From Pseudobdellovibrionaceae bacterium (GTDB lineage Bacteria > Bdellovibrionota > Bdellovibrionia > Bdellovibrionales > UBA1609), in the NCBI GenBank assembly GCA_030591685.1, contig JAUVAX010000024.1:1-37317 (forward strand): a DNA stretch of 37,317 bases, in the 5' to 3' direction. Position 1 is the stretch's first letter, and every line of letters begins with the position of its first letter. The position numbers were made by a program, and so were the translations under genes. Shown piece by piece: positions 1 to 37,317 of the stretch. The notes beneath the pieces were generated by a model, which did no database searches, had not been told where the DNA came from, and worked only from the letters and a program-made list of their open reading frames with translations.

Positions 1-372
1 TGTCCCCAGTGTCAGATATAGATGACCAGTACTCTACGGCGAGCTTTTCATCTATGAGCCAGCAAATACAAACAGACTGCGACGACGCACTCCTCACCGG
101 CTGCTTTTAAGGTCCGGTGCTAGGCACAGGTCCAACATCTTGACTGTATTTTTTCGTCAATGGCTCTGTTGAGCCAATCATTCATTTTTTTTTGCCTGAG
201 ATGCCTTTGTAACAAGAAGGTGTTTTTTTTACCCCTGCGAACCCTTGTTATACCTGAGGGGGACCATTCTGGCTCGCGTCTCTATTTTTCACAAAATTTT
301 AAGTAATCCTCAAACTGAGGCTTTAAACGGGCACGGGTCCACTGGACTAAAGCCGCGATTCAAGGGCAAAAC

Positions 373-399
373 TGAAGTCTGTCCTAGATATGCCGAAAA
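373..399 (+). promoter_or_regulatory. sigma28 (FliA)-like promoter of motAB
   Basis: TGAA(373-376)-N15-GCCGAAAA(392-399) versus consensus TAAA-N15-GCCGATAA, directly upstream of a flagellar stator gene; RBS AAGGAG at 407-412. Confidence 0.55.
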
Positions 400-422
400 A
401 GACCCTAAGGAGAATTCACGTT

Positions 423-1283
423 ATGGGAATTGTTGGCTCGTTAATTGTTATTATATCTGTTTTTGGCGGCTTTTTAGCTGCCGGTGGTCACTTGACGGTG
501 ATTTGGCAGCCCTTTGAAGTGATCATTATTTGTGGTGCCGCACTGGGTGGGTTTATAACCGCCACACCTATACCTAGAATAAAAATGACCATGTCTCTTG
601 TTGTAAAAGCCATCTTTGGTAAACCTTATACTAAAAGAGAGTACCTCGATGCTTTACAAATGCTCTTTCAACTTTTTCAGATTTTTAGAAAAGACGGCCC
701 CCAAGCGGTAGAAAAACATATAGAAGAGCCCAATAGTAGTGAGATCTTTAAAGCCTACCCTAGTTTTAAGAAAAACCATCACGCCGTAGATTTTTTATGC
801 GATACAATGAAAATAACCCTCTCGGCTGATTTATCTCAATACGATGTGGATGAATTATTAGACCAAGATATAAAAGTCGGCCACGAAGAAGAGCACGCTT
901 GTCAAAGTGCCGTGGCCTCTGTGGGGGATGCTATGCCTGGGTTAGGGATTGTTGCCGCCGTACTGGGGATCGTGCATACGATGTCCTACCTAGATCAAGG
1001 GGTACAAACCATTGGTAACTTGGTGGCCGCTGCCCTAGTGGGTACTTTTTTAGGGATTTTACTTTCATACGGATTTTTACAACCTATCGCTACAAAAATG
1101 GGTGGGGATATTGAAAACGAAGGCCGGTATTTATCGGTGATAAAAGCGGCCATGGTCGCTTTGCAAAGGGGCGCTCCGCCTTTAGTTTGTATTGAGTTTG
1201 CAAGAAGGTCGATCTTTCCATCAGAGAGACCGACTTTTGAAGAGATGGATACCGCAAGTAAAGAAACAAAAAAAGCCGCCTAA
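423..1283 (+). CDS. motA: flagellar motor stator protein MotA
   Basis: Four hydrophobic segments; motifs WQPFEVIIICGAALG, RKDGPQAVEKHIE, PGLGIVAAVLG and ALVGTFLGIL. Start moved from 390 to ATG 423 because of the AAGGAG RBS and the promoter overlapping 390. Confidence 0.95.
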   Translation: MGIVGSLIVIISVFGGFLAAGGHLTVIWQPFEVIIICGAALGGFITATPIPRIKMTMSLVVKAIFGKPYTKREYLDALQMLFQLFQIFRKDGPQAVEKHIEEPNSSEIFKAYPSFKKNHHAVDFLCDTMKITLSADLSQYDVDELLDQDIKVGHEEEHACQSAVASVGDAMPGLGIVAAVLGIVHTMSYLDQGVQTIGNLVAAALVGTFLGILLSYGFLQPIATKMGGDIENEGRYLSVIKAAMVALQRGAPPLVCIEFARRSIFPSERPTFEEMDTASKETKKAA

Positions 1284-1298
1284 GAATAAGGAGTATTC

Positions 1299-2204
1299 GT
1301 GGCCGAAAAAGAACCTGTCATAGTTATAAAAAAAATCACAGTTCAGGCTGCTGGGCACCACGGTGGAGCTTGGAAGGTGGCCTTTGCTGATTTTATGACA
1401 GCCTTGATGGCGTTTTTTCTTGTTATGTGGCTTGTATCACAAACAGATGATGTTAAAAAAAATGTCGCCGATTACTTTTCTACCCCAAGTATAATTGAGT
1501 ATAACTTTTCAAACTACGGGGTCGAGCTGACACTAGAGAAATTATTTTTAGACCTAATCAATGAGCCCCTCCAGTTTTTTGAACAATTCATAAAGCCGGT
1601 CGATTACACGCCAAATATTATGGCCATGGGGTCTAAAAAAATAGTCATGCATCACATCGCTGATCAGCTTAGTGATGTGGCCGGTTCGGTAGAGATCTCA
1701 GGCAACACTATAGAGTTCGAAATCGAAGACAAGCATTTGTTTTTACCCGGCACAGCTCGGCCTAATACAAAGTTTGTAGAAATTATGGACAAAGTAAAAA
1801 AATTAACAGCCGGTTTAGAGGACTCTAACATATACCTCAACTCCATACTCTACATTCAGTCCGTTGAGGGGCAGCAAAAAAACAAGGCTAAAAACGTAGC
1901 CGAAGAGCGCTTAGACTTAATTTCAAAAAAAATAGAGGTAGGCCTAGAGCATGAACGAGTAGACCTTTTAGGTAAGACCACAGTAGAGGACTACCCAAAA
2001 CCGTTACCACACGGGCAGAGGCCTTCTGGTAAAATTAAAATAAAAATCACACAAAAAAGCTTCACTAAAGACGGAGAAGTACAAAGATCCCTCGACGAGG
2101 CCTTCGGTAACTCAGATGAGCAAATGGATATTTATCAAAATTTTGTAAAAAATATCTCATTGAGAAAAAAAATAAAAGACACCTCTAAAAATAAAAGTGA
2201 GTAA
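1299..2204 (+). CDS. motB: flagellar motor protein MotB with divergent periplasmic domain
   Basis: HHGGAWKVAFADFMTALMAFF motif with the conserved Asp; GTG start after AGGAG; directly follows motA. Confidence 0.9.
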   Translation: MAEKEPVIVIKKITVQAAGHHGGAWKVAFADFMTALMAFFLVMWLVSQTDDVKKNVADYFSTPSIIEYNFSNYGVELTLEKLFLDLINEPLQFFEQFIKPVDYTPNIMAMGSKKIVMHHIADQLSDVAGSVEISGNTIEFEIEDKHLFLPGTARPNTKFVEIMDKVKKLTAGLEDSNIYLNSILYIQSVEGQQKNKAKNVAEERLDLISKKIEVGLEHERVDLLGKTTVEDYPKPLPHGQRPSGKIKIKITQKSFTKDGEVQRSLDEAFGNSDEQMDIYQNFVKNISLRKKIKDTSKNKSE

Positions 2205-2279
2205 CTCTCGGGCGTGCTTATAGGTCAAGCGACTAGGCTAAAGTCAGGGTTTACAAAAGCACTATTTTTTTTAAAAACT

Positions 2280-2307
2280 TAAATTCTAAAAGTTAAACGA
2301 CCGATAT
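2280..2307 (+). promoter_or_regulatory. possible sigma28-like promoter for the HD-GYP gene
   Basis: TAAA(2280-2283)-N16-ACCGATAT(2300-2307), ending 7 nt before ATG 2315; the spacer is one base longer than consensus. Confidence 0.35.
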
Positions 2308-2314
2308 GTTAACT

Positions 2315-3292
2315 ATGAGCGAGAGTAAAAATAGTTTTATTGCCATCCCCATGAGTGAGTTTTCTGTTGGCTTACCATGCCCTGTTGATTTGTATGTGCA
2401 GCTTTCTTTATCTAAGTACGTTCTTGTTGTCAGAAGGGGCGAGAGGCCCGATCAAGATCGCTTTGATCAGTTTAGAGATCGTAATTTAACTCACCTTTGG
2501 GTCACAGAAGATGAGTACCAGGCGTTTACAAAACAAATAGTCCTCGTCGCAGGTGTCGCGGTATTAAAAAAGAATTTTTCAAATACTCTAAAAACAAAAT
2601 TTTTGGCAAATGCTGCGACTTCTGTATTTAGAGAGTTTGAAACAATAGGTTTAACAGCTGAAAACTACGAGTTTGCTAAAGACATCAACCAATCCACTCT
2701 ATCACTCATTGATTCGCAAACGTCCTTTCAACAAATACTAGATGACCTTAACCAATGTAGCGACGATGTCGTTAAGCACTCTATGGCAGTGAGTGTATTA
2801 AGTGTGCTTATTTCTAGTCAGTTGGGGTGGGAGTCTAAGATTAATATTGAAAAAGTATCTCTAGGGGCCATGCTTATTGATATAGGCCTTAAGCAGTTAC
2901 CAAAAGAAACAGTTTCAAAACCTATTATGAACATGACCCCTGAAGAGGTTTTTATGTACGAAACCCACCCTTTTAGAGGCATGGAGATGTGTCTACTTTT
3001 AGGCAACGTACCTGATGACGTGGTTTCGATTATTTATGAGCATGAAGAGAACATTATTGGTCAAGGCTACCCTCGGAGAATCAGAGCCTTTCGAATGCAT
3101 CCCATGGCCAGAGTGGTCTCGTTAGCTAACGCCTATGTGAGGCTTGTGTTGCCAACAAAAAACAACCCTGTGCCTAAAAACCATAGAGAGGCCTTAGTTT
3201 ACATTGAGCACACTCAAGGGCAGCCTCATGACAAAGAGGCCTTTAGCGCCCTTATCACAGTGGTGACACGGCAAAAATTAAAAGCATCTTGA
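2315..3292 (+). CDS. HD-GYP domain protein, degenerate active site
   Basis: KHSMAVS, LIDIG, ETHP, EHEE and GQGYP motifs in HD-GYP order; start is ATG 2315 or 2306. Confidence 0.8.
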   Translation: MSESKNSFIAIPMSEFSVGLPCPVDLYVQLSLSKYVLVVRRGERPDQDRFDQFRDRNLTHLWVTEDEYQAFTKQIVLVAGVAVLKKNFSNTLKTKFLANAATSVFREFETIGLTAENYEFAKDINQSTLSLIDSQTSFQQILDDLNQCSDDVVKHSMAVSVLSVLISSQLGWESKINIEKVSLGAMLIDIGLKQLPKETVSKPIMNMTPEEVFMYETHPFRGMEMCLLLGNVPDDVVSIIYEHEENIIGQGYPRRIRAFRMHPMARVVSLANAYVRLVLPTKNNPVPKNHREALVYIEHTQGQPHDKEAFSALITVVTRQKLKAS

Positions 3293-6200
3293 GACCAGGC
3301 GCCTGGCGCCAGACTTAACATCATCGGCGATGGCTATAAAGCTTGGAAAAAACAAACCCGTAAGTATAGACCCAAAAGCTAAGCCCCACCCTAAAGACAA
3401 TGCCAGAGGGACAATAAAGGGGTCGTCCCCCCCCACACCAAAAATTTTATATAAAAACCCACCATAAGCCGTCGGCAGCAAGCCGCAAACGGTAGTTGTA
3501 GTTGTGAGTACAATGGGCCTAAGGCGCGTTGTAGCGGCCTCAATAATCGATTCATCCCGTGAGCCGCCCCGAGCCCTTAGCTTATTAACAAAATCAATCA
3601 TGACAATAGAGTTATTTACAATCACCCCAGCAAGAGCAATAACACCTAATAGGGCCATAAAACTAAACGGTCTATTATGCACCGCCATGGCCACCGAAAC
3701 ACCCATAAACCCCAAAGGCACAGAGGTTAAAATAAGCACCGGCTGCACAAAACTTTTAAACGTCACAATGAGTAAACAAAATATTAAAGTGGCTGCCACA
3801 ATAAAAGCATAACCCAGCGACTGCATGGACTCTTGAGTGTCCTCGCTCTCACCACTGTATTTAATTTCATAATTAGGATAATTTTTTAAAATATTTTTTA
3901 TTTGGGGGGCAACAAGTTTAATCGTAGCATTGGCCGTGGTTTTTTTAGTGTCTACATCTCCTGAAATATTAACCACTCTTTTAAAATTAATGTGTGAGAT
4001 AGCACTCATTGTGGGTGATTTTTTAAAATCCGCCACAGAGCTTAACGAAATTAAGTTCCCCTTTGAATTGCCAACTTTAACGGTTTTGAGTTGCTCAAGT
4101 ATGGGGCCTTTTAATTGAACTTGTTTAACTAAAATATCTATCTCTTCGTCAAAGTCCCTAATAGTACTGGCTGTTAAGCCAGCAAAAGAGGCCCTGAGCG
4201 TTTGCGCAATTAAAGAAGAGCTTAACCCAGAGGCCACAACATCCTTGCTTCGTGGGAGCACCTGCCACTCATCCTTGCCCCTTATATAAGAGTCCCTTAA
4301 GTCAGTGACGCCCTCGATTTTTAAAAGCTCCACGGATATTTTTTCACTAATCTCAGTTAGGGTTTTAAAATCTTTGCCTAAAATATTAATAGATAAAGCT
4401 CGACCCTGCGGAGGGCCCTCTTTGGCAAAATCCACGTTGATTTTTACGAGCCCCTCGGGAAGGCCTATTTTTTTACGGACCTCCTCTGAAATCTCTCGAA
4501 CACTTCTTTGCCTTGTATGCTTAGGGGTTAAGGTCACTCGGATATTGGCATAGTTAGACCCCCTTCTTGTTTGTGGGTCATTGGGGTGTTGGCGCACAAG
4601 CCCAATAATAGAGACAAAATCTTTAAGCTCCGATGCTGGTAGATTATTAATAGTTTTCTCAATGGGTTTTAGCTTTTCGGACATTTGCTCTAAGCTCATC
4701 CCCTTAGGCCCCTCAACTTGTACAAAAAAGAATCGCTCCCCCTCAGACGGAAACAAAATAAACCGACCCGTGACTTTTAACAAAACACCAATGCCGACAA
4801 ATAAAGTTAAAATCACCCCGAGCATTTGATATCTTTTACTTAAAGTCCAGCGGACATAACGGTTGTATTTTAAAACATACTTATCATACCAACGAGTCGA
4901 TGGGGTGGGTAATTTAGGGGCCTGTTTTTTTCGTTTAATACTCGGCCCCACCCACGATACAAAGTGGGCCGGCATAATGATGAAGGCTTCAAATAAAGAA
5001 AAGAACAACGCGATAATAACCATTTGTGGTATTTCGTAAATAAACTTTCCAAAAATCCCAGTCATAAACAGCATAGGGGCAAAGGCACAAACTGTGGTTA
5101 AAACAGAGGCGAGCACGGGCCCAAAAACCTCCATAGTTCCGGTAACAACAGCCTGCTGCATAGGTAGGCCCGACTCGACATGTCGCCAAATATTTTCACT
5201 CACAACAATGGCATCATCAACAAGCATGCCGAGTACAATAATTAATCCAATCAGGCTAATGAGATTTATTGTGGAACCCATAAGAAAAATAGCACAAACC
5301 GCCGATAACAGAGCAATGGGCAGACCTAAAGACACCACAAGCGTAACTTGCCAAGGTAAAAATAAAGTTAAAACAATAATAACTAACAACAGACCTATAA
5401 GTAAGTTCGAGCTCAAGGTGTTTAATCGAATTTTTAAATACTGAGAAAAATCATTAGTAAACCCTACAGTAATGCCGTCCGGCAGTTGTGCCCCCCATGA
5501 CTGCACCTCTTTAGTGAGCCTTTCAACAAGCTTTAAAGCATCAGCATTTGATTTTTTAAGAACAAGGAGGTTTATAGATTTTTGACCATTTGTTTTATAC
5601 AAAATAGAAGGGTCAGCAAAGGTCTCTTTAACGGTGGCCACATCTTTAATTTTTGTACTAAACCCCGAAAAGTTAGCTTTAATAACAGTGTTTTCAATTT
5701 CGGCCAGAGTTTTAAGCTCAGATTCAGTTTTAAGTAAAATTTGATTATTTTGCTCATTGTAAGCATGGCCTGAGGGCAGGGTAATGTTATTTGCCTTTAT
5801 GGCATTAACAATATCAATAAGAGAAACTTCATTTTTAGCAAGGCGCGCAGGGTTTGTATTAATATGTATTTCTTTATCGAGGTAACCGCTTTTTGTAACC
5901 TTACCGACGCCTTTTAAAAGAGTGAGCTTTTCGTAGTAGTTTTTTGCTACTTGGCGGGTGAGGCGTTCATTACCGCCTCCCGAGATAGCCAGCTCAATGA
6001 CAGGCCTCATGCTCGTATTGGCCTCTTTAACTAAAGGGTCACTGGCCGCTGAGGGGAGGGTTGTGATTGAGTCCACAGCCGACCTTAGGTCACGGTTTGT
6101 TTTAACGTTATCTCGGGCGTTAGGGTCGAGTTGTACAACAACAACCGCCGTCCCCTCAGTCGCTGTTGAGAATACTTTTTTTATACCCTCAACCTCTCTT

Positions 6201-6415
6201 AAGGCTTCTTCAATAGGGTTAACAATGAGGTTTTCAACTTGTGAGGGCGAAGCTCCGGGGATAGAGGTCACAACGGTTGTCGTGTCAAAATCTACACTGG
6301 GCCATATTTCGCGCCGAATAAGTATTAACGAGGCGATGCCAAATAAGAGCAATACAAAGGTGAGTAAATTACCTAAAAGATGCTCTTTTGCGAAAAATCG
6401 TACGATGCCTGTCAT
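3278..6415 (-). CDS. RND-family (AcrB/AcrD/AcrF-like) transporter permease
   Basis: 1045 aa with two large periplasmic loops; GASPSQVEN, GMLVDDAIVVSENI and RLRPIVLT motifs. Confidence 0.92.
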   Translation of the reverse strand: MTGIVRFFAKEHLLGNLLTFVLLLFGIASLILIRREIWPSVDFDTTTVVTSIPGASPSQVENLIVNPIEEALREVEGIKKVFSTATEGTAVVVVQLDPNARDNVKTNRDLRSAVDSITTLPSAASDPLVKEANTSMRPVIELAISGGGNERLTRQVAKNYYEKLTLLKGVGKVTKSGYLDKEIHINTNPARLAKNEVSLIDIVNAIKANNITLPSGHAYNEQNNQILLKTESELKTLAEIENTVIKANFSGFSTKIKDVATVKETFADPSILYKTNGQKSINLLVLKKSNADALKLVERLTKEVQSWGAQLPDGITVGFTNDFSQYLKIRLNTLSSNLLIGLLLVIIVLTLFLPWQVTLVVSLGLPIALLSAVCAIFLMGSTINLISLIGLIIVLGMLVDDAIVVSENIWRHVESGLPMQQAVVTGTMEVFGPVLASVLTTVCAFAPMLFMTGIFGKFIYEIPQMVIIALFFSLFEAFIIMPAHFVSWVGPSIKRKKQAPKLPTPSTRWYDKYVLKYNRYVRWTLSKRYQMLGVILTLFVGIGVLLKVTGRFILFPSEGERFFFVQVEGPKGMSLEQMSEKLKPIEKTINNLPASELKDFVSIIGLVRQHPNDPQTRRGSNYANIRVTLTPKHTRQRSVREISEEVRKKIGLPEGLVKINVDFAKEGPPQGRALSINILGKDFKTLTEISEKISVELLKIEGVTDLRDSYIRGKDEWQVLPRSKDVVASGLSSSLIAQTLRASFAGLTASTIRDFDEEIDILVKQVQLKGPILEQLKTVKVGNSKGNLISLSSVADFKKSPTMSAISHINFKRVVNISGDVDTKKTTANATIKLVAPQIKNILKNYPNYEIKYSGESEDTQESMQSLGYAFIVAATLIFCLLIVTFKSFVQPVLILTSVPLGFMGVSVAMAVHNRPFSFMALLGVIALAGVIVNNSIVMIDFVNKLRARGGSRDESIIEAATTRLRPIVLTTTTTVCGLLPTAYGGFLYKIFGVGGDDPFIVPLALSLGWGLAFGSILTGLFFPSFIAIADDVKSGARRLVSRCF

Positions 6416-6577
6416 AGGGGAGTGTCCGCCTGTTTATTCAGTAAAGCTGAGCATATACATAAGTAAGGGCCATTGCTAGGGGTCTGATGACATATTTAAA
6501 CTCACTTTTTAATTAAACTACGGTTGCTGAAAGAAGAGGGGCTATGATAGGCTCCCTGACTGAGAAACGAGGCCTTA

Positions 6578-7408
6578 ATGAGCTTAAATATACCCTGGAA
6601 AGACGCCACCCTAATTGCCCTTGATCTTGAAACTTCTGGCCAGTACCCCATTCAATCTGAAATCTGCGAAATTGGAGCTGTTAAATGGAAGGGCGGGGAG
6701 ATTATTGATAGATACTCCACCCTCATTAAGCCCACCCGTATAATGAGCCCCGAAGTGATTAAAATTCATAATATCACAAACGAAATGGTGGCGAACGCTC
6801 CTTCGATTACAGAGATGCTCCCCTCACTGGATGCCTTTATTGCTGATGGATACATAATGGCCCACCATGCCCCCTTTGATATTGGTTTTTTAACCCTTGA
6901 GTATGAAAAGCATAATATGAGGCTGCCTCTTAAACCTGTTTTTTGCACAAGTCTTCTTTCAAGACGGGTGATCAAGGGGACCGAAAACCACAAGCTACAA
7001 ACACTCATCAAGCATTTTGGTATTGATGGGGGCAAAGCTCACCGTGCTGACGATGATGCAAAAGCCTGTTTAGAGGTGGCGTTTAAATGCTTTGAGGTCG
7101 TAGGCCCTAACCCCACTTTAGAAGATCTTTTTAAAGCCCAAAACCGCAAGCTTCACTGGTCTCAATACTCAATTGAGACCTTAACAAAAAGCTTAGCTTT
7201 TAGCCCTCTTGTCGAGGCCTGTCGGCAACAAAAGCCTCTTCACCTTAGGTATAGAGGGGGGTCAAGCCCCGGCACCACTCGGCTAGTTTACCCACAAGGG
7301 GTTGTGCGCAGCCCGACAGGTGATTTTTTAGTCGCCAGTGATGAGCCCGGCGGCATTGTTAAAAGGTTTTACTTAGCTAAAATAAATGAATGTGCCGTTG
7401 TGGATTAA
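6578..7408 (+). CDS. DEDDh (DnaQ-like) 3'-5' exonuclease with C-terminal WYL-like domain
   Basis: ExoI DLETSG, ExoII HHAPFD and ExoIII HRADDDA; C-terminus LHLRY..TRLVYP..FLVA..KRFYLAKI resembles a WYL fold. Confidence 0.85.
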   Translation: MSLNIPWKDATLIALDLETSGQYPIQSEICEIGAVKWKGGEIIDRYSTLIKPTRIMSPEVIKIHNITNEMVANAPSITEMLPSLDAFIADGYIMAHHAPFDIGFLTLEYEKHNMRLPLKPVFCTSLLSRRVIKGTENHKLQTLIKHFGIDGGKAHRADDDAKACLEVAFKCFEVVGPNPTLEDLFKAQNRKLHWSQYSIETLTKSLAFSPLVEACRQQKPLHLRYRGGSSPGTTRLVYPQGVVRSPTGDFLVASDEPGGIVKRFYLAKINECAVVD

Positions 7409-8373
7409 TTTTTTTTAGGCTCTTTGGTGTCAGTACTCTCTTTTAGGGCCTCTGCTTTTTTATGTTCTTCGTCAAGCCCCTGAACTTTAAGTGTGAGTTC
7501 ATTACCAAGGTCCTCAAGGTGCAAAAATTCGTCGTGGGCGCGAAGCCTTAAAAATCTGTAATTACCCTCAACGAGGTCTTTTAAGTAAAGTTCAAAAGCA
7601 TACAGTGGACCCGCTATTCTATGGCTCAGTATTCGCCCAATCACAAATAAAAAGATCACAAACCCTAAGCTGATTAATAAAAAGGTGTACAAATAGGGGA
7701 TTAAAAATTGAGCCTCGGCCTGTTTTGTAGAGCCTACTGTGATTTCATCAATCATAATTTTCATATAAGTGTAATTAAAAACCCCTATTATAATAGCAAA
7801 CGCTGAACCCACAGATATAAGTACAAATATATATTTAAGTTGAAACTGAGGGTTCACCCAAATGCGTTTACGCGTGTTTTTAGTGGGCCAAAGCAGGTGA
7901 CCATCGCGAACAAGGGCATAGACCACCATAATGTATCCCACCCACTGTATGGCATCGGCAAAGTTAAATGCAGGGGTGTGAAAATTTCGAGTGCCTAAAA
8001 TAATAAAATCAACAACAGACCCCCAGAGGGTTCGATCGGTGACATTACCTAATATACCGCCGAGTAAAAACGACATCCCCACCCTTAGCATGATAGATTT
8101 CATGGGGAGCAGGTACTGAATCACAGCGTACACAAAAATTAAAAAAGCCCCTCCGGTTGATAATGTGACAATCCTTAATACAGGGGGCAGGTCTGAAAAC
8201 ATGCCCAGCATGGCCCCCGGATTGCGATGGAGTACCCAGCCTATTGGACCCCAAAACTTTAACGTGTTGGGGGAAATAGCGGCAAGCGCCCACTGCTTAG
8301 TCCCAAAATCAATGAACCACACCAAAAAAACAGCACCTATAATATAATACCAATCTGTATTTTTAACCTTCAT
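7405..8373 (-). CDS. lspA: lipoprotein signal peptidase II with C-terminal two-TM/HAMP-like extension
   Basis: NPGAMLG, GNVTDR, VVDFI and AFNFAD (both catalytic Asp present); about 160 extra residues follow. Confidence 0.85.
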   Translation of the reverse strand: MKVKNTDWYYIIGAVFLVWFIDFGTKQWALAAISPNTLKFWGPIGWVLHRNPGAMLGMFSDLPPVLRIVTLSTGGAFLIFVYAVIQYLLPMKSIMLRVGMSFLLGGILGNVTDRTLWGSVVDFIILGTRNFHTPAFNFADAIQWVGYIMVVYALVRDGHLLWPTKNTRKRIWVNPQFQLKYIFVLISVGSAFAIIIGVFNYTYMKIMIDEITVGSTKQAEAQFLIPYLYTFLLISLGFVIFLFVIGRILSHRIAGPLYAFELYLKDLVEGNYRFLRLRAHDEFLHLEDLGNELTLKVQGLDEEHKKAEALKESTDTKEPKKN

Positions 8374-8530
8374 AGTAGATTATTTTAACAACTGTTTTGT
8401 GGGGGTAAAAGGTAATAGTTTTAAGCTAGACCTGGACACGAAAAAAATAGGATCCAAGTAATGCGACGCAAAAGTCTAGGTCGTAAACCGGCTCAAGTAG
8501 TGGTAGCCTTTTGCCAAAGGGGAGAAACAA

Positions 8531-9970
8531 GTGAAGCTCACAGTATTGCTTATTTTTTTATTTTCAGCTCATTTGCAAGCACAGCCAAAGAGCTGGGGTG
8601 AAGAGTTAAAAAGTAAAATCAAAAGTCTTGTTAAAAAAAGTGCCCTAAAAAAAGAGCACCTAGGGGTTTATATTAGTTATGAGGCCTTTGATAAGGACAC
8701 TTCGCTTTTCGAGTTAAACTCGAGTAAAAAAATGATCCCCGCCTCTTTAAGTAAACTGTTTACAGCTGGGGCTGTGCTGACAAAGTTTAAAAATGGATAT
8801 AAATTTAAAACTCAGCTTGTAACCCCTTCTCCTATTGAAAAAAATATTCTCAAAGGTGATTTGTACTTAGTGGGCGGCGGGGACCCGGCGTTTGTGTCTG
8901 AATCCCTCTGGAATTTAGTAAATAAGTTTACCCGCACAGGTATTTTAGAGATTGAGGGCAATATTGTTGTGGATGCCAGTATGTTTGATAATGTACGCTT
9001 TGACCCGGGTCGAGACCCCTCACGGGTGGACAGGGCTTACGATGCCCCCATAGGCGCTATGTCTTTTAACTGGAATAGTGTAAATATATTTTCAAGGCCC
9101 AACACTCAAAGGGGCCAAGGAGTAAAAGTGGTTGCTGACCCCTTAAGTCAGTATATTGAACTAAAAAACAGGGCCATCACAGGGGCTAGAGGGTCTAAAA
9201 ATACCATAGCCATAACACGTACTAAAAACGAAAAAACAAAAAAAGATTTAATTACAGTGACCGGCTCGCTACCGCTTGGACATAAAGAGATCGTTTCATA
9301 TAAGGGGATCTCTAGCCCCAGTCTATGGAGTGGTGACAACTTAAAGGCCTTTTTAAACCGCCGAGGTGTTCAGGTGAGGGGTGTCGTTAAGGTGGGTCAA
9401 GCCCCTCGGTCTGTACAGGTCCTTGCCGAAGAGGAGAGTCAGCCCCTTGAGCGCCATGTGAGCGATATGATGAAGTTTTCAAATAACTATATCGCAGAAA
9501 TGCTCACAAAAAATCTCTCAGTTTTGGCAGGGCACAGGCCCGGAAACATGACCAGTGGGCTTGAGCAAATTAAAAAATTTATCATCCGCTCAGGGGTGAG
9601 TGTAAATGATTTTACCCTTGTAAACCCCTCAGGGCTTTCAAGAAAAAATAAATTTAAACCAAAAAGTATAGCTCAGGTTTTAAACCATTTAAAAAGTCAG
9701 TATAGAAACTTTCCAGAGTACTTAGTGGCCCTCCCCGTCGCCGGAGTGGACGGCACACTCAAAAAACGATTTAGGGGTTCAAATGTGAAGGCCTGGATTC
9801 GAGCCAAAACCGGTCGCCTCAATGGTGTCATCGGGCTTGCCGGTTTTGCTAAAAGTAAAAGAAAGCCTCTTTTTACCTTTGTGGTGCTTTTTAACGGCCC
9901 CCATTCGCAGCTTAACAAAGCCATGCAGTTGTCAGACCGTATAGCTAAACTATTAGTCAATGAGTCTTAA
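8531..9970 (+). CDS. dacB: D-alanyl-D-alanine carboxypeptidase/endopeptidase PBP4 (peptidase S13)
   Basis: Signal peptide; PASLSK (SxxK), GGGDP, SNN, SGLSR and KTG motifs. Confidence 0.93.
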   Translation: MKLTVLLIFLFSAHLQAQPKSWGEELKSKIKSLVKKSALKKEHLGVYISYEAFDKDTSLFELNSSKKMIPASLSKLFTAGAVLTKFKNGYKFKTQLVTPSPIEKNILKGDLYLVGGGDPAFVSESLWNLVNKFTRTGILEIEGNIVVDASMFDNVRFDPGRDPSRVDRAYDAPIGAMSFNWNSVNIFSRPNTQRGQGVKVVADPLSQYIELKNRAITGARGSKNTIAITRTKNEKTKKDLITVTGSLPLGHKEIVSYKGISSPSLWSGDNLKAFLNRRGVQVRGVVKVGQAPRSVQVLAEEESQPLERHVSDMMKFSNNYIAEMLTKNLSVLAGHRPGNMTSGLEQIKKFIIRSGVSVNDFTLVNPSGLSRKNKFKPKSIAQVLNHLKSQYRNFPEYLVALPVAGVDGTLKKRFRGSNVKAWIRAKTGRLNGVIGLAGFAKSKRKPLFTFVVLFNGPHSQLNKAMQLSDRIAKLLVNES

Positions 9971-11402
9971 AATGATTTTTTTTAAGTTAGTCCTTTTTTT
10001 ATTAGCACCATCATTTGCCATAGGCGCCAGTGAGCCCACGCCGGTTATGTTTGCCGATTTACATACCGGCCTAAAATTAAAAAACACAAGGCCTTGGCGG
10101 GGCCCTGATTACACTAAGCAAAAGGCCCTAGGCTACACAGTGGGTACTTTTGCCGTCCCCTCTGGCATGGAAGAGCGAGTGACTTTTTGGCTAGATATTT
10201 ACACCAAGTACACTGCCGACGAGGGGCTACTGCACGACAGTCGAAACGTGCATATAATATACGAAGAGGTTGATTTTTCAGACATTATGAAAAACAAAAA
10301 ACTAAATCTTTATCAAAAACAAAAGGCCCGAAAAAAGAGGGTTGATGTAGCGAAAAAGCGCATTAAAAAAAGACTCTACCGGTTACAAAGACTAAGAAGC
10401 TCCTCGGGGCTAGAGGGTGAAGACCTTCGGTACTGGGTGATGTTTAATAAGGTCAATGAGAAAAATAAATACATTAAGGCCAGTAAAAGGGGGCGCTTGC
10501 GTTTTCAGTTGGGTCAAAAGAATTTATTTTTAAAAGGTATTTATTACTCAGGTCGATATTTAGAGCAAATGGAGAAGATTTTTAAAAAAAATGGGCTCCC
10601 TATAGAGCTCACAAGATTGCCCTTTGTTGAGTCCTCTTTTAATTATAGAGCCCGCTCGAACGTGGGGGCCAGTGGCATTTGGCAGTTTATGCGAGGGACG
10701 GGGCGACAGTATTTAAAAATGAACATCTCCGTAGACGAGCGCAATGACCCTATTGAGGCCACCCATGCTTCGGCAAAAATGCTTAAAAAAAACTTTGAGA
10801 TGTTAGGTAATTGGCCGCTGGCTGTGACGGGTTACAATCATGGTCCCTATGGCGTGAGAAGACTTGTTAGTAAGTATAAAACAAACAACTTAGTTGAGCT
10901 TATTGAGATTAGAAGGGGGCGATTTGGCTTTGCCTCGGCAAATTTTTATGCCAGTTTTTTGGCCGCTATAGAGGCCGAAAAACAAGCTCTTAAATACTAT
11001 GGTGAAAAGGTGGTTTGGTCTGAGCCCATCGAGGGAGAGACCATTAAATTATCTAAAAATATAGGCATTAAAGATCTATTAGGTTTTTTTAACGGTAATT
11101 TTGAACGCACTAAGTTGTTTAACCTGCATCTAAGGCCCTCGGTGTGGAAAGGTCGAATCGCTATAAAGAGTAAAAACTTTATCAGAGTCCCTAAGGAGAG
11201 CTTAATTCAAACGCAAAAAAAACTATCTTTATTAAAGTCAGTACCACTTTATAAAAGCAAAATTTACCGGGTTAAAAGGGGAGATACTCTTTCTGAAATT
11301 GCAGAAAACTTCAGGGTGGGCCTTAGTAAGCTAGTGCGTGCTAACGGGCATATCAACCCGCATCGATTACGAATTGGGCAAAAAGTATATTTACCCAAAT
11401 AA
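9960..11402 (+). CDS. MltD-like lytic transglycosylase with C-terminal LysM
   Basis: SLT motifs PFVESSF, GIWQFM and GYNHG; LysM YRVKRGDTLSEIA..LRIGQKVYLP; overlaps the dacB stop. Confidence 0.9.
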   Translation: MSLKMIFFKLVLFLLAPSFAIGASEPTPVMFADLHTGLKLKNTRPWRGPDYTKQKALGYTVGTFAVPSGMEERVTFWLDIYTKYTADEGLLHDSRNVHIIYEEVDFSDIMKNKKLNLYQKQKARKKRVDVAKKRIKKRLYRLQRLRSSSGLEGEDLRYWVMFNKVNEKNKYIKASKRGRLRFQLGQKNLFLKGIYYSGRYLEQMEKIFKKNGLPIELTRLPFVESSFNYRARSNVGASGIWQFMRGTGRQYLKMNISVDERNDPIEATHASAKMLKKNFEMLGNWPLAVTGYNHGPYGVRRLVSKYKTNNLVELIEIRRGRFGFASANFYASFLAAIEAEKQALKYYGEKVVWSEPIEGETIKLSKNIGIKDLLGFFNGNFERTKLFNLHLRPSVWKGRIAIKSKNFIRVPKESLIQTQKKLSLLKSVPLYKSKIYRVKRGDTLSEIAENFRVGLSKLVRANGHINPHRLRIGQKVYLPK

Positions 11403-11410
11403 ATAGAAAT

Positions 11411-11941
11411 TTAATTTAAACTAGCCACTTGCCCAATAAAGGGGAGGTTGCGGTGGTACCCTTGATAATCAAGGCCGTAGCCCACAACAAAATCATTAGG
11501 GATTTTAAAACCGTAAAAATCTATTTCACACTCTTCTTTAAGAGCATCGGGCTTAAAGAGCAACGAAACTGTAGTTATTGATTTAGGGTTTCTATTTTTA
11601 ATGTTTTGTTGCAGATAGTTCATGGTGAGCCCTGTATCTATGATATCTTCGACAATTAAAACATGTCGCCCGGCTACGGAGCTATTTATGTCTGAAGTCA
11701 TTTTAACCTCACCACTTGAAACTGTTGCATCTTTATAGCTCGATAGGCCCATAAACTCACAAATGATATCCGAGTCGATGGCACGAACAAGGTCTGAAAA
11801 AAACATAATCGAACCCTTGAGTACGCAAATGGCAACCACTTCATCGGAGTTAAATTTTTTAGTTAGCTCCGCTCCAATTTCTTTTACTCGGGTTTGGATT
11901 TGTTCCTCTGAGATCAATTGTGAAATTTGAAGATTAGACAT
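11411..11941 (-). CDS. hpt: hypoxanthine phosphoribosyltransferase
   Basis: VLKGS, VLIVEDIIDTGLT (PRPP loop) and FVVGYGLDY. Confidence 0.96.
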   Translation of the reverse strand: MSNLQISQLISEEQIQTRVKEIGAELTKKFNSDEVVAICVLKGSIMFFSDLVRAIDSDIICEFMGLSSYKDATVSSGEVKMTSDINSSVAGRHVLIVEDIIDTGLTMNYLQQNIKNRNPKSITTVSLLFKPDALKEECEIDFYGFKIPNDFVVGYGLDYQGYHRNLPFIGQVASLN

Positions 11942-12068
11942 TCTAGCCCCTTTTTAAGTCCTTAAGCTAGCGAGTATAGATCGTATTTTATTATGATGCT
12001 AGGGCGATTTTAGGTCATATCGCAATGTGCAAAATGAAGGCACCTTTAGGGCGTGCACACTATGCGCA

Positions 12069-12695
12069 TTAGGCTTGTGGCTGATCGAGTGTATCTGAAG
12101 GGTTAAGTGAGGCGAGCCTTAGGCTTAAAGTAGCGTCAAAACAGGTTCTGCAACGAGCCTCGTAGTATTCAGCCGACCCTACAAGTATACTATTACTTGC
12201 AGGGACGAGGCGTTGGGTCCTTGTCGCCGGCTCACCACAGCTCATGCAAATGGCATATTGCTTTTGAATCGTATCAGCGATGGCCATGAGGTGAGGGATA
12301 GGGCCAAAGGGTTGGCCCTGCCAATCGGTATCAAGCCCTGCGATGATGACACGCTTTCCAGAGTCAGCGAGTTTTGTAACCACCTCACTTATATCCGTAT
12401 CAAAAAACTGCCCCTCGTCTATGCCGACGACGTCTATATTGCGACCCACATAATTGAGGATCTCCTGCGAGGTCTCAACAGCCGTTGATGGAAAGGTGGT
12501 GTTGTTATGTGAAGCCACGTCTGTGTCATGGTACCGGTTATCTATTTTTGGTTTAAAGGTTTGGCAGTGGAGTTTGGCGAGTTCTGAACGACGGAGCTGT
12601 TTAATAAGCTCCTCTGACTTGCCACTAAACATACACCCAACAATGACTTCGATCCAACCGGGTTTAAATTTTTGACGCAAAAACCTCTCTGACAC
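12069..12695 (-). CDS. tdk: thymidine kinase
   Basis: GCMFSGKS P-loop, IDEGQF, AGLDTD and zinc-binding CMSC...CRTC; GTG start with AGGAG upstream. Confidence 0.96.
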   Translation of the reverse strand: MSERFLRQKFKPGWIEVIVGCMFSGKSEELIKQLRRSELAKLHCQTFKPKIDNRYHDTDVASHNNTTFPSTAVETSQEILNYVGRNIDVVGIDEGQFFDTDISEVVTKLADSGKRVIIAGLDTDWQGQPFGPIPHLMAIADTIQKQYAICMSCGEPATRTQRLVPASNSILVGSAEYYEARCRTCFDATLSLRLASLNPSDTLDQPQA

Positions 12696-13038
12696 TCTTT
12701 CTCCTTTGACCTCGAACGATCATTTTATAAAAAAGAACCTTATAGGAGGCGCTCTTAGAGTCACCCCTTTGCTGCACGCATCACCGCTGAAGTGTTTAAA
12801 AATAAGAAAAGCGCTAAAGATATGTTTATTAATTGCACACTTATGCATTAGTTTTATCAGTTTAAGATAAATATTGAGTGGACAATCGGTGATGGCTAAA
12901 GCAAAAAAAGTTACATTAATGTATGTCAGAGTACATAAGCATATTTTTTTGTCTAAATAGTAATCACTTAAAAGTGGAGTTTTTGTTGTTTCTTTTTTCA
13001 CTGGGTCGTTAGGCTTTTGATTGAAAATTAAATATTCA

Positions 13039-13051
13039 TTTCAAATAGTTA
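13039..13051 (+). promoter_or_regulatory. possible IHF site upstream of the sigma54 promoter
   Basis: TTTCAAATAGTTA versus WATCAANNNNTTR (one mismatch) in an AT-rich tract about 70 bp upstream of the -24 element. Confidence 0.3.
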
Positions 13052-13118
13052 GGTCTATTACCCTCAAAAATATCTACATTAAGTTTAAAATTTCACCTTG
13101 AAATCACTGAGTTTTTTT

Positions 13119-13134
13119 TGGCCTGCACCTTGCT
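13119..13134 (+). promoter_or_regulatory. sigma54 (RpoN) -24/-12 promoter
   Basis: TGGCCTGCACCTTGCT has GG-N10-GC spacing and matches TGGCACG-N4-TTGC; ends 31 nt before ATG 13166. Confidence 0.65.
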
Positions 13135-13165
13135 ATGTAGTGAGGTACTAGGGGGATAAGAAATT

Positions 13166-14140
13166 ATGGGCAAACTAAGCGTAAGACAATTATTTACAAT
13201 CGTATCACTAACGGCCTTAATGGTGCCGTTTCAAAACTGTAGTCAGGGTGTTGAGTTTAGTGCCTTGCCAGATCAAGGTTCTTTGGATGCTGGGCTTGGG
13301 CCCATTGTTGATATCCGGGATGGAAGCTCACTTAAGGTCACCGATCGATTTAGCGAAAAGGTGACTAAAACCGAAGGACAGGTGGATCTCATATGGATGG
13401 TCGATAATTCAGGCTCTATGAATGCCGAGGCCGAGATTGTGAGAGATAATTTATATGCCTTTTTGGATTTTGTAGAAAATAAATCAGATATAAAATTTAA
13501 GTTGATTTCACGAACTGGAGTCACTGGCACGAGTGTAAGTATCCCTTTTTCAACGTCTGAACGGTTTTCTCAAATAGACTACGCAGTGGGCAGTCTGAAT
13601 AGTATCTCAATTTTGACAACTATAATGAATAATGGCCAGCTCGATAATTTTTTTAGACCAGGGGCTCTTAAGTATGTTGTATTTGTAACTGATGATAACT
13701 CTAAACACCCGGCAACAGACCTTCAAAATCTATTTAGTGTCAACTTACCCGGAGAGGCACTTAAGGTTTCTGGATTCATTGGCTTAGGCGGCGTAGCCTC
13801 ACCTTGTCAGTATAACACTGGTAATGTTTATAAAACTTTAGCTGACTCCAGTGGCGGACATATGTTCAATATTTGTAACCAAGATTGGTCAGCAAACTTT
13901 GAAAAATTAGCCTCTCACATTGTTGACTCTGCAAATAATAAATTTAGGCTCACATACTCGAACGTAAAGTCCGTAGATAAGGTCACCGTAAATGGTAATG
14001 AAATTGATATCAGCGCGGTAGAGCTTACTGGCGACAGCATTATTATCAATACCGATATTAAAACCTACGCAATAGGTGATGATTTAGATATAGAAATTAA
14101 ATACACATTACATACTCAAAGCAAATTAGCCGCGAGATAA
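13166..14140 (+). CDS. putative lipoprotein with von Willebrand A (vWA) domain
   Basis: Signal peptide ending VPFQNC; MIDAS-type VDNSGSM and VVFVTDD; beta-rich C-terminal domain. Confidence 0.75.
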   Translation: MGKLSVRQLFTIVSLTALMVPFQNCSQGVEFSALPDQGSLDAGLGPIVDIRDGSSLKVTDRFSEKVTKTEGQVDLIWMVDNSGSMNAEAEIVRDNLYAFLDFVENKSDIKFKLISRTGVTGTSVSIPFSTSERFSQIDYAVGSLNSISILTTIMNNGQLDNFFRPGALKYVVFVTDDNSKHPATDLQNLFSVNLPGEALKVSGFIGLGGVASPCQYNTGNVYKTLADSSGGHMFNICNQDWSANFEKLASHIVDSANNKFRLTYSNVKSVDKVTVNGNEIDISAVELTGDSIIINTDIKTYAIGDDLDIEIKYTLHTQSKLAAR

Positions 14141-14166
14141 ACCAAAAATCCCAACGCCTCATCTTT

Positions 14167-14199
14167 AGGCCCTTGTCTCTACAGGCAAGGGCTTATTTT
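14167..14199. terminator. hairpin/terminator between convergent genes
   Basis: GCCCTTGTCT-CTAC-AGGCAAGGGC (14169-14192) followed by TTATTTT. Confidence 0.7.
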
Positions 14200-15110
14200 G
14201 TTTGAATAAAAATAATAAATTCAGTGTCGTTATTTAAAAACTCTTTTGAGGTCAAGACATTAAGAGGTGAAGGCCCCAGTAAAGAACGCTCCTCAGCCGC
14301 CAAGTTCCGTTGGGAGGAGAGAATATCAGTAATAATCAATATTTCATTGGGCAACAAAGTGATCTCATCCTCAAGGCTGACTTGCATATCAGGCAGGTTG
14401 AGGGGTTCGTTGGCTGGCAGTGAGGCATTGATTTTAAGTGTAAAGGTAGATCCGCTCGCGGCAATCTGTGAGGGGAGGGCTTCAATAAAAAAACCATGCT
14501 CCAGCTCCTCAATATTTGCAGTAAAAGAGATAAAAGCAGGGCTATTGAGGGAGAGGCCCTTTGTTGCCCCTCCAGGCAAGACATCAATCATTGAATACTT
14601 ACCAATGAAGTTTGATATAGTGCCCTGGTCATTAACCGAAAGAGCTTGTATTTGCGAACCCTTACGCGTGGTTGGAGTTTGAATGCTGTTTAAAAAGCCA
14701 GCAGACACCTCGGCGAATTTTATGGTTATTTTTGTAGGAGCCTTGAGTGTTTGGACTTTTTTTTGTGATTCCGGTCGAGGGGACTTTACTTCAACAAGGG
14801 CTGTTTTAGTAGAAGCTTTTTTTAAAGATTTGAGGCCTTTTTTTTGAAAAGACTTTGGGCTTTTTGTAGTTAATTTAGTAATTTTTTGATCTGTAATTTC
14901 GATCTCTGGTGTGAGTTTGTTTTTATACAACAAATAATTAACTGTCGCTGTGAGCAATAGAATCATGATGCAAATCTGGGTCCATGGGTTGTTCCAGATT
15001 CTTGACAATGCCGGTGGCTTTTGGGGCTTGTAGTTCTCTATATCAAGGCCACAGTTAGCACAGTACCGGTCTTTGGGCTGGGTAAACTCACATCTAGGGC
15101 ATGTCACCAT
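14193..15110 (-). CDS. hypothetical membrane-anchored protein with N-terminal zinc ribbon
   Basis: CPRC..CANC at the N-terminus, one TM helix (WTQICIMILLLTATVNYLLY), Lys-rich linker, then a globular domain. Confidence 0.75.
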   Translation of the reverse strand: MVTCPRCEFTQPKDRYCANCGLDIENYKPQKPPALSRIWNNPWTQICIMILLLTATVNYLLYKNKLTPEIEITDQKITKLTTKSPKSFQKKGLKSLKKASTKTALVEVKSPRPESQKKVQTLKAPTKITIKFAEVSAGFLNSIQTPTTRKGSQIQALSVNDQGTISNFIGKYSMIDVLPGGATKGLSLNSPAFISFTANIEELEHGFFIEALPSQIAASGSTFTLKINASLPANEPLNLPDMQVSLEDEITLLPNEILIITDILSSQRNLAAEERSLLGPSPLNVLTSKEFLNNDTEFIIFIQTK

Positions 15111-15182
15111 TATAAACCTTTACCTTATATAAAGTAATTATAACTTAAAAAACAAATCTATCTATAAGTTTCATGACTCTTC

Positions 15183-15212
15183 TAGACGTTAGGGGCTTGG
15201 ATGTGGGATAAT
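15183..15212 (+). promoter_or_regulatory. sigma70-like promoter, probably leaderless rsmH transcript
   Basis: TAGACG(15183-15188) and extended -10 TGgGATAAT (15204-15212), 7 nt before ATG 15220; no SD. Confidence 0.45.
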
Positions 15213-15219
15213 ATCCCCC

Positions 15220-16155
15220 ATGAGCGACCTAGAAACTTCAGCAAAAAATCACACACCTGTTTTACTCGAAGAAGTACTGCGCCATTACCCGTTAAACGAT
15301 AAACCACAAAGGTATGGGCTGGACGGTACCTTCGGTAGAGGTGGTCACACTCGGGCCCTCTTGGATCATGACCCCAGGCTCACTATGATAGCTCTTGACC
15401 AAGATCATGAGGCTATTGAGTGTGCAAAGTCTGAATTTAAAGAGCTTATCGCCCAGGGGCGCCTTTTTGCTAAAGCTGCAAACTTTGTAGACTCACCAGA
15501 GGTGATGATTAAATTTAAACAAGAGTTAAACTTTGAGGGGCTTGATTTTATTTTATTAGACTTAGGGGTGAGCTCGCCCCAATTGGATTGCCCAGAGAGG
15601 GGTTTTAGTTTTTATCACGATGGCCCCCTTGATATGCGTATGGACCAATCAAAAGAGTTAAAAGCTGAGGAAATCATCAATGATTGGCCCCAAGAGGATC
15701 TTGTTGAAATTTTTCAAACTCTCGGAGAGGTGCGTAGCCCCCATAGGGTTGTTCGCGCCATTGTTCACGATAGAAAAGAAAAGCATTTTAACTCGACATT
15801 GGATCTGGCAGAAATGATTGCTCGCATCGATGGGTGGAGAAAAAAGGGCCATCATCCGGCCACAAAGTATTTTATGGCTCTTCGCTTGAGAGTTAATGAG
15901 GAGTTAGATGTTATTAGCCAAGTCATCCCAGGGTTAATTGATGAGCTCACCCCCGGGGGGCGTTTAATGATTATAACATTTCACTCTCTTGAGGACCGAA
16001 TTGTTAAAAGAGCGTTTAAAGCTCAGCTTGAAAAGGGACGGCTTGTTAATAAAAAAGTAATCATAGCAACAAGAGAAGAGCAAAAGCTCAACGCACGATC
16101 TCGAAGCGCTAAATTAAGAATATTTGAAAAGGGCTTAGTTAATGAGGAAACGTGA
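15220..16155 (+). CDS. rsmH: 16S rRNA m4C1402 methyltransferase RsmH (MraW)
   Basis: HTPVLLEE, DGTFGRGGH, DLGVSSPQLD..ERGFSF, PLDMRM, FHSLEDR and RSRSAKLR. Confidence 0.97.
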   Translation: MSDLETSAKNHTPVLLEEVLRHYPLNDKPQRYGLDGTFGRGGHTRALLDHDPRLTMIALDQDHEAIECAKSEFKELIAQGRLFAKAANFVDSPEVMIKFKQELNFEGLDFILLDLGVSSPQLDCPERGFSFYHDGPLDMRMDQSKELKAEEIINDWPQEDLVEIFQTLGEVRSPHRVVRAIVHDRKEKHFNSTLDLAEMIARIDGWRKKGHHPATKYFMALRLRVNEELDVISQVIPGLIDELTPGGRLMIITFHSLEDRIVKRAFKAQLEKGRLVNKKVIIATREEQKLNARSRSAKLRIFEKGLVNEET

Positions 16156-16447
16156 TAAACCTAAAGATGATTTAAAACCATATTTAGGAATTATAATAAT
16201 TATATTAACGTTGTTTATGGTGGTGTTTGCGAAGATGGAAGTTCGAAGGTTGGGGTATGTTTTATATAAAAAATCAAAGTTGCAAAAAAAAGCCCTAGAT
16301 AATTATTATTTAAAAAAAATAGAGTACGCGAGAGTTACAAGGCCTGATTATTTAAGGTATATAGCTTTGACACAACTTTCATTGAATGAGGCCCAAAAGG
16401 GACAAATAATTCAGCTTTCGGGCGATAGAATTGTAGTGCCACAATAG
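16142..16447 (+). CDS. ftsL: cell division protein FtsL-like
   Basis: 101 aa, single N-terminal TM followed by a helical region; sits between rsmH and ftsI (mainly positional call). Confidence 0.65.
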   Translation: MRKRDKPKDDLKPYLGIIIIILTLFMVVFAKMEVRRLGYVLYKKSKLQKKALDNYYLKKIEYARVTRPDYLRYIALTQLSLNEAQKGQIIQLSGDRIVVPQ

Positions 16448-16460
16448 GAAGTAAAGTAAA

Positions 16461-18416
16461 GTGAAGAGTAGGATTGTTTTTTTATTTTTTATCATGACTA
16501 TGGTTTTTGGTATTCTTATTACAAGAGCTTTTTATTTGCAATTACTGCCCCAAGAACGCCTCACAGAGTTACAAAAGCGGCAATACAAAACAAATGTGAC
16601 GTTAAGATCACGGAGAGGGTCTATTTTTGATCGAAATGGGCAGGAGTTAGCCGTATCGATAGCCTCGTACTCTTTGTACGCAGACCCTAAAATCATCAAA
16701 CACCCCTATGCGCTCTCTAAAAAGGTCGCACGTATATTAAAAACTTCAAGATCGAAGATAATGAAGAAATTTAAAAATAAAAAAAAGAGATTTGTTTGGG
16801 TAAAGCGACAAGTTAGCCAAAAGTTAAAAGATCAGCTTTTAAAGCTAAAAGAAAGGGGCTTAGGTTTTATTGAGGAGCCAAAAAGAGTTTACCCTAACAA
16901 TCACGTTCTCTCTCAGGTGGTGGGCTTTACTGGGCGCGAAGGTGATGGTTTAGAGGGGCTAGAAAAGAGTATGAATACCTACATAGCTGGTCAAAAAAAG
17001 AGGGTTTCTCTGCAAAGAGACGCTCGGGGGAGACCCTTACTTATGGATTTAGATATATTTGAACCCCCAAAGGACGGGTCAGATGTGCACTTAACCATAG
17101 ATAGTGAGCTTCAGTATATGCTGGAGAGGGAGCTATCAAACTCCGTTCGTCAGTACCGAGCCGACTCTGCTGTGGGTGTTCTTTTGGACGCTCAAACCTC
17201 TGAGGTGTTAGCTCTTGCTAATGTACCGACTTATGATTTAAATTCACCCTTTCAGTACGCCCCCTCATACCGCCGAAACAGAGCTGTTTCAGATATATTT
17301 GAGCCGGGCTCTACAATGAAGCCCTTTGTTATTGCGGCGGCACTCGCGGAGAAGGTTGTGAAGGTGAATACAAAAATAAATTGTGAAGACGGAAGACTAA
17401 AAATAGGACGCCAGGTGATTGGAGAGGCTGATGCTAAACATAATTTTAAATTTTTAACAGTCAGTGAGGTACTTGCGCACTCTTCAAATATCGGGACCTC
17501 AAAAATTGCATTTAAATTAGGGGCCAAAAAGTTTCGTAAATATTTATCTCGATTTGGGTTTGATAAAAAAGTAGGTACTGTGTTCCCTGGAGAAAGCAAG
17601 GGTCTACTTAAGCCTCTGGGTTGGAATAAGCATTTGTTAGCAAATATATCTTTTGGCCACGGTATTGCTACGACTCCATTGCACATTGCTCAAGCCTATG
17701 CGGTTATTGCTAACGGAGGGGTGCTAAAAACGCCTTCTATGATTAAATCTATAAATGGTGTTGAGCCCGGGAGCTGGGAGAAAGAGCGGGATATAGACAG
17801 AAGAGTACTCGACCCAAAAGTGGCTCAAACTATGAGGTACTTGCTAACGGCCTCCACATCAAGGGGCTCTACTGGTTTTAAAGCGCGAGTTTCTGGGTTT
17901 CAGGTGGCGGGTAAAACGGGGACGGCACAAAAGGTAGACTTTAAAAAGGGGGGGTATTTAAAAAATGCTTACATTTCAAGTTTTTCAGGCTTTGTGCCCG
18001 CACATAAGCCTAGATACGTCATTTATATTGCTGTAGATAACCCTCAAGGTAAATATTATGGGTCCCAGGTGGCGGCACCCATTTTTTCAAAAGTAGCAGG
18101 TTACGCACTGAGAAGGGCTGGAGTAGAGCCCATATTGCTGAGTAAAAAAAATCTTCTCGAATCTATGAACCCATTTGCTAGGGGTAAAATAAAATCATCA
18201 AAAATAAAAAGACAACTTAAAAAAGACCTGCAGGGTAAAGACTATATGCCAGACATTAAAGGCTTAAGTTTAAGAGAGGTTTTAAAAGTATTTAATAAAA
18301 AAGATATAAGCGTAAGTGTTAAGGGTGTGGGGCTTGTGATTGACTTTGAGCCCCGCCTGGGAGAACTATTAACAGAAAAATCAAAAGTAAAGTTAATATT
18401 AGAATCCTATAAATAG
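16461..18416 (+). CDS. ftsI: class B PBP FtsI (PBP3) with C-terminal PASTA-like domain
   Basis: RGSIFDRNG, GLEGLE, EPGSTMK, SSN and GKTGTAQ; C-terminal MPDIKGLSLRE. Confidence 0.95.
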   Translation: MKSRIVFLFFIMTMVFGILITRAFYLQLLPQERLTELQKRQYKTNVTLRSRRGSIFDRNGQELAVSIASYSLYADPKIIKHPYALSKKVARILKTSRSKIMKKFKNKKKRFVWVKRQVSQKLKDQLLKLKERGLGFIEEPKRVYPNNHVLSQVVGFTGREGDGLEGLEKSMNTYIAGQKKRVSLQRDARGRPLLMDLDIFEPPKDGSDVHLTIDSELQYMLERELSNSVRQYRADSAVGVLLDAQTSEVLALANVPTYDLNSPFQYAPSYRRNRAVSDIFEPGSTMKPFVIAAALAEKVVKVNTKINCEDGRLKIGRQVIGEADAKHNFKFLTVSEVLAHSSNIGTSKIAFKLGAKKFRKYLSRFGFDKKVGTVFPGESKGLLKPLGWNKHLLANISFGHGIATTPLHIAQAYAVIANGGVLKTPSMIKSINGVEPGSWEKERDIDRRVLDPKVAQTMRYLLTASTSRGSTGFKARVSGFQVAGKTGTAQKVDFKKGGYLKNAYISSFSGFVPAHKPRYVIYIAVDNPQGKYYGSQVAAPIFSKVAGYALRRAGVEPILLSKKNLLESMNPFARGKIKSSKIKRQLKKDLQGKDYMPDIKGLSLREVLKVFNKKDISVSVKGVGLVIDFEPRLGELLTEKSKVKLILESYK

Positions 18417-18546
18417 CTTTTTCATTGGGGCCTAGTTTGAAGCATTCAATAAACAATGTAGTATATTCTGGGGGGCAGAGCTCCTCAGGGTTGTTTAAAA
18501 AAACGACGACAGGGCTTTTTTTACTTATAAATAAAGTGATTCAGTT

Positions 18547-20040
18547 ATGAAACTCCTCCAGTTATTAAATATTTACTCTGAATTTCTCGTTGGAGAGAGC
18601 CAAGATGCTGAGGTCACCTCAATATGTATGGATTCGCGCAAAGTAAGCCCCGGTAGCTTATTTGTAGCGATTTCGGGCTCTCAAACAGATGGTCATAGGT
18701 TTATAGAAATGGCGATTAAAAAGGGGGCGGTGGCTTTAGTGGTTGAAAGTAGTGAACTTGTCCCAAAAACTTATTCGGGTGCTATTGTTAAAGTTGGTGA
18801 TGCAAAACGAGCTCTAACAAAATTATGTGCTAAATTTTATGGTTACCCTGCGAATGATTTTTTTTGTGTTGGAGTTACGGGCACTAATGGTAAAACCTCA
18901 ATTACATATTTAATAGAGCATATTTTAAATCAATTTAATTGGAAGACAGGGGTTCTTGGGACTATTGATCACCATATAGGTGATAAACATTGGTCCTCAC
19001 AATTAACGACCCCTGACGCTATCACGCTACAAAAGCGTTTGAGAGAAATGCACGATTTAGGCGCTAAGGCTGTTGCTTTTGAGGTGTCCAGTCACGCCAT
19101 AGAGCAAAACCGTGTTTACGGAGTCCCCTTTAATGGAGCTGTGTTTACAAACCTCACTCGTGATCACCTGGATTACCATAACAGCATGGAGAGTTATTTT
19201 TTAACAAAACAAACTCTCTTTAGAGAACTACTCGTTGACTCGAGTAAGCCTCACAAGTTTTCAATTATTAATATTGATGACCCTTACGGGCAAAAAATTA
19301 AAAGCACTCCTTTAGTGAAAACTATTTACTATGGTCAAGGGGCTAAGAGTGATTATCGATTTAAAATAAGCAAGATGGATTTTAGTGGGAGTCACTTTGT
19401 ACTGCAAACTCCTTTTGGCGAGGCCTCGGCTTTTTTATCCATGCCGGGTTTGTTTTCGGTTTATAATGCTGTTGCTGCGGTGGCCGTAGCGCTGCAGGCG
19501 GGGTTGTCATTAAAGTTAGCGTTGGATTCACTAGAAAGTTTCAAAGGGGTTCCGGGGCGACTTGAGTTTGTTGAAAATAAAAAAGGATTACATATTTTTA
19601 TTGATTATGCGCACACGGATGACGCTTTAATGTCTGTGCTTAAAACTTTAAGTGATATTCGTAAGCAGTCTGGCCAAGGAGGGCAAATACATGTTGTTTT
19701 TGGTTGCGGTGGGGACAGAGATAGGGGGAAGCGGCCCTTGATGATGAAGGCGGCTTTAGCGGGGGCTGATAAAGTCATAGTAACGAGTGATAACCCCAGA
19801 ACAGAGGGGCCGCAGCAAATTATAGATGAGATCCTATCTAATACTCCTAAGGACTTATTGAATAGCAAAGTTTTTATGGACGTTGACCGTAAGTCGGCTA
19901 TACAATCGGCACTGAGCCGAGCTCAACAGGGGGATATTATTTTAATTGCGGGCAAGGGACATGAGAATTATCAAATCATTGGCACTGAACAGAGGCCTTT
20001 TAGTGACGCGCAAGCGGTGAGGGAGATTTTAAAGGCATGA
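18547..20040 (+). CDS. murE: UDP-MurNAc-dipeptide:meso-DAP ligase
   Basis: GVTGTNGKTS, LTTPD, EVSSH, NLTRDHLDYH, DYAHT and DNPR (DAP-specific motif). Confidence 0.97.
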   Translation: MKLLQLLNIYSEFLVGESQDAEVTSICMDSRKVSPGSLFVAISGSQTDGHRFIEMAIKKGAVALVVESSELVPKTYSGAIVKVGDAKRALTKLCAKFYGYPANDFFCVGVTGTNGKTSITYLIEHILNQFNWKTGVLGTIDHHIGDKHWSSQLTTPDAITLQKRLREMHDLGAKAVAFEVSSHAIEQNRVYGVPFNGAVFTNLTRDHLDYHNSMESYFLTKQTLFRELLVDSSKPHKFSIINIDDPYGQKIKSTPLVKTIYYGQGAKSDYRFKISKMDFSGSHFVLQTPFGEASAFLSMPGLFSVYNAVAAVAVALQAGLSLKLALDSLESFKGVPGRLEFVENKKGLHIFIDYAHTDDALMSVLKTLSDIRKQSGQGGQIHVVFGCGGDRDRGKRPLMMKAALAGADKVIVTSDNPRTEGPQQIIDEILSNTPKDLLNSKVFMDVDRKSAIQSALSRAQQGDIILIAGKGHENYQIIGTEQRPFSDAQAVREILKA

Positions 20041-21455
20041 TGGTATTGAGCTTAGCCCAGGTCGTCCAGGCCGTGGGAGGGGACATTGTATCTGAGTTCA
20101 TCAGTGAGTTTAAGGGACTTGCCACAGATACTCGTGAAAAAATGCCTTCAAAGCTTTTTATTGCTCTTAGGGGTGAAAATTTTGATGCCCATGAATTTTT
20201 AGAAAAAGCGGTAGCTCAGGGGGCTGTGGCTTTAATTATCGATAAAGAGCCCGACAATTTTTTAGAGTTAAAATCACAAGTCACAATAATAAAAGTTAAA
20301 GATACTTTAAGAGCGCTTCAAGACTTAGCCCTTTTTTGGAGAAGGCTTGCGGGCTTTAAGGTGGCCGCCATCACGGGTTCAAATGGTAAAACCACAACAA
20401 AACAATTTTGTGCAGATATTTTAAAAACTAAATTTAATATTTCATATAGTGAGGGGAGTTTTAATAATCATTGGGGGGTTCCCATCACGCTATTAAATGC
20501 TCCCAAGGATGCAGACCTTGTTATAGTTGAAATGGGCATGAATGCTAAAGGTGAAATTAAAAGATTGTGTGAAATTGCTGAGCCAAACATTGTTCTTGTA
20601 ACAACGGTAGGGTATTCACACGTAGGTGGATTGGGGTCTCTTGAGGACGTTAAAGAGGCCAAGGAAGAAATATATAAATACTCCCCCTGCTCTATTGCCA
20701 TATTCAACGTGAGTAACGAGCACACTATGGAGATGTACGAGTCGGCTCTTGCTAATAATCATTTTAAAAAGCGAATGACATTTTCAAATTTTTCAATTGA
20801 GGCTTGCGATGTCATTTTAAGGATGACCGCAATGGATCTCCACAGCTTATCTGTTACGGGTGAAATTGGAGGGGTTGAGGGTCAGTGCACAGTCCCTGTT
20901 TTTGGCCGGCAAAACATTAATAACCTTATGGCGGCAGCAAGCATAGCTTTTGCTGCGGGGATGAGGCCTGAGGATATTTGGCAAGCCCTGCCCCTGTGCA
21001 AGACCATTTGGGGGCGTAACCAACTGCTTAAATTAAAGTCAGGGGCCCTTGCTATTTTTGATGGCTATAATTCAAACATGGAAAGCGTGGATGCTTTAGT
21101 TAAAAACTTGTATGAAGTTGAAATTACTGGCAAAAAATTCATTGTTTTAGGTGAAATGTTTGAGTTAGGGTTTTATACACGGTCTTTTCACCATCAGCTG
21201 GGGCTTTTAGTGGGGCGGTCATTACTTGATTATGTGTGGTTTATGGGGCCTAGTTTTAAGGACTTTAAGCAGGGTCTTGAGTCCTCTGGGTTTTCAAAAA
21301 ACATTGAAATATCAGAAGGTTACAAAGAAACACTTGCTACTGACCTGCGTAATATGCTAAATGAAGGGGACATAGTTGCGATAAAAGGTTCTCGTGCCAT
21401 GAAGCTAGAGAGAGTGCTTCAGGTTTTAGAGCCCGTAGACTTTAACCCTAAATAG
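20037..21455 (+). CDS. murF: UDP-MurNAc-tripeptide:D-Ala-D-Ala ligase
   Basis: ITGSNGKTTTK, FNNHWGVP, EMGMN and KGSR; ATGA overlap with murE. Confidence 0.96.
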   Translation: MMVLSLAQVVQAVGGDIVSEFISEFKGLATDTREKMPSKLFIALRGENFDAHEFLEKAVAQGAVALIIDKEPDNFLELKSQVTIIKVKDTLRALQDLALFWRRLAGFKVAAITGSNGKTTTKQFCADILKTKFNISYSEGSFNNHWGVPITLLNAPKDADLVIVEMGMNAKGEIKRLCEIAEPNIVLVTTVGYSHVGGLGSLEDVKEAKEEIYKYSPCSIAIFNVSNEHTMEMYESALANNHFKKRMTFSNFSIEACDVILRMTAMDLHSLSVTGEIGGVEGQCTVPVFGRQNINNLMAAASIAFAAGMRPEDIWQALPLCKTIWGRNQLLKLKSGALAIFDGYNSNMESVDALVKNLYEVEITGKKFIVLGEMFELGFYTRSFHHQLGLLVGRSLLDYVWFMGPSFKDFKQGLESSGFSKNIEISEGYKETLATDLRNMLNEGDIVAIKGSRAMKLERVLQVLEPVDFNPK

Positions 21456-21477
21456 ATAAATTTGAGAGTTTTCATAA

Positions 21478-22554
21478 ATGTTGTACAAGTGGTTATATGA
21501 TTTATCCGACACTATTTCTGTCCTTAATATTTTTAGGTACATTACTGTTAGAACCTTTATCACTTTTTTTACATCCTTTATTGTTTGCTGGGCAATGGGT
21601 CCTCTTTTTATCCGTCGGTTAATAAAACGCCAAGTGAGTCAATCTATCCGCGACGACGGGCCGGAGTCCCACAAAAAAAAGGAAGGCACGCCAACTATGG
21701 GTGGTGGTCTTATTTTATTGGGGCTTATTGTTCCGGGCTTGTTATGGATAGACCTTACTAACCCCTTGGTGTGGGGAGCCCTAATTGTAACCCTTTGCTT
21801 TGGTGGCATTGGGTATTGGGATGATTCTTTAAAAATTAATAAAAAAAACACAAAGGGTCTGTCAGGCCGGCTTCGGTTAGTTTTTGAATTTTTGATCAGT
21901 GGTATCGTTGTGGGTTACTTAGTTCATTCAGGGCATATAACAACGACTTTACACATTCCTTTTTTTAAAAATGTTATTTTTAATTTAGGTTGGGCTTATG
22001 TGCCTTTTGCTATGTTTGTTGTTGTTGGCTGTGCGAATGCTGTTAACTTAACAGATGGCCTCGATGGTCTTGCCATTGTCCCGGTGATTGTGTGTGCCGG
22101 TACTTTTATGTTATTTGCCTATGTGGCCGGTCATATTGAGATTGCTGAGTATTTAAATATCCCCTATATTTCAGGCTCTGGTGAGTTAGCTCCTGTCTCA
22201 GCAGCAGTGATAGCTGCGGGGTTAGGGTTTTTATGGTTTAACTCTTATCCAGCACAGGTCTTTATGGGAGATGTAGGTAGTTTAGGTTTAGGTGGGTTTT
22301 TAGGGGTTATGGCTGTGTTGACTAAAAATGAACTTATACTATTGCTTCTTGGTGGCATATTTGTTGTCGAGGCGGTTTCTGTGATCACTCAAGTGGCCTC
22401 ATTTAAGCTCACGGGTAAACGCATTTTTAAGATGGCCCCGATACATCATCATTTTGAATTAAAGGGTATAGATGAAAATAAAATTATTGTGAGGTTTTGG
22501 ATTATATCAATTTTATTAGCCGTTTTAAGTTTAAGTACTTTAAAACTAAGGTAG
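21478..22554 (+). CDS. mraY: phospho-N-acetylmuramoyl-pentapeptide transferase
   Basis: [26 protein letters not shown] and APIHHHFE. Confidence 0.98.
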
Positions 22555-22562
22555 GAGAAAAA

Positions 22563-23948
22563 ATGTTTAATTATCGGGACATAAAAGATAAAAAAGTAAT
22601 GGTCATAGGCCTCGGGCGTACGGGTGTAGCCGTATCACGTTTTTTAGTTTCTAAGGGCGCGAAGGTGACAATTAGTGATCACAAGTCAAAACCTGAGCTA
22701 ACTACTCAACTAGAGGACATTGAAGGTTTAGATGTTGAGTATGATCTTGGGGGACACACTCCTAAGTTATTTTCACAACAAGACTTAATTATTTTAAGCC
22801 CTGGTGTTTCTCCAGCATTAAAAATATTTGATTATGCAAGAAGCCGAGGTGTGACGGTCACTGGTGAATTTGAATTTGCGGCCGCCTGGTTAGATGTCCC
22901 CGTTGTTGCTATTACGGGTACAAACGGTAAATCTTCTGTGTGTCGTATTATAAAAAGTATTTTTGATGAGTCGGGTATCCCCTCATGGCTTGGGGGTAAT
23001 TATGGCTGTCCTTTGAGTGAGTACTTAATACAAGAAAAAAAGGCCGATATAATTATAGCGGAGGTTTCTAGTTTTCAGCTGGAGCTTTGCGAGCAGCTGA
23101 CGCCTAAAAACATTGTATTTACAAATTTGGCTGAAAACCATTTGGACCGTTATAAATCAATGGAAGATTATGTAAATGCAAAGAGAAAAATATTTTTAAA
23201 CACCAGCCAATCAACTACGAGCATGCTTAATGCCGATGACAATGCTGTTGTAGAGTTAGCCCGTGACCCGGCCGTACAAAAGGGGCGGATTTTTTACTTT
23301 TCAAGAAAGCCAGCATTAGAGCCACAAATTATGAATATTGGTGGTGCTATACTTGTTGATAATGAGCTTCGGATCCGAAGGGGCCCAGAGGTTGAGTATT
23401 TTGATGTTTCAAATGTTAAGGCAAGGGGGGCTCATCAGATTGAGAACATAATGGCCGCTGCTTTAGTGACGCTTGAAAATGGAGCTTCAAAGGAGGCTGT
23501 GCAAAAAGTGATTAATACATTCAGGGGCTTACCGCATCGCCTTGAGTATGTGAGAAGAGTTGGCGGGGTTGAGTTTTATAATGACTCAAAGGCGACGAAT
23601 GTGCACGCGGTGGCAAAGGCGCTGGATTGTTATGATGAGAATGTGATTTTAATTATGGGTGGTAAGGATACGAATTTAAACTACGAGCCGTTGAAGGATA
23701 GGGTTCGTAGAAAGGTGAAGACGCTGATCCTTGTGGGTGAGGCGAAGGAGCGTATAAATAGGGACATTGGGGACTTTTCGGAGACGTATCTTATTGGTAC
23801 GTTTGAGGAGGCGGTGTTGATTTCGTATCAGAAGTCGAGGATTGGGGATTGTGTGTTGTTGGCGCCTGGGGCGTCGAGTTTTGATATTTTTGATAGTTTT
23901 GAGGATCGTGGGAACTACTTTAAGGAGCTGGTGAATAAGTTCCAGTAA
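22563..23948 (+). CDS. murD: UDP-MurNAc-L-Ala:D-Glu ligase
   Basis: GLGRTG, SPGV, ITGTNGKS, EVSSFQL, NHLDRY and NDSKATN; start reassigned to ATG 22563 after AGGAG. Confidence 0.97.
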   Translation: MFNYRDIKDKKVMVIGLGRTGVAVSRFLVSKGAKVTISDHKSKPELTTQLEDIEGLDVEYDLGGHTPKLFSQQDLIILSPGVSPALKIFDYARSRGVTVTGEFEFAAAWLDVPVVAITGTNGKSSVCRIIKSIFDESGIPSWLGGNYGCPLSEYLIQEKKADIIIAEVSSFQLELCEQLTPKNIVFTNLAENHLDRYKSMEDYVNAKRKIFLNTSQSTTSMLNADDNAVVELARDPAVQKGRIFYFSRKPALEPQIMNIGGAILVDNELRIRRGPEVEYFDVSNVKARGAHQIENIMAAALVTLENGASKEAVQKVINTFRGLPHRLEYVRRVGGVEFYNDSKATNVHAVAKALDCYDENVILIMGGKDTNLNYEPLKDRVRRKVKTLILVGEAKERINRDIGDFSETYLIGTFEEAVLISYQKSRIGDCVLLAPGASSFDIFDSFEDRGNYFKELVNKFQ

Positions 23949-23959
23949 GACCCAAAGGG

Positions 23960-23981
23960 GCGGCATATATATGTATGCCGC
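23960..23981. repeat. REP-like hairpin
   Basis: GCGGCATA-TATATG-TATGCCGC, a perfect 8-bp stem with no U-tract; degenerate copy CGGCATAT-TTGCC at 24110-24122. Confidence 0.7.
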
Positions 23982-23990
23982 AACCAAAAG

Positions 23991-24008
23991 GGGACGGAGC
24001 TCTTTCCC
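23991..24008. repeat. degenerate palindrome, GGGACGGAG family (left copy)
   Basis: GGGACGGAGCTCTTTCCC differs by two bases from the perfect palindrome GGGACGGAGCTCCGTCCC. Confidence 0.5.
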
Positions 24009-24260
24009 AGCCATTTCAGCTCCTTACGCACACACACCACCCGCTAACCAAGAGATTTCCAAAAAATAACTTATCTATTTCCCAAAGCAGCAAAGCAGGG
24101 TTGACCGGCCGGCATATTTGCCACCATTAACCCTCATGAACCACTTTTTTAAGTTAAAACAAGCTAAACAGCCTAGATCTTATTTGTTTTGATTAAGCCT
24201 CTCCATTGAAGTTACATGAACCGCTTAATTATTTATTTGAATTATTTTGAATTTATTTTT

Positions 24261-25076
24261 TTAAGTTGTATTCAGCTCTGTAAGTTTAAACTGCGCTTGG
24301 TTTATTAGGCTATTAACTTTGCAAACCATCTGATCTTGCCATAGTGGGCTGCCTATGAACTTTTTATAGATCCATTGAGAGCCAAAAACCTCATTTGTTA
24401 AGTACGATAAAAAAAGCTTTCTGTATTTTGACCTTCTTATCGCCATCGTCTTGCCGAGCTCCATGTACCAATCAGGCAGTGTTATGAGCTTAGACCATTC
24501 ATCTTTTATGCCAAAGGCAAAGAATTTATAACTGGAGTACTTAAAGTATTTTAACTTCTCCAGTTTAACCATATTAGCTCTTACTGGATTTGCTTCAATA
24601 TAAAAGTGAACTCTCATTAAGTGATCTGAGTTTTCGATTAATGGGGTTTTAGGGCGTTCGTTTGCAACCTTTCCACTTCGTCTAAAAATTTTATTAAAAG
24701 TAGCTCCAAATTGAGCATGTGACACTCTCATAAAGCTTGAAAGATATGAGGAGCACTCATCATAACTCATCTGCATATGAACGTGATTATCCATTATACA
24801 ATAGGAGTATAAATGGACCTTTGAACTTACGCTTTTGTGGTTGAGTGCATACTTTGTGCACTTCATATAGAGATCCTTGGTCGGGGTGGAGTTGGTAGGT
24901 TCTTGAGATCCGCATGGGAAGATATGAGTGCAAGATTGAGGGAAGGTAGGGAAGGGTTTAAATGGGGTCTGAGGAGGGAGTTGGGCAGGGTGTGTCCGGC
25001 AGGCGGATTTGGCCCACGTATCTGTCCGGGGGGCGGACTCCGTCCCTGTGTGATATTTGGTATTAGTCGTTGGCAT
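24261..25076 (-). CDS. RAYT-like (IS200/Y1 superfamily) HUH transposase, N-terminus aberrant, possible pseudogene
   Basis: YSYCIMDNHVH (HUH), FN..FRRSG, catalytic-Tyr motif FYIEANPVRA and YSSY; recognisable only from about 24878 downward. Confidence 0.8.
   Translation of the reverse strand: MPTTNTKYHTGTESAPRTDTWAKSACRTHPAQLPPQTPFKPFPTFPQSCTHIFPCGSQEPTNSTPTKDLYMKCTKYALNHKSVSSKVHLYSYCIMDNHVHMQMSYDECSSYLSSFMRVSHAQFGATFNKIFRRSGKVANERPKTPLIENSDHLMRVHFYIEANPVRANMVKLEKLKYFKYSSYKFFAFGIKDEWSKLITLPDWYMELGKTMAIRRSKYRKLFLSYLTNEVFGSQWIYKKFIGSPLWQDQMVCKVNSLINQAQFKLTELNTT
24991..25050. repeat. degenerate 30-bp tandem repeat containing the right palindrome copy
   Basis: TGTCCGGCAGGCGGA (24993-25007) and TGTCCGGGGGGCGGA (25023-25037); the second unit forms GGGGCGG-ACT-CCGTCCC, and CTCCGTCCC (25038-25046) is the reverse complement of 23991-23999. 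Confidence 0.55.
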
Positions 25077-25088
25077 TGTTAATCATCA

Positions 25089-25097
25089 TGGTACAAT
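25089..25097 (+). promoter_or_regulatory. extended -10 promoter for ftsW (probably leaderless)
   Basis: TGgTACAAT 8 nt before ATG 25106; no SD. Confidence 0.5.
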
Positions 25098-25105
25098 CTT
25101 TCCAT

Positions 25106-26278
25106 ATGGCTAAAAGATCTAAAGAATTTCAACTTGGGTTTGATAAATCACTTTTGCTAATCACTATTTTTTTGATTGGCCTAGGGCTTGTGCAAGTTTT
25201 TAGCTCAAGTTTTATATTTGCAATTGAAAAGTATGACGATGGGTTTTTCTTTTTTAGAAAACAAGTGTTCTATGCTTTTTTATCAATTTTTGTTCTCATC
25301 GTGACGGCACTCTCCCCATGGAAATATATAAAAACAGCCGGCAAGACCCTATGGGTGTTTGCCTTTTTAGGAGTTTTTTTAACTTTATACTCTGGCCTAG
25401 GAGTTGAGTCCGGTGGTGCCAAAAGGTGGCTTTCGCTGCCCTTTGGGTTTAGAGTTGAGCCAGCTGAGGCTTTAAAAATTTGCTACCCCTTTTGGGTCGG
25501 ATTTTTTTTACACTGGTCCCCCAAATTAAAATCAAGCTTTAAGGTGGGAGCACAATTTTTAATGTTATCACTGCCCTTAGTTTTTTTACTACAACAACCT
25601 GACTTTGGTACTTTCGTTATTTGCATAGTTGTAATTATGAGTATGTACTTTGTTTTTGGCCTCTCGTTAAAGCACATATTTGTTGGGTCCATTGTTTCAA
25701 TATCAGGGTTCGCAGCACTAATTTTAACGTCTCCTTATAGGCTCTCTCGTGTGCAGGCCTTTTTAAACCCTTGGGCAGACCCCTCTAATAAAGGCTTTCA
25801 GGTGATTCAAAGCATGTTAAGTGTTCATGCGGGCGGATTATTTGGTAAAGGGCTTGGGCAAGGGCAGGCAAAATTATTTTTCTTACCAGAGGCGCACACA
25901 GATTTTATATTTGCCATTTTTGCCGAAGAATGGGGGTTTATTGGTGTCCTTGGAATCTTATTACTCTACGCATTTTTAATTTATAACGGACTTAAAATTA
26001 CAGCTCAATGTAAAGACTTGTATGCTAAATCTGTGAGCATAGGCATTACAATGGTCATTGCTTTAAACATATTTGTTAATATCGGTGTTGTATTTGGTTT
26101 GTTGCCGCCAAAAGGGTTAACTTTACCATTTATGAGCTATGGCGGTAGCTCGTTATTAACAATGAGTTTTGGCGTAGGAGTTTTACTGTGTATTAGCCGT
26201 CATATAAATACAGACCCTGGCTTTGGGCGACGTAAGCACTCAGGTCGATACTATAAAATTAATGGAGTCTTTTCTTGA
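25106..26278 (+). CDS. ftsW: SEDS peptidoglycan polymerase FtsW
   Basis: GAKRW, QPDFGT, GFQVIQS, LPEAHTDF, EEWG and GLTLPFMSYGGS; start reassigned to ATG 25106. Confidence 0.96.
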   Translation: MAKRSKEFQLGFDKSLLLITIFLIGLGLVQVFSSSFIFAIEKYDDGFFFFRKQVFYAFLSIFVLIVTALSPWKYIKTAGKTLWVFAFLGVFLTLYSGLGVESGGAKRWLSLPFGFRVEPAEALKICYPFWVGFFLHWSPKLKSSFKVGAQFLMLSLPLVFLLQQPDFGTFVICIVVIMSMYFVFGLSLKHIFVGSIVSISGFAALILTSPYRLSRVQAFLNPWADPSNKGFQVIQSMLSVHAGGLFGKGLGQGQAKLFFLPEAHTDFIFAIFAEEWGFIGVLGILLLYAFLIYNGLKITAQCKDLYAKSVSIGITMVIALNIFVNIGVVFGLLPPKGLTLPFMSYGGSSLLTMSFGVGVLLCISRHINTDPGFGRRKHSGRYYKINGVFS

Positions 26279-27345
26279 ACAAAGACATCATATTTATTGC
26301 CGGTGGGGGTACAGGTGGGCACGTATACCCAGCACTGGCTATTGCTGAGGCTCTAACGGCGATAAACCCTCAATGCGAAATTCATTTTTTTGGTACAAAA
26401 AGAGGGATTGAAAAATTAGTGATCCCAACAAAGGGTTACCCCCTACATCTTATCCCTATTGGTCGCTTTAATAATATTAGTAGTTTTGAAAAAATAAAAA
26501 CAATTGTTTTTTTACCCATTGCTTTTTTAAAGGCCTTTTTTTTACTTTTAAAGTATAAGCCAAAAGTAGTGCTTGGAGTGGGGGGCTATGCCTCACTACC
26601 CGTCGTATTAGTGGCGGCGTGGATGGGTAAAAAAACCTTTATTTGGGAGCCGAATGCGCATGCAGGGATGGCAAACCGGATTTTATCAAAATGGGTTGAT
26701 AGGGCTCTTGTGGTATTTGAGAACACCAAAAAGCATTTAAAAAGTAAAAACATACAGCTTGTGGGTCTGCCGGTAAGGGCAGAGATTGAAAGTGCCCCTG
26801 CCTCGCTCGATCATACAACATTTAATGTACTTGTTTTCGGAGGCAGCCAAGGGGCTCGTGGGATTAACAAAACCGTAAGTGACGCTATTGTACATGGTGG
26901 GTCATGGCTAGATAATGTAGAAATAGTTCATCAGGTTGGAAAGTACGATTTAGATGAAGTCCGCAAAAAGTATCAAGGCTTAAAAACAACGATTCAAGCA
27001 CATGAATATTTGCACGACATGGAAGCGCGCTATACGTGGGCTGATTTGGTGGTTTGTCGCTCAGGCGCCAGCACTGTGGCAGAGCTTGCGGCCTCCTCAA
27101 AGGCCGCCTTGCTTATCCCCTTTCCGGGGGCCGCTGACGAACACCAACAGAAAAATGCAGAGAATTTAGAAAGTAAGGGTGCGGCTGTTATGTGCTTGCA
27201 GTCAGACTTTAGTACAGACTATTTTATCGAACAAATAAGAGCCCTAAAATTAGATTTTTCAAAATTAAAATCTTTATCAAAAAATATAAAACAGTTTCAT
27301 CACCATCAGGCGGCAAAGCAAATAGCTGAAATAATTTTAAAATAA
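26275..27345 (+). CDS. murG: undecaprenyl-PP-MurNAc-pentapeptide GlcNAc transferase
   Basis: GGGTGGHVYP, GGYAS, GGSQGA, RSGASTVAE and HQQKNA; TTG start overlapping the ftsW stop. Confidence 0.96.
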   Translation: MNKDIIFIAGGGTGGHVYPALAIAEALTAINPQCEIHFFGTKRGIEKLVIPTKGYPLHLIPIGRFNNISSFEKIKTIVFLPIAFLKAFFLLLKYKPKVVLGVGGYASLPVVLVAAWMGKKTFIWEPNAHAGMANRILSKWVDRALVVFENTKKHLKSKNIQLVGLPVRAEIESAPASLDHTTFNVLVFGGSQGARGINKTVSDAIVHGGSWLDNVEIVHQVGKYDLDEVRKKYQGLKTTIQAHEYLHDMEARYTWADLVVCRSGASTVAELAASSKAALLIPFPGAADEHQQKNAENLESKGAAVMCLQSDFSTDYFIEQIRALKLDFSKLKSLSKNIKQFHHHQAAKQIAEIILK

Positions 27346-27485
27346 ATAAGAATACTCTATTAAAAATTGTAGTCGATAGGGTTTACTATAATAGTATCGG
27401 TGGTTTTTAACTCAAGACTCAAAAACTCTGATTATTAAGAGCGGGGCCCTATAAGCAAGTTCACTTTAACTTTATTTAGCGGGTA

Positions 27486-27938
27486 TCAGGTCTCTTGGGC
27501 GATGAGCTTATTAATGAGTATTTCATTTTCTGGGGACTTGTTGATAAATTTAAATCCTAAAATTTGCGTTTTAAGTTTTTCATCTTTTAGTGTCCGAACA
27601 AGTCGAGCCGCGAGGGAAAACTCAGGGGTAGTCTCTGAGGGGCTAATATTAATTTTATATATATTATCTAACTCAAAGACCCCCTCAAAGCTGTAAATAC
27701 AAACGCCATGAGTGTTTAAGTCAATGCAGTTTCCATCAAGTGCTAAGCCGGTAGAAGAGTCAACTACGTTCATTTTATGCATAAATACATAGCGCTCACT
27801 TGTTCTTTTATTGCGATCCTTTGGAGAGGGGAGGGCCCCCTCTAAATTGGTGATAACCTCTATGGCATCACTTTTTTGATGAATCTCATTGGCAATAAAT
27901 TTTTTTAATTCTTCGATCTCATTGATATTTGAGCCCAT
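27486..27938 (-). CDS. PilZ domain protein
   Basis: RTSER (RxxxR) followed by DLNTHG (variant of D/NxSxxG) and terminal LGFKF. Confidence 0.75.
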   Translation of the reverse strand: MGSNINEIEELKKFIANEIHQKSDAIEVITNLEGALPSPKDRNKRTSERYVFMHKMNVVDSSTGLALDGNCIDLNTHGVCIYSFEGVFELDNIYKINISPSETTPEFSLAARLVRTLKDEKLKTQILGFKFINKSPENEILINKLIAQET

Positions 27939-28303
27939 ATAACCTCTTTTAAAAAATCATATCAAATATGCTACGGCCGTCCAGGTAAAAATTAGTTTAT
28001 GGAACATAATAGTTAAAGGTAATTAAGTCTTCAAGGCTTGAGGGCAAATATAACTACTAAATGCAACGGCCTAAAAAATAGGCCTTTAAAATAAATGAAA
28101 GGCTCTGGATTAAAGTGGGAGGGGGGGGTAAGTTAAGGCTCCGTAAGTGAGTATAGGATTAAATAAGAGGGCTGAGCAGCAGCCTGAGATGCCAATAAAA
28201 GCTTATGAGCTGGACTTATTTAGTCATTTTATTTTGCAAAAAGCCCGCTAAAGGGATTAATGGTTAGATTGCAATATTTAAAAATTAGGATTATAAAGGT
28301 TCT

Positions 28304-29662
28304 ATGCGTATAGCCACATCAAGAGTACATTTTATAGGAATTGGCGGTATAGGTATGTGCGGCCTTGCAGAGCTCTTACATAATATGGGGGCTAGGGTTT
28401 CTGGTAGTGATTTTTTAGCAAATGACCAGACCGCTCACTTAGAGTCAATAGGGGTTACTGTTTTCAAGGGCCACAGTGCCGAAAATTTATCGGACTGTGA
28501 TGTGGTTGTATACTCTAGTGCAGTAAAGTCGAATAATATAGAGTTTGAAGCCGCCATTAATAAAAGGATCCCCCTCATCCCTCGCGCGGAGGCATTGGCC
28601 GAAATTATGCGCTTAAAAAGAGGTGTTGCTGTTGCGGGGACTCATGGCAAAACAACAACAACAAGTTTAGCAGCTTCTATTTTTTTATCGGCTCATTTAG
28701 ACCCGACTATTGTTGTGGGAGGGCGTTTAGACCTCATTCAGTCAACAGCTAAACTTGGTTCGGGGGAGTGGCTTATTGCTGAGGCCGATGAGAGTGATGG
28801 GAGATTTTTAAACCTCTCACCTGAAATAGCTATTATAACGAACATAGACAAGGACCATCTTGATTATTATAAAACCTTTACGGCCTTAAAAAAAACCTTT
28901 TACGATTTTGCTCAAAGAATCCCTTTTTACGGCAGTCTCATTGCCTGTGGTGATGACCCTATAGTTAAAGATGTTTTTGGTAGTTTTCCAAAAAAATGTT
29001 TATTTTATGGTTTTAGTAACTCAAATGAATACCATCTTGAGGGTTCAAAAAGTCACTATAAAGTTTTCTTTAAGGGCTTTTTACTGGGTGAAATAACTAT
29101 GCCGCTGCCGGGGCGTTATAATGCGTTAAATACATTAGCAGCTATAATTTCAGGGCTTGTCGCGGGGTTAACTTTTGATCAGTGCAAAGTTGGGATTGAG
29201 TCCTTTAAAGGGGTTGATCGAAGATTTCAACATAAAGGGCTTCGTTCGGGAGTTGATTATTATGATGATTACGGCCACCACCCAACCGAAGTGGTGTCGG
29301 TAATCTCTGCATTTAAAGAACAGTATCCGGAGCGACATTTGCGTGTGCTTTTTCAACCCCACAGGTATTCGCGAACTAAAATCTGCTGGAATGAATTTAT
29401 TAAGGCCTTTGATTTGGCCGATGAGCTTATCATGTTAGATATCTACGCGGCCGGCGAGGACCCTATTGAGGGGGTGACATCTGAAATTTTAGCCTCTGAT
29501 ATTACGGGCACAAAGGTCACATACTTGCCATCTAACGACGAGCAATTATTAATCAATGGGCTTAAAGATATTCAATTAAACTTTAAGCGCGGCGATATAT
29601 TTTTAAGCTTAGGCGCCGGTAATGTGGGGCGTATAGCCGAAAGCCTTATCGATTCGGACTAA
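28304..29662 (+). CDS. murC: UDP-MurNAc:L-Ala ligase
   Basis: HFIGIGGIGM, AGTHGKTTT, EADESD, DDYGHHPTE and FQPHRYSR. Confidence 0.98.
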   Translation: MRIATSRVHFIGIGGIGMCGLAELLHNMGARVSGSDFLANDQTAHLESIGVTVFKGHSAENLSDCDVVVYSSAVKSNNIEFEAAINKRIPLIPRAEALAEIMRLKRGVAVAGTHGKTTTTSLAASIFLSAHLDPTIVVGGRLDLIQSTAKLGSGEWLIAEADESDGRFLNLSPEIAIITNIDKDHLDYYKTFTALKKTFYDFAQRIPFYGSLIACGDDPIVKDVFGSFPKKCLFYGFSNSNEYHLEGSKSHYKVFFKGFLLGEITMPLPGRYNALNTLAAIISGLVAGLTFDQCKVGIESFKGVDRRFQHKGLRSGVDYYDDYGHHPTEVVSVISAFKEQYPERHLRVLFQPHRYSRTKICWNEFIKAFDLADELIMLDIYAAGEDPIEGVTSEILASDITGTKVTYLPSNDEQLLINGLKDIQLNFKRGDIFLSLGAGNVGRIAESLIDSD

Positions 29663-29665
29663 ATT

Positions 29666-30574
29666 ATGTCATCAAAATTAATTGTAAAAAATCACAGTCT
29701 AAAGCCCTATAGCTCATGGCAGGTGGGCGGAGAGGCGGAGTTCTTTGCTTTGCCCAAAACGTTAGACGAAATAAAAGATTGTATTTATTGGTCTAAAAAA
29801 AATAATAAAACCCTGACCGTATTGGGTGATGGGAGTAACGTACTGATCAGCGATCAAGGCGTAAAAGGGCTTGTGATTTGCTTGTCAAACTTTAAGGGTA
29901 TTGAGTCTCAAAATAGTAGCGACAATCGATTTCAAATTATTGCTAAAGCCGGTACAAGTAAAGTAGATTTATTGAGAGCTTTTATGAAGCAAAAGTTAGC
30001 CCCGGCCTTGTTTTTATCGGGCCTTCCGGGGCAGTTAGCAGGTGGCATTGTTATGAATGCGGGCGTGAGTGAAGCCCGAGTGCCAAAAGAGTTTTGTGAA
30101 ATCGTAGATTGGGTTGAGGTTTTAAAAACAGGCCCTGATGATGACCTTGAAACAAAGCGATATCAAAAAAGTGAAATTTCATGGAGCTATCGCGGATCTT
30201 CAGGTTGGCAGCCTGGAGTTATTGTTCGAGCCCAGCTCAGTTGGCCGAACAGTCCAGACGCTGAAATCCCAAAAAAAGTAATTGCCGCAAATAAGTTAAG
30301 GCTATCAAACCAACCCTTAGAGCTGCCAAGTTGTGGTTCGACGTTTAAAAACCCAGGCCCCATTAGTGCTGGTCAGTTAATTGAAGAGTGTGGGTTAAAG
30401 GGGTACCAAGTTGGGGGTGCTAAAATATCTGAAAAGCACGCTAATTTTATTGTGAATATTAACAGTGCTAAGGCTTCAGATATTGCTAATATTATAGCCC
30501 ATGTAAAGCTTGTGGTTAAAAATGAAAAGCAAACGGACCTTGTCACAGAAGTTAAATATATAGGCTCATGGTAA
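29666..30574 (+). CDS. murB: UDP-N-acetylenolpyruvoylglucosamine reductase
   Basis: GDGSNVL, MNAG, QPLELPSCGSTFKNP and SEKHANF. Confidence 0.97.
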   Translation: MSSKLIVKNHSLKPYSSWQVGGEAEFFALPKTLDEIKDCIYWSKKNNKTLTVLGDGSNVLISDQGVKGLVICLSNFKGIESQNSSDNRFQIIAKAGTSKVDLLRAFMKQKLAPALFLSGLPGQLAGGIVMNAGVSEARVPKEFCEIVDWVEVLKTGPDDDLETKRYQKSEISWSYRGSSGWQPGVIVRAQLSWPNSPDAEIPKKVIAANKLRLSNQPLELPSCGSTFKNPGPISAGQLIEECGLKGYQVGGAKISEKHANFIVNINSAKASDIANIIAHVKLVVKNEKQTDLVTEVKYIGSW

Positions 30575-30691
30575 GCGGAGCTTTAAATTAAAATGTTGCT
30601 AAAAAGCCTATGAAAACTCAAAAATTTAGGGGCTAGTCGGATACAGGCTTGCGTGTTACTGTTGTCATATTATCTGGGAGGGTTTTTTAAA

Positions 30692-31618
30692 ATGAAATAT
30701 AAAAAAATAGCCCTAGTTAAAGGCGGCATGGGCTCAGAGAGAGATGTTAGCTTGTCTACGGGCGCTGCGTTTGAGCAATCACTTAAAGATTTAAATTTAG
30801 AATACGTAGTCATTGATGCTAAAGAGGACTTCCCGAGGCTTCTGATGGAGTCCGGAGCTGACGTGGCTCTATTAGCCCTTCACGGTAAATATGCTGAGGA
30901 TGGTGTTGTTCAGGGGATATGTGAGTATTTAAAAATACCCTACTCAGGCAGCGGTGTGCTCACCTCTGCGCTTTGTATGAATAAAGTCTTAACTAAGCAG
31001 ATTTTTTTACAAAATGGCGTATCGACCCCTGAATATCAGTTAGTAGATCTTTCTATGACCTCTGTGGATAAAGTGGATATATTTTTACAAGCCCCAGTTG
31101 TAGTAAAGCCCTCACGAGATGGGTCAAGTGTTGGCATTACTATTTGTAAAACTAACGCCGAAATCAGGCCCGCTATTGAAGAGGCCAGTAAGTTTGATGA
31201 CCAAATACTCATTGAAAGGTTTATTTCCGGCATTGAGTTGACCGTGCCGGTAATTATGGGCAAAAGCCTAACTCCTATTGAAATTTTGCCTAAGCTTGAG
31301 TTTTATAACTATGAAAACAAATACACGGCCGGAAATACCGATTATTTTCTCCCAGCAAGGGTTGAGAAAGAGGCCTTAGAGGATCTAAAACAACTCTCAG
31401 AGAAAATTTATACGATCTTTAATATAGGGACCTACTGCCGTATTGACTATATGATGGACAGGAACTCTAAACTATATGTATTAGAAATAAACACTCTCCC
31501 CGGGTTTACGCCCACCTCGCTTGTGCCAAAATCAGCAAAACATGATGGCATTCAATTTAACGACCTCATCTTAACTCTTATCGAAGGGGCGCACTTAGAT
31601 TACCAGGGTGTTAAGTGA
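30692..31618 (+). CDS. ddl: D-alanine--D-alanine ligase
   Basis: GGMGSERDVS, LHGKYAEDG, GSSVG, YENKY and EINTLPG; start reassigned to ATG 30692 after GGGAGG. Confidence 0.96.
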   Translation: MKYKKIALVKGGMGSERDVSLSTGAAFEQSLKDLNLEYVVIDAKEDFPRLLMESGADVALLALHGKYAEDGVVQGICEYLKIPYSGSGVLTSALCMNKVLTKQIFLQNGVSTPEYQLVDLSMTSVDKVDIFLQAPVVVKPSRDGSSVGITICKTNAEIRPAIEEASKFDDQILIERFISGIELTVPVIMGKSLTPIEILPKLEFYNYENKYTAGNTDYFLPARVEKEALEDLKQLSEKIYTIFNIGTYCRIDYMMDRNSKLYVLEINTLPGFTPTSLVPKSAKHDGIQFNDLILTLIEGAHLDYQGVK

Positions 31619-31699
31619 TATTGAAAATTTGACGAGGTCATTGTTCATGCATTAGACTTTTAAAAGAGCACCACTTCCCATATTAGAGAACAGAGGTTT

Positions 31700-32419
31700 T
31701 TGTTGAAAAAAAAAGTATACTTACCTTTAGGCTTCGCTCTTTCAATATTTTTGGCTTACACACTGTATTCATTTAGCTCCATGCCGATTAAGGCTGTTGA
31801 GTTTAGGTCTGTAGCCGCTGTAGATGGTCTATTATTTAAAAAAGTAAAAACCCAACTGGAGAGCTTATCTCAAGAGTACGTAGGCCAGAATTTAATAAAG
31901 CTAAATTTAAGAATGCTTGCCAATAGGTTTGAAGAGTATAAAGAGATAAAAGAGGCCCGAGTTTTCAGGCGGTTTTCGGGGCGAGTAAACGTCGATTTAC
32001 TGTTTCATAAGCCGTCGGCGGTTTATTTGTCAAAAAGAAATAAGCTGTACCCTGTTTCAGTAACAGGGGTTTTGTTGAGTGAAATTGCGGTCAAAGAATT
32101 CCCGGACTTGCCAATTATTCGGGGTGAATTATTTATGACAGATAAAAAAGCTAGACTAAGGGCTGTAAAAATTTTGGAATTTTTACCTCAAGCCGGGCGG
32201 TTTTCAAAAGAAAACATATCAGAAATCTATAAATCAAAAACTAACGGGTACACTCTTGTATTGAAAAGCACAGGCACAGAGGTCTTTCTGGGAGAGAGTT
32301 TTATAAATAAAAAACTTTTATCTGTAGCTAAGGTTTTAAAATACATGGATGACGGACGACTTGAGGGCCGCGTCATTGATGCTCGGTTCTTAAAGAAAGT
32401 GGTTGTCAAGGTATACTAA
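31700..32419 (+). CDS. ftsQ: cell division protein FtsQ
   Basis: N-terminal TM, POTRA-like GQNLIKLNL..ARVFRRF, LPIIRG and terminal IDARF..VVV; lies between ddl and ftsA. Confidence 0.8.
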   Translation: MLKKKVYLPLGFALSIFLAYTLYSFSSMPIKAVEFRSVAAVDGLLFKKVKTQLESLSQEYVGQNLIKLNLRMLANRFEEYKEIKEARVFRRFSGRVNVDLLFHKPSAVYLSKRNKLYPVSVTGVLLSEIAVKEFPDLPIIRGELFMTDKKARLRAVKILEFLPQAGRFSKENISEIYKSKTNGYTLVLKSTGTEVFLGESFINKKLLSVAKVLKYMDDGRLEGRVIDARFLKKVVVKVY

Positions 32420-32479
32420 CAAACCTTAGCCTATACTTAGGGACGGAGCTTCTTAGAAACATAGCATCAAGGATTTTAG

Positions 32480-33709
32480 ATGGTAGAAAAAGGCAGCAAA
32501 GAGCTTATCGCAGGTTTAGACATTGGTACTACCAAAGTCTCCTGTATCATTGGTCAGTCGGGCCCTCAAGGATTAGATATTATAGGAGTTGGTACCTCTG
32601 CTAACAGAGGTGTTCGGCAGGGGGCTGTGATTAATATAGACATCACAGCTGAGGCCATTACAAAAGCCAAAGAAGAGGCCGAGCTCATGGCTGGGCAAAA
32701 GGTATCAGAGGTTTGGTTAGGTGTGGCGGGCTCCCATATGCAGTCGTTTGATTCAAACGGGATGATCGCAGTTAGAAACCAAGAGGTGGATCAAGATGAT
32801 GTCGCCCGTGTTATTGAGGCCGCTCAGGCCGTAGCCATACCCAGTGATCGAGAGGTACTTCATGTTCTCCCAACACAATATATGGTTGACGGTCAGTCAG
32901 GTATTTTGGACCCCGTTGGTATGTCAGGGGTGCGGCTAGAGGCATCAGTGCATATTATTACGGGGGCTAAATCGGGGTTACAAAACGCCATTAAGTGCAC
33001 TCAAAAAGCGGGTTTAAAGGTTAAGGGTTTAGTTTTACAGCAGTATGCTTCGGCTCTTGCGGTATTATCTGAGGATGAAAAAAACTTAGGCGTATGTACG
33101 GTTGATATGGGCGGCGGGACTTGTGATTTAATTGCTTTCACATCAGGTGCTGTGACTTACACTGGCGTTGTCCCTGTAGGGGGTCAAAACTTTTCGCATG
33201 ACATAGCTATGGGCTTGCGAACGACTCAAAACAATGCCGAAGAATTAAAGCGAAAGTACGGCAGTGCTTTAACAGAAACCGTTTCGCACGAAGAAACCAT
33301 AGAGGCTGAGAGTGTCGGGGGTCGACAAAAAAGAATGCTCAGTCGTTATGACCTTTGTGAAATAATAGAGGCCCGGGCTGAAGAAACATTAAAATTAATT
33401 AAAACAAAAATTGAAGAGGCCGGCTTAACTAAAAAACTCGGCAGCGGTATCGTGCTCACAGGCGGAGTCAGTCAACTGAATGGACTTAACGAAATGGGTG
33501 ATTTTATATTTGATATCCCTGTACGTAAAGGTTTTGCAAGTCGCACGGGCGGGCTTAAGGACATTGCTAAGTCCCCTCAGTACGCAACAGCAGTGGGACT
33601 GCTACTTTATGGGTTAAAACAAAGCCCAGTAAAAAAGCAAAGCAGACCTCGTGAAAAAACAAATAAATTTATTAATAAGGTTCGTCAATTTTTTGAAGAA
33701 GCACTTTGA
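32480..33709 (+). CDS. ftsA: cell division protein FtsA
   Basis: GLDIGTTK, DMGGGT, AEELK, GIVLTGG and an amphipathic C-terminal helix. Confidence 0.98.
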   Translation: MVEKGSKELIAGLDIGTTKVSCIIGQSGPQGLDIIGVGTSANRGVRQGAVINIDITAEAITKAKEEAELMAGQKVSEVWLGVAGSHMQSFDSNGMIAVRNQEVDQDDVARVIEAAQAVAIPSDREVLHVLPTQYMVDGQSGILDPVGMSGVRLEASVHIITGAKSGLQNAIKCTQKAGLKVKGLVLQQYASALAVLSEDEKNLGVCTVDMGGGTCDLIAFTSGAVTYTGVVPVGGQNFSHDIAMGLRTTQNNAEELKRKYGSALTETVSHEETIEAESVGGRQKRMLSRYDLCEIIEARAEETLKLIKTKIEEAGLTKKLGSGIVLTGGVSQLNGLNEMGDFIFDIPVRKGFASRTGGLKDIAKSPQYATAVGLLLYGLKQSPVKKQSRPREKTNKFINKVRQFFEEAL

Positions 33710-33724
33710 TCCATTGGAGGGATT

Positions 33725-35227
33725 ATGTTTGAGCTAGAAGAAGATATAAATTTAGGGGCAAATATAAAAGTTGTTGGCGTTGGTGGCGGCGGCAACAATG
33801 CCGTGCAAACAATGATCGATGGTGGCTTGCAGGGCATTGAGTTTATTGTGGCCAACACAGATAGGCAGGCTCTTGCAAAAAATAGTGCCGACACAAAAAT
33901 TCAGTTAGGTTCAGAGCTCACAAAGGGCCTTGGGGCCGGAGCGAACCCTGAGGTTGGCAAGCGAGCAGCTATTGAGTCTTATAATGATATTGTTGAAAAA
34001 CTAGATGGTGCCGACATGGTCTTTGTAACTGCCGGTATGGGCGGGGGCACAGGTACTGGTGGTGCGCCTATTGTTGCAAAAATAGCTAAAGAGCTTGGAG
34101 CCTTAACCATAGGTGTTGTGACCAGGCCCTTTTTATTTGAAGGTAAAAAGCGAAAACGACATGCTGATGCCGGCATTCAGGAGCTTAAAGAAAATGTAGA
34201 TACCTTAATTGTTATCCCAAACCAAAAGCTTTTATCTATTTCGGGAGAGAGAACTCAACTTTTAGAGGCTTTTAAAAAAGCAGACGAAGTGCTCTTGCAG
34301 GCTGTAAAAGGGATTTCTGACCTGATTAATATACATGGCTTAATTAATTTAGATTTTGCAGATATAAGAACAGTTATGGCCTCAAAAGGTATGGCCATAA
34401 TGGGCGCGGGTATAGCTACTGGCGAAAACAGAGCCGTTGAAGCCGCTACAAATGCTGTTTCAAGCCCTCTGCTTGAAAACATAGCTATTGATGGAGCCAC
34501 TGGTATTATAATAAATGTAACCGGAGGCCCAGAGTTGACCTTATGGGAGGTAAATGAGGCTTCAACACTCATTACTGAAGCCGCCCATGAGGATGCTGAA
34601 ATTATTTTCGGAGCTGTTATTGATGAAAACATGTCCGAAGAGGTTCGGGTTACTGTGATTGCCACAGGGTTTGGGAGCGAAAATAACCTGAGCGTGAACG
34701 ATCAAATACATAAGCTCCAGCAAATGGCACAAGCCCAGTTAAGTATGCAGGCTAACCAAAGCACATTAGCGGCCAATGAATATATAATGCCGCCGAACCC
34801 TAATGCAAACATTCAAATTCAACCAACGTATCCTCCGCAGATGCCCCAAGAGATGGCCCCTGTTGCGCCACAAACAATAAATCAAGCGATTTTGCCGCCA
34901 ATGAGTGAGCCTTTGGTGCCTCTTCAACAAGTAGAGACTTTGACTCAAGCACCTCCAGTAGTAGAGGCGCCAGTGAATACGGCACCCGAACTAGAGGCTA
35001 CACCAAGGGAGCTTCTTCTTGCCAAAGCCAAGGCTTTTAAAGAAAACCAAACAACAGTTAGCCCGGCTCAACAACAGTTCCCTTTAGGGTCTGAGGGTAT
35101 GAACCCCCTAGAGCAAGCCAAGCAAATGGCACAACAAGCAGGGGCATCACCCTTTAATAACCAAGATAATTTAGACGTGCCCTCTTATTTAAGAAAGCGT
35201 CATGAAGATGATGGTGCGGGCTTATAA
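33725..35227 (+). CDS. ftsZ: cell division GTPase FtsZ
   Basis: [24 protein letters not shown] and C-terminal peptide LDVPSYLRK. Confidence 0.99.
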
Positions 35228-35252
35228 CTAAAGCCCTGCACTCGCTATATGT

Positions 35253-35279
35253 AAGGGCCCATAACAGGGTCCTTTTTTT
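35253..35279 (+). terminator. rho-independent terminator after ftsZ
   Basis: AAGGGCCC-ATAACA-GGGTCCTT followed by a T run. Confidence 0.8.
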
Positions 35280-35318
35280 AAAAATATTTTTTAAATTCAT
35301 GTTGATATAGAAGGCTTA

Positions 35319-36062
35319 ATGGATAAGGCTTATTTTGTTTCTGATGTTCATTTAAACTCTGAAGAGGATCCTCGTTGGCCTCAGTTTCTTAATTTTTTAT
35401 TATCTTTAGACAATAAAAAAATAACGCATCTTTTTTTAGTGGGTGATATTTTTGATTTGTGGATTGCAGATCATTACTGTTTTAAGGATAAATATCGCCC
35501 ATTTATTGCTGAAATTAAACGTTTACAAGATAGTGGCGTTGAGGTGCATTACTTTGAGGGCAATCATGATCTCTACCTCAAACATTTTTGGTCTAAAGTC
35601 ATAGGGGTTCAAGTTCATGAGGAGTTTGGTAGTTTTGAGCTTAATAAAAAGCTTATTAGAGTAGAGCATGGAGATTTAATCGACCCCGATGATAAGGGTT
35701 ATTTGGCTTTAAGGCATATCTTAAGAACAGGCTTTATGAAATTATTTGCACTCTATATGCCAGCTTTCATAGTTGTTAAGCTTGGCGAATTTGCAAGCAG
35801 AAAATCTCGTCACTATACATCCGAAGTCAAAACCATTGATAAGCCCTTAGCTATTAAAAAAATAAGAGCACATGCTGAAAGAGTCTCTCGAGATGTCCCG
35901 TATAACTTTATTATCTCCGGACATATGCACGTACGTGATGATTTTACAATTAAAGAGGACCACTGGAAGACCAGGTCTATTAATTTAGGCAGCTGGCTTT
36001 CGGGTAAAATAAAAGTTTTTTACATAGATAAAAATAAGCAAAAATTTATTGATATTAAATAG
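35319..36062 (+). CDS. lpxH: UDP-2,3-diacylglucosamine hydrolase (calcineurin-like phosphoesterase)
   Basis: SDVH, GDIFDLW, GNHD, HGD and GHMH motifs. Confidence 0.8.
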   Translation: MDKAYFVSDVHLNSEEDPRWPQFLNFLLSLDNKKITHLFLVGDIFDLWIADHYCFKDKYRPFIAEIKRLQDSGVEVHYFEGNHDLYLKHFWSKVIGVQVHEEFGSFELNKKLIRVEHGDLIDPDDKGYLALRHILRTGFMKLFALYMPAFIVVKLGEFASRKSRHYTSEVKTIDKPLAIKKIRAHAERVSRDVPYNFIISGHMHVRDDFTIKEDHWKTRSINLGSWLSGKIKVFYIDKNKQKFIDIK

Positions 36063-36074
36063 CTATTTAAGGCG

Positions 36075-36470
36075 CTATTCATGTGTCCCTAAAAAATCGC
36101 AAAGCTGCTTCATTATGACCTCTTCTCTTACATGAAGCTGCTTATCTGAAACAATAATTTGCTGGGCAATTTGAATCAAAAAATCAGTAATATTTTTTTT
36201 GCCCTTAAATCTTTGTAAATGCTCCTTGGTGGTATCTATAGCGCTTTGGTAGTCGTGAAGGTATATATCTTTTGCATCTAACATGTCCATGTCAAACTCT
36301 TGAGTGCTTAAGTGTTTGTAAAGCTCAGAGCCTTCTATTATTTGAGAGATCTTAGCTTGCTCTTCATCACTTATGCTGCCATCAGCAGTGCTGATTAAAT
36401 AAAATATCAAAGCAATACACTTAGATAGTGCACCTTTGTTCTCTGCATATAAGTCCCAGTTGATTTCCAT
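36075..36470 (-). CDS. TerB-like domain protein
   Basis: TADGSISDEE and SDKQLHVREE pseudo-repeats typical of the TerB fold. Confidence 0.7.
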   Translation of the reverse strand: MEINWDLYAENKGALSKCIALIFYLISTADGSISDEEQAKISQIIEGSELYKHLSTQEFDMDMLDAKDIYLHDYQSAIDTTKEHLQRFKGKKNITDFLIQIAQQIIVSDKQLHVREEVIMKQLCDFLGTHE

Positions 36471-36779
36471 AAACGCTCCGTTTTTTTAAATACTACAAAG
36501 TAAGAGCCTGAGACTCAAGTGATATGTTTCTATCCAGTGACCTAAGCCCTCGAGTCTATTTTTACTATTCAGCTTAAAGGTATCAAAGTAACCTAAGTTA
36601 AAGGAAAGGTGTTGAACTTGTGATCAGTTTATAGAGTTACCTGTGTTTTTTTCAATTTTGATAGGGGGTCGTGAAGTGTGCCCTTAAATGTGGTAGTTTT
36701 TATTTTCAGTGCATGTGTGTTTCAAAAGAAAGTATGGTCCAAAGGGCCATCGCAGCCTAACTATTCGAGGACTACAGCT

Positions 36780-36986
36780 ATGACCTATTTTAAATTCGTG
36801 TTATTAATAAGTACTGTTTACTCAATGAGTTTATTTGCAGAGCCAGAGGCTCAATTAACTGAAATTACGATCACACCTATAAAATCCTGGATAAAAAAGG
36901 CCGTGGGATTTAGCGCCCCACGGCCTTTTGTTGAATCAGAACTAAAAAAACCGTGGGATCCTCTGGAAGGGCCCCACGGTTTATGA
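36780..36986 (+). CDS. short hypothetical exported protein or gene fragment
   Basis: ATG after GAGG; signal-peptide-like MTYFKFVLLISTVYSMSLFA; only 68 codons. Confidence 0.3.
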   Translation: MTYFKFVLLISTVYSMSLFAEPEAQLTEITITPIKSWIKKAVGFSAPRPFVESELKKPWDPLEGPHGL

Positions 36987-37317
36987 ACTTGCTATCTTAT
37001 GTCAGCATTACTGTAGTGGGTGCACCTCTCTCCTGGAGACAGGCCACCACCAGCCTTTAAAAAATTGAGAAGCGTTCTTTTCTGTCCATGAATACATATT
37101 TTATTTATAGCCGGGTATTAAAAAATTGTCAATGAAAAATATTCGACCTATGTAGTTAGTGTCTGAACGAAAACCCAATAAAAGATATGAATACAAGGGC
37201 TTAGTGCCGAATTACGGAAGTGAAGATTTTAAGTTTTCGGCCACGAACTAGCTAATCCCGAATAAAGGCCTTGCACTGCTGAGTAAAATTGAATCAGAAC
37301 CCAAAAAAAACTTCACA

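What the first reader, a model, noticed from the sequence alone, without database searches (positions are those of the whole stretch)
23520..23948. 3' end of essential murD is synonymously rewritten to G/T-ending codons next to a transposase-associated hairpin
Seen: of the last 63 sense codons (23757-23945), 58 end in G/T, 5 in C and none in A. From 23520 onward all 10 Lys codons are AAG and all 11 Glu codons are GAG. The 5' part of the same gene and neighbouring co-oriented genes use A-ending codons freely (for example ATA AAA GAT AAA AAA GTA). The protein remains a normal MurD, and the bias strengthens toward the hairpin at 23960. Established: C->T and A->G are the deamination signatures of single-stranded DNA, and HUH enzymes nick ssDNA at hairpins. 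Inference: repeated nicking, ssDNA exposure or error-prone repair at the palindrome has mutated about 0.4 kb of flanking host DNA, with selection keeping only silent changes. That would be a local mutator footprint of a RAYT/REP system.
Basis: partly seen in the sequence, partly recalled or inferred. Interest (0 to 1): 0.85.

Follow-up and report, generated by a model that had tools for sequence, protein, structure and literature searches.

The report
Wobble-G recoding of murD's 3' end
The last 140 codons of the essential cell-wall gene murD use a G-ending codon almost wherever the protein allows it, right beside a decayed IS200/RAYT-type mobile element; the pattern is real and recurs more weakly at other copies of that element in this genome, but it is not the DNA-deamination scar first proposed.

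Summary
The last 63 murD codons end in G 32, T 26, C 5 and A 0, and no other place in the 2.66-Mb genome matches this.

The description "G/T-ending" misleads. Two-fold pyrimidine sites keep the normal T:C ratio. Every two-fold purine site is G (23 of 23). Four-fold sites go to G (17 of 21 in the last 63 codons), not to T. First and second codon positions, the direction of amino-acid changes and their number are all normal. So this is neither a C->T plus A->G deamination footprint nor a sign of a raised mutation rate.

The link to the mobile element holds in this genome. Six of 12 genes whose 3' end points at a copy of the same HUH (RAYT/IS200-like) element lie above the genome's 99th percentile for wobble G. 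It does not hold at 44 such genes next to related elements in other Bdellovibrio-like genomes.

The hairpin at 23960 is unique, not a repeat. The true terminal repeat is GGGACGGAGC at 23991-24001. The adjacent transposase copy is frameshifted.

My best reading (35%) is selection on nucleic-acid composition: a G-loaded sense strand gives a C-rich, G-poor antisense RNA resembling a Rho loading site. A G-directed repair bias remains a live rival.

The parts
22563..23948 (+). murD (UDP-N-acetylmuramoylalanine--D-glutamate ligase), 461 aa, intact
   Evidence: Pfam MurD-like_N, Mur_ligase_M and Mur_ligase_C. 57-77% identical to murD of 30 relatives, and the nearest relative is the same along the whole gene.
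23520..23945 (+). Wobble-G patch: synonymous sites loaded with G. The core is 23757-23945, with no A-ending codon.
   Evidence: Two-fold purine sites are G 23, A 0. Four-fold sites are G 35 of 54. Two-fold pyrimidine sites are unchanged.
23676..24014 (-). Antisense open frame of 112 codons, in exact reverse-codon register with murD; read as a by-product
   Evidence: In this register only TTA, CTA and TCA in murD give antisense stops, so loss of A-ending codons opens the frame. No Pfam family. The patch runs about 150 bases beyond the frame's end.
23960..23981 (.). Hairpin (11-base arms, 91% complementary) 12 bases after the murD stop; unique in the genome
   Evidence: the repeat finder pair I21. 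A genome scan allowing up to 5 mismatches finds only this copy. No T-run follows on either strand.
23991..24001 (+). 3'-end terminal repeat of the element (GGGACGGAGCT), reading inwards
   Evidence: Aligns with the conserved GGCTCCGTCAC end of the other copies. It is part of a motif family with 29 exact copies in the genome against about 1.5 expected.
24002..24180 (-). Inner 3' arm of the element: G-rich in the transposase sense, C-rich on the + strand
   Evidence: 78-base windows have + strand C 21-28 and G 10-13. The same make-up is seen in the other copies.
24264..24914 (-). Decayed RAYT/IS200-like Y1 HUH transposase gene (HUH 'DNHVH', 'YIEANPVRA')
   Evidence: It matches residues 22-239 of an intact copy at 72%. 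It lacks about 65 bases that encode QGFIHKFWRCQNREFLLKAAS, so the native ATG (24915-24913) is out of frame. Pfam Y1_Tnp scores 16.5-20 bits, below the 23-bit cut-off.
24916..25035 (-). C-rich, G-poor leader of the element (up to 47% C and 6% G in the transposase sense)
   Evidence: top 0.006-0.04% of all 78-base windows. It is present in all aligned copies.
25036..25046 (-). 5'-end terminal repeat of the element (GGGACGGAGTC), inverted relative to 23991-24001
25070..25097 (+). Promoter-like site TTGGCA-16-TACAAT with a TG before the second hexamer, just upstream of ftsW
   Evidence: 10 of 12 matches. This is a consensus match only; shuffled sequence gives 4.6 sites in the region.
25106..26278 (+). 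ftsW, pointing away from the element; no composition anomaly
   Evidence: Pfam FTSW_RODA_SPOVE. C at C-capable sites in the first 60 codons is 8/44.

Best explanation
The patch is a product of selection on synonymous sites, not a mutation scar. After an IS200/RAYT-like element settled between murD and ftsW, the last roughly 140 codons of murD drifted under selection to G-ending codons wherever G is allowed.

This gives a sense strand that is G-rich and C-poor. Any RNA read outwards from the element, antisense to murD, is then 31-37% C and 8-14% G over about 390 bases. That is the make-up of a Rho loading (rut) site.

The proposed working is as follows. Transcripts leaving the element meet no intrinsic terminator at its end. 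They are caught by Rho soon after entering murD, so they neither collide with nor pair with expression of the essential murD-ftsW operon.

The element's own arms are built the mirror way, C-rich on RNA read inwards at both ends. Each junction would then act as a two-way insulator.

What is shown: the composition, its restriction to synonymous sites, its gradient, and its recurrence at other copies in this genome.

For: 1. The pattern is specific to G, as a C-loaded antisense RNA needs.
- Two-fold purine sites are G 23, A 0.
- Four-fold sites are G 17 of 21 in the last 63 codons.
- Sites that cannot take G keep the normal T:C ratio.
- The 81% G exceeds the relatives' purine share at the same columns (41%, p = 2e-4).
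- By my own reasoning, it also exceeds the 50% ceiling that a pure A->G excess could reach under equal remaining rates.

2. Nothing points to a raised or biased mutation supply at constrained sites.
- G and A at codon positions 1 and 2 lie within the range of 19 relatives.
- Lineage-specific replacements are not directional; R352K runs against the trend.
- They are not more frequent in the patch: 8 against 29 in the rest of the gene.
- The 42-base spacer between the stop codon and the terminal repeat is not G-rich.

3. The pattern recurs and depends on gene direction.
- 6 of 12 genes whose 3' end faces an element copy are at or above the 99th percentile.
- Several show gradients towards the element.
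- murD, ung and methyltransferase orthologues in relatives lack the rise.
- 3 of 4 genes that point away, ftsW among them, show nothing.

4. The antisense RNA over 23556-23945 lies in the top 0.07-0.9% of genome windows for C excess. The element's leader lies in the top 0.006-0.04%.

5. A Rho gene is present.

6. Passages of PMC13323073 report three things for Bacillus subtilis. Rho terminates C/U-rich antisense RNA. Avoidance of Rho shapes synonymous codon choice. Recoding 5-8% of a gene's sites suffices to create a Rho target.

7. The abstract of PMC11774165, seen in a search listing only, says an IS element drives an antisense RNA against a neighbouring gene.
Against: - There are no RNA data. 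Two metatranscriptome runs of the same study hold none of the stretch, so outward transcription is unshown.
- For the three affected genes that lie upstream of the transposase in the same direction, an outward transcript needs an unproven antisense promoter inside the element.
- A Rho target should also be G-poor. Yet sense C is not depleted at two-fold pyrimidine sites.
- Convergent gene pairs in general show no such rise: mean change 0.000 in 679 pairs against 0.007 in 1,371 tandem pairs.
- 44 genes facing related elements in other genomes show none either: mean -0.02, maximum +0.18. The cause must therefore include something particular to this lineage.
- Half of the facing genes in this genome (6 of 12) are unaffected.
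- Driving some 60 weakly selected sites almost to fixation asks for strong or long-lasting selection.
- The set of 12 was listed after I had seen the top of the ranking.
Confidence: 0.35

Rival explanations
1. A local, strand-specific repair or synthesis bias towards G. The element's HUH enzyme, or a host nuclease acting at the terminal repeat, repeatedly nicks the DNA. The strand that ends 3' at the nick is chewed back a few hundred bases. A polymerase that tends to put in dGTP then refills it (G opposite T most often, then opposite A, then opposite G). Purifying selection leaves only silent changes.
For: - The gradient decays with distance from the element end.
- The association is with full or remnant transposase copies, not with solo repeats or with convergent genes in general.
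- The apparent order of loss is A first, then T, then C in the pooled weaker patches. Four-fold A falls from 0.29 to 0.16, T from 0.37 to 0.30 and C from 0.15 to 0.14, with C/T sites untouched (I chose those patches after the fact).
- The strongest patches lie beside the most diverged or decayed copies: C94, C4, C47, C49 and C73.
- One gene that points away (C35:938-1762) is C-rich and has 0 G at 42 G-capable sites in its first 62 codons, the mirror image.
Against: - No rise in G or fall in A at codon positions 1 and 2.
- No excess and no direction in lineage-specific amino-acid changes.
- The unconstrained spacer nearest the supposed nick is not G-rich.
- ftsW and two other genes that point away show no mirror effect. 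The fourth is C3-rich along its whole length.
- The transposase copy beside murD is broken.
- No effect at 44 genes beside related elements elsewhere.
- I know of no bacterial process with an N->G spectrum (recalled; not searched beyond).
Confidence: 0.25
2. Selection for RNA pairing. The G-rich end of the murD mRNA pairs with the C-rich arm of the element that follows it on the same transcript. This either masks a Rho loading site so that transcription can reach ftsW, or gives the mRNA a stable 3' duplex.
For: - In all six affected genes the transcript would read G-rich coding end, then terminal repeat, then C-rich arm.
- G is the only base that pairs with C.
- In predicted folds 45 of 116 arm bases pair with the murD end. 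Under 60 recodings with genome-typical codons the figure is 21 +/- 13, and 3% of recodings reach the native value.
- The strongest case sits in an essential operon that must be read across a 1.15-kb insert.
Against: - There is no sequence-specific complementarity.
- The fold energy is only marginally below that of permuted synonymous codons: -127 against -119 +/- 4, with 5% of permutations as low. Inter-segment pairs are not higher: 55 against 58 +/- 10.
- Local alignment of the flank to the reverse complement of the arm equals permuted controls in 4 of 4 loci.
- The patch (about 430 bases) is twice as long as the arm (about 190).
- Translating ribosomes would open the pairing.
Confidence: 0.15
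3. One reading: single-stranded DNA exposed at the hairpin suffers C->T and A->G deamination, leaving a keto-rich footprint.
For: - A-ending codons are lost and G-ending codons gained.
- The polarity fits: the strand running 5'->3' towards the element is the enriched one.
Against: - No C->T shift at two-fold pyrimidine sites: 29:10 in the patch against 47:16 upstream.
- Four-fold sites go to G (17 of 21), not to T.
- Cytosine deaminates faster than adenine (established chemistry), yet the 5 C-ending codons survive while A is gone.
- The hairpin is unique in the genome.
Confidence: 0.03
4. Translation-level selection: a run of rare G-ending codons (GCG, ACG, TCG, CCG, AAG) slows ribosomes at the end of genes that abut the element.
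For: The preferred codons in the patch are among the rarest in the genome: GCG 12%, ACG 12%, TCG 8%, CCG 12% and AAG 29% of their families.
Against: - Other rare codons that do not end in G (CTA, CTC, GTC, GGA, TCC) are not used in the patch, so rarity is not the rule.
- CGG, the rarest Arg codon, is also unused there, which argues against rarity but sits awkwardly with a simple G rule.
- No known reason links slow decoding to a neighbouring element.
Confidence: 0.05
5. Foreign or chimeric DNA, or a sequencing artefact.
For: The genome is a 98-contig assembly, and the only run that holds the stretch covers it at depth 3-5.
Against: - The change is gradual.
- It lies inside a single independently built contig (23217-23632) and is bridged to the element by another (23910-24236).
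- The encoded segment is most similar to the same nearest relative as the rest of the gene: 0.82-0.86 identity.
- Random base-calling errors cannot respect codon positions.
- No organism among the 19 genome and 31 metagenome relatives uses such codons.
Confidence: 0.03

Closest known systems
Rho-driven constraints on synonymous composition (purine-rich genes, pyrimidine-rich antisense RNA terminated by Rho; Bacillus subtilis, PMC13323073, passages read)
   Same: Composition at silent sites is set by what it does to the RNA. C-rich antisense RNA is the target. A few per cent of synonymous changes suffice to create or remove a target.
   Different: That effect is genome-wide, favours A as well as G, and is not tied to any element. 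Here it is local (0.1-0.4 kb), graded, G-only with A eliminated, and sits at junctions with one mobile element family in one genome. No termination has been measured here.
REP/RAYT systems and IS200/IS605 elements (HUH Y1 transposases acting on single-stranded hairpins; PMC2817692, PMC5581495 and PMC3479197, abstracts seen in the listing)
   Same: An HUH motif and a conserved Tyr-bearing helix. A gene flanked by short inverted repeats that also occur alone in the genome. Placement just past stop codons.
   Different: There are eight copies plus remnants rather than the single copy typical of RAYTs. The Pfam match is below its cut-off. The arms are long and C- or G-rich. None of what I saw (those abstracts, and the titles listed) mentions altered codon usage in neighbouring genes.
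Replication- or single-strand-associated skew (G>C and T>A on the strand that spends more time single-stranded, as in bacterial leading strands and the vertebrate mitochondrial heavy strand; recalled, not from a call)
   Same: A strand-specific excess of G at silent sites, with a polarity set by a fixed point in the DNA.
   Different: Those skews come with a C->T gain, which is absent here. They span kilobases to megabases. They do not drive A to zero at wobble positions.
Outward transcription from insertion sequences giving antisense RNA against neighbouring genes (Bordetella pertussis, PMC11774165; abstract in the listing)
   Same: It supplies the missing actor of my model: an element-borne promoter reading into a converging host gene.
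   Different: No host-side counter-adaptation by recoding is mentioned in that abstract. Nothing shows such a promoter in the element studied here.

Membership tests
RAYT / IS200-like Y1 HUH transposase | HUH motif (His-hydrophobic-His) on a beta strand | tested here: met
   DNHVH in the window copy and DNHAH/DNHTH in the seven others; the columns are invariant in the alignments.
RAYT / IS200-like Y1 HUH transposase | Conserved catalytic Tyr helix (the RAYT-type 'Y-I-x-x-N-P-V-R-A' signature; motif recalled) | tested here: met
   FYIEANPVRA is present in all copies; Y127, I128, E129, A130, N131 and P132 are invariant. Catalysis itself was not tested.
RAYT / IS200-like Y1 HUH transposase | Significant match to the Pfam Y1_Tnp model (PF01797) | tested here: inconclusive
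   An intact copy scores 20.0 bits (E = 8e-4) and the window copy 16.5 bits. The curated cut-off is 23 bits.
RAYT / IS200-like Y1 HUH transposase | Gene flanked by inverted copies of a short repeat that also occurs elsewhere in the genome (REP-like) | tested here: met
   G[TG]GACGGAG[TC]C reads inwards at both ends of the copies. There are 29 exact copies in the genome against about 1.5 expected.
RAYT (domesticated, as opposed to an insertion sequence) | Typically one copy per genome (PMC5581495, abstract in the listing) | tested here: not met
   Eight copies at 66-95% protein identity, plus three fragments. Related genomes also hold many copies. It behaves more like an IS.
Single-strand DNA deamination footprint | C->T gain at sites where C and T are synonymous | tested here: not met
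   T:C is 29:10 in the patch, 47:16 upstream and 65% T genome-wide. The pooled other patches show 0.70 against 0.70.
Single-strand DNA deamination footprint | Four-fold sites split into G (from A) and T (from C) in the proportions of the starting purines and pyrimidines | tested here: not met
   G 17, T 4, A 0, C 0. Relatives have 41% purine at the same columns (p = 2e-4).
Rho loading (rut-like) region on the antisense RNA | C-rich, G-poor RNA over about 80 bases or more | tested here: met
   Ten successive 78-base windows spanning 23556-23945 have C 31-37% and G 8-14%, in the top 0.07-0.9% of 5.3 million windows.
Rho loading (rut-like) region on the antisense RNA | The organism has Rho | tested here: met
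   PF07497 scores 121.8 bits at C86:53876-54094, in an open frame of 568 codons.
Rho loading (rut-like) region on the antisense RNA | An antisense transcript exists and ends there in a Rho-dependent way | not testable with these tools
   No RNA holder of the stretch was found.
Diversity-generating retroelement target | A template repeat copy of the variable region, plus adenine-specific changes at coding positions | tested here: not met
   There is no second copy of the murD end in the genome (blastn). The changes are silent only.

The most novel reading that the evidence does not exclude
Host genes can evolve a local transcription insulator by silent recoding. Where a mobile element with outward-reading transcription lands beside a gene that points at it, the gene's last 0.1-0.4 kb is rewritten at wobble positions to G. 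Antisense RNA then becomes a strong Rho substrate, mirroring the C-rich inward-reading arms that the element itself carries. The murD case would be the saturated end state, with A-ending codons extinct over 63 codons.
Probability: 0.3. Interest if true: 0.8.

Novelty: new variant of a known kind. Interest (0 to 1): 0.6.

Why it matters
Silent sites are usually treated as near-neutral, or as shaped by genome-wide forces such as mutation bias, tRNA supply and, recently, Rho avoidance. Here about 60 silent sites in one essential gene have been driven almost to fixation over 0.4 kb, with a gradient anchored at a mobile-element junction. Weaker copies of the pattern sit at other junctions in the same genome.

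If selection did this, it is a visible record of conflict management between a host gene and a neighbouring element. It would also be a natural experiment on how much composition alone can control transcription. If a repair process did it, it would be a mutation spectrum (N->G on one strand) not known to me.

Either way there is a practical point. Local codon-usage outliers next to insertion sequences need not mean foreign DNA.

Tried and rejected
- **Keto-skew reading.** A sliding G+T fraction puts the patch in the top 0.1% of 200-base windows. Codon classes then show that the signal is G only.
- **Long inverted repeat between the murD end and the insert.** Only short, weak pairs were found.
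- **Quasi-palindrome or template-switch correction of the flank against the element arm.** Local alignment scores equal permuted controls in 4 of 4 loci. The fold energy is only marginal against permuted synonymous codons.
- **Overlapping antisense gene.** The 112-codon frame has no Pfam family, is explained by the loss of TTA/CTA/TCA codons, and is shorter than the patch.
- **Foreign origin.** Segment-wise identity keeps the same nearest relative.
- **General effect of convergent transcription.** None.
- **General effect of this element family.** None at 44 facing and 27 away-pointing genes in 46 of 49 loci from other genomes. The 3 shortest matches were left out. The six loci in relatives G010 and G030 show at most a mild rise.
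- **Close strains for polarising changes.** The metagenome scan gave nothing above 77% protein identity. Of the 37 loci taken for this count (L021-L057, of 50 returned), 31 were counted, 2 were partial and 4 were not reached because the script stopped.
- **Rfam.** No match in 23300-25300.
- **RNA evidence.** No RNA holder was listed, and the two metatranscriptome runs laid cover only a conserved piece near 22414-22466 at 90-95% likeness.
- **Earlier notes of this scan.** None near the finding.
- **Literature.** Four searches listed no title on codon bias next to REP, RAYT or IS elements. Only titles, the abstracts shown and the passages of one paper were read.
Full report
**What is there**

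The window carries a cell-wall and division gene cluster in the order murE, murF, mraY, murD, ftsW, murG, murC, murB, ddl (Pfam). murD is 22563-23948 on the + strand and encodes 461 aa. A 1.15-kb insert lies between its stop codon and the ftsW start at 25106.

On the minus strand the insert carries a gene with the HUH motif DNHVH and the helix FYIEANPVRA. This is a divergent Y1 HUH transposase of the IS200/RAYT kind. Its Pfam Y1_Tnp score is 16.5-20 bits, below the 23-bit cut-off.

Earlier notes of this scan, on other pieces of the genome, call the organism a Bdellovibrio/Bacteriovorax-like predator. The record titles of genomes that hold related elements are Bdellovibrionales assemblies.

- The last 63 sense codons end in G 32, T 26, C 5 and A 0.
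- From 23520 on, all 10 Lys codons are AAG and all 11 Glu codons are GAG.
- The genome has 2.66 Mb, 98 contigs and 40% G+C.
- I called 2,274 ORFs greedily and slid a 63-codon window over them. Of 623,696 windows, this is the only one without an A-ending codon. murD is the only ORF reaching 55 or more G/T endings.
- murD of 19 relatives from other genera (57-77% protein identity) has A at 8-29% of third positions in the same stretch.
- So do 31 metagenome relatives, at 11-30%. Of the 37 loci taken for this count (L021-L057, of the 50 returned), 2 were partial and 4 were not reached.
- The encoded segment is, if anything, better conserved than the rest of the gene: 0.82-0.86 identity to the nearest relative, which is also the nearest for the rest.
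- Logan contigs of the one public run that holds the stretch reproduce 23217-23632, 23648-23936 and 23910-24236 without a difference, at depth 3-5. That run may be the source sample. It checks the assembly, not the biology.

**The pattern is G at wobble positions, not G+T**

I sorted codons by what is synonymous.

| Site class | Patch (codons 320-461) | Comparison |
|---|---|---|
| Two-fold pyrimidine | T:C 29:10 | 47:16 upstream; 65% T genome-wide |
| Two-fold purine | G:A 23:0 | 28:27 upstream; 38% G genome-wide |
| Four-fold, codons 320-398 | G 18, T 10, C 3, A 2 | genome: G 17%, T 35%, A 24%, C 24% |
| Four-fold, last 63 codons | G 17, T 4, A 0, C 0 | genome: G 17%, T 35%, A 24%, C 24% |

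- At the same alignment columns the relatives have 41% purine. The 81% G therefore cannot come from A->G alone (p = 2e-4).
- By my own reasoning, a simple four-state model with only A->G raised tops out near 50% G.
- The favoured codons (GCG, ACG, TCG, CCG, AAG) are among the rarest in the genome. Rare codons that do not end in G are not used.

**No sign of a mutator at constrained sites**

- G+T at codon positions 1 and 2 equals that of the relatives.
- So do G and A taken separately.
- The 19 residues where this murD departs from the majority of relatives show no direction. R352K, A421S, M442I and E448D run against G. K332R, I381V and S434A run with it.
- Lineage-specific replacements at well-conserved columns number 8 in the patch and 29 in the rest. 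That ratio is at the low end of the 19 relatives.
- The spacer between the stop codon and the element is not G-rich.

**The element**

- The genome holds eight copies at 66-95% protein identity to one another, plus three fragments.
- Aligning seven of them defines the ends: inverted copies of G[TG]GACGGAG[TC]C that read inwards.
- That motif has 29 exact copies in the genome, against about 1.5 expected.
- Behind the 5' repeat every copy has a C-rich, G-poor leader. In front of the 3' repeat every copy has a G-rich arm.
- In the window the repeats lie at 25036-25046 and 23991-24001.
- The hairpin at 23960-23981 that the finding names lies outside the repeat and occurs nowhere else in the genome.
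- The window copy lacks about 65 bases that encode a conserved N-terminal strand. Its native ATG (24915) is out of frame with the catalytic body. The long ORF listed is open only because C/A-rich sequence has few stop codons.

**The pattern recurs in this genome**

I used the index "G at sites where G is synonymous". murD tops the genome at 35 of 40, against a mean of 9.4 and sd of 3.06. The next gene is a sigma-70-like factor at C10:18213-18824, with 29. Its stop codon lies 53 bases from the 5' repeat of another copy; contig C10 ends in the sequence with which C4 begins.

I then listed every ORF whose 3' end faces a transposase copy or remnant. There are 12, and their G shares in the last 60 codons are:

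| Gene | G share |
|---|---|
| murD | 0.89 |
| C10 sigma factor | 0.71 |
| C47 methyltransferase | 0.52 |
| C49 ung | 0.49 |
| C73 | 0.49 |
| C71 | 0.42 |
| remaining six | 0.31, 0.27, 0.26, 0.23, 0.15, 0.07 |

- Six are at or above the 99th percentile (0.425) of 2,116 other ORFs (binomial p = 9e-10). Without murD it is 5 of 11.
- I drew up this list after seeing the ranking, so the p-values are descriptive.
- Several of the six show a gradient towards the element.
- In the pooled weaker patches, which I chose after the fact, C/T sites are again untouched: 0.70 T against 0.70.
- Orthologues of ung (11 relatives) and of the methyltransferase (10 relatives) lack the terminal rise.
- The strongest effects lie beside the most diverged or broken copies. 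The four young copies (93-95% alike) have one affected neighbour (C71) among the four facing genes seen.
- Of four genes that point away from an element end, three show nothing, ftsW among them.
- The fourth (C35:938-1762) has no G at 42 G-capable sites and 50% C in its first codons. It is C3-rich throughout, so it is ambiguous.
- In C47, C49 and C71 the host stop codon lies inside the terminal repeat.

**The pattern does not generalise**

- Convergent gene pairs as a class show no terminal rise: 0.000 against 0.007 for tandem pairs.
- Solo repeats show none.
- The genome collection holds 49 loci with related transposases in other Bdellovibrio-like assemblies. I analysed 46.
- The 44 facing genes there have a mean change of -0.02 and a maximum of +0.18. 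The 27 genes that point away show nothing.
- Six loci in two relatives are at most mildly raised.
- Whatever acts here needs something particular to this lineage, or much time.

**Reading**

A process that touches only silent sites, drives them to one base, and leaves no trace at replacement sites or in the nearest non-coding spacer looks more like selection on the nucleic acid than like a mutation supply.

G on the sense strand means C on any RNA read outwards from the element. Over 23556-23945 that RNA has 31-37% C and 8-14% G, in the top 0.07-0.9% of all 78-base windows. The genome has Rho.

Passages of a 2026 paper (PMC13323073) report the following for Bacillus subtilis:
- Rho terminates C/U-rich antisense RNA.
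- This pressure shapes synonymous codon choice.
- Recoding 5-8% of a gene's sites can create a Rho target.

The element's own arms are C-rich on inward-reading RNA at both ends. Each junction then looks like a two-way insulator. I give this 35%.

Its weak points:
- There are no RNA data.
- It needs an unproven outward promoter at the element's 5' end.
- Sense C is not depleted at two-fold sites.
- The effect is absent elsewhere.

A variant in which the G-rich mRNA end pairs with the C-rich arm fits the composition but has no sequence-specific support; I give it 15%. A G-directed repair bias at a recurrent nick would explain the gradient and the tie to transposase-bearing copies. It conflicts with the clean replacement sites and the spacer; I give it 25%. 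The deamination model as written is contradicted by the codon classes (3%).

**Verdict**

- The mechanism is open.

It is a striking single-genome phenomenon. I class it as a new variant of known composition-level constraints rather than a new kind of system.

Noticed in passing
window 24264-25076 (-): The transposase copy beside murD has lost about 65 bases encoding the conserved N-terminal strand (QGFIHKFWRCQNREFLLKAAS in the other copies). Its native start codon at 24915 is out of frame. The 271-codon ORF is open only because the C/A-rich leader has few stop codons.
   Followed up: yes
window 25070-25097 (+): A near-consensus promoter-like site (TTGGCA, 16 bases, TACAAT, with TG before the second hexamer) sits between the element's 5' repeat and the ftsW start codon at 25106. 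It could drive ftsW and the downstream genes now that the insert separates them from murD.
   Followed up: no
genome contigs C47:46481, C49:5176, C71:4510 (loci L082, L081, L113): In three host genes the stop codon lies inside the element's terminal repeat (TAG-TGACGGAG, or TGA-CGGAG). The element sits exactly at, or slightly inside, the gene end. The ung product appears a few residues short at its C-terminus, judged against a recalled E. coli Ung sequence (not from a call).
   Followed up: partly
genome, 29 places: The 11-base terminal repeat G[TG]GACGGAG[TC]C also occurs alone or in pairs away from any transposase gene, for example twice 23 bases apart at C47:121412-121445. This is a REP/REPIN-like population. 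Several contigs break at the elements: C10/C4 share about 59 bases across the break, and C35/C71 each end inside a transposase copy.
   Followed up: partly
genome contig C10:18830-18887 and C4:1-19: Three direct copies of CACAAAGAGGGAC precede the 5' terminal repeat of the C4 copy.
   Followed up: no
genome contig C35:938-1762 (+): A crotonase-fold gene (MenB-like by eye; no family search was run) diverges from an element's 5' end. It has no G at 42 G-capable silent sites and about 50% C in its first 60 codons, the mirror image of the murD pattern. The whole gene is C3-rich.
   Followed up: partly
genome contig C21:about 1215-1400: The 3' end of another element copy abuts what looks by eye like a tRNA gene on the minus strand; it was not checked with the tRNA tool.
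   Followed up: no
window 27486-27938 (-): A PilZ-domain gene lies on the opposite strand between murG and murC, inside the otherwise co-directional cell-wall cluster.
   Followed up: no
genome contig C86:53876-54094 (locus L111): The Rho gene lies in an open frame of 568 codons, longer than the roughly 419 residues of E. coli Rho (recalled). This suggests an inserted or extended N-terminal region.
   Followed up: no
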